A stretch of 64,000 nucleotides of DNA from Acidobacteriota bacterium (lineage in GTDB: Bacteria > Acidobacteriota > Blastocatellia > RBC074), in contig JAFDVL010000046.1 in NCBI GenBank assembly GCA_018268995.1, forward strand, positions 117,715 to 181,714, in the 5' to 3' direction. A model generated the notes under the pieces. The model had not been told where the DNA came from and did no database searches. It saw nothing but the letters and a program-made list of their open reading frames with translations. Numbering within the stretch: the stretch's first letter is position 1; every line of letters starts with the position of its first letter. Below, piece after piece: positions 1 through 64,000 of the stretch. A program made the translations under genes and the position numbers.

Positions 1-2883
1 CAACTCGTAGACCTGCGAGAAGACAAAGCCGTGATCGCGTTGCCAGCCCGACGGGCCACGATTCAGATTCGCGTCGTAGAAGAAGTATCCACCGTCATCG
101 GCTGCCTGATCCTGATAGGTGTAATGCATCAGAATCGAGTAGCCATCTGAGAATCGCTTGTCGAGTTTGACTTGCAGCGAGTTGTAGCGGTTGTCGGCAC
201 AGTTGCAGAAGTAATCAATGCCCTGCGTCCAGCCAAATTTCTGGAAGTACGGTTTGGCTAATGTGCTGTTGCGACCCGGTGTGTAGCCCGTGATCGGCAC
301 CTGATTGGCATCAATCGCCGGGCCGTCACCTGCGAACACGTGTGTTCCTTTGTTGCCGACAAACGCGGCTTCAATGGACATCTTGCTGGTCAATTGATAC
401 TGCACCGTCACGTTGTACGCATCCACGCTTGGCAGCCGCATTTTGCTCGGTAATACGCGGGCAAAGACGCCATTGGGGAGGAAGAATTGACCGCTGGAAG
501 GCAGCGAAGTATTCGCCACGGCGGTCGGGTCTTTCGGCGCTTTGTTCAGTCCGAAAAATTGCGTAAACGCGGGCGCGCCATCGGCCAGATTAAAGGCACG
601 ATTAAAAGCACCGTTGTCCACGCGTTGTACTGCAAGCACGGGCAGGTTTTGCGTGACCGAATGTCCGAAGACTGATCCGAACACGCCGATGTCGTAGCTG
701 CGACCGTAGCCTGCACGAATCACGAGTTTATCTGACGCTTTGTAGGAAAGTGCCAGACGCGGAGCGATGTTGATGGAATTATCAACATTGCCATTCAGCT
801 TGGTGCTGCCCACACCGACGGTGCTGATCTGACCGGTTTCCAGGCTCAGGAAGCCCGCGTTTCCGGCTTTGTTAATGGATTGCGGATTGATGACATCTGC
901 CCGTAATCCGTAATTGATGGTCAGCTTGGAAGTGGCGCGCCACGAATCCTGACCGTAATAGAAATGCCGCCATTGGCGTTCACGCGCATCCGTGCTGGAG
1001 CTGATGTAACGACCAAAGCTTGTGACATCGCCCAGAAGGAATGTGGCAAGACCGAGGCCGGTTCCGCTGCCAAATGAAGTCCGTTCGTTGTTGAAGGACA
1101 ACTCACCCGAACGATGTGTGTCGCTCGGCACGCGCAGGTTGAAAGCGCGGCGAATATCAATCCCAAACTTGAAGGTGTGGTTGCCGACAAATTTCGTCGT
1201 GTTCGTCACGAACTGGAATTGATTTTCGTCCTGATCCAAGGGACAGTTGCAACGATTGACGCCAAGGCCGGAACCGAAGTTCGTGCCGCCCGTACCGCCG
1301 TTGCCGTTGATGAAACCAGCAAACAGGCCGGAACTGAACGCGTCATTATTCAGCCCGCGAATGCCCGCATCCGTGGCAGTATTTTTGCCGTAATCAAAGG
1401 GCAATACGTTGACTTTGTAACGGAAAAATCCAAACCGGAAGTCCGTGACAAGTGTCGCGCTCCAGGTGTAGTCAAAGCCGTAAGCGATGCTTTGATTGCG
1501 CACTTTGGAGGAACCACCGAGCGAAACCAATTCGGAACCGCCGCCCGCACCGAAAGCCGTTGGGCCAATGCGAACGAAATCCGCAAAGCTGTAGCGCCCA
1601 AACATGCTGAGTTTTTCAGAGGTGCGATAATCCATGCGGACATCGAAGCTGTCTTTGTCAAACCCTTCAATGCCGGACGCGACGTAGTTATCTGTTGTGC
1701 CATTCAAGCGACCGGGAGCATTCGGCAGCGGGATGAGCTTCAACACATTGAGAGCTTGTGCCGACAAACGAGCTGTCGGAATTTTATTGCTCGTGAATTG
1801 CGTACGCGCCGTCAATGCCCCAGAGGAATTGAAGACCGATGTTACCGGATCGTAGATGTTCACGCCATAGGCGCTCAGATCGCCTGTGCGCGCGGCAGCC
1901 GTGGGCACAGACAGCAACCGCGTGCCGCCGGTTTTGCTGCGCAGTCCTTCATAGTCGCCAAAATAAAACAGCCGATCTTTGATGAGTGCGCCGCCGATGG
2001 CACCACCGAATTGATTTTTCAGTGTGTCAGGAATGAATTTCCCCGTGAGCGAATCTTTGCGCGCCTGGGAAAACGGATTCCGGGCCTGAAACAAATCATT
2101 CTGGCGGAAAAGAAACACTGCACCGTGAATGTCATTTGTTCCTGATTTGGTGGAGACGGAAGCGACGCCCGCAATGGCTTGGCCAAATTCGGCGTCATAA
2201 TTTTGGGAGGTGACCTTGGTTTCGCCAATGGCTTCAAAATTGGGGTTGATGACGATGATGCCAAGAATCGGATCACGATTTTCGGTGCCGTCTAATTGGA
2301 AGCCAGTGCCGCTAAAGCTCTGCCCATTGACCATTGTCTGGGTGGAGCCTTGGGGGTTTTCGCTCGCTGCGTGTTGCCATTGCAATTGCTGCGTGCCGGG
2401 GGTCAATAAAATCAGTTTGGTAAAGTTGCGATCCAGGATTGGCAAATCTGTGACCTGGCGCGATTCAAAGGTTGTTGCCACGTCGGCGCGATCTGTTTTC
2501 AGCAGCGGTGCTTCAGCCGTGATGGTGACTTCTTCTGTCACTGCGCCTGCCTGTAGCTGAAAGTTTGCAGCGGTCGCGACGTCAATGTTGACTGTGACCT
2601 CTTGGACCGCAGCTTTGAAGTTCGGGGCTTCCACTTTGATCCGATAAAGTCCCGCTACCAGACGAGTCTGATTGAAATTGCCGTCTGTATTGGTTTCAGT
2701 GGTAAAGGTGAGATTCTTTCCCAAATCCGTAATTGTGACTTTAGCTTTGGGCAAAGCTGCTCCGCTCGGGTCGGTTACTGTTCCGAAAACGCTGCCGTAC
2801 ACGGCCTGCCCGAAGGCCTGGCTCGTCAAAGCGGAAAGCAAAAGGCACAATGCGATGAGGGAGAATCTCTGAACGGTTCTCAT
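1..2883 (-). CDS. TonB-dependent receptor with N-terminal carboxypeptidase-regulatory-like (CarbD/Cna B-type) domain. It is partial: the C-terminus runs off the left edge.
   Basis: The reverse complement of 2881-2883 is ATG and is preceded by a GGAGG RBS (reverse complement of 2889-2893). The translation begins MRTVQRFSLIALCLLLSALTSQAFGQAVYGSVFGTVTDPSGAALPKAKVTITDLGKNLTFTTETNTDGNFNQTRLVAGLYRIKVEAPNFK, i.e. a signal peptide followed by a CarbD domain as in Acidobacterial TonB receptors. The minus frame stays open to position 1. The + strand ORF 1114-2145 lies antisense to it. Confidence 0.75.
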   Translation of the reverse strand, partial: MRTVQRFSLIALCLLLSALTSQAFGQAVYGSVFGTVTDPSGAALPKAKVTITDLGKNLTFTTETNTDGNFNQTRLVAGLYRIKVEAPNFKAAVQEVTVNIDVATAANFQLQAGAVTEEVTITAEAPLLKTDRADVATTFESRQVTDLPILDRNFTKLILLTPGTQQLQWQHAASENPQGSTQTMVNGQSFSGTGFQLDGTENRDPILGIIVINPNFEAIGETKVTSQNYDAEFGQAIAGVASVSTKSGTNDIHGAVFLFRQNDLFQARNPFSQARKDSLTGKFIPDTLKNQFGGAIGGALIKDRLFYFGDYEGLRSKTGGTRLLSVPTAAARTGDLSAYGVNIYDPVTSVFNSSGALTARTQFTSNKIPTARLSAQALNVLKLIPLPNAPGRLNGTTDNYVASGIEGFDKDSFDVRMDYRTSEKLSMFGRYSFADFVRIGPTAFGAGGGSELVSLGGSSKVRNQSIAYGFDYTWSATLVTDFRFGFFRYKVNVLPFDYGKNTATDAGIRGLNNDAFSSGLFAGFINGNGGTGGTNFGSGLGVNRCNCPLDQDENQFQFVTNTTKFVGNHTFKFGIDIRRAFNLRVPSDTHRSGELSFNNERTSFGSGTGLGLATFLLGDVTSFGRYISSSTDARERQWRHFYYGQDSWRATSKLTINYGLRADVINPQSINKAGNAGFLSLETGQISTVGVGSTKLNGNVDNSINIAPRLALSYKASDKLVIRAGYGRSYDIGVFGSVFGHSVTQNLPVLAVQRVDNGAFNRAFNLADGAPAFTQFFGLNKAPKDPTAVANTSLPSSGQFFLPNGVFARVLPSKMRLPSVDAYNVTVQYQLTSKMSIEAAFVGNKGTHVFAGDGPAIDANQVPITGYTPGRNSTLAKPYFQKFGWTQGIDYFCNCADNRYNSLQVKLDKRFSDGYSILMHYTYQDQAADDGGYFFYDANLNRGPSGWQRDHGFVFSQVYEL

Positions 2884-3224
2884 AAATTTCCTCCCGTGAA
2901 TTGCCCCACCTATGGGCATCAGGAATAAAAGCTTAACGATAAAGCCCTACGCGATACACGTATCGCTTTGCCGATAAACCTGGGGGTTAATATGGATTGT
3001 TGATACGGATTCTGACCTCGTTGTCAGAATAGAATTCCCAGCAAAGTAACGTATTTGTCTTCAGGTCGGTATGTGTCGTCTTATCTTGCCTGAAGATCGT
3101 TTGGATAGTGTGAATAACTAACGAGTAGGGAAGGTACGATGCTTCAGATTGCTTTAGGCGTTACGACACGTATAATACAGTTACTTGAATTAATGCTGGG
3201 AAAATCAATGGTTAGAGGCTTGCA

Positions 3225-3262
3225 CGTTACCAGCGTTACGTCGTTACATGTAACGGTAACTC
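3225..3262. promoter_or_regulatory. Candidate operator: an array of GTTAC/GTAAC half-sites including a perfect palindrome CGTTACATGTAACG
   Basis: The sequence ttaccagcGTTACgtcGTTACatGTAACgGTAAC lies immediately upstream of the 3276 start codon, in the divergent intergenic region 2884-3275. Confidence 0.3.
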
Positions 3263-3275
3263 CCGCAATTTTTTA

Positions 3276-4469
3276 ATGAGCGTGCTAAAGGAAGAAAAGC
3301 TGCGTCAGCTTGATAAGGTTTTGCAATCCCATGCCTTGCACGGAGCAGAGAGCCTGAAAGCATTTCTTCGTTTTGTGGGCTTAAGCGCGATCAACCATCC
3401 TGAAACTCAACTCAAAGAATACGTCATCGCCACCGAAGTCTTTGGGCGTCGCAGCGATTACGATCCCCGCATTGACTCGGCTGTCCGCGTGCAGGCGGGG
3501 CGGCTACGCACAAAGCTGCAAGAGTATTACGCCACCGAAGGCAAGTACGACGAGGTGCATATTGATTTGCCAAAAGGGCAATACACGCCTGTCTTTTCTT
3601 ATGCCAAGCCGTCGCGCGCAGAAGATACCAACGGAACGCATCGCTTGACTGAAACGGCAGAGTCGCTGGCGTCTGCTTCCGTAAAACAGGTCGCACTTCC
3701 TTTATGGGAAGAGTTGTTGCGGGCACCAGAGCCTGTGCTGGTCATTTTCAGCAATAGCGTTTTTCACGGCAACTACGATGAGATGCGACTCTTTAACTCG
3801 CTGGATGTGTTGGAAGGTCATCACGATGTTCCCACTTCTGCTCCCAGCCTGAACCTTGGCCCGGGCCAAACGCCTGTGATTGATCATTACACCGGGATTG
3901 GCGAGGTGATGGGCGTTTATTTCCTCGGAGATTTCTTTGCCAAAATGCATCACCCCTTTCGGATCAAGCGCAGCCTCTTGCTGACCTGGGATGATGCCAA
4001 GATGGAAAATATCGTTGTGCTGGGGTCACCTGCCGAAAATCTGTTTTTGCTCGACCTGCCACAAAAACAGGAGCTGATTTTTAAATGGGTTCCCGATGAA
4101 AATGGAAAAGCCGTCAATGCGATTGTGAATACACGGCTGCAATCGGGCGAGCAGGAAGTGTATCGCGCCACGCAATATGGCAATTCGCCGAGTCAGGTTT
4201 CGGAAGACTATGCGACTGTCAGTGTATTGCAAGGGCTGAGCGGAAAGAACCGCATGATGATTCTGGCGGGGATCAATACGTTCGGCACCCAGGCTGCGGC
4301 AGAATATGTGACACAGCCGGAATACATCAAAGACCTGATTGCTCACCTGAATATTGCACCTGCGGGTGAGTCACCTCGTTTGCCGACCTATTTCCAAATC
4401 CTTCTCAAAGTAAAAGTGAATGGCGGCGTGCCGATTCATATTTCCTACGTCACGCATCACGTGTTGTAG
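3276..4469 (+). CDS. Putative transcriptional regulator: N-terminal OmpR/PhoB/CadC-type winged-helix DNA-binding domain plus an uncharacterised ~280-aa C-terminal domain.
   Basis: 397-aa ORF. The segment EVFGRRSDYDPRIDSAVRVQAGRLRTKLQEYY matches the trans_reg_C signature (VWG....RtvDvhIsrLRkKL). There is no receiver domain and no transmembrane segment. It is divergent from the upstream TonB receptor across a 390-bp intergenic region. Confidence 0.55.
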   Translation: MSVLKEEKLRQLDKVLQSHALHGAESLKAFLRFVGLSAINHPETQLKEYVIATEVFGRRSDYDPRIDSAVRVQAGRLRTKLQEYYATEGKYDEVHIDLPKGQYTPVFSYAKPSRAEDTNGTHRLTETAESLASASVKQVALPLWEELLRAPEPVLVIFSNSVFHGNYDEMRLFNSLDVLEGHHDVPTSAPSLNLGPGQTPVIDHYTGIGEVMGVYFLGDFFAKMHHPFRIKRSLLLTWDDAKMENIVVLGSPAENLFLLDLPQKQELIFKWVPDENGKAVNAIVNTRLQSGEQEVYRATQYGNSPSQVSEDYATVSVLQGLSGKNRMMILAGINTFGTQAAAEYVTQPEYIKDLIAHLNIAPAGESPRLPTYFQILLKVKVNGGVPIHISYVTHHVL

Positions 4470-4480
4470 GTGCATTTTCG

Positions 4481-6697
4481 CTAGCTGCCAATGATGAAAA
4501 AGGCATGTTCTTCGACGGCTTGCGCGCCTTGTTTGGTAATCACGCGGATTTCGTAATTTCCCGCTGTTTTGAAATTCTCCAACGGAACACGCGCAATATA
4601 GGGAATCCTGCCTTGTGCATCCGGTGCAGGCAATTCAAGCTGGCCGCGTGCGACCGATTGCCCATCCAGCAATACTTCCAGAATTAATTGTGGCTTGTCT
4701 GTGCTTCCGCGCAATGGGTAAATGACCGTGTAAATTCCTAGCTCGCTGCCCGCTACGGGCTTAATTGGCTCTCCCAGATTCGGAATGATTTTGCCGGTTT
4801 GAAAGCGAAATGGATTGTCATCGCTGGCACTGGATTGATCTATCGGATCAATTCGCTTGATGATGGAAACGCTGCTCATCTTCAGGTTCTCACCTCGATT
4901 CGGCACCAACAGGATTGAGCGTCGCACGGCTTTTTTATTGGTTTCGCGGTCGTGCGCAACTGTTTCCAGCGTGTAGCGACCGGGCGGAACATCAAAGGCA
5001 CGCGTAAAAACGAGATTGCCTTTTTTTAGCGCTTCCAGTCGCGTGGTTGGCCCATCCAGCGGGAAGTCTTCGCTGAATTTATGCACGACACGTCCTTCGC
5101 TGTTTTTCAATAAGGCCAACAGCGAACAATGGGTGCTGTACAGCTTGGTTGTCTCGTCCACCTTGAAAGTCAGATTTGCCAACGGCACTTCCAACACCAG
5201 CATTTCCTGCGTGCCATTAGGCCGATCTGCGAAATGCAGAATCTGCTGCCGAATGTCGAAATCACGCGGCAATGGTTTGGCACTGAGCGCGGCTAACATG
5301 GGCAATTCGTACGGCAGCAATTGCGCCACACCTTCCATTGTCGGCACTGCGAAATAGCCGCTGCGTGTTTGCAGCACAATGTCCGGGCGTAAAGCCTTGA
5401 CTGTGATTGTGCGGAACTTGCCGTCGAATTCTTTTCCTGTCGGGCTGTAGGACGCTTCGTAGTACGAATTTAATTCCGCCAGCACGCGTTTCATCGGCGT
5501 CCGAAAATCATTCGTGTTGGCAACAAAAGCGCCGCCCGTACTTTCTGCCAGCGATGCCAGATTGTTTTGCGTGTTTTTCGTGATCGCACTTTCGGCATTA
5601 TCGAATGCTTTGACCTGTTCGACGGTCACGGCTTCGCCGCCACGCGTGCGTTGTTGACGTTGCGTTGCGGCGACGGCGGAATTCAGCGATTCTTTAGCTG
5701 AATCAAAATCGCTTTGGGTTTGTAAGCCGCGCGCGTCCATCGCATAAAAACTGACATTCGCGCGATTGGCGGAGCTGATTGTGGTCTGAAATGCGTCCTT
5801 TAAATTCGGCGGAACCTGCAAGCCTTCTGAGAAATACACGACCGTTTTACGTCCCAGCAATTTCTTTTGTCCTTCAATTAGCGAAAGCAACGAAAAGATG
5901 GAAGCCTGCCCTTGCTGTTGTCGCGCTGAATCATCCGCCAATCGCAGAATGTTGAGCGTGACTTCTGCCGCCTTTGCATCCGCAAACGCTCCACCGTTGA
6001 CCGTGCTGGCCCCGCCCTGGCCGACCGACGCCGCAGACTGCGCTGCCGTGGCATCTGCTTTGGTGAAGTTTTCCAATTCCTGTCGAATCTTTTGTGATTC
6101 GCTGGCAAAAGACGAAGGAGCCATTCCGATGACACGATCAACCGCTGTTTTAATGCGATCCCGGTCGCTGGTGAAGGATTGAATTGCGCTCAGTCGCTGA
6201 TCAAGGGCGAAGATAGCAACCATCACGTTTGGCCCGTATTCTTCTTTTAGAAACTCCATCGCTGCCATCCGCGCATTGCGACGACCATCCGGGCTGAGCC
6301 GCTCAAACACAAACGATACCAGGTTGATTTGTCGCGTTGGGTCGGCGGTTGAAGGCACATTCGTCTTCGGCGCATTGGCTGGCGTGGTGGAATTACTTCC
6401 GGCTTCAACCACAGCCTCTCGATTCACCAACCGAAACGAAGTGATTTCCTGTTTGACGCCGTCTTCGTAAATTTCAATGTCACCCGCTTTCAGATCGCGT
6501 ATGCCGCGCCCCTTCTTGTCGCGCACCACAATATCGAGCAGCACTTCTTCTGCTCCGATGCGCAGCACTTCGCCTTGCAGGGGCGGCTTTTGTTGCGGTG
6601 GCTGGGGTGTTTGTGCGAGAACTGGACAGAGGAGTGCGCAGACCAGGAAATGAGCTAATCCGAAGCGGAGTCTAAACATAAAATTTCTCCAAAACAT
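4481..6697 (-). CDS. Secreted VWA (von Willebrand factor A) domain protein that resembles the Acidobacteria-specific VWFA family (TIGR03436)
   Basis: ~738 aa. The N-terminus has a hydrophobic signal sequence and then LRIGAEEVLLDIVVRDKKGRGIRDLKAGDIEIYEDGVKQEITSF, which is typical of that family, followed by a VWA region. The ATG at 6697 overlaps the cytochrome stop codon (TGATG). An alternative ATG lies at 6679. Confidence 0.75.
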   Translation of the reverse strand: MFWRNFMFRLRFGLAHFLVCALLCPVLAQTPQPPQQKPPLQGEVLRIGAEEVLLDIVVRDKKGRGIRDLKAGDIEIYEDGVKQEITSFRLVNREAVVEAGSNSTTPANAPKTNVPSTADPTRQINLVSFVFERLSPDGRRNARMAAMEFLKEEYGPNVMVAIFALDQRLSAIQSFTSDRDRIKTAVDRVIGMAPSSFASESQKIRQELENFTKADATAAQSAASVGQGGASTVNGGAFADAKAAEVTLNILRLADDSARQQQGQASIFSLLSLIEGQKKLLGRKTVVYFSEGLQVPPNLKDAFQTTISSANRANVSFYAMDARGLQTQSDFDSAKESLNSAVAATQRQQRTRGGEAVTVEQVKAFDNAESAITKNTQNNLASLAESTGGAFVANTNDFRTPMKRVLAELNSYYEASYSPTGKEFDGKFRTITVKALRPDIVLQTRSGYFAVPTMEGVAQLLPYELPMLAALSAKPLPRDFDIRQQILHFADRPNGTQEMLVLEVPLANLTFKVDETTKLYSTHCSLLALLKNSEGRVVHKFSEDFPLDGPTTRLEALKKGNLVFTRAFDVPPGRYTLETVAHDRETNKKAVRRSILLVPNRGENLKMSSVSIIKRIDPIDQSSASDDNPFRFQTGKIIPNLGEPIKPVAGSELGIYTVIYPLRGSTDKPQLILEVLLDGQSVARGQLELPAPDAQGRIPYIARVPLENFKTAGNYEIRVITKQGAQAVEEHAFFIIGS

Positions 6698-7857
6698 CAA
6701 TCAATATAGGCCTCGCCTGCTTTGACGATGCGAATGCGATGGTCAGTAAATTTGTGATGCGCGCCGGGAATTTCATATTGTGGCATATGACACGAAACGC
6801 AATTGTTTGTCTTTCCATTTTTGCACAAGGGAGCCGTCCGTCCGGCATTGGTCGCGGGCGCAGTCCGATGACAGGCCGCACATTTTGTATCGTAGAACGC
6901 GGCTTCCTGTGTTGATGCTTCGTGTGGATTATGACACGCCGTACAACTGATGCGTTTGTCATCAAAGTCATAACACTTGCTGCTGAAAATTCGATACGGC
7001 TGAAAACGCACGTTCACCACGCCGCGCGCATTTTTCATCATCTGCACCTGCTCCCACGTGCGATGACACGAACCGCAGAATTGCGTCATTCCTTCGTTGT
7101 CGAAATGTCCCGGATTCAAAATTGCTTTGTTCGCAGATTGCGCGGCGGGCATTTTGGATTTCATCCGCGTCACGTGTTTTTCGCCTGCGCCGTGACAGCC
7201 TTCGCACGTAATGCCCGGCGTCATTTTTTCCACTTGAAGCGTTCGTTCGCTAACGGCGGCTGTCGCGTGGCAGCTAAAGCAATCCTTTGTATCCAGCGAA
7301 TCCATGATTCGTCCGAAAGCTTCTTCTAAAGAATTCGCAGGCTGCCGGGGTGCGCCCAGCGTGTAATCCAGCCCGGCGATTTCATCATAGAAACTGACGC
7401 GGCTTTCATAGTATTTGCCGTTGTGTACTAGCACATACGTTTGTCCCGCTTTGCCTTGCCCGAACGCATACAGAATCGGCACCGACATCGTTGCTTTGCC
7501 ATCGGTGACGGAATAAATACTTTGCGAACCCTGCCGAGAGATGGAGTAGGAATACACACCGCTTTTGAATGTCAGCTTCGGATTCGCTTTGAGAATCCTG
7601 CATTCTTCGCCCAGTTCTAACGCTTTGCCCATTGGGGTTGAGGGTTGCGTTTCCGTTTGTGTGTGGCACTCTGCGCAGGCCCGATTCCCGACGTATTGAT
7701 CTCCCGCTCGTGCATGCGTTGCCCGCCATTCGGTGGCCGGAGCAAAGGATTTCCCTGCCGATTGGCTCAGCAGTTTCAGCGGATTCCAGAAAAACGCTAT
7801 AGTACCGAATGCCAGCATCAGAAGCGTTAATTTCGTGACACGAGAAGTGTGATTCAT
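6697..7857 (-). CDS. Multiheme c-type cytochrome with 7 CxxCH motifs, signal-anchored
   Basis: 386 aa. Seven CxxCH motifs: CAECH, CFSCH, CEGCH, CGSCH, CTACH, CAACH and CVSCH. The N-terminus has a hydrophobic anchor (LTLLMLAFGTIAFFW). The start codon overlaps the upstream TPR stop (TAATG) and the stop overlaps the VWA start. Confidence 0.8.
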   Translation of the reverse strand: MNHTSRVTKLTLLMLAFGTIAFFWNPLKLLSQSAGKSFAPATEWRATHARAGDQYVGNRACAECHTQTETQPSTPMGKALELGEECRILKANPKLTFKSGVYSYSISRQGSQSIYSVTDGKATMSVPILYAFGQGKAGQTYVLVHNGKYYESRVSFYDEIAGLDYTLGAPRQPANSLEEAFGRIMDSLDTKDCFSCHATAAVSERTLQVEKMTPGITCEGCHGAGEKHVTRMKSKMPAAQSANKAILNPGHFDNEGMTQFCGSCHRTWEQVQMMKNARGVVNVRFQPYRIFSSKCYDFDDKRISCTACHNPHEASTQEAAFYDTKCAACHRTAPATNAGRTAPLCKNGKTNNCVSCHMPQYEIPGAHHKFTDHRIRIVKAGEAYID

Positions 7858-9065
7858 TACGGCTTTTTTTCTTCGGTTGAATCGCCGATAAAGCTTTCCT
7901 TTTTCGAGCGGCGGATTTTATCCAAACGCATGAACTCTGCCCGCGCACGATCCGCATCCGCTTTGCGTCCGGCCTTTGAATAGGCTCGTGCCAGCGCAAA
8001 GAACATTTCAGGGCTATCCGGGGCTTGTTTGACGCCGATTTCCAATTCTTTGATCGCGCGTTCAGTCTGCCCGGTTTCAAGCAGGATTCGCCCCAGAGCA
8101 TTGTGCGCGGCAAAGAGATCAGGCGCTAATTTTACGGCTTCTTCTGCGTAACTTAATCCGGCGGCGGGTTCACTTCGCTTGAGAAACTCGAACGCAATTT
8201 GCAGCCGAGCAAAAACGTGATTTGGCGAAATCTGCAATTCATTTTTGAATTCGCGCACTGCTTCATCGGGCGAATCGCGCAGGAAAAACAGACCGTAGGC
8301 GTAATGCACGCCGGGCATTTGCGGGAAGACGGCCAGCAATTCGCTGAATTCCTGGGCTGCAATCGCTCGCTTGTCCGCTGCCATAAAATACGCCGCGCGA
8401 CCAGTTTTCATCACGACTTCGCGTTTGTCCGCAGGCGCTTCTCCAGGCAGGTAAGGCAATCGCAGCATCATCAGGCCAAAAGCTTCAAAGATGGAAGGGC
8501 TTTCATTTTGGAATTTGGCTAATTCCTGCAACACGGCATACGACAATTCAAATTGCTCAAAGCGATTCATCAGGATCGCTGCATGATAACGCGTCACATT
8601 CGCGATTTCCTGATTGCCGCCCAGCCCCAGATCGCGCCCACGTTGCAAGTGCAACAACGCGTTTTGATAATCCTTGAGTTGATATTCGCACAGTCCCAGG
8701 AAGGCCCATCCCACGCCGCCTCTGGGTTCCAATGCCACCAATCGCTTGAACGCCTCGCGGCCTTCGCCGTAACGATCCTGCTGATAATAAATCGTCCCCA
8801 GCGACCACCAGCCCTGTATCCAATTCGGCTTCTGTCGGACAGCTTGCTGAAATAGGTTGATGGCCTCCGCCAGATTGTCTGCTTGCCGTGCCGCTTCGGC
8901 GCGTTGTGTCAATTGCTCGAAAGACGCAGTTGTTGCAGGCGGTGTTGTGCGTCGCTTGGTGGGTTGTGCTGGAACAAACATGACGAAGCAGAGCAGCAGG
9001 CCAAGCCCCAGCAACAAGGGTTGGATCAAAGATAAATTTAGTTGTTTTCGTCCAACAAAAATCAC
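7857..9065 (-). CDS. TPR repeat protein, secreted or periplasmic
   Basis: 402 aa with multiple TPR-like helical repeats (AEAINLFQQAVRQKPNWIQGWWSLGTIYYQQDRYGEGREAFKRLVALEP and others). The N-terminus has a hydrophobic signal sequence. A GTG start at 9065 overlaps the upstream TPR stop. Confidence 0.7.
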   Translation of the reverse strand: MIFVGRKQLNLSLIQPLLLGLGLLLCFVMFVPAQPTKRRTTPPATTASFEQLTQRAEAARQADNLAEAINLFQQAVRQKPNWIQGWWSLGTIYYQQDRYGEGREAFKRLVALEPRGGVGWAFLGLCEYQLKDYQNALLHLQRGRDLGLGGNQEIANVTRYHAAILMNRFEQFELSYAVLQELAKFQNESPSIFEAFGLMMLRLPYLPGEAPADKREVVMKTGRAAYFMAADKRAIAAQEFSELLAVFPQMPGVHYAYGLFFLRDSPDEAVREFKNELQISPNHVFARLQIAFEFLKRSEPAAGLSYAEEAVKLAPDLFAAHNALGRILLETGQTERAIKELEIGVKQAPDSPEMFFALARAYSKAGRKADADRARAEFMRLDKIRRSKKESFIGDSTEEKKP

Positions 9066-10219
9066 TCTGGCTTCTCCTGCGCCCCGGGTTGCTTCGCCTG
9101 ACGTTCGGCGTTGAGCTTGTTCACAATGGCTTGCTCTCGATCTCCGTCCGCCTTGCGTCTCAGGCGATAATACACGGTTGCCAGCATCACGTGTGCCTCG
9201 ACAAAATCAGGTGCATCCTTGACCAATTGCTCAAGCTCCGGCAATGCCTCTGCGATCTTGCCCTGACCGACGCGGATGCTTTCAATGTAAAAGCGTGCAT
9301 TCGGTTCTGCCGGACGCACCAACAATGCCCGCCGAAAATATTTCAGCGCTTCATCCGGGTTTTGATCCTGCTTGAGAATGATTCCCATTTGCAGATTGGC
9401 GTCGAAATCATTCGGATTGTTTTCCAATTCCAGTCGGAATTCTTCTTTAGCTTGATCCGTGTTGCCCGTCATCGTGAGTGCTCGCCCGTAGAACGCATGC
9501 ACGGTGGGCAATTTGGGATTTAATTTTGCCGCCTCTGCCAGTTCTTTTACTGCATTGGCGTAATCGGCTGACAGCAAATGTGTCGTGCCAAGCAGCATAT
9601 GCGCTTCGGCAGAATCCCCGCCCCGCATAATTTTCTCGATTTGCTGCTGGCCTTTTTCGGCTTGTTTGTCGCGCAGCAACGCCGTGCCGAGCAGGTAGGC
9701 CAACGCTTTATCCTGCGGATATTTGGCTTCGAGTGGTGTCAGCAGTGCAATGATTTTTGGGTACTCGCCCATCTGCAAATAACAATCAGCGAGCAGCAAC
9801 GTGGCATTCGGATTTTCCGGTTGAATGGCAACAACTTTTTCAAGTTCCTGCGAAGCTAAGACGATACGCGCCGATTTGTAGTACGCGACTGCCAGATTGA
9901 ACCGGATGCCGGGATTGCGACCATCCAACAACAAGGCGCGATTGTATTGCTCGATAGCCTCCTGAAATCGCCCCAGCCGCGCCAACACCGCGCCCAGATT
10001 GGAGCGGGCATCGGTGCGCTCCGGGCGTTCGGCCAGAAAAGCCTGATATTCCTTGATAGCATTTTCCAAATCGCCTGCCTGATGAAGCTGAACGGCGCGC
10101 GCAAAAATTCGGTCGGGATTGTTCGTTGCTTGTTTAGCTGGTTGTGCCCAGATCGTAAATCCGGCGATCAACCACCAGCCACACAGTGCAACCATCGTCT
10201 GAATCTTTCGCTTCTCCAT
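9062..10219 (-). CDS. TPR repeat protein, secreted or periplasmic
   Basis: The ORF track extends to 10291, but the internal ATG at 10219 (MEKRKIQTMVALCGWWLIAGFTIWAQP, a signal peptide) is preceded by GAGGAAG. Many TPR units follow (NAIKEYQAFLAERPERTDARSNLGAVLARLGRFQEAIEQYNRALLLD and others). Confidence 0.7.
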   Translation of the reverse strand: MEKRKIQTMVALCGWWLIAGFTIWAQPAKQATNNPDRIFARAVQLHQAGDLENAIKEYQAFLAERPERTDARSNLGAVLARLGRFQEAIEQYNRALLLDGRNPGIRFNLAVAYYKSARIVLASQELEKVVAIQPENPNATLLLADCYLQMGEYPKIIALLTPLEAKYPQDKALAYLLGTALLRDKQAEKGQQQIEKIMRGGDSAEAHMLLGTTHLLSADYANAVKELAEAAKLNPKLPTVHAFYGRALTMTGNTDQAKEEFRLELENNPNDFDANLQMGIILKQDQNPDEALKYFRRALLVRPAEPNARFYIESIRVGQGKIAEALPELEQLVKDAPDFVEAHVMLATVYYRLRRKADGDREQAIVNKLNAERQAKQPGAQEKPE

Positions 10220-10278
10220 GAATACTACTTCCTCACGAATTTTTGCTTTTTGAATCGTTCCTATAGTGACGAAAAAAG

Positions 10279-10306
10279 AGGGCGCTGACAAGCAGCGCCC
10301 TTTTTT
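10279..10306. terminator. Bidirectional rho-independent terminator hairpin between the TonB receptor and the TPR operon
   Basis: GGGCGCTG-acaag-CAGCGCCC, flanked by an A-run upstream and a T-run downstream on the + strand. On the minus strand the same stem is followed by TCTTTTTTCG, 24 nt after the TonB receptor stop. Confidence 0.5.
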
Positions 10307-10329
10307 GATGCGAGGAAATTACTTTGGGA

Positions 10330-13300
10330 TTAGAAGGTAAACCTTACACCCAAGTTGATGATGCGACGCCCGAATTTGTTGTTTGTCCAGCGCGCAAAGT
10401 TTGTTTGCGTTGCTGCTGTTGGAACAAATTTCGGACTGGCAGAATTTGCGTTCTGCGTCTCAAACTGTAAGTTCAGATTTTCGTCTTGCAACGACTTGAG
10501 CGGGTGATTCAAGACGTTGTTCGCTGAAGCTCTGAATTGCAGCTTCTTGGACTCAGAGATCGAAAATGTCTTCGCCAGGGTAAGGTCGTGGTTATTGTAC
10601 GCCGGCCCCTTCAGATACGGGAAAATATACACACCCGATTGTCCTTGTGCCGGGGGCGCAAAGCAGTTCAGATTTGCATATTGGTTCTCGCTTAATCCCT
10701 TGCGTGGATCGCAGGTCAGGATTGGCTGAGCGGATGTATCCGTTGTGCCAAGCACTGAACCTACGTTGCCGGGGTTGTAGATGGTGACCAATTCAGTCGC
10801 CGGTTTACCCGTACACAACGAAGCTGTGGCCGGATTCCTGGAGGCATATTCACAGGTTTGCTGTAACGCTCCGCTTAAACGGAAGTTGACGTTGCTGGCT
10901 TGGATGGGATAGCCGCTGGCGAACTGTGTGATGCCTGATAATAACCAGCCATCCAAAATTCCACGCGCGACCTTGCTGTCTGTTTTCATCAACTCCTGCG
11001 CAAACTTGGGCAATTCGACGGTGTACGCGATATTGAAAACATGCGTACGGTCATATCCCAGAATGCCGTAGGTGTGGCCACGTAAATCAAGTGCATCTGC
11101 CTGTGCTCCCTGATTGCTACCGTTGCGAATGCCTAATGCTTTCGAGAAGGTGTAGGAACCCAGGAAGTTGATCTTGCCAATCTGGCGGCTTAAGACCGCT
11201 TGCATCGAATTGTAGTTTTGGTAGGCAATGTGATTCACCACATTGACCGTTCCAAATCCCTGATAGGGTCTGAACGCATCGCAGTTTCCGCCTGCCAGAG
11301 CGGCGGTGCGGCATCCTGCGGTGCCCAGCGGAACCAGATTCGCATTGCGTGTGAATAACTGATCCCGGCTACGATTGCCGACATACGCAACTTCCAGATT
11401 CAATGATGCTGGCAACCGTTGTTGAATCGTAAAGCTGTAGCTATCCACGTACGGTTGTTTATCGTCATTGCGATCCAGGACTTCAAAGCTGGTAATCAAA
11501 TCAGCAGCAGCGCGTGCGGCGGCTTCATTAGCATACTTCGCATTGATTGCACTGAATGTGGTCGAGCCTGTGCTGCCCACGCGACGAACGCCTGCCGCAA
11601 TGTCCAACCCACTGGTGAGCTGAGCATCGTGGAAATACGAACGTCCGTAGCCACCACGTAGCACCGTCTTGCCATTGCCGAAGAGGTCATAGGCGAAACC
11701 TAAACGTGGAGCCGCAAAAAGCGGTTTGGTTGGCGCACCGGAAAGCGGAACACTGCTGTCAATCTTGTTCCATAAGACTCCCGGCAATTTGCCTTGCGCG
11801 GCGGCGGCGGCATTGAATTTTGTCGAATCAAAAACGGCAAATCCGTTTCCTTGACGGTCGTACCATTTGCCAAGGTGATAGAAGCGTGCGCCTAAGTCCA
11901 ACGTCAGACGACGATTTACTTTCCAGTTATCTGAACCGTAAAACTCGAAGGTATTGAACCCAATGTTGCGCAGCGTGTTCTTGGTGGATTCCTGATAATC
12001 GCCCAGCCGTCCGAGCAGCAGGTCAGCCATCGCATTCCCGCTGGTGTTGCCGTGCCAGGTTGAGAACACTGCGAAACCATTTGACCAGTCGTTACCGGGC
12101 TGGTTGTTCACCACGTGTTCGTAGTAGCCGCCAAATTTCAAGGTGTGGGTGCCTTGTACTTTGGTCAGGTTATCTGAAAAGTTGGCCAAGTGCTTGGTTG
12201 CAAACAGAATCGGATCGAAGCCGCCGGGGTTAATCATTTGTGCGCCTTCGCCCCATGCCAGGCTGACCGCAGGAATGAGGTCGAGTCCGTTTTTCAATAG
12301 CCCTTGGAACGGAATGCCCAGCGCTTTCTTAGAAACCTTGGTGGAATCCTCAAACTGATTGGGGAAGTCAATGAAGCTATACCCAAACACGACTTCATTC
12401 GTCAGTGTCGGCGTAAAAACTTTCGTCAAGCTGGCACTGACAGAATCCGAACGGTTCGGGGCCACCACCGGAGTCGGGTAGGGCACCTGACTCCCATTGC
12501 GCCACCATAACCCAATTGGGAAAGGTTGCACTTCGGTTTGCAGGTTATAGCGCGCATAAAACTTCGTGCTTTCGCTAATATTGTAATCAATACGCGTCAG
12601 CGTTTGCTTCATGTTTTGATCCAGGGTCAAAGCCTGAAGGTAGTTGTATCCGTTATTAGCGCTGGGATCAGCGTTAGGCAAGGGAAGCAGACCCATGAGG
12701 ATTTTGCCTGTTGGATCAATCGCACTGGAAGCAATTTTCCCGCCTGTGATCAGACCGGCTAAGCCGTTATCTGTGGTAGCTGCGGGAACGGCGTTAATCT
12801 GACTGGAAACCAGTTTTGACAGATAAGTCGCGTCACTGAAATCACCGGTACGCATGGCCGCCGTTGGCACACGCGAACGGATAATGCCTGTGTCCAGGCG
12901 TTGCTTCATGTATTCAAACCCGACGAAGAAGAAGAGTTTGTCGCGATTTTTGTTGAAATCTGTCCAGGGCAGTACAACCGGGCCGCCGATGTTTCCGCCA
13001 GGAAACGCATAGAAGTTTTCCGGGCGAGTGAGGCTAGCCTTGTTAAATGACCAGTCATTTGAATTTAATTTGTAGCTACGGAAATAGCTGTAAGCCGCGC
13101 CGTGAAATTCTTTACCGCCAGCTTTACTGATGAAGTTGATGACCACCGGGCCTTTGGAAACATCCGCACCGAAGTTTGAGGTCGAAACCTTGAACTCTTC
13201 GATCATATCCGGGTTCGGATTGATCGGCGTAGCGCAGTTGCAACCGGGGTCAGAAATGTGAGCACCGTCTGCGACGATGTCGAGCGCTTCGGCGCGCGTT

Positions 13301-13917
13301 CCGTTGGCCGAGAAGTTGCCAATCGGGCTTTGCTTACCGCCATCGCCGTTGCCGTTGATGCCGATAGCTTCGCCGCTGTAACCGGGTTTGTTGTCCAGCC
13401 CCGTGATTGGCGTGAAGCCCGGAAGCGCTTTGATTAGCTCCCCGGCATTGCGTCCGACCAGCGACAAGTTTTGAATCTGTTTGTTTGTCAGGGTCAGTTC
13501 TTTGGCTCCATTATCAACTGGAGCCAGGTTTTCAGGCGTTGCACTAACGTCTACGGAACCAGCAATAGCTGTGGCCCCAAGGACAATATCTGAAACGCTG
13601 CGACGGTCGCCCGCGCTCACGCGAATGCCCGTGCGTGTCCATTTTGCGAACCCGTCGGCTTCGATGGTCACCGTGTATTCACCGGTCGGAACCGAGGCAA
13701 ATGCAAATAAGCCATCCGCGTTACTGACGGTACGTCGCACGTCACCTGATAGTTGATTGGTCAATGTCACTTTTGCATTCGGAATAATTGCGCCTGTCTG
13801 GTCTGCAATTACTCCCGAAAGCTGACCGGTCAACGTTTGTGCGAACACCGTGCCGGTCAAGGCTAATGCGAATAGTACACAGGAAAACCACCCTCCTGCG
13901 CGTATCGCTCGTTTCAT
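10330..13917 (-). CDS. TonB-dependent outer-membrane receptor with N-terminal carboxypeptidase-regulatory-like domain
   Basis: The ATG at 13917 is preceded by GGAGG (the ORF track starts earlier, at 13989). The sequence MKRAIRAGGWFSCVLFALALTGTVFAQTLTGQLSGVIADQTGAIIPNAKVTLTN...DGLFAFASVPTGEYTVTIEADGF is a CarbD domain. The protein is ~1195 aa and ends in the beta-barrel terminal motif ...NLGVRFTF. Confidence 0.85.
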   Translation of the reverse strand: MKRAIRAGGWFSCVLFALALTGTVFAQTLTGQLSGVIADQTGAIIPNAKVTLTNQLSGDVRRTVSNADGLFAFASVPTGEYTVTIEADGFAKWTRTGIRVSAGDRRSVSDIVLGATAIAGSVDVSATPENLAPVDNGAKELTLTNKQIQNLSLVGRNAGELIKALPGFTPITGLDNKPGYSGEAIGINGNGDGGKQSPIGNFSANGTRAEALDIVADGAHISDPGCNCATPINPNPDMIEEFKVSTSNFGADVSKGPVVINFISKAGGKEFHGAAYSYFRSYKLNSNDWSFNKASLTRPENFYAFPGGNIGGPVVLPWTDFNKNRDKLFFFVGFEYMKQRLDTGIIRSRVPTAAMRTGDFSDATYLSKLVSSQINAVPAATTDNGLAGLITGGKIASSAIDPTGKILMGLLPLPNADPSANNGYNYLQALTLDQNMKQTLTRIDYNISESTKFYARYNLQTEVQPFPIGLWWRNGSQVPYPTPVVAPNRSDSVSASLTKVFTPTLTNEVVFGYSFIDFPNQFEDSTKVSKKALGIPFQGLLKNGLDLIPAVSLAWGEGAQMINPGGFDPILFATKHLANFSDNLTKVQGTHTLKFGGYYEHVVNNQPGNDWSNGFAVFSTWHGNTSGNAMADLLLGRLGDYQESTKNTLRNIGFNTFEFYGSDNWKVNRRLTLDLGARFYHLGKWYDRQGNGFAVFDSTKFNAAAAAQGKLPGVLWNKIDSSVPLSGAPTKPLFAAPRLGFAYDLFGNGKTVLRGGYGRSYFHDAQLTSGLDIAAGVRRVGSTGSTTFSAINAKYANEAAARAAADLITSFEVLDRNDDKQPYVDSYSFTIQQRLPASLNLEVAYVGNRSRDQLFTRNANLVPLGTAGCRTAALAGGNCDAFRPYQGFGTVNVVNHIAYQNYNSMQAVLSRQIGKINFLGSYTFSKALGIRNGSNQGAQADALDLRGHTYGILGYDRTHVFNIAYTVELPKFAQELMKTDSKVARGILDGWLLSGITQFASGYPIQASNVNFRLSGALQQTCEYASRNPATASLCTGKPATELVTIYNPGNVGSVLGTTDTSAQPILTCDPRKGLSENQYANLNCFAPPAQGQSGVYIFPYLKGPAYNNHDLTLAKTFSISESKKLQFRASANNVLNHPLKSLQDENLNLQFETQNANSASPKFVPTAATQTNFARWTNNKFGRRIINLGVRFTF

Positions 13918-14394
13918 AAAAATCCTCCTGGGTTGAGGGAAATTCCTATCGGCTTTAACTTGATAGGCTGTTAATTCATCAAGCTTCAAATATAAAGCAA
14001 CGCATACCGTTTACCTTATATCCGTGAAGCAAAAGCAAATGCCTTTTTAAGACAATGCCCGTAAGGAGCGTCTATTTAAAAGCAACGAGATTCCCAGCAA
14101 GAAGCGATTGATTTATAAACTTGGCTTATTTGGTTTATTTGATTGATGATTCGATGCCATCATTTTGCGGGCGCATAATATGACAGCCGATGAGGTTAGT
14201 CAACCTGTTGGTGGGTGGTAAGGTCAAACTAAAGTTGGATATTCTGCCGTCGCCAGATGATCGGGTTTTTAATAAGTGTGCATATGTAGGAAGCGGTTAT
14301 CAATCTCTAGATTTGTTACAGCAATCAGGCGTAGTAGTGATTCCGAATCACGACCGATATTTCGATGTCACGCCCCATTGATTGCATCCGTGAG

Positions 14395-15216
14395 CTATTT
14401 CAGTCCGCCGGTTGCAATACCTTTGATAAATTGTTTCTGTCCCAGAAAAAACAGCAAAATGCTCGGTACTGTCACAAACACGACCGCCGCCATGAGCAAC
14501 GCATAATCCACTTTGAACTGTTCCTGAAACACTGTCAGCCCAAGCTGTACCGTGCGCATGCTTTTGGTACTGGTGAAGACCAGTGGCTTAAAGAGATCAT
14601 TCCATTCCGCAATAAAGGTAAACAAAAACAGGGTCGTGATCGCAGGCTTTGCCAAAGGCACCAAAATCTTCCACAGCACTGTCCAACGGCTTGCGCCATC
14701 AATGTACGCGGCTTCTTCAAGTTCGTAGGGAATCGTTTGGAAAAACTGCGTGAACAGAAAAATCCCAAAGGCATTTGCCAGCGACGGGATAATCAACGCC
14801 CAATACGTGTTGATCCACGACAGTTTGACCAGAATGATAAAAACAGGAATCACCAGAATTTGAAACGGAATGACCAGCGTCGCCAGCAACGCCACAAACA
14901 GCGGTTTCTTGCCTGTAAATTCCATTCGCGCAAACGCGTAACCCGCCATCAGGGACGTGATAATTTGTCCTGCCGTCACACCCAATGCCATCACCAGCGA
15001 ATTGATAAATTGGCGCGGAAAATTCGTCGCCCGCCATGCTTCAATATAGTTTTGCCAATGAAACGAATCTGGCCACAGAGAAAACCCCGCTGCCGCTTTG
15101 GCTGGATCACGCAACGAAGTCACCAGCATCGCCAGCAACGGCAAGGCAAAAATCAGCGTCACGAATAAGGCCAGCGCATAATGAAAATAAGCTTTCTGCT
15201 TGCTTTCTGTGGTCAT
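14395..15216 (-). CDS. Carbohydrate ABC transporter permease (MalG-like)
   Basis: The internal ATG at 15216 is preceded by GAGGGAG, whereas the upstream extension in the ORF track reads as low-complexity junk. The protein has six transmembrane segments and the EAA motif region (ELEEAAYIDGASRWTVLWKILVP). Confidence 0.85.
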   Translation of the reverse strand: MTTESKQKAYFHYALALFVTLIFALPLLAMLVTSLRDPAKAAAGFSLWPDSFHWQNYIEAWRATNFPRQFINSLVMALGVTAGQIITSLMAGYAFARMEFTGKKPLFVALLATLVIPFQILVIPVFIILVKLSWINTYWALIIPSLANAFGIFLFTQFFQTIPYELEEAAYIDGASRWTVLWKILVPLAKPAITTLFLFTFIAEWNDLFKPLVFTSTKSMRTVQLGLTVFQEQFKVDYALLMAAVVFVTVPSILLFFLGQKQFIKGIATGGLK

Positions 15217-15245
15217 CTCAACTCCCTCAAACCCGAAACTCGAAA

Positions 15246-16112
15246 CTAAACTTCCTTCTGCCCCCGAAATTGCAGCCACGTAATGAGCAGCACGATGCCG
15301 ACCATCAGCGTCGAAATTGCCGCAGCCTGTCCCATATTGCCGAACTTGAACGCTTTGTCGAAGATGTAATACACCAGCGTTGTCGTTGATCCGACTGGCC
15401 CGCCGCGCGTCATCACGAACATTTGCTCGAACGAGCGAAAGGCAAAGATGCTCGAAATCACCAGCACAAAAAACGTGGTCGGCCAGAGCAGTGGCCAGGT
15501 AATGTGACGAAATGTTTGCCATCCGCGTCGCGCGCCATCAATCGAAGCCGCTTCGTAATACATTTCCGGGATACCTTGCAGCCCTGCTAAAAACAAAATC
15601 ATGTTGTATCCCGCCTGCTTCCAAATCGTCATCACGATTACGGCCCACATGGCCCATTTGTCACTTTGCAAAAAATTAATGCGTGAGAGGCCAATTGCGT
15701 TCAGCGCCGCGTTCACCAAGCCCCGGTCATAATCCATCATCCAGATAAAAATCACGCCTGCCGCAACTGTCGAAGTCACGAACGGCGTAAAGACCGCAGT
15801 GCGAAAGAACCCTACGCCTTTGAGTTTGTCATTCAGTAATACCGCCAGCCCCAGCGACACGGCCATCCCGACCGGGACCGTTACAGCAACATAGAAAACC
15901 GTGTTGCGCAATGCCTGCCAGAAACTCTCTTCGTGCAAAATCTCCTGGTAATTCTTCAAGCCCACGAACGTCATTTGATCCTTCAAAATGTTCCATTCGT
16001 TGAGACTGACAAAAAGCAATTGCAGCAGCGGATAAAACACAAATATGCCCAGCAGCAACAGTGCAGGGAAGAGAAACAAATAGGCCGATAAATTGTCTTT
16101 GCGAGCATTCAT
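15246..16112 (-). CDS. Carbohydrate ABC transporter permease (MalF/UgpA-like)
   Basis: 288 aa. The N-terminus MNARKDNLSAYLFLFPALLLLGIFVFYPLL and the segment EAASIDGARRGWQTFRHITWPLL are typical of a sugar-permease EAA loop. Confidence 0.85.
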   Translation of the reverse strand: MNARKDNLSAYLFLFPALLLLGIFVFYPLLQLLFVSLNEWNILKDQMTFVGLKNYQEILHEESFWQALRNTVFYVAVTVPVGMAVSLGLAVLLNDKLKGVGFFRTAVFTPFVTSTVAAGVIFIWMMDYDRGLVNAALNAIGLSRINFLQSDKWAMWAVIVMTIWKQAGYNMILFLAGLQGIPEMYYEAASIDGARRGWQTFRHITWPLLWPTTFFVLVISSIFAFRSFEQMFVMTRGGPVGSTTTLVYYIFDKAFKFGNMGQAAAISTLMVGIVLLITWLQFRGQKEV

Positions 16113-16139
16113 ACTGATTCAAAAGAAAGCCTTGTGAAT

Positions 16140-16307
16140 ACGCGAAGCGCCTGGGAGCGCAGGCGTTGCGCCTGCTTACGAGCGCGTAAGCAGCTCGGCA
16201 GGCTTTACAAGGAAATTGCTTGATCCTAAGCGACTCACTCTCCACGCCTGGCGCATTGCTTCGCTCGTGCAGCAGGCGCAACGCCTGCGCTCCCAGGCGC
16301 TTCGCGT
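16140..16307. repeat. 168-bp element bounded by perfect 36-bp inverted repeats, with internal palindromes; MITE-like or a large structured RNA element
   Basis: The left arm ACGCGAAGCGCCTGGGAGCGCAGGCGTTGCGCCTGC (16140-16175) is the exact reverse complement of the right arm at 16272-16307. Between them lies a palindrome GCTTACGAGCGCGTAAGC. The element sits between the GH32 stop codon and the permease start codon. Confidence 0.6.
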
Positions 16308-16322
16308 TTTATACAAATTCAA

Positions 16323-17858
16323 TTATCTCCACGCCGATTTCAGTTGCCAGATATTGAGCGAAAGGCATTTTGTATTTGTGCCTGTGCCCTGCAATTGGAT
16401 CTGTTGCGTATTTGACGCCGGGAAAATTCGATCTGTCAGCACAACTTCGCCATCACTTCCGAAGACCTCGACCGATGAGCGATCCATGAAAACATGGAGT
16501 TTTACTTTGCCCTGTTGCGGTTGCAGCGAAGCTTCATGACGACCTGCAAACTTCGGGTCAAACTCTACTTGACCAGATTGAGTGCGATCAATAAACAGCT
16601 TGGATGTAGCGGCATCGTAGCCAATGCTTGTTACGCTGCTGCCAGCGTGCAAACGAATTGTAGCCACCGAATCTTTTTCCACGGTAAATTCGCCGCTGAT
16701 TTCTAACGCTTCGCCAGAAGCAATGAGTTGCGCTTTGCCATTCCTTAAATTGAGATTGCGTTTAGTAATCACCTCGCCGCGCAATTTACTTAATTCTGCG
16801 ATGGGTTTTTGCACCAATCGCAATCCCGCCGAAGTTTTCTTCAGCCTCAGTTCGCGTGGAATAGATTGTGCCGTGCGCCACGGCGAAGTAGGCTCTTTTC
16901 CTGCGTACTGCCAATTGCTCATCCAGCCCAGTAAAATGCGGCGTCCGTCTATTTTCGGAAGATCAGAAAACGAAACAGCAGCGTAAAAATCCTTGCCGTA
17001 ATCCACAAATAATTTCGTGTCTGCCAGATTGTCGTTCGTGAACGTTTTGCCGTCGAAATTGCCGACGAAATATTGTCCGCCCGAACCACCTGCAATACCG
17101 CCAGGATTGATGTTGACGATCAGCACCCAACGCTTTTTGGCCGGTTGTCCTTCGATGGGCAATTCAAATAAATCGGGGCATTCCCACAGCACTTCTTTGC
17201 CCGTAACTCCGGCAGGGCCGAATTCACTGAGCAATTCCCATTTCTTCAAATCCTGCGAACTGTAAAAGCGTGCTTTTTGTTCTTTCGACAGCACGACGAC
17301 CATCACCCAATGCTTCGTCGCTTCGTGCCAGAACACTTTCGGATCGCGGAAATCTTTGTCGCCAATATCAATCACCGGATTGCCTGCAAATTTTGTCCAG
17401 GTGCGCCCGCGATCATTGCTGACGGCGATGTGTTGCGACTGATTTGTGTTGGTGTGTCCGGTATAAATCGCAATCAAGCACGATTTGTCTTTTGGGTCGG
17501 AGCTTTTACAAAGCCCGCTTGTGTTGTTCCAATCCACCACTGCGCTGCCCGAAAAAATCATTACGCCGTTCTCTTCGGCCAGCGCGACGGGCAAATGTTT
17601 CCAATGCACCAAATCTGTGCTGACCGCGTGTCCCCAGCTCATGTGCCCCCACGAATTGCCGAACGGGTTGTACTGATAAAACAAATGGTACTCGCCCTTG
17701 TAATACACCAAGCCGTTTGGATCGTTCATCCAGTTCTTTTCGGGCGTGAAGTGGAATTGCGGGCGATATGGTTCTTGGTAAGAGTCGCCTTGCGGCTGTG
17801 CTTCCAGCGTTATCGAAAGCAATAGGAGCAACGTTATAAGCCAAGCTGAATGCAGCAT
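16323..17858 (-). CDS. Glycoside hydrolase family 32 (beta-fructofuranosidase/levanase/inulinase type), secreted
   Basis: GH32 motifs are present: WMNDPNG (the nucleophile box), RDPKV and WECPD. Starting at the ATG at 17858 gives a signal peptide MLHSAWLITLLLLLSITLEAQ. The ORF track starts at 17933 and overlaps the PIN gene. Confidence 0.85.
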   Translation of the reverse strand: MLHSAWLITLLLLLSITLEAQPQGDSYQEPYRPQFHFTPEKNWMNDPNGLVYYKGEYHLFYQYNPFGNSWGHMSWGHAVSTDLVHWKHLPVALAEENGVMIFSGSAVVDWNNTSGLCKSSDPKDKSCLIAIYTGHTNTNQSQHIAVSNDRGRTWTKFAGNPVIDIGDKDFRDPKVFWHEATKHWVMVVVLSKEQKARFYSSQDLKKWELLSEFGPAGVTGKEVLWECPDLFELPIEGQPAKKRWVLIVNINPGGIAGGSGGQYFVGNFDGKTFTNDNLADTKLFVDYGKDFYAAVSFSDLPKIDGRRILLGWMSNWQYAGKEPTSPWRTAQSIPRELRLKKTSAGLRLVQKPIAELSKLRGEVITKRNLNLRNGKAQLIASGEALEISGEFTVEKDSVATIRLHAGSSVTSIGYDAATSKLFIDRTQSGQVEFDPKFAGRHEASLQPQQGKVKLHVFMDRSSVEVFGSDGEVVLTDRIFPASNTQQIQLQGTGTNTKCLSLNIWQLKSAWR

Positions 17859-17886
17859 GATAGAGTCTTTTAAAGGAACGGCAACC

Positions 17887-18375
17887 TTACTCGCCGACAC
17901 TTTGGCACGCCTGTTGATAAAGCTTCGCGTCAATAAAAATACCTACTGCTAGCAACGCGTCGAGTTGAGGACGCACCAGGGGAATAATTCCAGTTTGTTT
18001 AGCGGCAAGAAGTACGCCGACCATTCCTGTAATTTTCAGTTGTTGTTGTCGCGCATATTTCCGCGCTGCAGAATCATCAAGCAGTAGCAAATCCGCTCCG
18101 ATCTCTTGTGCCAACACAATGGCTTCACTTTCTCCTTCATCCAAGCCAATCACATTCATCAAGAATGTTTTATCATCGAAATTGTGAATGGCTTGAGTTT
18201 GAATCCACGAAGCATTGGCGACATCTTGCGATCCAACTTTTCCCGCACCTTCAATCACGACTTTTTGATAGACAGCTTGCGGAATGAATACGCTGGTATA
18301 GATTTGCCGCAGCCAGTCCAGCCCACCAATCGCAGAGAGGCCAATCAATGCTGTGGAATCTGAAACAACAATCAC
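17887..18375 (-). CDS. PIN-domain protein, DUF3368-like; putative toxin of a type II TA pair
   Basis: 162 aa. It reads MIVVSDSTALIGLSAIGGLDWL...LLLLDDSAARKYAR, with acidic residues consistent with a PIN fold. It is paired with an upstream small ORF, with a 2-nt gap between them. Confidence 0.65.
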   Translation of the reverse strand: MIVVSDSTALIGLSAIGGLDWLRQIYTSVFIPQAVYQKVVIEGAGKVGSQDVANASWIQTQAIHNFDDKTFLMNVIGLDEGESEAIVLAQEIGADLLLLDDSAARKYARQQQLKITGMVGVLLAAKQTGIIPLVRPQLDALLAVGIFIDAKLYQQACQSVGE

Positions 18376-18377
18376 GA

Positions 18378-18674
18378 TTATTTTCCCGGTTGTTTATTGA
18401 TCTTGGCGGCACTTATCGCTGCTTCTAAATCCGCTTCTAACTCGCCTTGTTCATAGCGAAAAATCGAGACCTGATGTTTGCCTAGAAACTGCATGAAATC
18501 GTGAATAGACATCCCCATCATCTTTGCGCCTCTGCCAGTGGAAAGCTTGCCTTCCTGATATAAACGCAAAACTGTTTGTTCTTTGATGACTTGTTGTGCG
18601 GTCGCTAAATATTCCTGCTCGAACGGCGTGCCTACAAACTCATCGGGGATTGTTAATTCAATAGTTTTACTCAT
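18378..18674 (-). CDS. UPF0175-family putative antitoxin, the partner of the PIN protein
   Basis: Start taken at the internal ATG at 18674 (MSKTIELTIPDEF...). The segment SIHDFMQFLGKHQVSIFRYEQGELEADLE is typical of UPF0175 proteins, which are encoded upstream of DUF3368 PIN genes. Confidence 0.55.
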   Translation of the reverse strand: MSKTIELTIPDEFVGTPFEQEYLATAQQVIKEQTVLRLYQEGKLSTGRGAKMMGMSIHDFMQFLGKHQVSIFRYEQGELEADLEAAISAAKINKQPGK

Positions 18675-18716
18675 AATTGCATACTCCTCGAAAGATACTC
18701 GTGGATTATAACGCAA

Positions 18717-19952
18717 TCACTTCTTCAATAAATCATTCACTTCCGCCGCCGCCTTATCCAGCGATTCTTTTGACGACAACTTACCGTACAACGCCGCTTC
18801 CAGATATTTGCCGAGCGTTTGCGACAGTGCCGGATATTGCGGGATCGAAGGGCGCGTGCGGCCTGCGGGCATTTGATCGTTGTAGGCTTTGATGAATGGA
18901 TTCGCCTGCAAAAATGCCTGATAGCGCGCGTCATTCGCCGCAGATTTTGAGACAGGCAAATAGCCGGTGTTCATCGCCCAATCCACCTGAAAATCCGCGC
19001 TCATCACGAACTTCATAAACTCCCACGCCGCGCGTTCGCGTTTGTCGTTAGATTTGAAGAGGAACAACGATTCGCCGCCGATATTCGTGGCCGCGTGCTC
19101 TTTTTTCGGCAGCGGAAAAACGCCGATGTCTACGGCAGTTTGCTCTTTCAGTCCGGCATAATTCCACGGACCATTGATCGTCATGGCAATGCGTCCGGCC
19201 AGAATGTTGTCCGGTTTATAGCCTGCATCGGTTTCGGAAAAGTTGGCGAGTTTTGTGTCGTACAGCGACTTCCAAAAATCGAGTGCCGCAACGCCTGCTG
19301 GAGAATTGAAGGCCGCCTGCTTTTTGTCCGGCGTCAAAATCTCGCCGCCCGCTTGCCACAAAAAACATTGCCATGTCCACACTGTCCATTCCGACGTGCC
19401 AATCGGAATTTGAAAGCCAAACACGCCGTTGCGCGTCAGCTTTTTCGCTGCTTCGCTGAATTCTTCCCACGTGTTTGGTAGTTGTGTAATACCCACTTCG
19501 CTGAGCATTTTTTTGTTGTAGTAAATGCCCAGATTATTCGCGGAAAACGGCGTCAGGTAGCGCTTGCCCTCAAACGTGCCGAGTTCCCACAGGTAGTCGT
19601 ACACGTCGTTGTGTACATCGTCTGTAATGAAATCATCAATGTTGCGCAACGCTCCGGCTTTGGCGTACTTGGGAAAGAAAGCGGGTGACCACCAGAGCAA
19701 ATCAGGCGGCGTTTTGCCCGCGACAGCCGCATCGAGCTTTGGGCCTAATTGATCGGCTGCGCCATAGACCTGCGCATCAACGAAAATCTCAGGATGTTTT
19801 GCATTGAAAGCATCAATCTTGGCTTGCAGGATTTTGTTATTCACGCCCGATTCCATGCCGTGCCAGAAGGTAACTGTAGTGCGAGTGTTGTTGGATACAG
19901 ATGTGCAGGCGGAAAAGAATATGAGCGTTAATATTGAGAACGATTTCACCAC
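18717..19952 (-). CDS. Sugar ABC transporter extracellular solute-binding lipoprotein
   Basis: ~410 aa with a family-1 SBP-like sequence (WHGMESGVNNKILQAKIDAFNAKHPEIFVDAQ...). The likely start is the GTG at 19952 or 19949 (VKSFSILTLIFFSAC, a lipobox). The ORF track extends to 20057 through a palindromic repeat, so the start is uncertain. Confidence 0.75.
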   Translation of the reverse strand: MVKSFSILTLIFFSACTSVSNNTRTTVTFWHGMESGVNNKILQAKIDAFNAKHPEIFVDAQVYGAADQLGPKLDAAVAGKTPPDLLWWSPAFFPKYAKAGALRNIDDFITDDVHNDVYDYLWELGTFEGKRYLTPFSANNLGIYYNKKMLSEVGITQLPNTWEEFSEAAKKLTRNGVFGFQIPIGTSEWTVWTWQCFLWQAGGEILTPDKKQAAFNSPAGVAALDFWKSLYDTKLANFSETDAGYKPDNILAGRIAMTINGPWNYAGLKEQTAVDIGVFPLPKKEHAATNIGGESLFLFKSNDKRERAAWEFMKFVMSADFQVDWAMNTGYLPVSKSAANDARYQAFLQANPFIKAYNDQMPAGRTRPSIPQYPALSQTLGKYLEAALYGKLSSKESLDKAAAEVNDLLKK

Positions 19953-20023
19953 AGAGTTGACACAGAGAATCACAGCGGGAAACTCTGCGTGTCTCTGTGA
20001 TTCCTCTGTGCCTCTCTGTGGTG
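19947..20023. repeat. CAGAG-rich imperfect palindromic element, copy 1 of at least 2
   Basis: CACCACAGAG...cacagagaatcacag...ctctgtgattcctctgtg...CTCTGTGGTG. The terminal 10-bp inverted repeat is perfect and there are internal CACAGAG/CTCTGTG units. It lies at the 5' end of the solute-binding-protein ORF. Confidence 0.55.
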
Positions 20024-20053
20024 AAAAAAGGTTTTCGGTTTTACTCATCGCTT

Positions 20054-21151
20054 TCACACCAAAGTTTTCCCTGTCGCCATCTCAAACAACTTCGCCCGCT
20101 CCAGGTCGAACACGAGTTCAATCTGCGCATCGGTTTGTGCCTGTGTGCGGGCGGGCAATCGCACCGTGATTTCGGTGGTGCCAACCGAGCAGGTGGCAAT
20201 CACTTCGCCGCCTAACTGTTCCAGGATTTCAACGCGCGCACTGATGGAATTTCCGTCGCCAGATTTTTCGTGAATGTCTTCAGGTCGGATGCCGAGCACG
20301 GCTTTTGCGTCGCCATTCTGAAATGCCGAGGCAAGGACAGGGAATTTGCTGAGCGGCATTTTTAGATTGATTCCATCACTGACGACAAACCAATCGTTGC
20401 CGCGTTTTTCGATTTCGCCGCTGATAAAGTTCATTGGCGGCGAGCCGATAAATCCCGCGACGAATTGATTAGCCGGGTTGTTGTAAATTTCCAGCGGCGC
20501 ACCGATTTGCTGCACAACGCCGCCTTTCATGACAATCAAGCGGTCGCCCATACTCATCGCTTCGACCTGATCGTGCGTGACGTAAACCATCGTGGCTTGC
20601 AATTGTTTGTGCAGCTTGATGAGTTCGGCACGCATTGTGACGCGCATCTTAGCGTCGAGGTTGCTGAGCGGTTCATCGAAGAGGAAGAGCTTTGGCTGAC
20701 GCACAATCGCGCGCCCGACCGCGACGCGTTGCCGTTGCCCGCCTGACAGCGCGCCGGGCTTGCGTTGCAGGTATTCGGTCAGTCCCAGCACTTTCGCGGC
20801 ACTGTTCACCCGCGATTCGATTTCGGTTTTGGCGAACTTACGCATCTTCAGACCGAACGCCATGTTTTCAGCAACAGACATATGCGGGTACAATGCGTAA
20901 TTCTGAAACACGAATGCGATGTCGCGGTCTTTCGCGTGAACGGCATTGACGACTGCCTTATCAATGCTGATTTCTCCTTCCGAGATTTCTTCCAATCCCG
21001 CAATCATTCGCAGCAATGTGGATTTGCCGCAGCCCGATGGCCCGACCAGAATCACGAATTCGCCGTCGGCAATCTCTGCATTGACTTGAGATACTGCGCG
21101 CACATTGCCTGCATAAATTTTGGAGACATTACGGAGCGTCAAAGTAGCCAT
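20054..21151 (-). CDS. Sugar ABC transporter ATP-binding protein (MalK/UgpC/MsmK family)
   Basis: Contains Walker A (GPSGCGKST), the ABC signature (LSGGQRQR), Walker B ([11 protein letters not shown]) and a C-terminal MalK-like regulatory domain. Start taken at the ATG at 21151 ([13 protein letters not shown]); the ORF track starts at 21175. Confidence 0.85.
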
Positions 21152-21182
21152 ATGGGGGACTCTTGGGAGATACAACTTTTGT

Positions 21183-22235
21183 TTAGATCCTCAATTGCAT
21201 TGAGCCATCAGCCGCGAAAGACGTTTTAATCGGATCGGTAATTCCGCCCACAAAGTTGCCTGCTTCATCTGCCCATTGAAAGCCTAATAAAGTAGGGTGT
21301 TCATCCGTTTCCGGCTTCAGTAACTTGCCCGCATAAATATTGGGCACGAGCAGGCGGGCGGGGTCAATAAATTCAGGCACTTGATTGAAATTCAATGGCA
21401 ACAATCGCGATTGCAAATAGTATGTGCCCGTTACGCAATCGCGGCCTGATTCACGTCGCCACCGCGTCCCATCTTTCTCCTGTGCGCAAAAGACGACGTA
21501 GCAATATTTGCCCGCGCCGCTTCTGCGCCAAAATACCTGCGGCACTTCCATCTGATAGAACTCATTCAGGCATTTGATGAGCGTCGGCTGATTCCATTGC
21601 TGAAGGTCAGGCGATGTGACATAGGCGATTACGCCACCGCCTTCTGCCTGATTCTGTCGCGCACAAATGAAGGCATAAAACCTGCCGTCTTCGCCCTGCA
21701 TCACGTATGGATCGCGCCACGCCACGCCGTCCAGATTTCCCCAATTGCCCGGGTTTGGAATGACGGGAGCGATTTTTGCCGCCTCTGTCCTTGTCCAATG
21801 CGACAAATCGTCCGAAACGGCGACGCCGATTTGTTGCGGGCGTTGCCATTCAGCAGGAGTTTGGAGGAGCGGATCTTCACGCCGCCGCGCCGTGTAAAAC
21901 ATCAAATAGCGGTCATTTGCTGCAATTACGCAGCCTGTCCAGATGGCAAGATTGTCCCAGGCATCTCCATTTGACGCGCGCAGCGCTGTGCCGTTTTCCT
22001 GCCAGCCATCGCGGGTCAAAATTGCGTGCCCGACTGAGGCAAGATTGTGACGTGCTTCAGGATTGAATTGGCAGTCCGCCTGATTTGCCTGCAAGTAAAA
22101 CGCATGCAGCTCTCCGCCTTTCCAGGCAAACCAGGAATCCCAGATATACTTATCTTTAGGTAACCAAGGCATAAGCAAAGCGAATACATCATCTGGCAAT
22201 GATGAAAGCCAAATCGGCGGCTTTGCCTTTCTCAT
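21183..22235 (-). CDS. 5-bladed beta-propeller glycoside hydrolase (GH32/GH43/GH68 superfamily), probably fructan-related
   Basis: 350 aa. The segments [16 protein letters not shown] and [17 protein letters not shown] resemble the Asp/RDP boxes of the GH-J/GH-F clans. It belongs to the same locus as the GH32 gene and the sugar ABC transporter. Confidence 0.6.
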
Positions 22236-22248
22236 CAGCCTGAAGCGG

Positions 22249-24012
22249 TCACGGACGTGGCGCTTTTAAGTGTGGATCAAGTTTGTTGGCGCGTTCAAAT
22301 GCGGCTTTCGCGGCGGCGAGGCTGCCTTTCTTTTGGAGCGCAAGTCCTAAATTATAATGCGCAAGAGCGTGCTCCGGGTCAAGCGATATAGCGCGCTCGA
22401 AAAATTCGATTGCTGCCGCCAGATCGCCTTCCTTCATTTTTTGCAGACCCGTATTGGTTGCAAACGTCGCAGCCTGATTGTTGGATTTCAACTTGTTGAG
22501 TCGCGCGGCTTCGGCAAATTCAACGCGTGCGCCTTCGGCATCACCCTTTTGCCGGAGCGCCGTGCCGAGCGTGTTATGAACCTGTGGGCTGTTCGGCGCA
22601 ATGCGAATTGCTTCGCGAAACGCCGCAATCGCACCGTTCAAATCGCCTTTTTGTTGCAGCGCGGTGCCAAGCGTGTAATGCGCGTCAGCCCAATCCGGCT
22701 TGGCTTTGATCGCGCTACGAAACGCCGTGACTGCTTCATCCAGTTTGCCGATTTGCATCAACGTGATGCCGAGCGAGTAATGCGCCTCCTGCAAGCTTGG
22801 TTGTAGTGCAATGCTGCGCTGAAAGGCCGCAATTGCGGCAGCAAAATCATCTTTGTATTTGAGTGCAAGGCCCAGATTGTAGTGCGCTTCGGCATCGTTG
22901 GCGTTCAGGGCAATGAGCTTGCGATAAATTTCAATCGCGGCGTTGTAATCGCTGCGCTGAATTAACGCTAAGCCAAGGTTGTGATTACCAGCCAGATTGT
23001 TCGGGTCTTGTTTGACGACGATTTGTAACTCGGCAATCGCATTGTCGGCATCCCGTTTGTTGATGTAGGCCAGTCCCAATTGATTGTGCGCTTCCAGCAG
23101 GTTGGGGTTAAGCTTTAATGCCGTGCGAAATTCCGTAATCGCATTGTCCAAATCATCATCTGCGAGAAATGCCATGCCAAGCGCATTGTGCCCTTCAGCA
23201 ACGTTTGGATTGAGTTTGAGGGCAAGTTGTAAGGCTTCAATTGCTTCGGCGATTTTGCCTGTTTTTTGCAGACAGACACCCAAATAATACTGCGATTCAA
23301 AATGCTTCGGATTTAGCTTGGCGGCTTGGCGCAGATATTTGATCGCCTCGCCGTATTGCTGCACATACCAACGTGTGACACCCATTCGATACCACGCCTC
23401 TTGATAATCCGGCTTCAGTTTCATCGCCGTATCGAATTCAGAAACTGCCACATTCAAATTGCCTTGTCGTCCCAGCGCAAAGCCAAGTGCGTTGTGCGCT
23501 TCGGCAGAATCAGGCGCGATTTTGATGACTTCGCGGTATTCGTTGATCGCACCACCCAGGTCTGCTTTCTGTTCCAATGCAAGGCCGAGATTCAGCCGGG
23601 CTTCATTGAATTTGGGATCAAGGGCGATGGCCTCGCGAAACGCCGCAATGGCTTCGTCGGTTTGTCCCTGCTGTCCCAGCGCCATGCCCAATCCGTTTTG
23701 AGCTTCGGCAAAGGCCGGCATCAGTTGCAAGGCTGCACGAAACTCAACAACCGCACGGGCTGGGTTATTTTGTTTGAGCAAGGCAACGCCTTGTTCGTAG
23801 CGTTGCACGGCAGTGCGTTGCGCGGCTTTGGCTTGTTTCGAGGCTTTTTGTGCGATGGCTGGAAGAACAAACAAGCACAAGACGATTAGGAGCCAACAGG
23901 TTCTCTCACCGCAGAGACGCAGAGGTTGCGCAGAGGGGCGCAGAGGGGTTTCTCTGTGGCCTCTGTGTCTCTGCGGTGAAATTGATCTTTGTAAAGCCTC
24001 TACTGAATTCAT
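22249..24012 (-). CDS. TPR repeat protein, secreted
   Basis: Contains about 14 tandem 34-aa TPR units (AEAQNGLGMALGQQGQTDEAIAAFREAIALDP and others). The N-terminus overlaps the CAGAG-rich palindromic element, so the true start may lie downstream of 24012. It overlaps the upstream ASPIC gene by 4 bp. Confidence 0.7.
   Translation of the reverse strand: MNSVEALQRSISPQRHRGHRETPLRPSAQPLRLCGERTCWLLIVLCLFVLPAIAQKASKQAKAAQRTAVQRYEQGVALLKQNNPARAVVEFRAALQLMPAFAEAQNGLGMALGQQGQTDEAIAAFREAIALDPKFNEARLNLGLALEQKADLGGAINEYREVIKIAPDSAEAHNALGFALGRQGNLNVAVSEFDTAMKLKPDYQEAWYRMGVTRWYVQQYGEAIKYLRQAAKLNPKHFESQYYLGVCLQKTGKIAEAIEALQLALKLNPNVAEGHNALGMAFLADDDLDNAITEFRTALKLNPNLLEAHNQLGLAYINKRDADNAIAELQIVVKQDPNNLAGNHNLGLALIQRSDYNAAIEIYRKLIALNANDAEAHYNLGLALKYKDDFAAAIAAFQRSIALQPSLQEAHYSLGITLMQIGKLDEAVTAFRSAIKAKPDWADAHYTLGTALQQKGDLNGAIAAFREAIRIAPNSPQVHNTLGTALRQKGDAEGARVEFAEAARLNKLKSNNQAATFATNTGLQKMKEGDLAAAIEFFERAISLDPEHALAHYNLGLALQKKGSLAAAKAAFERANKLDPHLKAPRP
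23907..23978. repeat. CAGAG-rich palindromic element, copy 2
   Basis: CACCGCAGAGAC-gcagaggttgcgcagaggggcgcagaggggtttctctgtggcctctgt-GTCTCTGCGGTG. The 12-bp terminal inverted repeat is perfect and the interior has three GCAGAGG direct repeats. Same family as the element at 19947-20023. Confidence 0.55.
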
Positions 24013-25727
24013 CGCTTTATTATCCCCGAACCTTCTTTGACGTAGATTACCTGATTAGCTGCAACATCGCTCAGCGTGTCAATCGTGCCGCTTGGCCACG
24101 TCACCATAATCGTCTTTACTTTGGCGACTTTGCCCAAGCCAAAATGCGCGCGCAGATCGTTTTGCGAATAATAACTGCCGCCGCTGCGAACCTCATCAAT
24201 TAAGGTGCGCGTCTTTTGCTCTTCAGCTTCGATTTCAAGTTTGATGCGTGCGCCGATACCACTGCGATTTGATTTTGTGCCAAGTGTGCGGATCGAAAGC
24301 CAATTGTTACCTGTTGTACTGTCAGCGCGCATCAGCACAGGCGTATCATTGACCGGATTAATGACAATATCTACGTCGCCGTCATTGTCGAAGTCGCCAA
24401 AGGCACAGCCACGACTAGAAGTCGGCTCAATGATCGCGCCGCCGATGGCTTCAGTAATGTCTTTGAAGTTGCCGTTGCGCAAGTTTTGATACAGCACTTT
24501 GCGTTGTGGGTAGCCCGCTTCTGTCGTGAGCTTTTCGACTTCGGGATAGACGTGACCATTGACGAGCAAGATGTCGAGCCAGCTATCGTTGTCAAAATCC
24601 AAAAAGCCACAGCCCCAGCCGAGCCAACGCGTATTTAATCCGATGCCTGCCGTAAATGTGACATCGTCAAATGTCATCGCCGCCCCGGTTTTCGTGATGT
24701 TGCGGTACAGCGTCGAAGTGTCGCCGGAAAAGTTCGTCTTGAAAATATCAATCATTCCATCGCCATCGAAATCACCTGCGCTGACGCCCATTCCGGCTTG
24801 CGGTTTGCCGTCACCGCTGTAAGCACAGCCCGCTTCAGTTGCGATGTCAATGAACGTGCCGTTCTTTTGGTTGTGATACAAAATCGCAGGAGCGGAATCG
24901 TCCGCGACGTAAATATCCATCCAACCATCGTTGTCGAAATCGGCGGTCAGTACGCCCAATCCGTAAGTGCCATTCGTTTTCAAAATCCCGGCTTTTTCTG
25001 AAACGTCTGTAAACGTGCCGTTGCCTTCGTTGTGATACAGAACGTTTTTCGCGCCCTCCAATCCTGGTGGGCCACAGGCAACCATCACGCCTTTGTACAG
25101 GCAGGGGCCAGTTTCCGGCGTCGGCGCAGTTTTCAAATCCAGATCAATGTAGTTGGCAACAAACAAATCGAGCTTGCCGTCTTTGTCATAATCCAAAAAT
25201 GCTGCACCTGCGCCCCAGCGGGTTTTTGTGCCTGCGACGCCCGCTTTCTCTGAAACATCAGTGAAAGTTCCGTTGCCGTTGTTATGAAAGAGCGCGTTCC
25301 TGCCGTAATACGAGATGAATAAATCTTCAAATCCGTCGTTGTCGTAATCGCCGATGCAAACGGATTGCCCCCAACCTGTTTTCGCCAAGCCGGATTTCGC
25401 GGTGACATCAATGAATGAACCATCGCGGTTGTTTTTATAAAGCTTGCTGATTGGTTCCTGCCCTTTCGGAAATCCATTCAGGCGCGTTCCGTTCACAAAA
25501 AACAAATCCAGCCAGCTGTCATTGTCATAATCAAACCACGCGACGCCGCAGCCAGTGGTTTCCAGCAAATATTTGTTTTTGTGCTCGTCTCCGTAAATCG
25601 TTTTATGCGTCAGTCCCGCCTGTTTTGCGACGTTGACGAACGACACTTTGAATTCATTCGCGGGTTTTGCTTGCGCGAAAAGCAGGGAAGGGAAGATGAC
25701 GAGAAGCAGCCGTAGCACCTGATTCAT
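24009..25727 (-). CDS. FG-GAP/VCBS-repeat ASPIC-UnbV (CRTAC1-like) family protein, secreted
   Basis: Start taken at the ATG at 25727 (MNQVLRLLLVIFPSLLFAQA, a signal peptide). The protein has repeated DYDNDGxxDL FG-GAP units and a C-terminal UnbV_ASPIC-like region. Confidence 0.8.
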   Translation of the reverse strand: MNQVLRLLLVIFPSLLFAQAKPANEFKVSFVNVAKQAGLTHKTIYGDEHKNKYLLETTGCGVAWFDYDNDSWLDLFFVNGTRLNGFPKGQEPISKLYKNNRDGSFIDVTAKSGLAKTGWGQSVCIGDYDNDGFEDLFISYYGRNALFHNNGNGTFTDVSEKAGVAGTKTRWGAGAAFLDYDKDGKLDLFVANYIDLDLKTAPTPETGPCLYKGVMVACGPPGLEGAKNVLYHNEGNGTFTDVSEKAGILKTNGTYGLGVLTADFDNDGWMDIYVADDSAPAILYHNQKNGTFIDIATEAGCAYSGDGKPQAGMGVSAGDFDGDGMIDIFKTNFSGDTSTLYRNITKTGAAMTFDDVTFTAGIGLNTRWLGWGCGFLDFDNDSWLDILLVNGHVYPEVEKLTTEAGYPQRKVLYQNLRNGNFKDITEAIGGAIIEPTSSRGCAFGDFDNDGDVDIVINPVNDTPVLMRADSTTGNNWLSIRTLGTKSNRSGIGARIKLEIEAEEQKTRTLIDEVRSGGSYYSQNDLRAHFGLGKVAKVKTIMVTWPSGTIDTLSDVAANQVIYVKEGSGIIKR

Positions 25728-25904
25728 AGGCGACAAATATAGTTTGCCGTTCAGGTCGGACGCAAACCCGGTTCGCGCTTTACGATTTTGTCTGAACAGC
25801 CAGGAACTTCTGGTTGCCTCCACTGGTGAGCCTTTCTTGTTTGTGTTGCCGACTGGTATGATGCAAATGGGAACAAGATTTGGCTGTTAATAAAATTTGC
25901 TGTT

Positions 25905-27131
25905 ATGACGAATTATCTACCTCGATTACGCTCAGCCTTGGACGTATTTCCGTCGCCAGTTGAAGATCAACCGGGCTTACTTATTCGTGATCCATTTCGC
26001 TATACCGAAGACATTTTGATCATTCCGCCCGTTTTCATCAGCGCGCTGCAAATGCTGGATGGCAGGCACACTGAAACCGAAGTCCAGAATCGGTTGACAC
26101 AAGTCATTGGGCGGCCTTTCCCGATTCATCCGTTGCACGAATTTGTCGAGGTCTTGCGTATGTCGGGCTTTCTGGAAACCGAAGAATTCAATGCGATGCG
26201 AGCGCAAAAGCACGCGGAGTTTGCGGCAGAGCCGTTTCGCCTGCCATCGCACGCAGGGGCAGCTTATCCTGATTCACAAGTTGAACTGCGTTCGCGGTTG
26301 AATAATTACCTGATGACGATTGTGCCGCCGAATCCGGCCCCGATTCTGGGCATTGCTGCGCCGCATGTCAGCCCCGAAGGCGGTTGGCAATGTTATGCGG
26401 CGGCGTACAACCGATTGCGCGGATTGAAAGACAAATTGCAGGGCAAAACAATTGTGATTCTGGGTACGTCGCATTACGGCGAGCCGGAAAAATTTGGCCT
26501 GACGCGCAAAAGTTTCCAGACGCCGTATGGCACGATTGAGACCAATATGGAATTGGTTGACTGGTTGATGAAACGCGCGGGCGATGCGATCAACATTGAA
26601 GATTATTGCCATTCGGTCGAGCATTCCATCGAATTGCAAGTCGTGTTTTTGCAGCATATGTTGGGAAATGATTTCAAGATTCTGCCTGTGTTGTGCGGAG
26701 CCTTCGTGGAAAGTTTTATGTCTGGCAAACTGCCTGAAACAGGAGACGGCGTCCGAAATTTCTTTGAGGCTTTGGGCGAGATGCAGGAGCAACAAGGCGA
26801 CAATCTTTTCTGGGTCTTGGGCATTGATCTGGCGCACATCGGACAACGTTATGGAGATCCGTTAGAGGCGCGGGCTGAACAGGGCTATCTGCAGGAGGTT
26901 CGTGAAAAAGATTATGAGCGCATGCAGCAGGTTTGCGCGGGCAACAGTGGGGAATTTTTCGAGCTGGTCGTGCGTGATTATGACCCGCTGAAATGGTGCG
27001 GATTCACGCCTGTCTACACGTTTATGCAGGCGGTGAAAGGCGCGCACGGCGAAGTGCTGAAGTACGATCAGTGGAATATAGACGAAAGTTCGGTGGTGAG
27101 CTTTACAGCAATGGAATTTGCGGGGAAATGA
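25905..27131 (+). CDS. MEMO1-family protein (AmmeMemoRadiSam system protein B-like)
   Basis: 408 aa. The segments ILGIAAPHVSPEGG, GTSHYG and LGIDLAHIG are typical of the MEMO1/AmmeMemoRadiSam-B family. No partner AmmeMemoRadiSam-A or radical-SAM gene is present in the window. Confidence 0.75.
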   Translation: MTNYLPRLRSALDVFPSPVEDQPGLLIRDPFRYTEDILIIPPVFISALQMLDGRHTETEVQNRLTQVIGRPFPIHPLHEFVEVLRMSGFLETEEFNAMRAQKHAEFAAEPFRLPSHAGAAYPDSQVELRSRLNNYLMTIVPPNPAPILGIAAPHVSPEGGWQCYAAAYNRLRGLKDKLQGKTIVILGTSHYGEPEKFGLTRKSFQTPYGTIETNMELVDWLMKRAGDAINIEDYCHSVEHSIELQVVFLQHMLGNDFKILPVLCGAFVESFMSGKLPETGDGVRNFFEALGEMQEQQGDNLFWVLGIDLAHIGQRYGDPLEARAEQGYLQEVREKDYERMQQVCAGNSGEFFELVVRDYDPLKWCGFTPVYTFMQAVKGAHGEVLKYDQWNIDESSVVSFTAMEFAGK

Positions 27132-27230
27132 TTTCGCCTAACCCACAAATCCTGTATGCTTGCTGGCAACCTAGTAGTCGAGAAATGATACAAGCACCCG
27201 TGCGAAGGGAGGGACAAACCTGACTACGCG

Positions 27231-27839
27231 ATGAAAAAGCTGAGTAACCTTTTCACGATTACCCCAGAGCAAGTGCTTTCCGCATATCAGCACGGCATGT
27301 TTCCGATGGCGCGCGGACGCTACGGCGAAATCCATTGGTATATCTCAGAACCGCGCGCAATTATTCCGCTTGATAAGTTTGTGATGCGGCGATCTTTGCG
27401 CAAGGCTTATCAAAAGAAACCGTATAAGATCGCTTTCGACACAGCCTTTCAGTCTGTTATTCGTGCCTGTGCCCGGCATCGCGAAGTTCATGGCGAAGAA
27501 GTGTGGCTCAGCGATGAAATGATTGAATTGTATTCCGAATTGTTTCGTCGCGGAAACGCACATTCTGTTGAGGTTTGGGAGGATGAGAAGCTGGTAGGCG
27601 GCTTATATGGGATTGCGATGAAGGCTGCGTTCTTTGGAGAATCTATGTTTAGCCGTGTACCATTTGCCTCACAATTTGCTTTAGTCGCTTTGGTTGAGCG
27701 GCTTCGGCAACAAGGATTTATCTTGCTGGATGCACAAGTTATGACACCTCATCTGTCCCAGTTTGGGGCCATTGAACTGACGCACGATGAATATATGACA
27801 ATTCTGATTCAGGCCCTGCACGAGGATCGAACCTTCTAA
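27231..27839 (+). CDS. aat: Leucyl/phenylalanyl-tRNA--protein transferase
   Basis: 202 aa. Reads LSAYQHGMFPMARG...EVWEDEKLVGGLYGIAMKAAFFGESMFS, the characteristic Aat fold motifs. Confidence 0.8.
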   Translation: MKKLSNLFTITPEQVLSAYQHGMFPMARGRYGEIHWYISEPRAIIPLDKFVMRRSLRKAYQKKPYKIAFDTAFQSVIRACARHREVHGEEVWLSDEMIELYSELFRRGNAHSVEVWEDEKLVGGLYGIAMKAAFFGESMFSRVPFASQFALVALVERLRQQGFILLDAQVMTPHLSQFGAIELTHDEYMTILIQALHEDRTF

Positions 27840-27857
27840 CTGATACCTGCTCCAAAC

Positions 27858-30020
27858 TTACGGAGCGAGTTCATTGATCATCACAACGTCACGATGAACC
27901 GCGCCACGTGCGCAGGCCAATGTCCGTCCATCGCGTGACCAGGCATAAGAAAAGATCCGGTCTGTTTTAAAATCTGTGATTTTTTCAGGTGCCCCGCCTG
28001 AAATCGGCTTACGCCAGATATTCATTGTCCCATCGTCTCGAATCAGGAAGGTGATTGATTGACCATCAGGGTGCCAACGCAAGCTGCTGTCGCTGATTGC
28101 TGGCACATCAAGCACGTACTTAGGCGGACCGCCTTCTGCTGGCAAAACCGCTACTTGTTGTGGCATTCCTGGGGTTGCCTGATAAAAACATGCAATCCAT
28201 TTTCCGTCTGGAGATACGGTTGGATATTCTGTTACTTTGTCGGTTAGCGGCTGCGGTTCTCCGCCTTCCACTTTCACTCGGCTCACAATCCGTTTCCCTC
28301 TGACATCCTGCGAAAAGTAGATGAATTTTTCTACCGGGGAGCTAAACGATTGCAAATCCATCTTGCCGTGTGTGAGTTCAACGGGGTCTTTCCCGTCCAG
28401 TCCGATGCGCCAAATTCTTGGGACTCCATTGCGTCCGGCATTGAATACTACATATTGTCCATCTGCGGTGATGCTGGGGGCTTCGACATTATCTTGTGGG
28501 TCGGTCGTCAATGGTCTGGCGTGGGAACCATCTGCTCGCATAATCCACAAATCTTTGTGCCCGCTTGCCAGTGACGTGTAAATCAACTGTCCATCAAAAG
28601 TCCAGGCGATGCCATTTCCCCCAAGCTGGCTGGCGGGGTCTGAGGTAATGATTTGCGCCCTTCTACTATCGGACTCCGGCAGAATCCATATATCCGACCT
28701 CGTCTCTGAGCGAATTGTGAGTAATGCCGTTCCAGATTTATCCATGCTGATGCCGCGATAAGTATGTAAATCAGTTACAACTCGATTTAATTCCCCCTGC
28801 GGATAATCAATGATCCACAACTGATCGTTCTGCGTGACATTTTTTTCACTGCGTCCGATGAGTGCAATCCCGCTCATGTCGGGCAGCCAGGCTACTTTGC
28901 TCGCCCAGATCAATTTGTGATCAGGAATGGCGGTGACTTCGTGTGTCGCCACATTGATCGTTACTATTTGGAAACGAAATACAGGTGAAGGATGCGCAAC
29001 TGCGACCGCAATGAGCCTGCCATCCGGGGACCAGGATGGTCCTTCAATTGTGAAGTAGTCGGGCTTTTTTTGTGAAGCTATTGGTTGTTCTTCGCCGCCG
29101 TCTGCGCTGGCCAGTATCAACCAGCTTTCGCCCGTTTCCTTCAGGTCGCGCACGAATGCTATGCGCTTACCATCGGGGGAAAAAGTGACTGCGCTATCAA
29201 CGCCCGACATCAATCGTTTTGCTTCCCCACCTTGAATTGGCTTACGGAAGAGAGCGTGCTTGGACGTGCTCTTTTCCATTTGAGAATAGTAGAGGGATTT
29301 CCCATCAGGGGAGAACGTCAACCCCCGAAATCTTCCTGTCTCATGCGCCAGCAGCTCGATTTCCGCGCCCGTATCCATTTGTTTCAGGCGAAGACTCTGA
29401 TTGCGTACGTCACCGATAATGTATGCAACCTGTTTACCATCAGGAGAAATCGCCGTTTCCCAGGCACCGTACGTGCTGGATAGGCGGTTTAGTTTGAAAG
29501 TTGTAGACCGCGCAATCGAAGAACTCGCGCCTCTCTTTGCATTCACAAAATAAAAAATACCTGTGAGCGTGACTAATAAAACCAGCGATACGGATATACG
29601 TGGCCAGACGTTAGGTTTGGGAATTATTCTTTGCGGCAAATCGCTCGCTATCACGGCCGGGGCCGCGATGGTAGGCTTGGGGTCTTCAACCATTACTTCC
29701 TTCACTTCTGCGATGAAGCGATAGCCACGGCGCGGCAAGGTTTCGATAAATTGTCCTGAATGTGAGGTTTCTCCGAGGGCTTTACGAATGGTGCTGATGT
29801 TCTGGTTTAAATTGTTTTCTTCCACTATTGCGTCAGGCCATACCATTTTCATCAAATCATTCTTTTCTACGATGTGGCCATGTCGTTCAACCAGGATCAA
29901 TAATGTGTCAAAAGCCTTGGGGGTGAGCGGAATTCGCTCTCCATTGCGCAGGAGAAATCGCTCCTTTGCATTAAGCTGAAAAGATGAGAATTCATAAAAC
30001 TTGTTGGAAACATTAGGCAT
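27858..30020 (-). CDS. CadC/ToxR-like membrane one-component regulator: N-terminal OmpR-type wHTH, one transmembrane segment, periplasmic TolB-like (PD40) beta-propeller
   Basis: The N-terminus LTPKAFDTLLILVERHGHIVEKNDLMKMVWPDAIVEENNLNQNISTIRKAL...LPRRGYRFIAEV is a trans_reg_C domain. A hydrophobic transmembrane segment (VSLVLLVTLTGIFYFV) follows. After it come repeated PD40-like units (SPDGK.IAF..., SPDGR..., SPDGKW...). Confidence 0.8.
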   Translation of the reverse strand: MPNVSNKFYEFSSFQLNAKERFLLRNGERIPLTPKAFDTLLILVERHGHIVEKNDLMKMVWPDAIVEENNLNQNISTIRKALGETSHSGQFIETLPRRGYRFIAEVKEVMVEDPKPTIAAPAVIASDLPQRIIPKPNVWPRISVSLVLLVTLTGIFYFVNAKRGASSSIARSTTFKLNRLSSTYGAWETAISPDGKQVAYIIGDVRNQSLRLKQMDTGAEIELLAHETGRFRGLTFSPDGKSLYYSQMEKSTSKHALFRKPIQGGEAKRLMSGVDSAVTFSPDGKRIAFVRDLKETGESWLILASADGGEEQPIASQKKPDYFTIEGPSWSPDGRLIAVAVAHPSPVFRFQIVTINVATHEVTAIPDHKLIWASKVAWLPDMSGIALIGRSEKNVTQNDQLWIIDYPQGELNRVVTDLHTYRGISMDKSGTALLTIRSETRSDIWILPESDSRRAQIITSDPASQLGGNGIAWTFDGQLIYTSLASGHKDLWIMRADGSHARPLTTDPQDNVEAPSITADGQYVVFNAGRNGVPRIWRIGLDGKDPVELTHGKMDLQSFSSPVEKFIYFSQDVRGKRIVSRVKVEGGEPQPLTDKVTEYPTVSPDGKWIACFYQATPGMPQQVAVLPAEGGPPKYVLDVPAISDSSLRWHPDGQSITFLIRDDGTMNIWRKPISGGAPEKITDFKTDRIFSYAWSRDGRTLACARGAVHRDVVMINELAP

Positions 30021-30494
30021 AGCCGCTTTTCAGGGTTCTTTCATAACTGTTTCACTATTTTTCATGCAAGATTTCAGGCTTAGTTAAGGACTTTTTTGGT
30101 GGAGACACATATGATCCTGACAGTTCGCAAAAGTAAGCACACACGCAAAAGCTATTCGGTCATTGGGGAAGTTTCAGGGGGGAATTGTAGTTGATTTTTT
30201 CGGATGAGCAATATCTAAACAGGGAATGACCGCATTTCTTATTTGAAATTTTAAGGACTGCCAATGTTGTTTAACTTGGTAGTATGCCCGGAAATAAGCT
30301 ACTGATTTCCGTCCTCAGCAAATTCTGGGAGCGTGTCACTTTATTAATCACCGTCAAGACTTGGGGGAGACTTGAATTGATAAGTGAGGTTGGCACGCTC
30401 TTCGGAAGCCTTCATTACGATAACCCAAACACATAAAATTCTAACTTGGAATGGATCAATAAGAATTCCAATTCAGGGATTCAAGCGCTTAGAC

Positions 30495-33400
30495 TTATCG
30501 AATTTTTACGGTGAAGCCTACGGTGCCAGTATTATTTGGAGATAAATAAGATAGGGTGCCCGCCGTAACCCGCCAGCGAATTGCCCGGACATTGCGATCA
30601 TATCCTGAATCGGCGCTGCCTCCGCCGCTGGTTGGCGTGTAGTTCCAGGTGGCTGAGCCGGGCGAGGCCGAAGTGTAATCGTTAGAATACTCAACCGTGA
30701 TCGTCAGTCCGGTCGTAGCGGGGTCAGTTGTCACAGAACTAAGTTTAAAATCTGTATTATTGGGAATTGGATCAGCGATTACTAGGGACTGCGCATTGCT
30801 GCCGCCGCTATTGGTAAATGCAATCGTATAATTAAGATCCGTTCCAGGTGGTTGTGAAGCCGTCAGGCAATTCGCTGGAACCGGGCAATTTTTGACGAGC
30901 GCTATGCTGGGGGGCAAAGCAAAGGCGACTTGAACACTGGCGGCGGAAGATTCTTTGGTCGCATTGTCAATAACAATAAAGGATATGGTTACTGTTACAG
31001 CTCCATCTGTGGGATCAATGCTAATAATGTCGGCAGGTAGTGCTCCACTCACCGCCGCAATGGTTACCCCTCCAACAGGAAAAGTACCAGAAGTGTAATT
31101 CGTGCCATTGATTGTGATGCTGGTTGCGTTGGAAGGAAACGCGGTGAACTTAAACGATGCAATCGTTCCATCAGGATCGCTGCCAGTGAAATGTGTTGAT
31201 GGAACTGTCACTAATGTTGTGCCGCCAGGGTTACTTTGACTGGCCGGATTGGTTGCAGTCGCCGTAGGCAATTGCTCAATGCCAAAATCTCTTCCTGTAA
31301 TATTGCTGGTCGAAATGTTGAAAGCTGAGGTTGCGAGAGGCGAAGTGTTCGTCCAGCCTGTTGGTACACCCGCTGTGGGAGCTGCCGAACCAATCGTTCC
31401 TGCGCTGGTTGCAAGTTGGATTGTAACGTTAGATTGGTTTCCTGCCACATTGCTAAAGGAATAAGTTCCATCGTTGTTAACGGGGGTCGTTGCTACCACA
31501 TTTCCACCAGAACTGACTAAAATTGCGTGCAATGCGCTGCCTGCATTGGTTCCCGTTTCAGCACCTGTGTTGATATTGGTGAAGGTATTATTCGCACTGT
31601 TATCCGCATCATCCCAGACTTTACCGGAAACAGTTACAACGGACGTCACGCTGACGGTTGTTGGATCAGTCCCTGCGCCCTGTGTTTGCGCAATGCTGCT
31701 GGATGGCACTGTGACGCCAGACGGTAAGCTGCCCGTCGTGCTATCCACGTTGTCCGTGTTTACGCCACTAACTGAAATTGTTGATCCCGTCGCATTTGCC
31801 TGATTACTTAAAGTGCCGGAGAAGCCGGATGTCACCGTCGTCGGAATCGCAACAGTGATAACCCCACTATTGCCGAGCGTCGCGCCAGCAGCGAGCAGAT
31901 TGCTCACTGCTCCTGACGCCGCTCCCGTGTACGAATTATTTTTGCTCGCACTTGTGCCCGCTCCTGAAACAGTGACCGTTTGCGCGCCAGTTGATGTGAT
32001 TGTGACGCCTGCGGGAAGGGGATCATTAATTTGAAAACTGGAGGCCGCGTTTGACGTTGTATTTTTATAGGAAAGTGTCCAGGTCAACGTATCGCCGGGC
32101 GTCACCGAACCGGTGCCGTCGGCATCAGTCGTGAGTTTGACGGATTTGTAGCCATTGACGACTGCATTGACAGTGGTGGTCGTCGTATTGGTTGGAACAC
32201 CTCCGCTTGGTTCATCCAGATAATTAATGACGCCACTATTATTAACCACGCTCGGCGGACTCGAAGAGTTGACCGTGACTTGATAGGTGATTGTCGCACG
32301 ATTGGCGTAGCCGACTTTAATCGCACCTGACGAAGCATTGCGGCCACTGATTGAGTACGCTGATCCAAAAGGGTAGGACGCGGCCCCTAGACTGGTTCCA
32401 TTGAGCGTTGCACTGTTGGCCACATAGGTTGTTCCGCTGGGAAGGCTATCTGTAAACGTCATGACGACAGCCGGCGCATTTCCCGTATTTTCGATTTCAA
32501 TCGTGTAGGTGAGTGTCGCACCGGGATTCACATTGCCTGTGGGGCTCACCGATTTCGTCGCAACTAAATTGGGATTAATGTTCGGTGAGTTCCCGCTGGC
32601 AAAGTCCGTGACCACGTTGCCGGAAAGCGCAGACCCCACTTGGACAGCGGACGCATCATTCAGGTCAACCCGGTAAATGGTTGTTGTGGTGCCGCTGATA
32701 GAGGAAACTAATAAGTTGCCTGAGGAATCAAACGCGACACTGACGACTGTGTTGGATGCAGTGCTGAGTGGAGTTCCACTGACGCTGATTTGTCCAATTG
32801 GATAGGCTTTGATCGGGCTGGAGTTGAAGTCCATCCGATACAGGGAATTACCGAAAATTCCCCAACAGTGGCTGTTGCCATCAAACGCAATGTCTCCGCT
32901 GGCGGTGGAACCGGAAGGCGATGTCCCTTGAAAGCTGACAGCTCCCCGCGATGTGATGGTTGAGGGAGCCGTGTTGGTGAACGAAAAAATATTGTTGTTC
33001 CCATCAATTGAATAACCCGTCGAACCATTAAAGGCCATGCGTAACGTGACGTTGCTGCTGGTTGTGCCCGGAAAGGTTCCGATAGAGCCGGATTCAGTTG
33101 TCCCGTCATAGCGGCGCAATTGATTGGGCGAGGTTGTGCGGTCTGCGTAATACAAGGTTTGTGTCGCGGCATCAAATCCCATCCCGGAACTGCCGCCCAC
33201 CGCTGAGGTGTAAATCGTGGAAGAAAGCACACCCGTTGTCGGATTAATCGTTCGGATATTTTTATTATTGGCGGTTGCCGTTCCTTCGATGACATAGATC
33301 GCTGTCGAGCTTAAAGTCGCCGCTATTGCCTGATGCTTTAAGCTCAGTGTGACGAATAGTGGATGAAGCGCGAGCAGCGCACATAAAACGCGACTAAAAA

Positions 33401-33500
33401 AGCGGCGTAAATACGAATCGGCAGGCCGTTGAAGCTGAGGTCGCGGCCTCTTCCCCTTAGTTTGTTTGTGCGGGGGCTTCCCGCCGTAAAAACGAATCAT
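30495..33500 (-). CDS. Large secreted DUF11 (conserved repeat domain, TIGR01451-like) repeat protein; S/T/G/N-rich surface protein
   Basis: 1001 aa with DUF11 signatures (GATLTYTIEIENTGNAPA...). Its C-terminal ~110 aa is near-identical to that of the upstream paralogue (NYTIAFTNSGGSNAQSLVIADPIPNNTDFKL...RAIRWRVTAG...GTVGFTVKIR). It overlaps the upstream gene by 4 bp. Confidence 0.7.
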   Translation of the reverse strand: MIRFYGGKPPHKQTKGKRPRPQLQRPADSYLRRFFSRVLCALLALHPLFVTLSLKHQAIAATLSSTAIYVIEGTATANNKNIRTINPTTGVLSSTIYTSAVGGSSGMGFDAATQTLYYADRTTSPNQLRRYDGTTESGSIGTFPGTTSSNVTLRMAFNGSTGYSIDGNNNIFSFTNTAPSTITSRGAVSFQGTSPSGSTASGDIAFDGNSHCWGIFGNSLYRMDFNSSPIKAYPIGQISVSGTPLSTASNTVVSVAFDSSGNLLVSSISGTTTTIYRVDLNDASAVQVGSALSGNVVTDFASGNSPNINPNLVATKSVSPTGNVNPGATLTYTIEIENTGNAPAVVMTFTDSLPSGTTYVANSATLNGTSLGAASYPFGSAYSISGRNASSGAIKVGYANRATITYQVTVNSSSPPSVVNNSGVINYLDEPSGGVPTNTTTTTVNAVVNGYKSVKLTTDADGTGSVTPGDTLTWTLSYKNTTSNAASSFQINDPLPAGVTITSTGAQTVTVSGAGTSASKNNSYTGAASGAVSNLLAAGATLGNSGVITVAIPTTVTSGFSGTLSNQANATGSTISVSGVNTDNVDSTTGSLPSGVTVPSSSIAQTQGAGTDPTTVSVTSVVTVSGKVWDDADNSANNTFTNINTGAETGTNAGSALHAILVSSGGNVVATTPVNNDGTYSFSNVAGNQSNVTIQLATSAGTIGSAAPTAGVPTGWTNTSPLATSAFNISTSNITGRDFGIEQLPTATATNPASQSNPGGTTLVTVPSTHFTGSDPDGTIASFKFTAFPSNATSITINGTNYTSGTFPVGGVTIAAVSGALPADIISIDPTDGAVTVTISFIVIDNATKESSAASVQVAFALPPSIALVKNCPVPANCLTASQPPGTDLNYTIAFTNSGGSNAQSLVIADPIPNNTDFKLSSVTTDPATTGLTITVEYSNDYTSASPGSATWNYTPTSGGGSADSGYDRNVRAIRWRVTAGTLSYLSPNNTGTVGFTVKIR

Positions 33501-36025
33501 CGAATTTGTACCGTGAATCCGACATTGCCTGTGTGATCAGGAACTGTCGGACTTAAATTGCCCGCTGTGACACGCCAACGAATTGCGCGCACGGTGCGAT
33601 CATAGCCAGCAGCAGCAGTGCCGCCGCCGCTGATCGGCGTATAGCTCCACGTTGCAGCGCCAGGTGCCGCAGAGTTGTAATCACTCGAATATTCCACCGT
33701 TATCGTTAAGCCTGTTGAGCCAAGAGAGGTGAAAACCGATCCCACCTTAAAATCGGTATTGGCTGGAATCGGATCAGTAAGACTCAGCCTTTGTGCGGCT
33801 AATCCGCCTGAGTTCGTGAAGACAATTGTGTATGTTAGGTCTGTACCTGGCGCTTGTTCTCCGATGGGCGAAACATTTTTTGTCAAGCTCACATTTGGCG
33901 TAGATACCAAAACTGGCGCGGCGGCAGTGATGTTAGAAGCTAAACTGGTGGAGCCATTGTTATAGTCCACCTTGGCATCATTGGTGTATGGCGTCGTAGA
34001 GACTGGCACCCCGCTGCCTGCGGTCGCCTGAAACTGAATCGTGAAGGTTGCCCCAGCCGCTAAAGTTGGCGGCGAAGGGATTGTGGCGAAATCCCATTTG
34101 ACCTCTTGCCGATTATCTGACGTGTAAGGCAACTGCGTTGGGGGCGCAGTGACAGTGGGTGTCACGCTGGTAATATTGGTGAACACACTAGAGCCAGTAA
34201 CAAAGTTAAAGCGTGTGTTGGCATTAAGTGCGCCGCCTGCTGTGGGCAGAAAATCATAAACGACCAGACTACTAGCCGCAGCGTTCCCGGTGTTTGTCAC
34301 AGTGATTGTGTAAGTTACCGTGCCACCAACGGCAATGGCTGATGGAGTAACGCTCTTGGTGATTTGCAGGTTTGCTGTTGAAGAAACCACAGAGGCCGCA
34401 TTAGACGTTACTCCGGTTGGCACTTGCGAACTGGTCAAAAGAGCCTGATTGATGACCGTATCGCCGTTCCCTGCATTGGTCTGTACATCGAATTCAACTG
34501 CACCGCCACTGCCCGCGCCAAGGCTGGCAATCATCTGAAAGGTAAACGTTCCGCCTGCTGTTGGGCTGGCAGGCGAAATGGGCAAGATGTTTGCCCCACT
34601 AATGACGCTGAGGTTACTCACCGAGCCGGCAGCCGTCTGCGAGGGCAGAGTGTCAGTCAACAGCACATTCGTTTGCGTTGTGACCCCGCTGTTCAGATAG
34701 GTGATGCGGTAACGTATCTTGGCATTGGCCGGAATATTCGCGCCGTTGGAGGCCACGCCGTTCACTTGCACGATTTGTTTGAGGACGTAGAGATTAGAGT
34801 TGTTGTTGGCTACGCTCGGTACGTGATAACGCCAACTGTTATCGTTCCCCGCTTTGCCCGCTGCTTCGGCGGAATCGCCTCCATAGACCTCTGAATTCAG
34901 CACCAGTCCATTCACGGGCGGATTAACCGTCAGGCGCAGACGCAGCTTAACGTATTTGGTTTGCCCCACGACCAATTGTCCGACCGCCCAACGGACGGCA
35001 TTCGTATTGGAAGGAAGCGGACTTGCCTCCGACAGACTCCAACCGAAACTTGTATAACTTCCTGCGATGTAGGTTGAACTGTCAGTTGGGCCGCCCGCAC
35101 TTTCAGGGTATGAACGCGTTGTCGAAACCGCCGGGCCGTTGGGCGTCCCAATCCGGGACCCAAAGTAGGAAATGCGCCGCCAAGGGCCGATATTTCCGGT
35201 ATTGTCTAACGTGTAACCGGAATCCGGGCCAGCCACGGCAGAGCCTGCATTGAAGGGAGTTGCGCCTGTGCCCGACGAAAGAGAGGCCGCCGCAGATTTT
35301 GGATTGGCCGTCGAAGAAATAGCTGCGGATGTGGAGCCGAAGGCATTAGCCTGATCCGCATCCCACAGGTTATGCGTTGTGGCACCGGCTTGCCCAATGA
35401 TGGGATTAAGCTGGGATTCGCCAGTAGGACTGATGTTGTAGCCGTTCGTCCCTTGTCGTGCTTTGCCATCAGCATCGGGCGATGTATAAACCGCTGTCCG
35501 CGCATCTGTCGAATAGAATATCCCGGTATCCGCGTAAATCTCTGCCAAACTGCCATTACATCGTCCCAGCGGCTGGCCTGCTGTGGCACAACGCGCATCA
35601 TAGTTTCCACTGAAAGGCCCGGTAAAGGTTCGCTGCCCACGTGGTCCCCAACCATTGCTGATCGGGCCAGGTAAATCAGGGGCAGTGGACGAATAGCCAC
35701 CGCTGCCATTGGGTTGCACGATTTCAGCTCCGACTACCTCTGTGCCAGCCGGGATATAGGCCGTGACATAACCGCCTGCGCCGATAGTGGCGTTATTCGC
35801 AACCGGAGAAAATTGAATGATATATCCCACCACATCACCTGCGCGCAGTCCCGGCGACCCACCGCTCGCGCGTGTTTGCAGCAGTTGCACAGTTTCCGGT
35901 GCAAAAAATACGGTGGTTTGTACTTGCGCCACGTTGTGCGCCGAGACCCAGAAAACGACTCCAAATGAAAGGCCGATTAGCAGGGTACTTACCACCACTA
36001 ATCGAAGTCGCCATCGTTTGTGCAT
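33497..36025 (-). CDS. Large secreted DUF11 repeat protein, paralogue of 30495-33500
   Basis: Start taken at the ATG at 36025 (MHKRWRLRLVVVSTLLIGLSFGVVFWVSA, a signal peptide or anchor). DUF11 cores are present (TVTYTITVTNTGNAAASSLVVYDFLP). It shares the conserved C-terminal domain (YTIVFTNSGGLAAQRLSLTDPIPANTDFKV...RAIRWRVTAGNL...GNVGFTVQIR). Confidence 0.7.
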   Translation of the reverse strand: MHKRWRLRLVVVSTLLIGLSFGVVFWVSAHNVAQVQTTVFFAPETVQLLQTRASGGSPGLRAGDVVGYIIQFSPVANNATIGAGGYVTAYIPAGTEVVGAEIVQPNGSGGYSSTAPDLPGPISNGWGPRGQRTFTGPFSGNYDARCATAGQPLGRCNGSLAEIYADTGIFYSTDARTAVYTSPDADGKARQGTNGYNISPTGESQLNPIIGQAGATTHNLWDADQANAFGSTSAAISSTANPKSAAASLSSGTGATPFNAGSAVAGPDSGYTLDNTGNIGPWRRISYFGSRIGTPNGPAVSTTRSYPESAGGPTDSSTYIAGSYTSFGWSLSEASPLPSNTNAVRWAVGQLVVGQTKYVKLRLRLTVNPPVNGLVLNSEVYGGDSAEAAGKAGNDNSWRYHVPSVANNNSNLYVLKQIVQVNGVASNGANIPANAKIRYRITYLNSGVTTQTNVLLTDTLPSQTAAGSVSNLSVISGANILPISPASPTAGGTFTFQMIASLGAGSGGAVEFDVQTNAGNGDTVINQALLTSSQVPTGVTSNAASVVSSTANLQITKSVTPSAIAVGGTVTYTITVTNTGNAAASSLVVYDFLPTAGGALNANTRFNFVTGSSVFTNITSVTPTVTAPPTQLPYTSDNRQEVKWDFATIPSPPTLAAGATFTIQFQATAGSGVPVSTTPYTNDAKVDYNNGSTSLASNITAAAPVLVSTPNVSLTKNVSPIGEQAPGTDLTYTIVFTNSGGLAAQRLSLTDPIPANTDFKVGSVFTSLGSTGLTITVEYSSDYNSAAPGAATWSYTPISGGGTAAAGYDRTVRAIRWRVTAGNLSPTVPDHTGNVGFTVQIR

Positions 36026-36142
36026 AACACGAGGTTTACCGTTTTTGCCTGGATGCTTGACGTTAATTGAAGATGGTAAAAAGTCTCTTCTGGCTCGTTG
36101 CATACACCTAAAAATGGAGGCTCATCTTGGTTCAACTCAAAT

Positions 36143-39100
36143 CTACTCTTGCTGATTATTTGACGTCGTTTTTGCTGGTGAGGCCTTGATTTCATTTGGC
36201 AAATTCGACTCGTGGCCTACTAAACCATCGGGTGCTGTGCCGAATAAATTGAACATATTCGAGAGCTTTGACGACACCACGAAGTAAAAGCCTTTGCGCG
36301 TATTTACGTTACTGTTGAGGTTGCTAAAGCCTCCGAAGTATCCCGGACTTTCCTTCATCTGCGTGAAGTTATAGCCACCCGCCAGACGCAAATCTGACAA
36401 TGCCCAGAAGCCAAGTTCTGTTCCTATCGAAGTGCGACGTGATCCTGTACCTGAAAGCCACAACGCGCGAATTTCGCCTGCCAGATCAAAGTATTGCGCG
36501 AACCGCCATTCGGCGCGTCCCTGCATCAATGAGGTTATTGTGCCGACGACAGGCAATCCATCGCGTCCCGTGCGGTTGAATTTCAGGGCGTAACGTCCGT
36601 ACAGTTCCACTCGGCGCAGCGGTTGATACAGTCCATCAATTGCCAGCACGGTGTCGCGATCCAGCAAAGGCTGAAAACCCTGCCGCGCGCCCTGCTCAAT
36701 CGAACGGAAGTTGTAGCTCAGCAACAACGCGGTTTTATCAGATTCCAATGGACGCCAGGCGAGTGCCAATTGCCCGTTCATCATCACGTTGCTGGCCTGA
36801 TTTTGAAACGCTGTGCGCGAATATTGCACCCGCCCCAGCGACGTCCAGCTCTCGCTTAATTTGCCTGCGGCTCCGACCGTGAAGATGTTGCCGAAACCGT
36901 ATAAATCTCGCAGTTCGTAACGCGCTGCCGAACGGAAACTATCCGTCGGGTTATAGTTGAATCCGAACATCGCGTTATTGAAGCTTTTGCCATTGCCGCG
37001 CAGGTGCAATCCGCGTTCATAGCCCGCGTCCAGCGAAAGCACTTTGTTGATCGGGAAGCGATTCAGCAAACCAATCACCGCAAAACTGTCTGTGCCATTG
37101 ATGCCGTTGTTGATCTGATACCGCCCGCTCATCGTCGTGTATTTATTGAGCGGCGATTCGACGCCGACAGCGGTTTCACGACGTGAAGCGGTTTCAGCAA
37201 ACCCAAACGAACTGACATCGCTGATGGCTGTGATTGCTTGAGAAGCAAGGCGTTGCGTGAAGAAAATCTTGGCCAGCGAATTGACCTGATAGCTGGCCGC
37301 GACCGTCGTTTGATCTGGATAAGTCGGGTCAGAGTCACCCAGATTTTGTTCGCGTTTGACAGCAACGCTGATTTTGTCATTCGGACGATATTCCGCGCCC
37401 GCCGTAATCAAATTTGATGTGACCTCGCGGCCAGCAAATTGTGAAGCCGTGGCGGTTGGCGGCGTAGTTGCCGTGCCTGTTGCATCCGCGTTGGCGTTGG
37501 CATTATTGGCCAGCGCGCTGCCCGCTTCGTCCTTGAAGGTGCGATAATCGTAGCCAAGGCTGAACCGTAATTTATCACCGTAAGATTGAATCCACCCGAT
37601 GGAACCTGTGCGGCGGCTGTTGTTGAAATTGGCCGTCCGGTTGCGTTCATCGGTGAAGCCAACGCGCATTTGCGCCGATCCGATGGGTTTCAAATCGAGC
37701 GCGACTGAACCGCGTTGCGAACCTGGCGTAATTGTGGTGCCAAAGGGATTGAAGAAGCTGCGATCTGACCGGGCAAAGCTGGCTTGTAACTGTGCTTCTC
37801 TGAAACTGAGCGGTTGGCGATATTCGGCGCGATAGGCGTGTCCGTTGTGCTCACCGTTGCTGCTGTTCAGGCTGCCGGCCAAACCGTCGAAACCAAAATA
37901 GCTACCACTGGAAGCGACGCGCCCATTGCTCATGCCCCATTCGAGTTGCAATGAACCGCTCTTGCCAATTTTCTTTTCCACGTCAACGCCGCCCAGATAG
38001 AACGATCCGAACGTTTCCTGTCGCTGGTCAATGAACGACGTGCCAATGCGCAATCCTGCGCTGTTGAAGTTCTTCGATCCGCGCCCTGTGTACACCGCAG
38101 AATTCATGCCGACTGCGCGGTATTCGTATGTCGCGACGATTTGCACCAGATTCAGCGCGTAATCAAACGTCGAAATCGGGCGCATGAAGTAAATCGAACC
38201 CAGGTACGGATCAAGGTTGTAATCCACCGAACGCACCAGAACCTCGCGCTGCAAAATGATGTCGGGGTTACGCCGATCACGAACTTCGCGGACGATGGTT
38301 TCGGTGCCCTGCAAAATGTCCGTGTGCGAAAGTCGAATTAACCCCAATGTGCTGCCGGGGAACACATCGCGTGAAAACGATGTGTCAGGACGCGCACCGG
38401 AAAGCGTGAGGGAACTGCCGCCTGCGGTTTCCAAATGGACTTTGACGCCCGTCAGGCGGCGGTTGTAGCCCGTCAATTGCGGGCCTTGATCGGCGAACAC
38501 AGGGATCGAATTGAAGTTATTCAGAATCGAATTGCCGATGCCTGCGCTGGCCAGATTTTCAGCCAGATTCGTCACTGCCGTCGGCGTGTAGCTGTTGTTG
38601 ATGTATTCCTGCTGGCTCGCATCGAAATCGCCGAACATCGCATATGAACGACCACGATCAATGCGCGCATAGAGCTTGGAATTGGATTGCGCATCTTCAA
38701 ATCGCGTCGAGGAATCACCGAAGATGGGATAGACGCGATCCAACGGATCAAGGAAAAATGTGCGGTCACGTCCTGCTGTGCGCGTCAACGGACGAAAGCT
38801 GTTGTAGGCCAGTGTCAATTGCGAAGTCATCGGCAACGGCCCACGGAAATAGAATTCTGTGTGATGCCGATAATTCTTGTCGCTGCCACTTGCTGCAATA
38901 TCCGGCGCAGCTTTGCCGAAAGATGCTTCGGCTAATCCAACCAGAATTTGCGGGCGCTGTTCGGGCGTGATGCGAATCAGCCCCTTGGCCTGCAAATCGC
39001 CACTGAATGCGCGGATTTCGGCATTGCCGGGTTGGCCTTCGCCGATCAATTCAATCGTTGCTTCTCCGTTATCGAGCGAGAGAATTTGCTGGCGATAAGC

Positions 39101-42100
39101 TGCGCTGACCTGTTCCGCCGAAAAGCCATTGACCGGTTCCGCACCCGCGCCAATTAAGGGCGAACGTAATTTCTCGGCTTCTTCGCGACTGATGTTGCGC
39201 GCATTTGCAATCGTTGCGATGCAATCATTGGCCTCGCCTTTTTTGCTGGCTGTGCGTTGGCAAACCGGAGCTGAAGCGGAGCTTGGCTGGTTGGTCGGTC
39301 GTGATTCAGAGGGGGTTGCCGATGGCTTTGGATTATCAGCTTCAGCGTTGCTGATTTGATTGGCCGACCGCAGCAACCGCCCGGCAGAAATTTGCAATCC
39401 GACTTGTCCGCTCATCGCCGGATTACCCCACGCGTCATACGCTCTGACACGAACCATCGTTGCGTCGCGTCCGCCTGATTGAATTTCTTTTTTGTCAGTG
39501 ACGATTTCCAATCGTGAAGCCGGGCCGCGTCCCATCACGGTTAAGTTGACGGCTTCACCCGGCGCACCATCGGGCGAGAGCGCGATGACTTTCAATTGAT
39601 TCGGGCCGGGCTTGAGATTGATGCCGACAAAGACGAAGGTCGCAACTTTGTTTTTGCGATCAATTTCTTTGACGCCGATGTTTGTTTCAGGAATGCGTTG
39701 GCCGCCGATTTCCAGCGCGACGCTGTAATCCATATGGACGCGCGCTTCAACACGCAACGCGGTTTCCATCACCACTTCGTTTGCTTCAGGCGACAGCACT
39801 TCGATTTTGCCCGGCTCGACAGGCTTGATGTTTTCCGTTGATGTTTCGTTGTAAGTGCCAGGTGCCTTGTGGCCGTTCTTGCCAACGTTCATGGCCGCGA
39901 CGCCCGCGCGTGTTTTCGGTTCGCTGCGTTTATTCAGAATGCGGTCAAACGCGCCGCCGAGGACAGAATCATCTTTAGTTGTTGTTCCTTTGCCTGTGCG
40001 CACTGATTCTGCGCCTGCCTCTTCGCCTCTCGCTTCATTGGCTGCTTTGTTGGTTGCCCAGATTGAGGCGAGCGATCCAGTAGCTGATGTCGCAGGTGTC
40101 GCACTGGAAATGCTGGTTTCGACTGCGCCGACATCGGTCACAGTTTCGGTAATGGGATTGATGTTTTTTTCCAGCGCGAAATTGACACGATTCAATCCGC
40201 CTCCGCCCAGCGGCGTGCGTACCAGGCGCGTCCAACTGCGCCCGGATTTTTGTCGGTTGTCCATCAGACTGTAGCCGCGTGGCACGGTGATTGGATCGAG
40301 CGAAACCACGGCTGCGCCTTCTTCAACAGAAGGGAAGTTATACAGCCCGTGCGAATCGGTGATGACCGACATACCGTTGTTCAGGTAAACGCGAGCGCCC
40401 GTCACCGCCCGATCACAGGCTTCAAATAAGCCGTTGCCGTTCGTGTCTTCAAATACGCGCCCGATGATGATTTGCCGCATCGAAAACGCGCCCAATCCAA
40501 CTAACACAGGCGCTTTGGCGGGTTGCGTGCGAATCGGATCGCCGTTTGGATATTTGGCTTCAGCATAGGCCAGATTGACTTGCTCGCCCTCTTTGGCGTT
40601 CGCCCCAACGCGCAGGCGATAAGTAACTGTGACGCGTGCGCCCGCAGGCAAATCGCCGACTTTGAAGGTCAGACGATTGTTGGCAATGGTTGGCTCAACG
40701 CTCAGAATCGCGCCGTCAATTTGAATGCGCGCGGTGCCAGGCACATACAAAAACGATTGCGGCACTGTGTCTACCAGCACAACATCCGTGAACTTCGTTG
40801 CCGTTGCGTTGTGTGCTTCCAGCCGATACGAAACTGTGTCGCCGATTTCTGTGCGTTGCTTGTCGGCAACTTTGGTTAGTTGCAGCGTGGCAGTCTCGAA
40901 CATCGGAATGTTCATGACCAGCGCAGAGATGTCCGTCAGCGTCACGCCCGAAGTGGTGAGTGCAAAGCTGCCTGCCTGCGCAATTGGTTGCCCGTCCAAA
41001 CTGCGCACATCTACTTTGAAAAGCCCTCCGGCTGTGGGTTCGATCTTAATTTCGAGCACACGTTCCCGATAACCCTGTGCTGCGACGTGAATGTAATACG
41101 TGACAGGAGCGCCGGGAGCGCCAACCTGATTGGGCGCAAAGGCGAAAGCGAAATGTCCCTGCCCATCAGACAGGAATGGATTGTCGTTTTTATCGTTTGG
41201 CGAAAACCCTCCCGTCGGCATTTGTAAAGGCGCTTTGCCTTGCGGATCGGTTGAGACCAGCACCGTGGCCCCGGAAATCAAAATGCTGCCGTTGCTGTAG
41301 CCCGCGTAAACCGTGCCTTCAGGATTGATGACAACGACGGTTCGCGCGGTTCTGATGGCTGTGCCGATGTTGTCACCCGCGACCTGTGCGGTGTTGATGA
41401 CGCCAACGCCGGGTTTGACGTTGCTGTTCAGCCGAGCCTGAAATGCGACGCTGACAATCTGATTGACCGCGACGCTGGCCAATTTGACTTCCAGGCGGCG
41501 ACTGTTGATGACGTGTGCAATGTCGCCATCAATCGCGTCGGTCAGGGAGACATCACCGATCTTCATTGTGCCGGGCATGTAATCCAGCTCCGGCGGCAAA
41601 TCATCCGTCAGCAAAACGTTAATTGCAGGGGTCGTACCACTGTTCCGAAAATTGATGCTGTAGTTAAGAATGGCACCTGCGGTCGAAGTGATGTGATCTT
41701 TGTTCTCGACGTATTTGACGGGCGGCAGCGCGGGATTGGTGGGGTCGGTAACTTTCGTCCCTTCTCCGCCTTTATTGATGTTTGTGCCCGTGTCAGTTTT
41801 GTTGTTATCAACTTTTGACTTGGCGGTCAGGCCAATGGTGATGACTTCATCCAGCTTGATTGCACCTGTGTCAACGATGACAAGAATGCCCAGACACGCG
41901 CCGGGTTGCATCGTTGGCGTCAGCGTTGAATTCAATGAAACCTGTGTATCGCCTGCGGTGAGTGTGCCGCTGCCGTCAATATCCCAGTAAAGCGCGGAGA
42001 TGGTCGAAGGCGGTGTGATGGTTGTTTGTGTCAGCGAATATTGATCGGCCACGTTGCCCGTATTGCAAACGCGAAACAGGCGAGTGACCTGTTCGTTGGG

Positions 42101-42340
42101 CACCATGATCCCGGTGGGTTGCGTGTCATCCGGCGTAACGCTGAGGCTGACGACGGCAATCACCGTCAGGCTGACGGGATTGGAAGAAACCTGATGATCA
42201 TTGCCGCCAGGATCGCTGTAGGTTGCGTGTGCCTGATTGGTAATGACTACGCCTCCTGTTCCGCTGCTTTGTGCCCAGGCTGAGGACGCACAAAACAGCA
42301 GGACGGCGAATAGAATTAGCCATGAATTATGCTTGGTCAT
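36143..42340 (-). CDS. Giant (2065 aa) outer-membrane protein: signal peptide, N-terminal DUF11 and SdrD-B/CnaB-like domains, and a C-terminal ~900-aa predicted beta-barrel
   Basis: N-terminus MTKHNSWLILFAVLLFCASSAWAQ, then ITNQAHATYSDPGG...SLTVIAVVSLSVTPDD (a DUF11 start motif) and GRVFEDTNGNGLFEACD (an SdrD B-like motif). The C-terminal half has alternating hydrophobic amphipathic strands rich in Y, R and G (RVGFTDERNRTANF, RFSLGYDYRTF, MSGRYQINNGINGTDSFAVIGLL, LAIDGLYQPLRRVELYGRYALKF, IGTELGFWALSDLRLAGGYNF), typical of outer-membrane beta-barrels. Confidence 0.75.
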   Translation of the reverse strand: MTKHNSWLILFAVLLFCASSAWAQSSGTGGVVITNQAHATYSDPGGNDHQVSSNPVSLTVIAVVSLSVTPDDTQPTGIMVPNEQVTRLFRVCNTGNVADQYSLTQTTITPPSTISALYWDIDGSGTLTAGDTQVSLNSTLTPTMQPGACLGILVIVDTGAIKLDEVITIGLTAKSKVDNNKTDTGTNINKGGEGTKVTDPTNPALPPVKYVENKDHITSTAGAILNYSINFRNSGTTPAINVLLTDDLPPELDYMPGTMKIGDVSLTDAIDGDIAHVINSRRLEVKLASVAVNQIVSVAFQARLNSNVKPGVGVINTAQVAGDNIGTAIRTARTVVVINPEGTVYAGYSNGSILISGATVLVSTDPQGKAPLQMPTGGFSPNDKNDNPFLSDGQGHFAFAFAPNQVGAPGAPVTYYIHVAAQGYRERVLEIKIEPTAGGLFKVDVRSLDGQPIAQAGSFALTTSGVTLTDISALVMNIPMFETATLQLTKVADKQRTEIGDTVSYRLEAHNATATKFTDVVLVDTVPQSFLYVPGTARIQIDGAILSVEPTIANNRLTFKVGDLPAGARVTVTYRLRVGANAKEGEQVNLAYAEAKYPNGDPIRTQPAKAPVLVGLGAFSMRQIIIGRVFEDTNGNGLFEACDRAVTGARVYLNNGMSVITDSHGLYNFPSVEEGAAVVSLDPITVPRGYSLMDNRQKSGRSWTRLVRTPLGGGGLNRVNFALEKNINPITETVTDVGAVETSISSATPATSATGSLASIWATNKAANEARGEEAGAESVRTGKGTTTKDDSVLGGAFDRILNKRSEPKTRAGVAAMNVGKNGHKAPGTYNETSTENIKPVEPGKIEVLSPEANEVVMETALRVEARVHMDYSVALEIGGQRIPETNIGVKEIDRKNKVATFVFVGINLKPGPNQLKVIALSPDGAPGEAVNLTVMGRGPASRLEIVTDKKEIQSGGRDATMVRVRAYDAWGNPAMSGQVGLQISAGRLLRSANQISNAEADNPKPSATPSESRPTNQPSSASAPVCQRTASKKGEANDCIATIANARNISREEAEKLRSPLIGAGAEPVNGFSAEQVSAAYRQQILSLDNGEATIELIGEGQPGNAEIRAFSGDLQAKGLIRITPEQRPQILVGLAEASFGKAAPDIAASGSDKNYRHHTEFYFRGPLPMTSQLTLAYNSFRPLTRTAGRDRTFFLDPLDRVYPIFGDSSTRFEDAQSNSKLYARIDRGRSYAMFGDFDASQQEYINNSYTPTAVTNLAENLASAGIGNSILNNFNSIPVFADQGPQLTGYNRRLTGVKVHLETAGGSSLTLSGARPDTSFSRDVFPGSTLGLIRLSHTDILQGTETIVREVRDRRNPDIILQREVLVRSVDYNLDPYLGSIYFMRPISTFDYALNLVQIVATYEYRAVGMNSAVYTGRGSKNFNSAGLRIGTSFIDQRQETFGSFYLGGVDVEKKIGKSGSLQLEWGMSNGRVASSGSYFGFDGLAGSLNSSNGEHNGHAYRAEYRQPLSFREAQLQASFARSDRSFFNPFGTTITPGSQRGSVALDLKPIGSAQMRVGFTDERNRTANFNNSRRTGSIGWIQSYGDKLRFSLGYDYRTFKDEAGSALANNANANADATGTATTPPTATASQFAGREVTSNLITAGAEYRPNDKISVAVKREQNLGDSDPTYPDQTTVAASYQVNSLAKIFFTQRLASQAITAISDVSSFGFAETASRRETAVGVESPLNKYTTMSGRYQINNGINGTDSFAVIGLLNRFPINKVLSLDAGYERGLHLRGNGKSFNNAMFGFNYNPTDSFRSAARYELRDLYGFGNIFTVGAAGKLSESWTSLGRVQYSRTAFQNQASNVMMNGQLALAWRPLESDKTALLLSYNFRSIEQGARQGFQPLLDRDTVLAIDGLYQPLRRVELYGRYALKFNRTGRDGLPVVGTITSLMQGRAEWRFAQYFDLAGEIRALWLSGTGSRRTSIGTELGFWALSDLRLAGGYNFTQMKESPGYFGGFSNLNSNVNTRKGFYFVVSSKLSNMFNLFGTAPDGLVGHESNLPNEIKASPAKTTSNNQQE

Positions 42341-42437
42341 TTCCCGTATTCCGTTTTCTATGTATTCATTTTTCAGTTGGCACTGTGGCAGCCCTGACTG
42401 CCACAGTTACCAATGACCAATGACCAATGACCAAAAG

Positions 42438-43958
42438 TTATTGTTTGATTTTGCGCTTGAAGCGAAACGTGCCGGATTGCCCACCAGCTAATGTACCAAC
42501 AGTGTCCACGTATTTGCTGTTGGCCACGCCACCCGTGCTATTGCTGATGGTGATGGTGCCGCCGCGCGAATCAGATTCAGTGCTGGCGACGCGATCCGTC
42601 GTGGTGGACCAGTTGTTGGGCGAAACATCGCCATCTTCTGTGATGACGACCAGCAACGCGTCCAAATCCACATTGCCCGTTCCCGTCGGAGCATTGGCGA
42701 TATTGTCGTAGGCAATGACATATTCAATATCTGCTCCTGGCACTGCATCCGTCGCCCCACCCACGCCTGTCGCATTTGTCACAGTCGCGGTCTTTACCAA
42801 TCGCAGATAGCCCGTGTAAATGCGGTCAATCGTATTATTGGTTTGTGTGGGATCAGAAACAGAGACGGCTTGGATGATAGTTTCGTAGGCCGTTAATGCG
42901 GTTGCTCCGCCCGGCAAAGTGATACGTACTTTGTAGTTGGAGTTCGCACCCGACGCGACCGATGCTGTGGTGACTTCCGGTGTACCACTGGGGGAGCCGT
43001 TCGTGATGACCTCAGTCCAAACCGTGCCGCCATCAATACTGATTTCGACTTTGGAACCTGCGGGCGCACCGCTGGTGGCGACTTTCAGCTTGAACGTGTC
43101 TGCTCCGTTTCCGCCGTTTTTGAAGGTGTTGTCGAATATGACGGGCGTGTTCGTTGTCGCGGCGGTGACGGCTTTATTTGTGTAGTCCGTGTTGGTGCTT
43201 GGGCCTGGGCCGACGGCATCAGGCTGGCCACTGGGGCCATTCGTGACGGTTGCCACGTTGCTCACGGTCATTGTGATGTCACCTTTGGCTTCACGTTCGC
43301 CATTCACGGCGGTGATGCTGCCTGGATGTTTAGTATGAACTTCGTGCGTCGAATTGTTGGCGCTTTGGTTGTCATACGGGGAACTGCCTGTGGTGTCACC
43401 TAACTCGACCTTAATCGTTTGACCCGCAGATGCCGCTCCGCTGACGGTGACTTTCACGACGACCGCAACAGCGCCGCTTTGTGCCAGCGAATGCGTGGCG
43501 GCAGCTCCGTTGCCCTGAATGTCAACGTCCGTGCCAGCATCATAATTTCCATTGCCGTTCACATCCACGAACGCCTGCGAAACCGTGCCCGGCCCGGTGA
43601 CCTGAATGCTTGCGCCGCTGGCCAAAAACTCTACATTGTCGGTGAAGTTGCCAAGGTTCGTGACCGTGAAGGTATACGTTGCCGTCGAACCCGGCGCAAC
43701 AGTTGTCGCAGGGGTGCTTCCGTCAGGCGTGATTTGCAATCCTGCCACATAAGAAACGGTAGTTGTCACTTCATTTGAAGTGGCGCTGTATTTGGTCGGA
43801 TTGGATGGATCATCCGTATAGGAGGCGGATGCCTGGTTGCGGATTACGGTTCCGCCTGCGGTGGCCTGCGCATAAGCACTGCCAGTCAATGCAACGAGGG
43901 CAACTGTGCCCAACAGCACCTTGCCCCAGAGGTCATGTTTCCTCGTCATCTTCATCAT
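42438..43958 (-). CDS. Secreted DUF11 repeat protein
   Basis: Start taken at the ATG at 43958 or 43955, preceded by AGGAG (MMKMTRKHDLWGKVLLGTVALVALTGSAYAQA, a signal peptide). The sequence TVIRNQASASYTDDPSNPTKYSATSNEVTTTVSYVAGLQITPDG has the same N-terminal motif as the giant protein. Further DUF11-like units follow (TATYTFTVTNLGNFTDNVEF). Confidence 0.7.
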   Translation of the reverse strand: MMKMTRKHDLWGKVLLGTVALVALTGSAYAQATAGGTVIRNQASASYTDDPSNPTKYSATSNEVTTTVSYVAGLQITPDGSTPATTVAPGSTATYTFTVTNLGNFTDNVEFLASGASIQVTGPGTVSQAFVDVNGNGNYDAGTDVDIQGNGAAATHSLAQSGAVAVVVKVTVSGAASAGQTIKVELGDTTGSSPYDNQSANNSTHEVHTKHPGSITAVNGEREAKGDITMTVSNVATVTNGPSGQPDAVGPGPSTNTDYTNKAVTAATTNTPVIFDNTFKNGGNGADTFKLKVATSGAPAGSKVEISIDGGTVWTEVITNGSPSGTPEVTTASVASGANSNYKVRITLPGGATALTAYETIIQAVSVSDPTQTNNTIDRIYTGYLRLVKTATVTNATGVGGATDAVPGADIEYVIAYDNIANAPTGTGNVDLDALLVVITEDGDVSPNNWSTTTDRVASTESDSRGGTITISNSTGGVANSKYVDTVGTLAGGQSGTFRFKRKIKQ

Positions 43959-44076
43959 TTGCTCCTGATAGGTTTTTGATTGGGCTCTGGCCGTTGATAA
44001 CGCAGGCAGATTGAGTGGAGCTGCCAAACACCCGGTTCCAACGAGAAAATCCAATGAATATGAAAGCTTGTCTTGA

Positions 44077-44574
44077 TTATTTCACGCGGACTTTATACAT
44101 CGCGGAAACTTGTTTTCCTTCGTTTAGCGGATCATTCCATTCGTAGCGAATATGGGTGTACATCGTCGCTGGCGCAGGCACTTGACGATAAGAACCGTCG
44201 GGCTGCTTTTGTTCAATCGTGGGTTTGGTCGAATACGTCTTTCCCTGATCAATGCTGAAGAAAATCGTTGCATTCCCGCCTGCTTTTGCACTGCCACCCA
44301 CATACGCTGTTCCCTGCGGGATTTCGCCGACAGTTTTGTAATTATGCGCCGGAGCATTTCCGGCATTGTGTGACAGGATCGTCCAGTTCAGGACTTCGCC
44401 TGGATTGAGCAGGCCAGCTTTATCAATCTCAATCGCCTGATTTTCGCGCTCGACCGTACCTGTCAGCACGACTTTGACTTCAGGCCGGACGGCCCACATG
44501 GCGAAAACGCTGCTGGTGATAACCACGGCGGCCAGAGAGCTAAGAATCAGGGCGCGATGTTTGTTAAGTTTCAT
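44077..44574 (-). CDS. Small signal-anchored single-domain DUF11-like protein, first gene of the cluster
   Basis: Start taken at the ATG at 44574 (MKLNKHRALILSSLAAVVITSSVFAMWA). The segment GEVLNWTILSHNAGNAPAHNYKTVGEIPQGTAYVGGS has the DUF11 pattern (..Y.I.V.N.G.A.A.N....D.LP.G...V..S). Confidence 0.55.
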   Translation of the reverse strand: MKLNKHRALILSSLAAVVITSSVFAMWAVRPEVKVVLTGTVERENQAIEIDKAGLLNPGEVLNWTILSHNAGNAPAHNYKTVGEIPQGTAYVGGSAKAGGNATIFFSIDQGKTYSTKPTIEQKQPDGSYRQVPAPATMYTHIRYEWNDPLNEGKQVSAMYKVRVK

Positions 44575-44882
44575 ACGGGTTTTTCCTTTGGTTGAAATGC
44601 AGGGGCAGGAAGTCACTTGCCGGCTTGGACTGAGGCCAGCATGGTCACAAGGACAATTTCTGTGCCAGTTTTGTCATTGCTTTGCAATCATTCGATAACT
44701 TGCAAGATGACTGAATTTAGACGCGCTTTCACAACAATGATGAAACTGACAGATTGACAAAAACTGACAAGCTTGACTGACAAATTTGGGCAAATTGTGG
44801 CGAGCATCAATCAGGTTGGAGTGTACGGCAGCCGCGAATCCATCTATAATCAGCGCTTATATTGTTCCCCCTGAGAATGCTT

Positions 44883-45539
44883 ATGCCAAAAGCGAATGGG
44901 ATGAAAGTGCTGATTTCATTATTACTTTTGCTGACAACGACAATTGCCGCATCAGCCTCAGAATTAGATCAACTAATTACTGGATTACAGGCAAAATATC
45001 AGCGGCTCAATACTTTGACGGCGGATTTTACGCAAATCTACAACGCGCCGGGCGAACGCACGCGCCGCGAAAGTGGCCAAATGCAACTCAAAAAGCCGGG
45101 CAAAATGCGTTGGGATTATGCCTCGCCAGAATCCAAACTGTATGTTTCGGATGGCAAAACCATCTATGAATACATCCCGGCTGAACGGAGCGCGACACGC
45201 ACCAGCGCCAAGGAAACTGATGATTGGCGTGCGCCTTTTATGTTTTTGCTGGGACGCGGCAATTTGCGCCGTGATTTTGCGCGCATCGAATTTGCCAATG
45301 AATCCCCGGTGCGGGCCGGAAATCGCGTGCTGCGCATGATTCCGAAACGAAGCTCAGACATTCGAGAATTGCTGATTGAAGTTGAGCCAAAATCTTTGGG
45401 GCTGGCGCGCTTGTCACTGATCAAACAGGGTAATGCCAGAATTGATTTTCTGCTGAATAATATGCAGGAAAATGCTGTCATTGCCGATACAGCGTTTGTC
45501 TTCAAACCGCCCGCAGGCGTTAGTGTGCGGCAGCAATAA
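44883..45539 (+). CDS. lolA: Outer-membrane lipoprotein carrier protein LolA-like
   Basis: Signal peptide MPKANGMKVLISLLLLLTTTIAASA, then LTADFTQIYNAPGERTRRESGQMQLKKPGKMRWDYASPESKLYVSDGKTIYEY, a LolA-family signature. The start is ambiguous (44862, 44883 or 44901). Confidence 0.7.
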   Translation: MPKANGMKVLISLLLLLTTTIAASASELDQLITGLQAKYQRLNTLTADFTQIYNAPGERTRRESGQMQLKKPGKMRWDYASPESKLYVSDGKTIYEYIPAERSATRTSAKETDDWRAPFMFLLGRGNLRRDFARIEFANESPVRAGNRVLRMIPKRSSDIRELLIEVEPKSLGLARLSLIKQGNARIDFLLNNMQENAVIADTAFVFKPPAGVSVRQQ

Positions 45540-45566
45540 TTTCAAATTTCAAATCCACCAGAGGAG

Positions 45567-46235
45567 ATGGTTATTTCTAAGCTTCATATTTTTTCTGATT
45601 TTGACGGCACGATTACGGATACAGATTCATTAGTTTTCTTAACCAGAGAGCTTGGCGGCGGGCCGGAATTACTGGCTCAGGTTGGAGAACAATTGCGCGC
45701 CAATAAAATGACCTTACGCGAAGGCATTGCGACAGAAATGGCAACAATTCGGACTTCGTTCAGCGAAGCCGAAGCCCTTTTACGCGCCAGCATCAAAGTT
45801 GATCCTGACTTCAACGTATTTGTGCAATGGTGCAAGATGCAGAAGATTCCCTTGACCGTGCTGAGCGCAGGCTTTCACGAAATCATTGAGATGTTCATTC
45901 CCGCTACGGAATTTCCTTCGCTTGAAATTTTGGCGAGCCGGATTGAACCACGCGAAACGGGCTGGCAATGCAACTTCCGCGATGATTCGGATTACGGCAA
46001 TGACAAAGCCCGTGCGATTGAAGCAGCGCGTGCCGCAGGCTTTCATACGATTTTCATTGGTGATGGATTGTCAGATCGCGCTTCGGCAGAAGTCGCGGAT
46101 GAAGTCTTTGCCAAGCGTTATCTGGCTGAGTATTGTCGCGCGCGCGGCATCTCTGCCCGCGAATTTCAAACGTTTGCAGACATCCTGACTCACTTTCAGA
46201 TTTCCAATCTCAAATTTCAAATTGTAAATCCATGA
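45567..46235 (+). CDS. HAD-IB family phosphatase (phosphoserine phosphatase/MtnX-like)
   Basis: HAD motif I is present at the N-terminus (FSDFDGTIT). The protein also has motif III/IV (IFIGDGLSD). An RBS GAGGAG precedes the ATG. Confidence 0.75.
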   Translation: MVISKLHIFSDFDGTITDTDSLVFLTRELGGGPELLAQVGEQLRANKMTLREGIATEMATIRTSFSEAEALLRASIKVDPDFNVFVQWCKMQKIPLTVLSAGFHEIIEMFIPATEFPSLEILASRIEPRETGWQCNFRDDSDYGNDKARAIEAARAAGFHTIFIGDGLSDRASAEVADEVFAKRYLAEYCRARGISAREFQTFADILTHFQISNLKFQIVNP

Positions 46236-46960
46236 ACTTAGTCGTTAGCTCACTCACCGAACAACGCGAACTTGAAGAACGACGCGCTGAATTAAAAGCG
46301 CTGGAAGATGCGCTGGCCGAACGCGAAACCGAATTGGCGTTGCTGCAATCCAGCGTGCGCGAGTTTGAGTTGAATTATCTCGAAGCGGTCGGACAGAAGT
46401 TTGATGAACTTGCCGAAATCGAAAAACAAATTGCGATCACTTTGGGACAGCAAATGGCTGACGAAGATTACACGATCAGCAACGAACTGGAATGCGGCCA
46501 AACCAAGTTCCACGCGTCTGAAAACCTGAAAAAGCTGTATCGCGAAGTTGCCCGCCTCTGTCATCCAGATTTGGCTGGCAATGAACAGGAGCGCGAATAT
46601 CGCCACAAACTGATGATTGCCGCCAATCAGGCCTATGAATCAGGTGCAGAAGATCGCTTGCAGGCGTTGCTTAGTTCGGAAACAAGTTTTGTGGAGCTGA
46701 CAAGGCAAAGCAATTCGGCTTTGGACTTGGTGCATATGTTGCGCGCCATCAGTACCACGCAGGAACGGTTGATTGAAACCAAAGCAGAAATTGAACGCGT
46801 AAAGCACTCAGAGCTGTACCGTCTGAAATTGCGAGCGGATCGTGCAGAATCTGTTGGCCATAACTTCCTGTTGGATTTGATTAGTCAGGTCGAACGTCAA
46901 ATTCGCAAATCCAAAAATCGCCTGACGACGCTCCAGGCCGATCTGGCCGCACACCGATGA
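46232..46960 (+). CDS. Coiled-coil protein with an internal J domain (HPD motif)
   Basis: The ATG at 46232 overlaps the HAD stop (ATGA). The N-terminal coiled coil is E/L/A-rich. The J-domain signature is KKLYREVARLCHPDLAGNEQEREYRHKLMIAANQAYE. The stop overlaps the GrpB start (ATGA). Confidence 0.6.
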   Translation: MNLVVSSLTEQRELEERRAELKALEDALAERETELALLQSSVREFELNYLEAVGQKFDELAEIEKQIAITLGQQMADEDYTISNELECGQTKFHASENLKKLYREVARLCHPDLAGNEQEREYRHKLMIAANQAYESGAEDRLQALLSSETSFVELTRQSNSALDLVHMLRAISTTQERLIETKAEIERVKHSELYRLKLRADRAESVGHNFLLDLISQVERQIRKSKNRLTTLQADLAAHR

Positions 46961-47490
46961 AAGTCGAGATCGCTGAGTACAACCCTGATTGGCCTGCGAT
47001 CTTCGCACGGGAAAAAGCCGACTTGCTGCGGGCGCTCAGGCTTGATGGAGTTTGCATCGAACATTTCGGCAGCACTTCCGTTATTGGCTTGGCAGCAAAA
47101 CCGGTCATTGATGTGATCGTTGGATTGCCGGATTTTGCTCTGGCTGATGGCTTCGTACCCAACATCGAGGCTTTGGGTTACGACTACATCGCCAAATACA
47201 ACGCTGTCATGCCGTTCCGCCGCTTCTTCCAAAAAAGGCCAGACGGAATTGCCACACACAACCTTCACATGGTCGAAACGGGTTGCGAGTTTTGGGAACG
47301 TCATTTACTGTTTCGAGACTACTTGCGAAGCCATCCCGAAACCGCGATGGGTTACGCCGCACACAAGAAAGAATTGGCATTGCGCGAATGGCAGGATGTA
47401 AATGACTATGCGAACGCCAAAACTGAGTTTATTCAGGCGATAGATGCGCAAGCAAAGGTTTGGAAAGACCTGCAACATTACATACAATGA
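46957..47490 (+). CDS. GrpB-family (UPF0157) nucleotidyltransferase-fold protein
   Basis: 177 aa. Reads IEHFGSTSVIGLAAKPVIDVIVGL, the GrpB signature. Confidence 0.75.
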   Translation: MKVEIAEYNPDWPAIFAREKADLLRALRLDGVCIEHFGSTSVIGLAAKPVIDVIVGLPDFALADGFVPNIEALGYDYIAKYNAVMPFRRFFQKRPDGIATHNLHMVETGCEFWERHLLFRDYLRSHPETAMGYAAHKKELALREWQDVNDYANAKTEFIQAIDAQAKVWKDLQHYIQ

Positions 47491-47514
47491 GAGCTTAAAA
47501 GAAGGAGTTGTTTT

Positions 47515-47763
47515 ATGAGTGTAGTCTTAACTCCAACCAATCTTCCTCAGAAAACGGATCAGGGATGGATTATTGATATTCCACCTGATATGGCTGATGT
47601 AATGGGCGTTGCACATGGCTCAATCGGAGTTTTGTATCCGCGTAAGGGCGGGTTGAGTATTGAAGTTCTGCCACCGCCATTACCTGAATTAGTCTCATCT
47701 GTACTTGAGACTTGTGAGGAGTTCCGCGAAGCGTTTGAGGAAATGAAACGACTGGGAGACTAA
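47515..47763 (+). CDS. MazE/AbrB-fold (swapped-hairpin) antitoxin-like protein
   Basis: 82 aa. Reads GWIIDIPPDMADVMGVAHGSIGVLYPRKGGLSIEVLPP, a SpoVT/AbrB-like motif. An RBS AAGGAG precedes the ATG. It lies immediately upstream of the Doc-like ORF. Confidence 0.55.
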   Translation: MSVVLTPTNLPQKTDQGWIIDIPPDMADVMGVAHGSIGVLYPRKGGLSIEVLPPPLPELVSSVLETCEEFREAFEEMKRLGD

Positions 47764-47767
47764 ATAT

Positions 47768-48163
47768 ACGCGCTATTTTTCCTACCCCGAAGCCGTGGCC
47801 GTTCACATGCTCCTGATGCGGTATTATGGGGAGGTTCGTTATGGTGTTGCGGATCGTACATTAGTGGAATCTGCACTTGCCCGTCCTCAGCAAGCCGCAG
47901 CCTATGAAAATGCTGATCTTATCCGACAGGCTGCGACATTGTGTTTTGGTCTCATAAAAAATCATCCCTGGATAGGCGGTAATAAACGCACTGCAACTGT
48001 CATTATGTAGGAATTCCTCAAACTCAATGGGTACAAGTTTGTTACCTCTGCCGCAGAACTTATTGAGATGGTTTTATTCGTCGAGTCAGATCATTGGAAA
48101 GTAGATGAAATTGAAGCCTGGCTGAGAACAAGAACAATTGAAAAAACAAAGCAAACAACATGA
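47768..48163 (+). pseudogene. doc: Doc (death-on-curing, Fic-fold) toxin gene. Likely inactivated: ATG replaced by ACG at the position that aligns with the Doc initiator Met, plus an in-frame TAG at 48008-48010.
   Basis: The frame reads TRYFSYPEAVAVHMLLMRYYGEVRYGVADRTLVESALARPQQ...LIKNHPWIGGNKRTATVIM*EFLKLNGYKFVTSAAELIEMVLFVESDHWKVDEIEAWL. The Doc motif HxFx(D/N)GNKR is present. TAG occupies the position of the conserved Leu in ...ALLFL.... The first in-frame start is the GTG at 47795. The frame ends at a TGA overlapping the ROK gene start. Confidence 0.55.
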
Positions 48164-49137
48164 AAAATCACTACATCGGCATTGACCTCGGCGGCACGAA
48201 CATCAAGGCCGCGATGGTCAACATCACGACAGGAGAAATCAGTGGTACAACCTCAATTCCCACCCATTCCCGCGAAGGCTATGATTCCGTCATTGCGCAA
48301 ATGGGCGTGTTGGTTGAGCGTGTGATCAAAGCCAGCAGCGTCACCAAAGCCAAAGTGGGAGGCGTTGGGGTTGGTGTTCCCGGTGTCATTGATATGGAAA
48401 GGGGACGCACCCTGTTTCTGACGAATTTGCCTGGCCAGTGGCGCAATGTGCCTTTGGCCGAAAAGCTTAGCGTCCATGCCAAATTGCCTGTGCGCCTCAT
48501 CAATGATGCGCGTGCGATGACACTTGGCGAATGGAAGTTTGGCGCGGGCAATGGCGTAGACACGGTTGCCTGCTACACGCTCGGCACGGGAATCGGTGGC
48601 GGCTTAGTCATCAATGGCAAATTGCATCTTGGCATTGGCGGCGCAGCCGGCGAACTCGGTCACGTCATCGTGGATTTGTATGGCCCGAAATGCGGGTGTG
48701 GCAGCAACGGCTGCATCGAAGCGTTTGCCTCAGGCCCGGCCATTGCCGCGATGGGCATGAAGGCTGTGGTGCAGGGGCTGACCACGCGCATTGCTGAACT
48801 GTGCGAAGGCGATCTGAATCGCATCACTCCCGAATTGGTTTGTCAGGCTGCGCTTGAAGGCGACATCATTGCCAAAGATATTTACGAACAGGCGGGCCGT
48901 TACATCGGCGTTGGTGTCGCCAGCATTGTCACCGCAATCAATCCACGCCGCGTGATTTTCGGTGGCGGCGTTGCTGCGGCAGGTGAAATCATTCTTGATC
49001 CGATTCGTCGCACCGTACAATCACGCGTTTGCCTGACAGATTTGAAGCACGTGCAGGTTGTGGCTGCTGAACTTGGCAATAACGCTGGATTAATCGGTGC
49101 TGCGTATTGGGCCAGTCAGGCGGAGAAAAACAGTTAA
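48160..49137 (+). CDS. ROK-family glucokinase/sugar kinase
   Basis: Reads [15 protein letters not shown] (ATP-binding). The ROK signature and zinc motif are present ([29 protein letters not shown]). Confidence 0.8.
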
Positions 49138-49149
49138 CAGGAAATAGTT

Positions 49150-49200
49150 AATAGTGAACAGCGGACTGTTAACCGTTCCCTGTTCACTATTTCTTCTTGA
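49150..49200 (+). terminator. Rho-independent terminator after the ROK kinase gene
   Basis: A perfect 12-bp stem AATAGTGAACAG...CTGTTCACTATT with an 18-nt loop, followed by TTCTTCTT. Confidence 0.5.
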
Positions 49201-49212
49201 TTCCTGCCTTCT

Positions 49213-49596
49213 ATGATCATTGGCATCGGCATAGACATCATCGAAATTCGTCGCATTGAACGTGCCTTGTCGCCGCGCTTCATTGAGCGTGTTTTCACGC
49301 CGCGTGAAATTGCTTATTGCGAGCCTGCGCGGCGGGTCGAGAAATATGCGGCACGCTTTGCGGCGAAAGAAGCCGCGCGCAAAGCTATCGGCGCAGCAAC
49401 GCCTGTGACTGCGCTTTCCTGGCATGATGTTGAAGTTGTATCTTCCAATGAAGGTGCGCCAACCCTGGTTTTTCACGGACGGGCTGCCGCGTTGATCAAG
49501 CAATTACAGGTGACGCGTGCGCATGTTTCGATGTCACATTCGACCGACAACGCAATTGCGCAGGTGATTTTGGAATCTTTATCCTCACAACAATGA
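49213..49596 (+). CDS. acpS: Holo-[acyl-carrier-protein] synthase
   Basis: 127 aa. Reads MIIGIGIDIIEIRRIERAL...FAAKEAARKA, the AcpS signature. Confidence 0.85.
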   Translation: MIIGIGIDIIEIRRIERALSPRFIERVFTPREIAYCEPARRVEKYAARFAAKEAARKAIGAATPVTALSWHDVEVVSSNEGAPTLVFHGRAAALIKQLQVTRAHVSMSHSTDNAIAQVILESLSSQQ

Positions 49597-50552
49597 AAAC
49601 AATCTTGCAGAAGTTGTTGCAGCTGGGAATCGTTATCATTGGCGGATGTAGCCTGCTCGGCTATTTCGGCAGGTTTCACCGCCTGTTGGAACTCGCCAAT
49701 CATTTTCGATTGCAATACTTGTTGGGAGCAACGTTGGTGCTGATTTTACTGCTGGCGTTGAAGCAATGGCGCTGGTCTGCGGTGGCAGCAGTTTTTGTTG
49801 TGCTCAATGCGGTTCACGTTGTGCCGTGGTTTTTGCCCACAGGCAATGTGCAGGCAGCGATGGCCGGGCAACGCCTGAAAATCCTTCAGTCAAACGTCAA
49901 ATACAACAGCACTCAGTATGCGAATCTTATTGCTTATGTGAAAGAGGAAGCGCCTGACATCGTAACGTTGCAGGAAGTGGATCAGAATTGGTTTGAGAAT
50001 CTCAACGCGTTGCAGGCATCTTATCCATATTTCAAATTTGAGGCCGAAGCGACTGGTTCCGGGCTTGCGCTGTATAGCAAAATCAAACTGGAAAATATCC
50101 AGCGAATAGATTTGGGTCTAAGCTGGCGACCCAGTATCCAGGCGGATTTGAAGCTGGATAACACGCTGGTTCATCTGCTGACGATTCATCCGCCGACGCC
50201 AACCGAAGCGCCAAATTACCGCGACCGCAACATCCAGTTTGCCGCAGTCGCACAACACCTGAACAGTTTATCCGCGCCAAAGATTTTGATCGGAGATATG
50301 AATGATACCGTCTGGTCAACGTATCACGCGCAGATGCTGGAGCAAACCCAGATGCGCAATGCTCGCAAAGGCTACGGCGTGTTACCTAGCTGGCCCGCGT
50401 GGTTGTTTTTCAGGCCGTTGATGATCCCGATAGATCAATGTTTGATTAGCTCCGAAATTGAAGTTATCTCTATCCAAACAGGAAAAAATATTGGTTCCGA
50501 TCACTTGCCCCTGGTGGTCGAATTAGTGGTTCCAACACAGAAGGGGAATTGA
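49593..50552 (+). CDS. Endonuclease/exonuclease/phosphatase (EEP) family membrane protein
   Basis: Overlaps acpS by 4 bp. It has N-terminal transmembrane helices and EEP motifs (IVTLQEVD, LLTIHP, GDMNDT, SDHLPLVVEL). Confidence 0.75.
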   Translation: MKTILQKLLQLGIVIIGGCSLLGYFGRFHRLLELANHFRLQYLLGATLVLILLLALKQWRWSAVAAVFVVLNAVHVVPWFLPTGNVQAAMAGQRLKILQSNVKYNSTQYANLIAYVKEEAPDIVTLQEVDQNWFENLNALQASYPYFKFEAEATGSGLALYSKIKLENIQRIDLGLSWRPSIQADLKLDNTLVHLLTIHPPTPTEAPNYRDRNIQFAAVAQHLNSLSAPKILIGDMNDTVWSTYHAQMLEQTQMRNARKGYGVLPSWPAWLFFRPLMIPIDQCLISSEIEVISIQTGKNIGSDHLPLVVELVVPTQKGN

Positions 50553-51389
50553 ATGGTTTTCATAATCGCTACTTTGCTGATGGTTTTGTTCGGAGATGTA
50601 CGACAGGCGGCCCGCCTGTCAGATGTACGACAATCCGCCTGCCTGTCAACCTTCACCCACGATACGCGACAGGCGGGACGCCTATCGTACTTTTTCGGAG
50701 GCGAAAAATATGATTTGCCTGCCGGAGCCAGGATCATTGAAACACAGGCAATCACATCACCCGCGCATCCGAATCGCGCTTTGATTTTGTGGATGCTGAG
50801 TCCGAAAGATAATCCCTGCGAGCACTGCCCCGAAGGTTATACCTGCCCGGATTACACGCGCGGGCATTATTTCAGCGGGCCAACCAGAGTCTCTTTGGTA
50901 GACACCAAAACAAACAAGATCATCAACACGATTAAGGTCAATGCTGATCAGGCAGAGCCAAACGAAGACAGCTTTGATGTGCCATACAAAATCCAGAGAG
51001 GCTTGTCGTATTTCGTTGCTGGCAGCCGGAAAGAAAGCAAGCCTGTCATAATGCGGTTGCGTGATTTGAACGACGACGGCAAATCGCTGGAATTTGTGCT
51101 GTATGATGCGCAGACTTGTGCTTTGATGAATACGGCGTTGATCGGCTACAGTGAAAGCAAAGACAAAGTAATTCATTATCCGGTTGTCTTGAACTGGCAA
51201 TCCGAAGGAAAACGCGAGACGATTACCAGCGATTGGGCGGATCGCCTTTTCCAGCAAAAGTCCATTAAGTCGGGCGTCTGGAAATATCAGGTAGATTATC
51301 GCGGACGCGGCGGCACGCTGGATAAATATGAAGTTCGCTACAACGCCAAGTCGGAACGCTTTGAAGGCAATGTCATTTCCAAACCCTAA
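50553..51389 (+). CDS. Hypothetical signal-anchored protein with an N-terminal 9-aa repeat
   Basis: The ATG lies immediately after the EEP stop (TGAATG). The N-terminus is a hydrophobic MVFIIATLLMVLFG, followed by repeats DVRQAARLS/DVRQSACLS/DTRQAGRLS. The remaining ~220 aa have non-repetitive, globular-looking composition. No family was recognised. Confidence 0.45.
   Translation: MVFIIATLLMVLFGDVRQAARLSDVRQSACLSTFTHDTRQAGRLSYFFGGEKYDLPAGARIIETQAITSPAHPNRALILWMLSPKDNPCEHCPEGYTCPDYTRGHYFSGPTRVSLVDTKTNKIINTIKVNADQAEPNEDSFDVPYKIQRGLSYFVAGSRKESKPVIMRLRDLNDDGKSLEFVLYDAQTCALMNTALIGYSESKDKVIHYPVVLNWQSEGKRETITSDWADRLFQQKSIKSGVWKYQVDYRGRGGTLDKYEVRYNAKSERFEGNVISKP
50595..50687. repeat. Three tandem 27-bp repeats, each containing an 8-9 bp dyad (ACAGGCGG/CCGCCTGT)
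   Basis: GATGTACGACAGGCGGCCCGCCTGTCA at 50595-50621, GATGTACGACAATCCGCCTGCCTGTCA at 50622-50648, and GATACGCGACAGGCGGGACGCCTATCG at 50661-50687. Confidence 0.55.
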
Positions 51390-51393
51390 CCCT

Positions 51394-53109
51394 ATGCAAA
51401 AGAAACAAACTCTTTCCGCTTTTTTGTGTTTTGCGCTTTTACTTTCCCTCGTCATCACGCCTGCAAATCAGGCGGCTTCGCGCGCACCTGTGCGGGGCAA
51501 ACACGGAATGGTTTCCTCGGTCAGCGAAATCGCTTCGCAGGTGGGCGTAGACATTTTGAAGCGCGGCGGCAACGCGGTGGATGCTGCCGTGGCCGTCGGT
51601 TTGGCGCTGGCTGTCGTGTGGCCGGAAGCGGGGAATCTGGGGGGCGGTGGTTTTATGATGATTCGCCGCAACGATGGCAAGGCGGTGGCAGTTGATTACC
51701 GCGAGATGGCTCCGGCTGCCGCGCATCGGAACGTCTATCTCGACAGCAAAGGCGAATACATCAAAGACTCATCGCTGATTGGCCATAAGGCTTCTGGCGT
51801 GCCAGGCACGGTCGCGGGCTTTGCGATGGCGCTGGAAAAATACGGCACGATGAAATGGGCCGATGTCGTTGAACCCGCGCGGAAGTTGGCGGCGGACGGT
51901 TTTCCGGTTTGGTATAGCCTGGAAAACAGCCTCAAAGGAGCAGGCAAAAATCTGGCCTTGTTTCCCGAAAGCAATCGTATTTTTCTTCGCAACGGCAAGC
52001 CGTATGAAGATGGCGAAATCTTTCAGCAACCCGAATTGGCGTCAACGCTTGACCGGCTCAGCAAAGAAGGCCCGCGCGAATTTTACGAAGGGCGAACCGC
52101 GCGCCTGATCGCTGACACGATGAAGGCAAATGCGAACGGCTGGATCACGATGGACGACCTGAAAAACTATCAGGCCAAAGAACGCGAGCCGCTGCGCACA
52201 AATTATCGCGGCTACGACATCATCACGATGCCGCCGCCATCATCCGGTGGCATTGCCTTGATTGAAATGCTGAATATTCTGAGCCGCTACGATCTGAAAT
52301 CAATGGGCTTTAATTCCTCGCGCGAACTTCATGTCAAAGTCGAAGCGATGCGGCGCGCCTTTGCAGATCGTTCTGAATTTCTGGGCGATGCTGATTTTGT
52401 AAAAGTTCCTGTTGCCGGATTGATCTCGAAAAAATATGCCGACACCGTCGCTGCCTCCATCAAACTGACACAAGCTTCCTCTTCGGAAAAGATCAAACAC
52501 GGCAAACCGACTGCATATGAATCCACTGAAACCACACATTTCACAGTCGTGGATAAAGACGGCAATGTGGTGACGAATACCTACACGTTGAATGGCAGTT
52601 TTGGCAGCTTTGTCACCGTCGAAGGCGCGGGCTTTTTGCTCAACAACGAGATGGATGATTTTGCTGCGAAACCCGGCAGCCCAAATATGTATGGCCTGAT
52701 TCAAAGTGAACAGAACGCTGTCGCCGCGCGCAAACGTCCGTTATCTGCGATGACGCCGACCATTGTGCTGAAAGATGGCAAATTGTGGTTTGCGCTGGGC
52801 AGCCCCGGCGGCCCGACGATTATCAATACTGTTCTGCAAACGCTCATCAATGTCATAGATCACGGCATGACAATTCAACAGGCTGTGGATGCGCCGCGCA
52901 TTCATCATCAATGGATGCCGGATCAAATTCGCTATGAGCCAATGGGAATTGTGGCGGATGTGAAAGATAAGCTTCAGGCTCTGGGGCACAAGTTTACGGA
53001 TCGGCCCGGCTATATGGGTGATTGCGAAGCCATTATGATCGAAGACAAAACGGGTGTGCGGCTTGGCGCGAGCGATCCGCGTCGTGGCGGTAAATCGGTT
53101 GGGTACTAA
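51394..53109 (+). CDS. ggt: Gamma-glutamyltransferase
   Basis: Start taken at the ATG at 51394 (MQKKQTLSAFLCFALLLSLVITPANQAAS, a signal peptide). It has the GGT signatures (GGGGFMMIR; the T-nucleophile region ...TTHFTVVDKDGNVV; GSPGGPTII). Confidence 0.85.
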   Translation: MQKKQTLSAFLCFALLLSLVITPANQAASRAPVRGKHGMVSSVSEIASQVGVDILKRGGNAVDAAVAVGLALAVVWPEAGNLGGGGFMMIRRNDGKAVAVDYREMAPAAAHRNVYLDSKGEYIKDSSLIGHKASGVPGTVAGFAMALEKYGTMKWADVVEPARKLAADGFPVWYSLENSLKGAGKNLALFPESNRIFLRNGKPYEDGEIFQQPELASTLDRLSKEGPREFYEGRTARLIADTMKANANGWITMDDLKNYQAKEREPLRTNYRGYDIITMPPPSSGGIALIEMLNILSRYDLKSMGFNSSRELHVKVEAMRRAFADRSEFLGDADFVKVPVAGLISKKYADTVAASIKLTQASSSEKIKHGKPTAYESTETTHFTVVDKDGNVVTNTYTLNGSFGSFVTVEGAGFLLNNEMDDFAAKPGSPNMYGLIQSEQNAVAARKRPLSAMTPTIVLKDGKLWFALGSPGGPTIINTVLQTLINVIDHGMTIQQAVDAPRIHHQWMPDQIRYEPMGIVADVKDKLQALGHKFTDRPGYMGDCEAIMIEDKTGVRLGASDPRRGGKSVGY

Positions 53110-53262
53110 GCCGAAAAGTAAACCCTGCGACTGTTCAGCATTTTGGGCCAGTGAGAAGGCGTGACTTGACGCTCGAATCCTCTGCTCACTACAATGCCCG
53201 TGTGAAATTCGTCAAAGCGGTCGAATTTTTGTTCTACGAAGTCTCCCCAGAAAGACAAACCT

Positions 53263-53691
53263 ATGATTCCTGATCCTGTCGAGCGTTCCTCAAATGGGAA
53301 TTCGGCTATTACTGCGAAAACCATACCACGAAAGATTCTGGTGGCGGATGACAATGATGATATTCGTGAAATGCTGGCATTGCTGTTGCGACGCCTCGGT
53401 CACGAAGTTGTCGTTGCTTCAGATGGTGAAACGGCGGTGACTGTGGCGGCGCAGGAAAGACCCGATTTAATTTTGATGGATGTCATGATGCCGCGTTTGA
53501 GCGGACTGGAAGCAGCGCGGAAAATTCATGAAATCACTGCCTTGAATACCGTACCCATTGTTGCTATCTCAGCATTTCGTAACCCGCTGGTGGAAACAAC
53601 CAACACCAGCACTTTTCGTTGGCACGCGTACCTCACAAAGCCCGTAAACACAGATGAACTGGAAATGGTCGTTGCCAGCTTAACGCGCTAA
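53263..53691 (+). CDS. Response-regulator receiver-domain protein (CheY-like, single domain)
   Basis: Reads KILVADDNDDIREMLALLLRRLGHEVVVASDGETA...DLILMDVMMPRLSGLEAARKI, with the conserved phospho-acceptor Asp and the KP motif (YLTKP). Confidence 0.75.
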   Translation: MIPDPVERSSNGNSAITAKTIPRKILVADDNDDIREMLALLLRRLGHEVVVASDGETAVTVAAQERPDLILMDVMMPRLSGLEAARKIHEITALNTVPIVAISAFRNPLVETTNTSTFRWHAYLTKPVNTDELEMVVASLTR

Positions 53692-53697
53692 CCACGC

Positions 53698-54768
53698 TTA
53701 CTTAACTTTCATCCAGGCTAACCTCGCTGCTCCCAAAAGTCTGGATTGTTCCCCTAATTTAGCGGTCACGATTTGGCATTGCCTGGCGGCAATTGGATTG
53801 GCCCATTGCTTTGCCTCACGGCGGATGGTGCTGAGAAACGGTTTGAGTTTGAGGCCAAAGGTGCCGCCGATGACGACGGCTTCCGGGTTGAGCAGCGAAA
53901 TTAAATTGGCAATCGCGCGCCCGATCCATCCGCAGGTTTCTTCGACGACGCGCAAGGCAAATGGGTCTCCACTGCGAGCGGCGCGCAGAATCATGGTGGC
54001 TGTCAATTGGCCTGGGTCAGTCAGCGTCACCTGGCTGAGCAATGAATCAGAATCCGCCGTCCAGTGTTCCAGCGTGCGTCGCAACAGTGCAGCTTCACTG
54101 GCCTCAAAGGTCAGCGCCCCCTTTGTTGCATATTCGGTTTTGTAGCTTTCACTGAGCGCAAAAAAACCGAGCGCGCCCGCGTGATCCCCCGTGCCGTGCA
54201 GGATTTTGTGATTTACTAAAATGCCCGCGCTGATCGGCGCATCAAGCGAAAGCATCACCACATTTGACTTGCCTGCGGCTGCCCCACACCAGGCTTCGGC
54301 CGCAACTTGCGTATCACGGTTGGCATAAACTGCGAACGGTGGATGGGCAGATTCCATTTTAGCCTCGCGCACGGGGGAGGCGGTGGCTGAGAATCGAATG
54401 TCTACGCCGGATGTTTCCAGCGCTTTTTCGATCATCGAACCAAGTGGAACACGCTCCCAATTAAAGCTGTCGTGATGGGTGAACGAAACCCGCCCGGCAC
54501 GCTGATCCACATTGCCCGGCACGCTGATGCCAATGCCTTTGATGGCCACTAACTTTCTTTCCGGTGCATGGGCTAAGTCGAGAATGGATTGGCTTATGGC
54601 CGCAACAGTCGCGCGCACGGTTGTTTTTTGAATCGGCACTGCGCGTGTGACCAGGATACGCCCTGTTTCATTAACTAATGCCCCAACTGCTTGCTCGCTT
54701 TGCAAATCCAATGCGATCACAGTGGGCGTTCGTGGAGTTGTCTGACGCCGGGGAGTGATTTCAGCCAT
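53698..54768 (-). CDS. ROK-family protein (sugar kinase or transcriptional-regulator type)
   Basis: Start taken at the ATG at 54768 (MAEITPRRQTT..., preceded by AGAGGAAA). It has ROK-like glycine-rich segments (VAIKGIGISVPGNVD, GTGDHAGALGF). It lacks the CxCGxxGC zinc motif. Confidence 0.65.
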   Translation of the reverse strand: MAEITPRRQTTPRTPTVIALDLQSEQAVGALVNETGRILVTRAVPIQKTTVRATVAAISQSILDLAHAPERKLVAIKGIGISVPGNVDQRAGRVSFTHHDSFNWERVPLGSMIEKALETSGVDIRFSATASPVREAKMESAHPPFAVYANRDTQVAAEAWCGAAAGKSNVVMLSLDAPISAGILVNHKILHGTGDHAGALGFFALSESYKTEYATKGALTFEASEAALLRRTLEHWTADSDSLLSQVTLTDPGQLTATMILRAARSGDPFALRVVEETCGWIGRAIANLISLLNPEAVVIGGTFGLKLKPFLSTIRREAKQWANPIAARQCQIVTAKLGEQSRLLGAARLAWMKVK

Positions 54769-54918
54769 AATATTTCCTCTTGAAGTTTTGACCTGTTTTG
54801 ATTGGCTGGATATGATACCGTTTGCTGCGCTCAGCCCCAAACGTTGCAGCAAATTTTCTTTTGGTTACAACCACCGACCCCGCTCGCGCCCCGAAAAAAT
54901 GCCTTCAGGAGATATTCA

Positions 54919-55431
54919 ATGAATCGAACGATTTTCGTGGTTCTTACGATCTTACTTGTTTCTATCTTTCAGCTTGCCTGTCAGAATTCCTCCACCGAAG
55001 TTTCTTCGGCACCTGCGGCAACTCCGCAATTCACGGCGACGCCCACAGCGCAACCGTCTTCCGGGCCGGGCGAAATGAAAACTACGCCCACTGGGTTAAA
55101 GTATCAAGACCTGGTTCTGGGCACCGGGCAACGTCCCTTGTTAGGCCAAACCGTTACTGTGAAGTACGTGGGCAAACTCGCCGACGGCAAAGTTTTTGAA
55201 GAAGGCAAATTTGATTTCAGGCTGGGAGAAAAAGACATTATTCGAGGATTCACTTTGGGCATCGGTGGCGGCGAAGGGATTGACGCCATGAAGTTGGACG
55301 GCAAACGCTTAATAATCGTGCCTCCCGAACTTGGCTACGGCAACACCGGTAATCCGCCGAAAGTTCCACCGAACGCGACCATCTCATATGAAATGGAATT
55401 GGTAAAAGTGCAGGGCGGATTAGGATTTTAA
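54919..55431 (+). CDS. FKBP-type peptidyl-prolyl cis-trans isomerase, secreted
   Basis: The ATG at 54919 is preceded by AGGAG. The signal peptide is MNRTIFVVLTILLVSIFQLAC, and the FKBP domain reads GLKYQDLVLGTG...VTVKYVGKLADGKVFE...GEKDIIRGFTLGIGG...PPELGYG. Confidence 0.8.
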   Translation: MNRTIFVVLTILLVSIFQLACQNSSTEVSSAPAATPQFTATPTAQPSSGPGEMKTTPTGLKYQDLVLGTGQRPLLGQTVTVKYVGKLADGKVFEEGKFDFRLGEKDIIRGFTLGIGGGEGIDAMKLDGKRLIIVPPELGYGNTGNPPKVPPNATISYEMELVKVQGGLGF

Positions 55432-55522
55432 TGAATTTCACCGCAAAAGGCTCAAAAGGCACAAAGCAGAGACGACGACTGTCATTTATGCGTTCTGGGC
55501 TTTTTGCGGTAAATGAATCAGT

Positions 55523-56302
55523 TTACTTGATCTGGGAATACGCCGTAGGTCGCAAGAACGAGCCATAGATATTCGATACGGCTTCGGGGTCTGTCCAGCC
55601 GGGCATCACGCGGATTTTCTTGAACGCTTCACTATTGATGAACGTCGCCCAGCATTTATCACGAGATGCCATGTCATCAAACGCCACCATATAAGTCAGC
55701 GCAGGCTGGCGCGTCCCAATCACACTTTCACCAAAGAAAATTGGGGCAAAGCCGGAATCGCGGAAGATTTTGATTTCTTCCTTATTGAACATGTCCAGCT
55801 TGGCTTTGAGCGAGAAATGATTGCGCGATTCGTACGTGCGCAGCTCAAACAATCGCGGCGCTTTGCCAGGAGCGGGAATTTCCGTTTTCAAATGTCCATC
55901 AAAGGCTTTGAGCAACGCGGATTCATACCGCACATACGGCATTTCAGTGGTGGCTTCAAACTCCTGCCACGCTTTCATGAATTCTTTGTCCGCTTCCATT
56001 CGCGCGTTGGCCGCCTGCATTTCACCAAGCGATTTGTGGTCAATGAACACCATCAGCGAAGGCGTATATTGCCCGGATGCAACGGTGAAACAACCGACGG
56101 GGCCAAAGTCCTGTCGCTTCGCCATCGGCAAAAAAGACTGCTGAAAAAAGTCGTGAATGCGTTTGGTGTTGATGTCATTGCGCAATTGATACGTGCGCAG
56201 TTCGTAGTAGTGATTGCCTTCAGCGGCAGCATTTGTAGTCAAGGTGGTAGCTCCTGTGAATCCGGCAGCGAGGCCGGTTTTGAGAATGTTGCGGCGGTTC
56301 AT
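55523..56302 (-). CDS. NIPSNAP-family protein with a Tat signal peptide
   Basis: MNRRNILKTGLAAGFTGA is a twin-arginine signal. Two NIPSNAP-like halves follow (YELRTYQL... and LFELRTYES...). Confidence 0.7.
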   Translation of the reverse strand: MNRRNILKTGLAAGFTGATTLTTNAAAEGNHYYELRTYQLRNDINTKRIHDFFQQSFLPMAKRQDFGPVGCFTVASGQYTPSLMVFIDHKSLGEMQAANARMEADKEFMKAWQEFEATTEMPYVRYESALLKAFDGHLKTEIPAPGKAPRLFELRTYESRNHFSLKAKLDMFNKEEIKIFRDSGFAPIFFGESVIGTRQPALTYMVAFDDMASRDKCWATFINSEAFKKIRVMPGWTDPEAVSNIYGSFLRPTAYSQIK

Positions 56303-56320
56303 GAAATGATCCTTTCAAAA

Positions 56321-56570
56321 TTCATTTTGTCGTCAACAGTGACCGACAATATAGTCCAGCGAGCATCCTTCATTTTGTCGCTGAAAGCGACGCACAATAT
56401 AGCCCAGCGAGAATCGCTGGGAAAGCGGTACAACGGGATTCCGTCGCTGAAGGCGACAAACAAAATGCCAAGGTTGAATTTGTTGCTCGCCTTCAGCGAG
56501 CGGGCGTTTATTGATCGTCTACCCAGCGCTCCTCGCTGGGCTATGTTGTTGGTCGCCTTCAGCGACTCAA
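56321..56570. repeat. REP/BIME cluster 1, with about 4 units in both orientations
   Basis: The unit is GTCGCTGAAGGCGAC (a 5-bp-stem palindrome) plus (C)AACAATATAGCCCAGCGAG-GATCGCTGGG. Forward copies lie at ~56377-56421 and 56442-56456, and a reverse copy at 56521-56566. The cluster abuts the RAYT gene. Confidence 0.7.
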
Positions 56571-57019
56571 TCCCACACATATCGTTCATCATATTCAATC
56601 TCACATTGCTGCAAAAACGAACGATACTCGTCCTGAAAATCCTGTTTCGCGTGATGGTGTTTTTGTTGTTTGATGTAATTCATAACGACGTCAACCTGTG
56701 ATTGCCCAACAGAAAACGCCCCATAGCCTTTTTGCCAATAAAAATCGGCAAATTTTGTGTCTTGCTCTTTCATCCAACTGGAGCTATTGCGTTTGATGTC
56801 GCCAATCAATTCGGACAAATCAATTTTCTTCGGCAATGAAACCAACAGATGAATGTGGTTCGTTGTGCCATTCGCAATCATCAATTTCGCGCCATTGTTT
56901 TCAACGATGCCGTGAATATAGCCGAACAATTCATGTTCGATTTCAGGGGTAATCAAATCCGCCCGATGTTTCGTAGAGAAAACAATATGCGCCAGAAGTT
57001 TGTATAGTGATTGTGGCAT
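56567..57019 (-). mobile_element. REP-associated tyrosine transposase (RAYT), IS200/IS605 TnpA-like Y1 HUH enzyme
   Basis: 150 aa. HUH motif NHIHLLVS, catalytic Tyr region VVMNYIKQQ, and an IS200-like core (YKLLAHIVFSTKHR). It is flanked on both sides by REP clusters. Confidence 0.8.
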
Positions 57020-57149
57020 CGGTATCAGCCTCTATTTATTGAGAATCCAAATGTAAACGTCAATGTCATTGGTGCAGTCGTGTCGTTATGAATCGAAACG
57101 TAAGCCCCATTGTTATTGCAGCAATGGTATTTTGTCGCCAAGTCATTGA

Positions 57150-57360
57150 ATTGTATTTTGTCGCCAACGGCGACTAACAATATAGCCCAGCGAGGATCGC
57201 TGGGAAAGCAAGGCCGTGTGATCCTGTCGCTGAAGGCGACAAACAATCTAAACCTAATTGATGGCGGCGTATTTGTTGCTCGCCTACAGCGAGCGGGTGT
57301 TGGTTGATTGCCTACCCAGCGATGCTCGCTGGGCTATATTGTTGGTCGCTTTCAGCGACG
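57150..57360. repeat. REP/BIME cluster 2
   Basis: GTCGCCAACGGCGAC-TAACAATATAGCCCAGCGAGGATCGCTGGG at 57159-57203. GTCGCTGAAGGCGAC at 57226-57240. A reverse unit ACCCAGCGATGCTCGCTGGGCTATATTGTTGGTCGCTTTCAGCGAC at 57313-57358. Confidence 0.7.
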
Positions 57361-57449
57361 GCGAATAAGGTGCTTGAGAATTTTGATTGCTGGATTACGC
57401 GCCTAAAATCAATTGCTAACGGCGAACGATTTGTTGCCAAACGTTTTTT

Positions 57450-60400
57450 CTAGGTTGCAATAATTTCTCGGACCAAATCATCAATTTCCTGCATCTCGAC
57501 GGTCATTTGATTTTTGATTTCAACGCGGAGGCGACCTAACCGACCGGGCGTCAAATCGCCTGCGGGTGGATTTGTGCGCAGGTATTGCGCGGCTTGTTGA
57601 TGCGCGGTTTCGCTTAACTGGGCAAGGCGCAAATGCACCTCATTGGCGGGATCAAAGCGCGGGAAATAAACATCAAGGATTTTTTTGTGGATGTCCCGCG
57701 CGCCAAATAATCCACGCGACTGAAAATCTTTCATCATTTCGTTGGGCGCAGATGAATTCAAAATTGCAGTCAAATAATAAGCCTCTTGTTGGTTGAATGT
57801 TTCGCAAACATAAGCCTTATGGTCAACGATAAATTCAAAATCATAATCGTTGCGATTGACGACGGTAGCGTTGGCATCTGTTGCCGAGGAATTGTAAAGC
57901 ACCAGATGTGGCGCATTGAGATTTTGTTCTGTTAATTTGCTTTGCCAATTCAGCCACGTTTTCAAAATCACATCTTGGTTGTTTTCGGTTTTGCGTTCTT
58001 CCCAAATTTTCTCCGCTGCGGCAAACCAGCGAGCTGTATGCAAAAAACCTTCTGCTCTTAACTCGTCCGCCGTGTGCAGCACAATCGCTTTATCGCCGTT
58101 GTCTTTTTGCCTGATGATGAGTGGCAGCGTGACAAGGTTGGGCTGAAAAAGCGTAAACGGCAAAATGCTTTTGGATAATGCCGTGCGAAAAAGAAAGCGG
58201 CTCTCGACGCGACCTTTGAGATCAATGTTTGTCCACGGTTTTTTGGCGTCAATCGTCGGAGAAGTTCTGATATTGATAATGCGGTCGGTAAAATCAGGCG
58301 GCAATTGTTGCGCAATGTCTACAAAATAAAACGAACGCGGCACAATCGTTGCACCTTGTTTGAAAGCATCTTTATAGGGATTCGGTTTGTTATCTTCGGT
58401 TGGATGTCGCAAAGAGAGCGCCGACGATTTGCCTTGCTCAACATAAAACCATTCGGCATTAATTTCGGAGAGTTTGGATTCGACTGCCTGCCAGTTGCAA
58501 TTGTTTACTGGCAACTTTCCGCTAAAAGATTTTCCGGCAAAAGTGCGCGGGCTTGCATTCGTCGTACTATTTTTCTCGGCGAATAAAACGCAACTTGGCA
58601 CGCGAAATAATGGCGCTACGCCGTCCAAATCCCACGCCCCTGTTAATGAAAAGCCTTTTGCTTTGCCGCTGCGTGTGTTGTCGTGATGATCCGCGCTGAA
58701 AAAGCTGCGTGGCAAAACAAACGCGATTTTGGCTCCATCAGAGTTGAGAAAATAGCTGCTGCAATAGGCCAGAAAAATTGCGGCAATTTCTAAATGTGGA
58801 TAATTCGCTTTGCGTTCAGGTTTCACGTCATATTCTTTGGCAAGCGTATCCAATACATTTTGATATTCCTGATTGCGAATTGAGCTGTACGTGAACCAAG
58901 GCGGATTGCCGATGACGTAATCGAATTTGTTAGCGAGAAAATAAGGCTTGTATAAGTTCTGTACGATGAATTTCCAAATGCTGTCGCGTCCGGCTTCCTT
59001 CACCTTTTTCAAGCCGCGATAAATTTCATAAAAGCTGTGCGCGATGGATTCAGGAATTTCGCTGCGATGGCATTGCGTTTTTAAGATGTTGGCGAAGGTT
59101 TTGAGTGATTCATCTTTGCGCTTTTGGGTTTGCGTTGCCAATTCTTCGCAGACGCTCAAGGCATCATCAAACAATGCCATATCCTCAAAAATATCCATCT
59201 GTAGCGCATAGCGATCTTTATCAATTTGCAGCAAAAATTCATTGCCGAACAGCGACTCTACGCCTTTGGGGGCGAGCAATGTGTTTGCCAAAACGATATT
59301 CAAATGGAGCGGCCTTTTAGCGTTGATGATTGCTTTTCCATACGCCAGGAGCAGCGTCGTTTTCGCAATTTGCACGGACAACGGGTGAATATCAATGCCG
59401 TGAATTTGTTCGTTGAGTTCTTCGATTGTGACATTGGCATGCAAGGTTTTGATCCGATGAATCACTGCACGTAAAAACGAACCGCTGCCGCAGGATGGAT
59501 CAAGAATTTTGTCAGTTGGTTTGAAATCAAATTCTCTGACCACCCGTTCACATAACCAATCAGGCGTGTAATATTCGCCGAGCGCGTGGCGCGTGTCCAA
59601 ATCAATTAATTCCTGATAGACGCCTTTCAGAATGTCTTCGTCAACATTATGAAAATCGAAGGCGGACAGTTCCTGCGCAATGAGTCGAAAGACCTGTTTG
59701 AGCGTTGGGAAACTTTGTTCGTTTTGAATCCAGTAATAAAAATCGTTCTCAACAAAATTGCTGATGTTGTAGCTCTGAAAAATCGAGCCATCAATAATCT
59801 CGCGCATTTCGTTGTCATCAATGTAATCGTCATTGGAGACAACCTTGTACGCCAGCATTTTGGCAAAGACGCTGAGATATGTGTGGATCAAAAAATTATC
59901 TTCCGTCGCCACATACGAACCATACGCTACGCTCAGGAAACGATTCCATTGCTCAAATGAAACCTGTATTTCGCCGCCGTCTCGGACAGCACGAAAATTC
60001 TTTTTCATTTCACGAAAGCACTGAATAAAAACGTAGCTTTGATAGCCGAACGCTTCCTCAATTCGTTTGAGTGAAGCCTTTTGCTTTTCTTCTTTGAAAA
60101 GAAAACGATCTATCCAGTAGTAAAAATCTTCTGTGTTGTATTCGGTCAATGTGAAAGACGCGCTTTCCACTTCATTTAGAATTAGCTCGTGTTCCTTGAG
60201 GGTTTCCAATTTATCCAGACAGGAAACATCCGGCGCGTACACTTTCCAAGTGATGAAATCCGAAGCAATCAATGTAAAATTATAGCCTTCGCCAGAATTG
60301 AACTGTCCTAACAAGTACCCCGCCAATTGTTCTTTCGCGTGGCTGAGCGTTTTCTTCAGGTCATTTTCAAACTCAATAATGATTTTATTGTAGAGCGTAT

Positions 60401-60608
60401 CCGCGCTACCGCGATGCATTTTGTCTTTGCGCGGGATGTTGACAATAGATGCTTCTGCCCCACTGCTAATGGCATCAATCACTTTTTTTGTTTCGGTAGT
60501 TTCAGCGTACAGGCGATTGAGCAAATCTTTGAATGCTTCTTTTTTGGTGAGTTCTTTATTGGCAGATTTTATCTTTTGCCGATATTCACGGATCAGTTCC
60601 AAATTCAT
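57450..60608 (-). CDS. MmeI-like Type IIL (IIG/IIC) single-chain restriction-modification enzyme: N-terminal nuclease, gamma-class N6-adenine methyltransferase, C-terminal target-recognition domain
   Basis: 1052 aa. Methyltransferase motif X-like LGEYYTPDWL, motif I ILDPSCGSGSFL, an MmeI-like segment QIHGIDIHPLSVQIAKTTLLL, and motif IV VIGNPPWF. The N-terminus has D-x9-E-F-E (SADTLYNKIIIEFENDLKK) at the position of the MmeI D-x9-E-x-K nuclease motif. No separate S or R subunit genes are present. Confidence 0.75.
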   Translation of the reverse strand: MNLELIREYRQKIKSANKELTKKEAFKDLLNRLYAETTETKKVIDAISSGAEASIVNIPRKDKMHRGSADTLYNKIIIEFENDLKKTLSHAKEQLAGYLLGQFNSGEGYNFTLIASDFITWKVYAPDVSCLDKLETLKEHELILNEVESASFTLTEYNTEDFYYWIDRFLFKEEKQKASLKRIEEAFGYQSYVFIQCFREMKKNFRAVRDGGEIQVSFEQWNRFLSVAYGSYVATEDNFLIHTYLSVFAKMLAYKVVSNDDYIDDNEMREIIDGSIFQSYNISNFVENDFYYWIQNEQSFPTLKQVFRLIAQELSAFDFHNVDEDILKGVYQELIDLDTRHALGEYYTPDWLCERVVREFDFKPTDKILDPSCGSGSFLRAVIHRIKTLHANVTIEELNEQIHGIDIHPLSVQIAKTTLLLAYGKAIINAKRPLHLNIVLANTLLAPKGVESLFGNEFLLQIDKDRYALQMDIFEDMALFDDALSVCEELATQTQKRKDESLKTFANILKTQCHRSEIPESIAHSFYEIYRGLKKVKEAGRDSIWKFIVQNLYKPYFLANKFDYVIGNPPWFTYSSIRNQEYQNVLDTLAKEYDVKPERKANYPHLEIAAIFLAYCSSYFLNSDGAKIAFVLPRSFFSADHHDNTRSGKAKGFSLTGAWDLDGVAPLFRVPSCVLFAEKNSTTNASPRTFAGKSFSGKLPVNNCNWQAVESKLSEINAEWFYVEQGKSSALSLRHPTEDNKPNPYKDAFKQGATIVPRSFYFVDIAQQLPPDFTDRIINIRTSPTIDAKKPWTNIDLKGRVESRFLFRTALSKSILPFTLFQPNLVTLPLIIRQKDNGDKAIVLHTADELRAEGFLHTARWFAAAEKIWEERKTENNQDVILKTWLNWQSKLTEQNLNAPHLVLYNSSATDANATVVNRNDYDFEFIVDHKAYVCETFNQQEAYYLTAILNSSAPNEMMKDFQSRGLFGARDIHKKILDVYFPRFDPANEVHLRLAQLSETAHQQAAQYLRTNPPAGDLTPGRLGRLRVEIKNQMTVEMQEIDDLVREIIAT

Positions 60609-60740
60609 AGCTTATGTTTTCTCCGAAGGTAAAGTTTGACAGTTGTGGGTTCGGATTGAACTGAAGAGGGTTTCTATCACGAAACTAAAACGAAACTCAA
60701 AGTAGATAGTTGCTGTTGCCAACGAAGTTGGTAAGTAAAT

Positions 60741-60950
60741 GTCGCTGAAAGCGACCGACAATATAGCCTGGCGAGGATCGCCAGGAAAGTTGCCACAGAG
60801 CATCTGCTCGCTGAAGGCGAGCCACAGTAAGTACGCCGAATTTCCTGCACTTTTGTGCGTCGCCTTCAGCGACAGATTCTTTTGGAATCATCACACCCAG
60901 CGATGCTCGCTGGGCTATATTGTGCGTCGCCTTCAGCGACTGTGTGACGT
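60741..60950. repeat. REP/BIME cluster 3
   Basis: GTCGCTGAAAGCGAC-CGACAATATAGCCTGGCGAGGATCGCCAGG at 60741-60785. CTCGCTGAAGGCGAG. GTCGCCTTCAGCGAC at 60870-60884. A reverse unit ACCCAGCGATGCTCGCTGGGCTATATTGTGCGTCGCCTTCAGCGAC ends at 60950. Confidence 0.7.
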
Positions 60951-61049
60951 TCAAATTTCATCTCTCTCTTGCCAATTCGCGGTTCGTCTCGTTAAATGAC
61001 AACCGCATTCCAAATACGTTCACTCGTAACCAAACAGACATGCAAACTT

Positions 61050-62807
61050 ATGAACCTTGCAACATTGTTTCGCAGAAAATCCGTTGAGCAAATTCAACTC
61101 GACGCCGCACGGGGCCTGGGCGATGGAGAAGGTGGCGGGGGGTTGAAAAAAGCGCTCGGCGTGGTAGACCTCACCGCACTTGGCATTGCTGCCGTGATCG
61201 GTGCCGGGATTTTTTCGACCATTGGCAATGCCGCGTACAACGGCGGGCCAGCGGTAGCATTTTTATTTATCTTCACCGCGATTGCCTGTGCGTTCGCTGC
61301 TTTGTGCTATGCCGAATTCGCTTCGATGATTCCGGTGGCGGGCTCGGCGTACACGTATGCCTATGCTTCGTTCGGCGAACTGGTCGCGTGGATCATCGGC
61401 TGGGATTTGTTGATGGAATACGCCATCGGCAACATCGCCGTAGCGATTTCATGGAGCGATTATTTTACGTCGTTGCTCGCGGGCTATGGCGTCAACATCC
61501 CGCAGTATTTGACGATGGATTTTCTAACGGCATCGCGCGGGTTCGACAAGGTAGATGCCTTGTTGAAGGCGGGACAAACGTTGGATCAAATCAATGCTAC
61601 GGAAGGGATCGGCAATGCCGTGGCCGCTCATCAGGCGTGGACAACTGCGCCAATACTCGGTGGCTTTCATTTGGTGTGTGACCTGCCCGCCCTGGTCATT
61701 GTGTTCATCATCACTGCCCTGGTGTTCGTCGGTATCAAAGAATCCAAGAACGCCTCGAACATTATGGTAGCGATCAAGCTGGCCGTGATCTTTTTCGTCA
61801 TCGTGCTCGGCGCGTTTTATGTGAAGCCGGGCAACTGGTCGCCCTTTGCTCCGAACGGCGTGGCCGGCGTGCTGAAAGGCGTGAGCGCCGTGTTCTTTGC
61901 CTACATCGGCTTCGATGCGATTTCGACGACTGCCGAAGAATGCAAGGACCCGCAGCGTGATTTGCCGAAGGGGATGATTTATTCGCTGATCATCTGCACG
62001 ATTTTGTACGTGCTGATTGCGTTGGTGCTGACGGGGATGGTCAGTTACAAAGAACTTGCTGTCGGCGATCCGCTGGCGTATGTATTTGCCAAAGTTGGCG
62101 CGAACTGGATTGCAGGCATCATCGCGATCAGTGCGGTGATTGCAATGGCAACCGTGCTACTGGTCTTTCAGCTTGGACAGCCGCGCATCTGGATGACAAT
62201 GAGCCGCGATGGCCTGTTGCCACCAATCTTTGCTGCAATTCATCCGAAATTCAAAACGCCGTGGTTTTCGACGATTGTGACGGGGTTAGTGGTAGCGATT
62301 CCGTCGCTGTTTATGAACCTGACCGAAGTCACCGATTTGACCAGCATCGGTACTCTCTTCGCTTTCGTGCTGGTGTGTGGCGGCGTGCTGTTGTTGCAAA
62401 ACAATCAAAACATCGAACGAAAATTCAGAGCGCCTTACATCAACTCAAAATTCATTGCACCTGCGTTGTTCATTCTGATCTGGCTCGGCTTTATTTTGTT
62501 CAAGCCCGAAGCGATTTCCTCGTTATTTGCGATGACTGACCCCGCGAATCCGACCGAAACCGGCTGGGAAGTCTTCAAGCATAAAATCCCGCTGCTCGGC
62601 TTTATCGTGATTGCGACGATTCTGGTGGTGCAATGCTTCCGTAAATCGTTGTCGTTGATTCCCGTGCTGGGCGTGCTGACGTGCGGATATTTGATGACAG
62701 AGCTTGGTTGGACGAACTGGTATCGGTTTGTCATCTGGCTAATGATTGGATTGGTGATTTATTTTCTGTATAGCTATCGGCACAGCAAATTGGCGAGAGT
62801 GTCATGA
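61050..62807 (+). CDS. APC-superfamily amino-acid permease (cationic amino acid transporter-like)
   Basis: Start taken at the ATG at 61050 (MNLATLFRRKSVEQ). The protein has 12-14 transmembrane segments and APC signature regions (GIAAVIGAGIFSTIG, FAYIGFDAISTTAEE). Confidence 0.85.
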   Translation: MNLATLFRRKSVEQIQLDAARGLGDGEGGGGLKKALGVVDLTALGIAAVIGAGIFSTIGNAAYNGGPAVAFLFIFTAIACAFAALCYAEFASMIPVAGSAYTYAYASFGELVAWIIGWDLLMEYAIGNIAVAISWSDYFTSLLAGYGVNIPQYLTMDFLTASRGFDKVDALLKAGQTLDQINATEGIGNAVAAHQAWTTAPILGGFHLVCDLPALVIVFIITALVFVGIKESKNASNIMVAIKLAVIFFVIVLGAFYVKPGNWSPFAPNGVAGVLKGVSAVFFAYIGFDAISTTAEECKDPQRDLPKGMIYSLIICTILYVLIALVLTGMVSYKELAVGDPLAYVFAKVGANWIAGIIAISAVIAMATVLLVFQLGQPRIWMTMSRDGLLPPIFAAIHPKFKTPWFSTIVTGLVVAIPSLFMNLTEVTDLTSIGTLFAFVLVCGGVLLLQNNQNIERKFRAPYINSKFIAPALFILIWLGFILFKPEAISSLFAMTDPANPTETGWEVFKHKIPLLGFIVIATILVVQCFRKSLSLIPVLGVLTCGYLMTELGWTNWYRFVIWLMIGLVIYFLYSYRHSKLARVS

Positions 62808-64000
62808 AAACCCGAATTTTATTGACGGTTATTGTTCTGCTGGCTTGTGTCAATGTGAGTTTTTCACAAGCCTCGCCCCCGCTTGGCAACAAGCCGGAAC
62901 GCGTGGAGTGGTTGCGCGATCTTGGCTTTGGGATGTTCATTCACTGGAATGTGGATGGCACACTGGGCGGTGTCATCAGCCATTCGATGGTGGGCGCATC
63001 CGAAGATTATTTGCAGCGGTACGTGAACGAACTGCCGAAACTCTTCAATCCCTACAAATACAAGCCGGATGATTGGGCAATGCTGGCGAAGCTGGCAGGA
63101 ATGAAATACGTCGTGTTCACGACCAAGCATCACGCGGGCTTTTGCATGTGGGATTCCAAAACGACGAGCTTCAATTCCATGAATACGCCGTATGGCAAAG
63201 ACATCACGAAGCAGCTTGTTGCAGCGTTTCGCCAGCAGGGAATTGCCGTGGGCTTTTATTTTTCACCCGATGATTTCTTGTGGCTTTGGAAAAACGGCAA
63301 GCCTGTCGCTCGCGCACCGCATCCGGGCGTGACGCCGCAGGAAAACAAGGCGTTGATGGAGTACGACAAAGCGCAGATCAAAGAGTTGCTGACGAACTAC
63401 GGCCCGATTGATTTCTTTTTCATTGACGGCCCGGCAGAAAGCTTGCGCGAATATTGCTGGGAACTGCAACCGAACATCGTCGTGACGCGTGGCGCGATTG
63501 CTACGCCGGAGCAATACATCCCCGGCTTACCGCTGGAAGGCGCGTGGGAAGCGAATCTGACGATGGGTACGGAATGGCCGTACAAGCCGACGAATGAAAC
63601 GTACAAGTCAGGGCAGGACTTAATTCGCACGCTCATTGAAACGCGTGCCAAAGGGGGAAATTTATTGCTGAATGTCGGCCCCAAACCCGATGGCGAATTG
63701 CCGATTCAACAGGAAGATCGGTTGCGCGAAGTCGCGTTGTGGATGTTCGTCAATCAGGAATCCATTCACGGCACTCGCCCGTGGAGCGTGACGAATGAAG
63801 GCGGCATCTGGTTCACGCGCAAAGGCGATACGGTGTACGCGATTGTGACCGATGCCTGGAAGTACGGCGATCCAAAAACGATGACGCTGAAAACCGTCGC
63901 GGCCACAAAAGACAGCGTTGTCAGCGTGTTGGGGCAAACGGGAGAGATTCTGGAATATCGCCCGCAAGTCGTGCCGCGTGCGAAGTGGGAACAGACTGCT
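62804..64000 (+). CDS. Alpha-L-fucosidase (GH29), secreted. It is partial and continues past the window end.
   Basis: The ATG at 62804 overlaps the permease stop (ATGA). The signal peptide is MKTRILLTVIVLLACVNVSFSQA. GH29 motifs are present (FGMFIHWN, VVFTTKHHAGFCMWDSK, LLLNVGP). The frame is open to 64000. Confidence 0.8.
   Translation, partial: MKTRILLTVIVLLACVNVSFSQASPPLGNKPERVEWLRDLGFGMFIHWNVDGTLGGVISHSMVGASEDYLQRYVNELPKLFNPYKYKPDDWAMLAKLAGMKYVVFTTKHHAGFCMWDSKTTSFNSMNTPYGKDITKQLVAAFRQQGIAVGFYFSPDDFLWLWKNGKPVARAPHPGVTPQENKALMEYDKAQIKELLTNYGPIDFFFIDGPAESLREYCWELQPNIVVTRGAIATPEQYIPGLPLEGAWEANLTMGTEWPYKPTNETYKSGQDLIRTLIETRAKGGNLLLNVGPKPDGELPIQQEDRLREVALWMFVNQESIHGTRPWSVTNEGGIWFTRKGDTVYAIVTDAWKYGDPKTMTLKTVAATKDSVVSVLGQTGEILEYRPQVVPRAKWEQTA

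Follow-up and report, generated by a model that had tools for sequence, protein, structure and literature searches.

Introduction

Partnerships between REP or REPIN repeats and their transposases have so far been worked out almost only in Proteobacteria, for class 2 RAYTs. The Acido-Lenti-1 motif, defined in the genomes of Lentisphaera araneosa and Koribacter versatilis, is graded as 'probably an RNA' by Weinberg et al. 2010 (PMC2864571). The one systematic survey of TnpA-Y1 transposases (Quentin et al. 2018, PMC6006769) has the entry 'REP: no' for subclass 1.2 and places it mostly in Cyanobacteria and Bacteroidetes. TIRtrons and TIRYTs, some with double-palindromic repeats, have been reported in Acidobacteria (Di Nocera et al. 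2013, PMC3733652), and a link to an Rfam motif is absent from that study.

Here we describe a locus in a 64-kb stretch of DNA from an Acidobacteriota bacterium (the window). This is likely to be where a domesticated, single-copy, IS200-like Y1/HUH transposase resides together with its non-autonomous repeats. The system is a variant of the known RAYT/REPIN kind.

Results

Three imperfect palindromes of ~200 bp (56377-56566, 57160-57359 and 60741-60940, none assigned to a strand) flank a Y1/HUH transposase gene (56567-57019, minus strand) and a gene for a predicted 1052-aa methyltransferase-nuclease fusion (57450-60608, minus strand), at the positions where the first-pass annotation had placed three repeat clusters. 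The 27-mer CAATATAGCCCAGCGAGGATCGCTGGG, allowing up to three mismatches, is found five times in the window, always inside 56395-60922, and not at all in shuffles; the 15-mer GTCGCTGAAGGCGAC, allowing up to two, is found ten times, always inside 56377-60940, against an expected 0.16. A scan of the remaining ~59 kb of the window for similar repeats found none. Each cluster is laid out as A-B-A' followed by A'-B-A, a single ~200-nt imperfect palindrome and more than a pile of 45-bp units, and folds as ssDNA into one long hairpin (z about -10).

Cluster 1 adjoins the transposase stop codon and consists of a plus arm (hairpin A 56377-56391, ATAG and hairpin B 56399-56421, hairpin A' 56443-56457) and a minus arm (hairpin A' 56486-56500, hairpin B and CTAT 56522-56544, hairpin A 56552-56566), with a fold of -67.7 kcal/mol (z -10.5). 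At its outer edge lies a degenerate extra half-unit (56321-56367, plus strand; hairpin A, CAATATAG and half of hairpin B), 18 bp from the NIPSNAP start codon and 81% identical to the unit at 56369-56415 (repeat family D3). Cluster 2 has a plus arm (hairpin A 57160-57174, ATAG and hairpin B 57182-57204, hairpin A' 57226-57240) and a minus arm (hairpin A' 57279-57293, hairpin B 57315-57337, hairpin A 57345-57359), and folds at -67.1 kcal/mol (z -10.0). Two 19-nt direct copies (AATGGTATTTTGTCGCCAA / AATTGTATTTTGTCGCCAA; 57123-57167, plus strand; repeat family D10) mark its inner edge, the second extending into hairpin A. The plus arm of cluster 3 (hairpin A 60741-60755, ATAG and hairpin B 60763-60785, hairpin A' 60807-60821) carries a hairpin B variant, CCTGGCG..CGCCAGG, with two compensatory pair changes; together with the minus arm (hairpin A' 60859-60873, hairpin B 60896-60918, hairpin A 60926-60940) it folds at -63.7 kcal/mol (z -10.0).

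The unit common to these arms is a variable hairpin A, an AACAtTATAG linker and a near-invariant hairpin B (CCCAGCGA-GNA-TCGCTGGG). Two inverted units, with an additional inner hairpin on each side, make up the ~200-nt palindrome, which is REPIN-like in that the units are separated by a short spacer and can form one long hairpin; from the start of one hairpin B to the start of the other, the distance is 123-133 nt in the window, compared with 114-119 nt in relatives. Pairing in hairpin A reaches 97.4% (78% in shuffles), with each of its six pairs using at least two Watson-Crick types. Of 142 distinct units, 24 carry compensatory C-G to T-A changes in hairpin B, and 141 have GNA as the hairpin B loop. 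The structure of the repeat, rather than its sequence, is conserved. GNA and AAN triloops are typical of stable DNA mini-hairpins. A match of the 5' tetranucleotide to the RAYT class had been proposed as a check; the conserved hairpin has the foot ATAG, one base off the GTAG of classical REPs. A count of G-T against A-C pairs in hairpins A and B, made to pick out the functional strand, came to 31 vs 10, favouring the ATAG strand. As one position, possibly part of the loop, accounts for half of the G-T pairs, and as the copies are non-independent, this asymmetry is only suggestive.

The transposase is a RAYT-like protein of 150 aa with the motifs N54-HIH57, W95Q96 and Y115IKQQKHHH123. Its annotation as an IS200-like Y1 HUH transposase with HIH and YxxxQ motifs proved sound: the protein matches Pfam Y1_Tnp (9.5e-29) and has H55-I-H57 and Y115-x3-Q119, of which H55-I-H57 and Y115 are kept across 12 aligned homologues. 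It passes the NCBIfam equivalog transpos_IS200 (NF033573; 78.4 bits, cutoff 55) and fails REP_Tyr_transpos, the model for class 2 RAYTs (NF047646; 25.2 bits, cutoff 80), and its Y-x3-Q motif is unlike the YxxxNP of that class. It does match the signature of TnpA-Y1 subclass 1.2 (Y---Q--HH, WQ, ~148 aa, C-terminal tail), an assignment made from the signature in Table 1 of PMC6006769 rather than from reference sequences, and all homologues aligned share the tail ..YDERYVWD. The DH[IV]H motif of subclass 1.2 is replaced by NH[IV]H in the window transposase and its Pyrinomonadaceae orthologues; PVC homologues have DH[VF]H in four of five cases, and EHIH in L078.

Convergent A-B-A' arms enclose the transposase orthologue (67-76% identity) in each of eight other Pyrinomonadaceae/Blastocatellia genome bins, and bins of Victivallales, Kiritimatiellia and Verrucomicrobiota have homologues of 40% identity in the same arrangement, with the same hairpin B. 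For the eight orthologues and three PVC homologues, the plus arm is upstream and the minus arm downstream of the gene. The window transposase has a complete palindrome on each side. The gene sits between two complete palindromes here, and inside one palindrome in more distant relatives.

Related Pyrinomonadaceae/Blastocatellia genomes carry the repeat family at dispersed, extragenic sites, with up to 19 separate stretches in one genome. An exact 20-base pattern recovered 116 stretches from species-representative genomes, where about one is expected by chance as calculated from the size of the collection. Genome bin JANNYB has 19 stretches with 38 hairpin B units and one transposase locus, and JANPDZ has eight stretches with 15 units. 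Across the family, the longest open frame over hairpin B has a median of 252 nt, vs 1092 nt at random positions. The suggestion of a genome-wide, extragenic family was therefore borne out for relatives, where units are multi-copy and dispersed, while the window's own genome, seen through 64 kb, shows three local clusters. With the orthologues in eight genomes flanked by inverted units and the ATAG foot, the RAYT-REP association that had been proposed for this locus is supported. Contig ends falling inside palindromes were considered as a sign of multiple copies and rejected, as palindromes by themselves break assemblies. Cluster 2 differs in copy number between the window and the syntenic locus L144, where it has grown from ~200 to ~500 bp. 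Flank matching over 136 clusters from the fetched loci, looking for filled-versus-empty sites, gave no empty site, and the mobility of the repeats is something that we infer.

The locus could also be read as an ordinary active insertion sequence of the IS200/IS605 family, with the palindromes as its ends and their debris. Like IS608 and ISDra2, the transposase belongs to this fold family, has the HUH and Y-x3-Q motifs and is predicted to recognise a hairpin plus foot on ssDNA; it passes the IS200 equivalog, and in relatives the gene lies, transposon-like, inside a pair of terminal arms. Moreover, orthologues 67-79% identical have different neighbourhoods, and because this holds at and below ~79% identity, the transposase gene does move on long timescales. 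However, the 64-kb window has a single transposase copy, and among the stretches that the repeat pattern retrieved, each genome bin contributes one with a transposase; synteny is kept in L125-L127 (84% nt identity) and beyond, in L144; the gene seems to behave as single-copy and vertically inherited, with the proviso that draft bins may hide further copies. IS200/IS605 elements are marked by left and right end hairpins on one strand, by numerous near-identical copies and often by tnpB, none of which is seen here: the arms are inverted, and no tnpB-sized ORF adjoins the transposase in the window. There are at least 19 gene-less palindromes for every copy of the gene, and in its Y---Q--HH signature and C-terminal tail the protein agrees with subclass 1.2, a non-IS group. 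Taken together, we find an active insertion sequence very improbable.

Judging from sequence and predicted structure, the repeat unit is a relative of the Acido-Lenti-1 motif (Rfam RF01687). It aligns to the model full-length (positions 1-46, both helices), with all unit scores below the gathering score of 37 bits. Scores in the window range from 18.7 to 26 bits (23.3 for cluster 1 at 56376-56421, 21.2 and 20.4 for cluster 2, 26.0 and 18.7 for cluster 3) and rise in relatives to 28.3 (L144), 33.2 (L078) and, for the units flanking the Victivallales homologue (L066), 35.0 and 35.2 bits; searching 16 related loci for Acido-Lenti-1 at the gathering threshold gave no match. The unit has the two-hairpin layout and spacing of RF01687, with hairpins of 8 bp and 5 bp and a 12-nt linker starting CUA, and the GCUA (= TAGC foot) that follows the longer hairpin. 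Four seed sequences carry the CCCAGCG stem and GCUAU as in our unit, and some seed members have an identical CCCAGCGA/UCGCUGGG stem. The pair of host phyla is as here, and the seed is clustered with many copies per genome, as its coordinates in Lentisphaera araneosa illustrate. Apart from the lower scores of the window copies, the units differ in having a hairpin B loop of 3 nt rather than 4, and Rfam holds Acido-Lenti-1 as an sRNA, on the opposite strand, with no transposase association recorded. The PVC homologues in L150, L152 and L153 are accompanied by other units, likewise of two hairpins but with CCAG as foot and CCTAGGGC as stem, that do not match RF01687, and the link is therefore limited to part of the clade.

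If the units were small structured RNA genes, as Rfam has it, their link with the transposase would be incidental. The full-length alignment over both helices, the covariation in both hairpins and the grading by Weinberg et al. are all consistent with this, yet their inverted pairing gives equal numbers of units in either orientation, so that there is no single transcript strand, and they are multi-copy and clustered, seed coordinates in L. araneosa included. They also flank the gene of an ssDNA transposase in two phyla, have GNA/AAN triloops of the DNA mini-hairpin type and score under the Rfam cut-off. We judge the RNA-gene reading quite improbable; at the same time, transcribed copies could still be active at the RNA level, as E. 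coli REPs are. For the broader proposal that Acido-Lenti-1, in Rfam a candidate small RNA without known function since 2010, is not an RNA gene and is instead the ssDNA REP/REPIN substrate of TnpA-Y1 subclass 1.2 transposases, and that these form a further independent domesticated lineage maintaining repeats, in Acidobacteriota and PVC, with a two-hairpin module and an xTAG foot, we would put the chances at about even.

The second gene of the locus encodes a single-chain N6-adenine methyltransferase fusion with LDPSCGSGSF (motif I) and NPPW (motif IV), a candidate Type IIG restriction-modification (R-M) enzyme. Its Pfam matches are N6_Mtase, Eco57I and a short MmeI_Mtase stretch, and PADLOC REase_MTase_IIG (PDLC03630), a Type IIG fusion model, matches residues 64-641 at 6.4e-72. 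The earlier label 'MmeI-like / Type IIL' was not supported: the MmeI_Mtase match (57 residues, 32.6 bits) is part of the general methyltransferase core, a search at E up to 10 recovered none of the other MmeI domains (N-terminal, helical, TRD and C), and when relatives of MmeI were sought in the PDB by sequence and by profile, the matches were to the methyltransferase core only, of Type I and orphan methyltransferases. A domain search recognised no nuclease or TRD domain in the protein, and an AlphaFold2 model (20-sequence alignment; pLDDT 50.5, pTM 0.33) was too poor for use. The protein resembles Type IIG single-chain enzymes (Eco57I-like; MmeI is the Type IIL example) in its length of ~1000 aa and its gamma-class N6-adenine methyltransferase core, and differs from them in its candidate nuclease motif, an invariant D70 ... 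E79-F-E81 vs D...ExK, and in the unusual conservation of its family across phyla (64-75% identity). We regard the gene as a candidate Type IIG R-M gene, not demonstrably MmeI-like. With a GC of 0.442 (window median 0.513), it is the lowest-GC 3.2-kb segment of the window.

As first noted, this R-M gene lies between clusters 2 and 3, being the only gene in the 3381-nt interval from 57359 to 60741, and the possibility had been raised that REP/RAYT activity delimits it or helped to mobilise it. The paired repeats would then be the ends of a composite element, and the R-M gene a cargo that the transposase moved or still delimits. Its solitary position, its similar bracketing in the syntenic L144 and in contig L145, and the GC of the R-M and transposase genes, lower than that of the flanks, would fit such an element, and since each palindrome offers a hairpin on both strands, two palindromes could in principle supply same-strand ends. 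However, in another Blastocatellia genome (L146), an R-M gene 87% identical in amino acids and 82.6% in nucleotides has an unrelated location: 23 kb of sequence there contains no repeat unit, and the intergenic gaps of 82 and 22 bp are too short for one. The homology between the window and L146 covers 60701-57441 only and excludes the repeats; the common DNA reaches 93 bp beyond the R-M ORF on its upstream side and 9 bp on its downstream side. Copies 72% identical in L147-L149 are also free of repeats. Between the window and L144, the R-M gene is 82.6% identical in nucleotides and the flanking housekeeping genes 78-83%, an equal divergence that fits vertical descent at this site. Furthermore, lon, dnaN, pheS and NIF3 are bracketed elsewhere by the same repeat family, and no second copy of the repeat-gene-repeat unit was seen. 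Cargo mobilisation is, in our view, scarcely credible. By these comparisons the R-M gene is independent of the repeats, an unrelated neighbour outside the repeat system, and the palindromes beside it are ordinary intergenic copies. The gene is horizontally mobile, and has been beside the transposase since before three lineages diverged.

A related but distinct possibility is that the repeat clusters by the transposase are a hotspot for recombination or insertion, where the R-M gene and other genes landed, unmoved by the transposase. The three syntenic genomes differ exactly at the palindromes: an IS66 fragment truncates the R-M gene in L125, and in L144 an RlmF-like gene (Methyltransf_10) lies between cluster 1 and NIPSNAP and cluster 2 is enlarged. 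The foreign composition of the R-M gene points the same way. The comparison covers three genomes only, though, and recovered no empty-site genome, so that each change may be a gain or a loss. A metagenome scan by NIPSNAP neighbour for a junction lacking the R-M gene yielded one 1.2-kb contig and distant loci of at most 56% identity, the latter with no transposase, R-M gene or permease. We consider a hotspot unlikely as the explanation of the locus.

Discussion

Our preferred reading, a domesticated transposase at its home site among its own repeats, implies that the transposase probably spreads the ~200-bp hairpin repeats around the genome. Catalysis, strand choice and the way of spreading are all extrapolated from E. 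coli TnpA-REP and IS608 TnpA: by this analogy, the target of the transposase on ssDNA, for example at a replication fork, would be hairpin B with the ATAG foot on its 5' side. Cleavage and rejoining there would then allow palindromes to be excised or copied into other intergenic sites, while the transposase gene itself would stay in place. Several observations weigh against this reading: the NCBIfam scores, which favour an IS200/IS605 over a REP-associated transposase; the lack of further repeats in the window; the lack of empty sites among the clusters compared; the position of the window gene between palindromes rather than inside one; the changing neighbourhoods of orthologues at or below ~79% identity; and the different units beside some PVC homologues.

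A lifestyle comparable to that of REP and REPIN partnerships, in Acidobacteriota and PVC, widens the range of both hosts and proteins, the protein here being of the IS200-proximal subclass that was surveyed as lacking repeats. The orphan Rfam family Acido-Lenti-1 gains a concrete, testable explanation, and the motif may be better read as a DNA element. The two-hairpin unit, with one hairpin invariant and footed and the other covarying, offers a clean substrate for cleavage assays of Y1 target choice. The negative result on the R-M gene can serve as a control for similar claims: bracketing by repeats does not speak for a mobilised cargo, since it is also seen around essential genes.

Among the described systems, TIRtrons and TIRYTs (PMC3733652) are alike in placing a tyrosine transposase gene between long terminal inverted repeats and in having moderately abundant repeat families arranged as dimers or clusters. 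The acidobacterial TIRYTs (Koribacter, Terriglobus and others) may correspond to the Acidobacteria-containing class 3 of Quentin et al.

By its protein, the system is close to subclass 1.2 (PMC6006769), with a length of 150 aa (subclass median 148), WQ, a Y motif YIKQQKHHH against the published YIKNQKEHH and a tail ..DE[KR]YVWD, as well as a low copy number and no IS behaviour. It differs in its clear repeat family, in its Acidobacteriota and PVC hosts and in the NHIH of the window protein where DH[IV]H is published, PVC homologues having mostly DH[VIF]H.

By its lifestyle, it is closest to the RAYT/REPIN systems of E. coli (TnpA-REP with REP/BIME) and Pseudomonas fluorescens (REPINs), a comparison group that equals Quentin class 2 and Bertels groups 2 and 3. 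The unit here has two hairpins and an inner third, in a palindrome of ~200 nt rather than ~100; the copy numbers seen are tens, not hundreds; and the hosts are Acidobacteriota and PVC, with a protein that does not have the class 2 motifs. At the same time, both have an apparently single-copy Y1/HUH gene with inverted palindromic flanks, repeats that are paired into long hairpins and are dispersed and extragenic (here, in the related genomes), and a conserved tetranucleotide on the 5' side of the target hairpin (ATAG in this system, GTAG in those), and in both, gene and repeats appear to co-evolve.

Palindromes around the transposase gene

In the window, the interval between a NIPSNAP-family gene (55523-56302, minus strand) and an amino-acid permease gene (60996-62807, plus strand) contains two genes, both on the minus strand, and three clusters of repeats. 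The genes encode a 150-aa Y1/HUH transposase (56567-57019; Pfam Y1_Tnp, 9.5e-29) and a 1052-aa methyltransferase fusion, the candidate restriction-modification (R-M) protein (57450-60608), while clusters 1, 2 and 3 lie at 56377-56566, 57160-57359 and 60741-60940. The first-pass annotation had placed the clusters correctly: its 27-mer occurs five times, always inside 56377-60940, and never in shuffles, and a 15-mer of the repeat occurs ten times within the same limits (shuffle expectation 0.16). Neither a repeat copy nor a second transposase was found in the remaining ~59 kb of the window.

Each cluster is a single imperfect palindrome of ~200 nt. An arm consists of hairpin A (GTCGC-TGAAA-GCGAC or GTCGCC-AAC-GGCGAC), a linker terminating in CAATATAG, hairpin B (CCCAGCGA-GNA-TCGCTGGG), a spacer of ~20 nt and an inner hairpin A' followed by AACAA, after which come a short centre and the mirror image. 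Folded as single-stranded DNA, every cluster forms one long hairpin of -64 to -68 kcal/mol (shuffle mean about -31, z about -10). In anatomy each corresponds to a REPIN, which is a doublet of inverted REPs, and not to a loose cluster.

Open reading frames of 65-101 aa cross the palindromes (56299-56604 on the minus strand, 57025-57246, 57110-57307 and 60697-60999, and 10428-10721 in L001, one of the L-numbered loci fetched from other genomes or metagenome contigs); the one across cluster 1 is annotated as a 97-aa gene in public assemblies, and all are almost certainly spurious gene calls produced by the repeats. Four short public Logan contigs with an identical transposase (L005-L008) all start within cluster 2, and at least one of them, L008, also terminates within cluster 1, showing that the palindromes break short-read assemblies.

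An extragenic family in related genomes

We scanned one genome per species for exact matches to a pattern of 20 bases made up of ATAG and hairpin B with its loop left free; the species representatives exclude the window's own species, and the genome-wide counts therefore describe its relatives only. The scan returned 116 stretches, against a chance expectation of roughly one for a collection of this size, mostly in Pyrinomonadaceae/Blastocatellia genome bins, one of which holds at least 19 stretches with at least 38 hairpin-B units and another at least eight with at least 15. Family copies in those bins align to the full ~205-nt palindrome at 71-76% identity. The units avoid coding sequence: the longest open frame over hairpin B has a median of 252 nt, whereas random positions of the same loci give 1092 nt. 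Together, the pattern scan and the open-frame test establish in related genomes the multi-copy, extragenic character of a REP-type repeat. A separate near-perfect palindrome of ~100 nt in L109 (4844-4973), unrelated in sequence and matching plant microRNA models on both strands, may be another repeat family of the same genome.

Hairpin B is nearly invariant, and its changes occur on both sides of the stem: of 142 distinct acidobacterial units, 24 have T-A in place of C-G, PVC units show G-C in place of A-T, and two compensatory changes are seen in the left arm of cluster 3. The loop is G-N-A in 141 of the 142 units. In hairpin A, structure rather than sequence is conserved; the stem varies by lineage (GTCGCC/GGCGAC, GTCATC/GATGAC, GACCCC/GGGGTC, CACCCC/GGGGTG and others), all six pairs show at least two Watson-Crick types, and pairing stays at 97.4%, compared with 78% when partners are shuffled. 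The linker retains AACAt(t/c)ATAG, and thus a conserved ATAG foot immediately 5' of hairpin B. Several hairpin-B variants (CCCAGCGA.., CCCAGGCA.., CCTGGGGT..) stand side by side near the transposase in PVC genomes (L078 1300-1630; L066 4612-4640 and 5322-5346; L011 816-860), all of them combined with a foot of the CATCATAG type and a hairpin A of the GACCCC/GGGGTC type.

Arrangement of transposase and repeats

Among the pattern-selected stretches, eight genome bins carry one transposase orthologue each (67-76% identity), and in all eight a plus arm lies upstream and a minus arm downstream, so that the gene forms the centre of one palindrome (for example L109 903-1520 and L023 3469-4086; also L061 and L093). 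Bins of Victivallales, Kiritimatiellia and Verrucomicrobiota contain homologues (~40% identity) with this arrangement and the same hairpin B. Inverted repeats flank the transposase in the window, in the eight orthologues and in these PVC homologues, in agreement with the RAYT-REP association originally proposed. Considering that the gene sits at the palindrome centre in relatives, the gene-less palindromes look like internal-deletion derivatives of a gene-carrying element. The window and its two syntenic relatives, L125 and L144, differ from the more distant orthologues in that a complete palindrome stands on either side of the transposase, and no simple rearrangement accounts for the difference.

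The available signs speak against an active IS: one copy lies in the window and one transposase-bearing stretch per genome bin among the pattern-selected stretches, no tnpB adjoins the gene in the window, and its neighbourhood is kept down to 84% nucleotide identity and in a third lineage. At the same time, orthologues of 79% protein identity or less have different neighbourhoods, so the gene relocates over long times.

The L144 locus (13256-14524 of GCA_009612815.1, WBZS01000012.1) is structurally variable at the repeats, with the transposase shrunk to a 97-aa remnant, the palindrome cluster between remnant and R-M gene enlarged to ~500 bp, and an RlmF-like RNA methyltransferase gene (Methyltransf_10) separating NIPSNAP from the last palindrome. 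Pyrinomonadaceae bin TH_ant_mag_190 has a divergent Y1 transposase of a second type, with a DHIH motif and 42% identity to the window's (L101 2580-3032), 1.6 kb from a standard family palindrome (787-950) and not directly flanked by it. In some relatives, defence- or toxin-antitoxin-like small genes adjoin repeat clusters or transposase orthologues (a Fic-like C domain with Schlafen AlbA_2, L088 2836-3447; DUF6088/AbiEi-like, L110 5497-6225; a weak HEPN_AbiU2, L128 233-496), in too few cases for a trend.

The R-M gene

The first-pass annotation had labelled this gene MmeI-like (Type IIL) and raised the possibility that REP/RAYT activity delimits it or helped to mobilise it; neither proposal was borne out. 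PADLOC assigns residues 64-641 to a Type IIG nuclease-methyltransferase model (6.4e-72), and Pfam finds the methyltransferase core only, with no MmeI-specific domain in the 1052-aa protein even at permissive thresholds. PDB searches returned methyltransferase cores only, and the structure model was unusable. The protein belongs to a family of ~1055-aa members, 64-75% identical over their full length, in Acidobacteriota, Ignavibacteriota, Bacteroidota and Melioribacter (P0121-P0240). Conservation extends over the first 300 and the last 400 residues, neither part matching any Pfam domain, which is not usual among R-M enzymes that have a target-recognition region. Residues D70 ... E79-F-E81 are invariant; MmeI-type enzymes have D...ExK at the corresponding place.

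No other 3.2-kb segment of the window has a GC content as low as that of the gene. Between window and L144 the gene has diverged (82.6% nucleotide identity) like its flanking genes (78-83%), in a kept order of permease, palindrome, R-M, palindromes, truncated transposase, palindrome and NIPSNAP. In a sister lineage (L125 1-2702, JGI Ga0394876_0027140) it lacks its first 243 codons beside an IS66-family transposase fragment, and a frameshift near codon 636 splits it as well, while the Y1 transposase and both adjoining palindromes are intact. An 87%-identical copy in L146 lies between unrelated genes (intergenic gaps of 82 and 22 bp) with no repeat unit in 23 kb, its homology to the window being confined to the stretch between 93 bp before the start codon and 9 bp after the stop codon; nor were repeats found near 72%-identical copies. 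Relatives such as GCA_031409955.1 have the gene at another place. An R-M gene at an orthologous locus lacking REPs had been named beforehand as evidence against mobilisation, and the L146 copy, at an unrelated locus, answers to this in spirit. As a control, genes enclosed between copies of the repeat in other genomes include lon, dnaN, pheS and a NIF3 homologue, and bracketing of the R-M gene is therefore as expected where palindromes fill the intergenic spaces near the transposase.

Relation to Acido-Lenti-1

The unit aligns with Rfam RF01687 (Acido-Lenti-1) over the whole 46-position model, both helices included; the match is on the other strand from the one read as ATAG. Window units score 18.7-26 bits and the L144 unit 28.3, while the two units flanking the Victivallales homologue score 35.0 and 35.2; none in 16 loci reaches the gathering score of 37. 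Some members of the published seed have the identical CCCAGCGA/UCGCUGGG stem, then GCUAU, and Lentisphaera araneosa contributes many copies per genome in close arrays. Weinberg et al. (PMC2864571) rated the motif as probably an RNA, remarking only on its two phyla and its nearness to group II introns. Pairing in both orientations, the transposase link and GNA triloops are more in keeping with a DNA repeat than with a gene for an RNA.

The link is partial, covering only part of the PVC homologues: the different two-hairpin units beside others (L150, L152) gave no RF01687 match. The most interesting open reading, which we consider evenly balanced, would make the entire Acido-Lenti-1 family the repeat partner of subclass 1.2 transposases.

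A Lentisphaeria bin (L150 4896-5764) has a homologue 51% identical to the PVC transposase, flanked by the unit GCGCC-AAC-GGCGC, linker ..ACCAG, CCTAGGGC-AAC-GCCCTAGG, with at least four repeats downstream; this unit yields spurious microRNA-family matches. In a Kiritimatiellaeota bin (L052, sites 2394-2560 and 3126-3148), ~600 bp separate a repeat unit from a domain of a group II intron (RF02001, 98 bits), echoing the 2010 remark on Acido-Lenti-1 sometimes occurring near such introns.

Comparison with known systems

A mechanism can be inferred by analogy with E. coli TnpA-REP and IS608 TnpA (PMC3333891, PMC8266576). The enzyme would bind folded hairpin B and its 5' ATAG foot on single-stranded DNA, cleave nearby through Tyr115 and the HUH metal site, and rejoin the ends, whereby palindromes could be excised or copied into new intergenic sites.

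NCBI models score the transposase at 78 bits as IS200/IS605 (cutoff 55) and at 25 bits against a cutoff of 80 as REP-associated. Compared by published signature, its motifs (W95-Q96, Y115IKQQKHHH123, 150 aa, tail ..YDERYVWD) agree with those given by Quentin et al. 2018 for subclass 1.2 (PMC6006769; WQ, YIKNQKEHH, median 148 aa, low copy number), although it has NHIH where DH[IV]H is published; in PVC homologues the Asp is mostly present. In the same survey, subclass 1.2 is entered as 'REP: no' and as mostly cyanobacterial and Bacteroidetes. The RAYT-REP reading is supported here and extended by the two-hairpin REPIN, the subclass 1.2 assignment and the relation to Acido-Lenti-1. The general phenomenon is already known, since Di Nocera et al. 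2013 (PMC3733652) described 'TIRtrons', in which a tyrosine transposase is enclosed by long inverted repeats belonging to repeat families of modest size, Acidobacteria included, and which the window system resembles by description rather than by comparison of protein groups.
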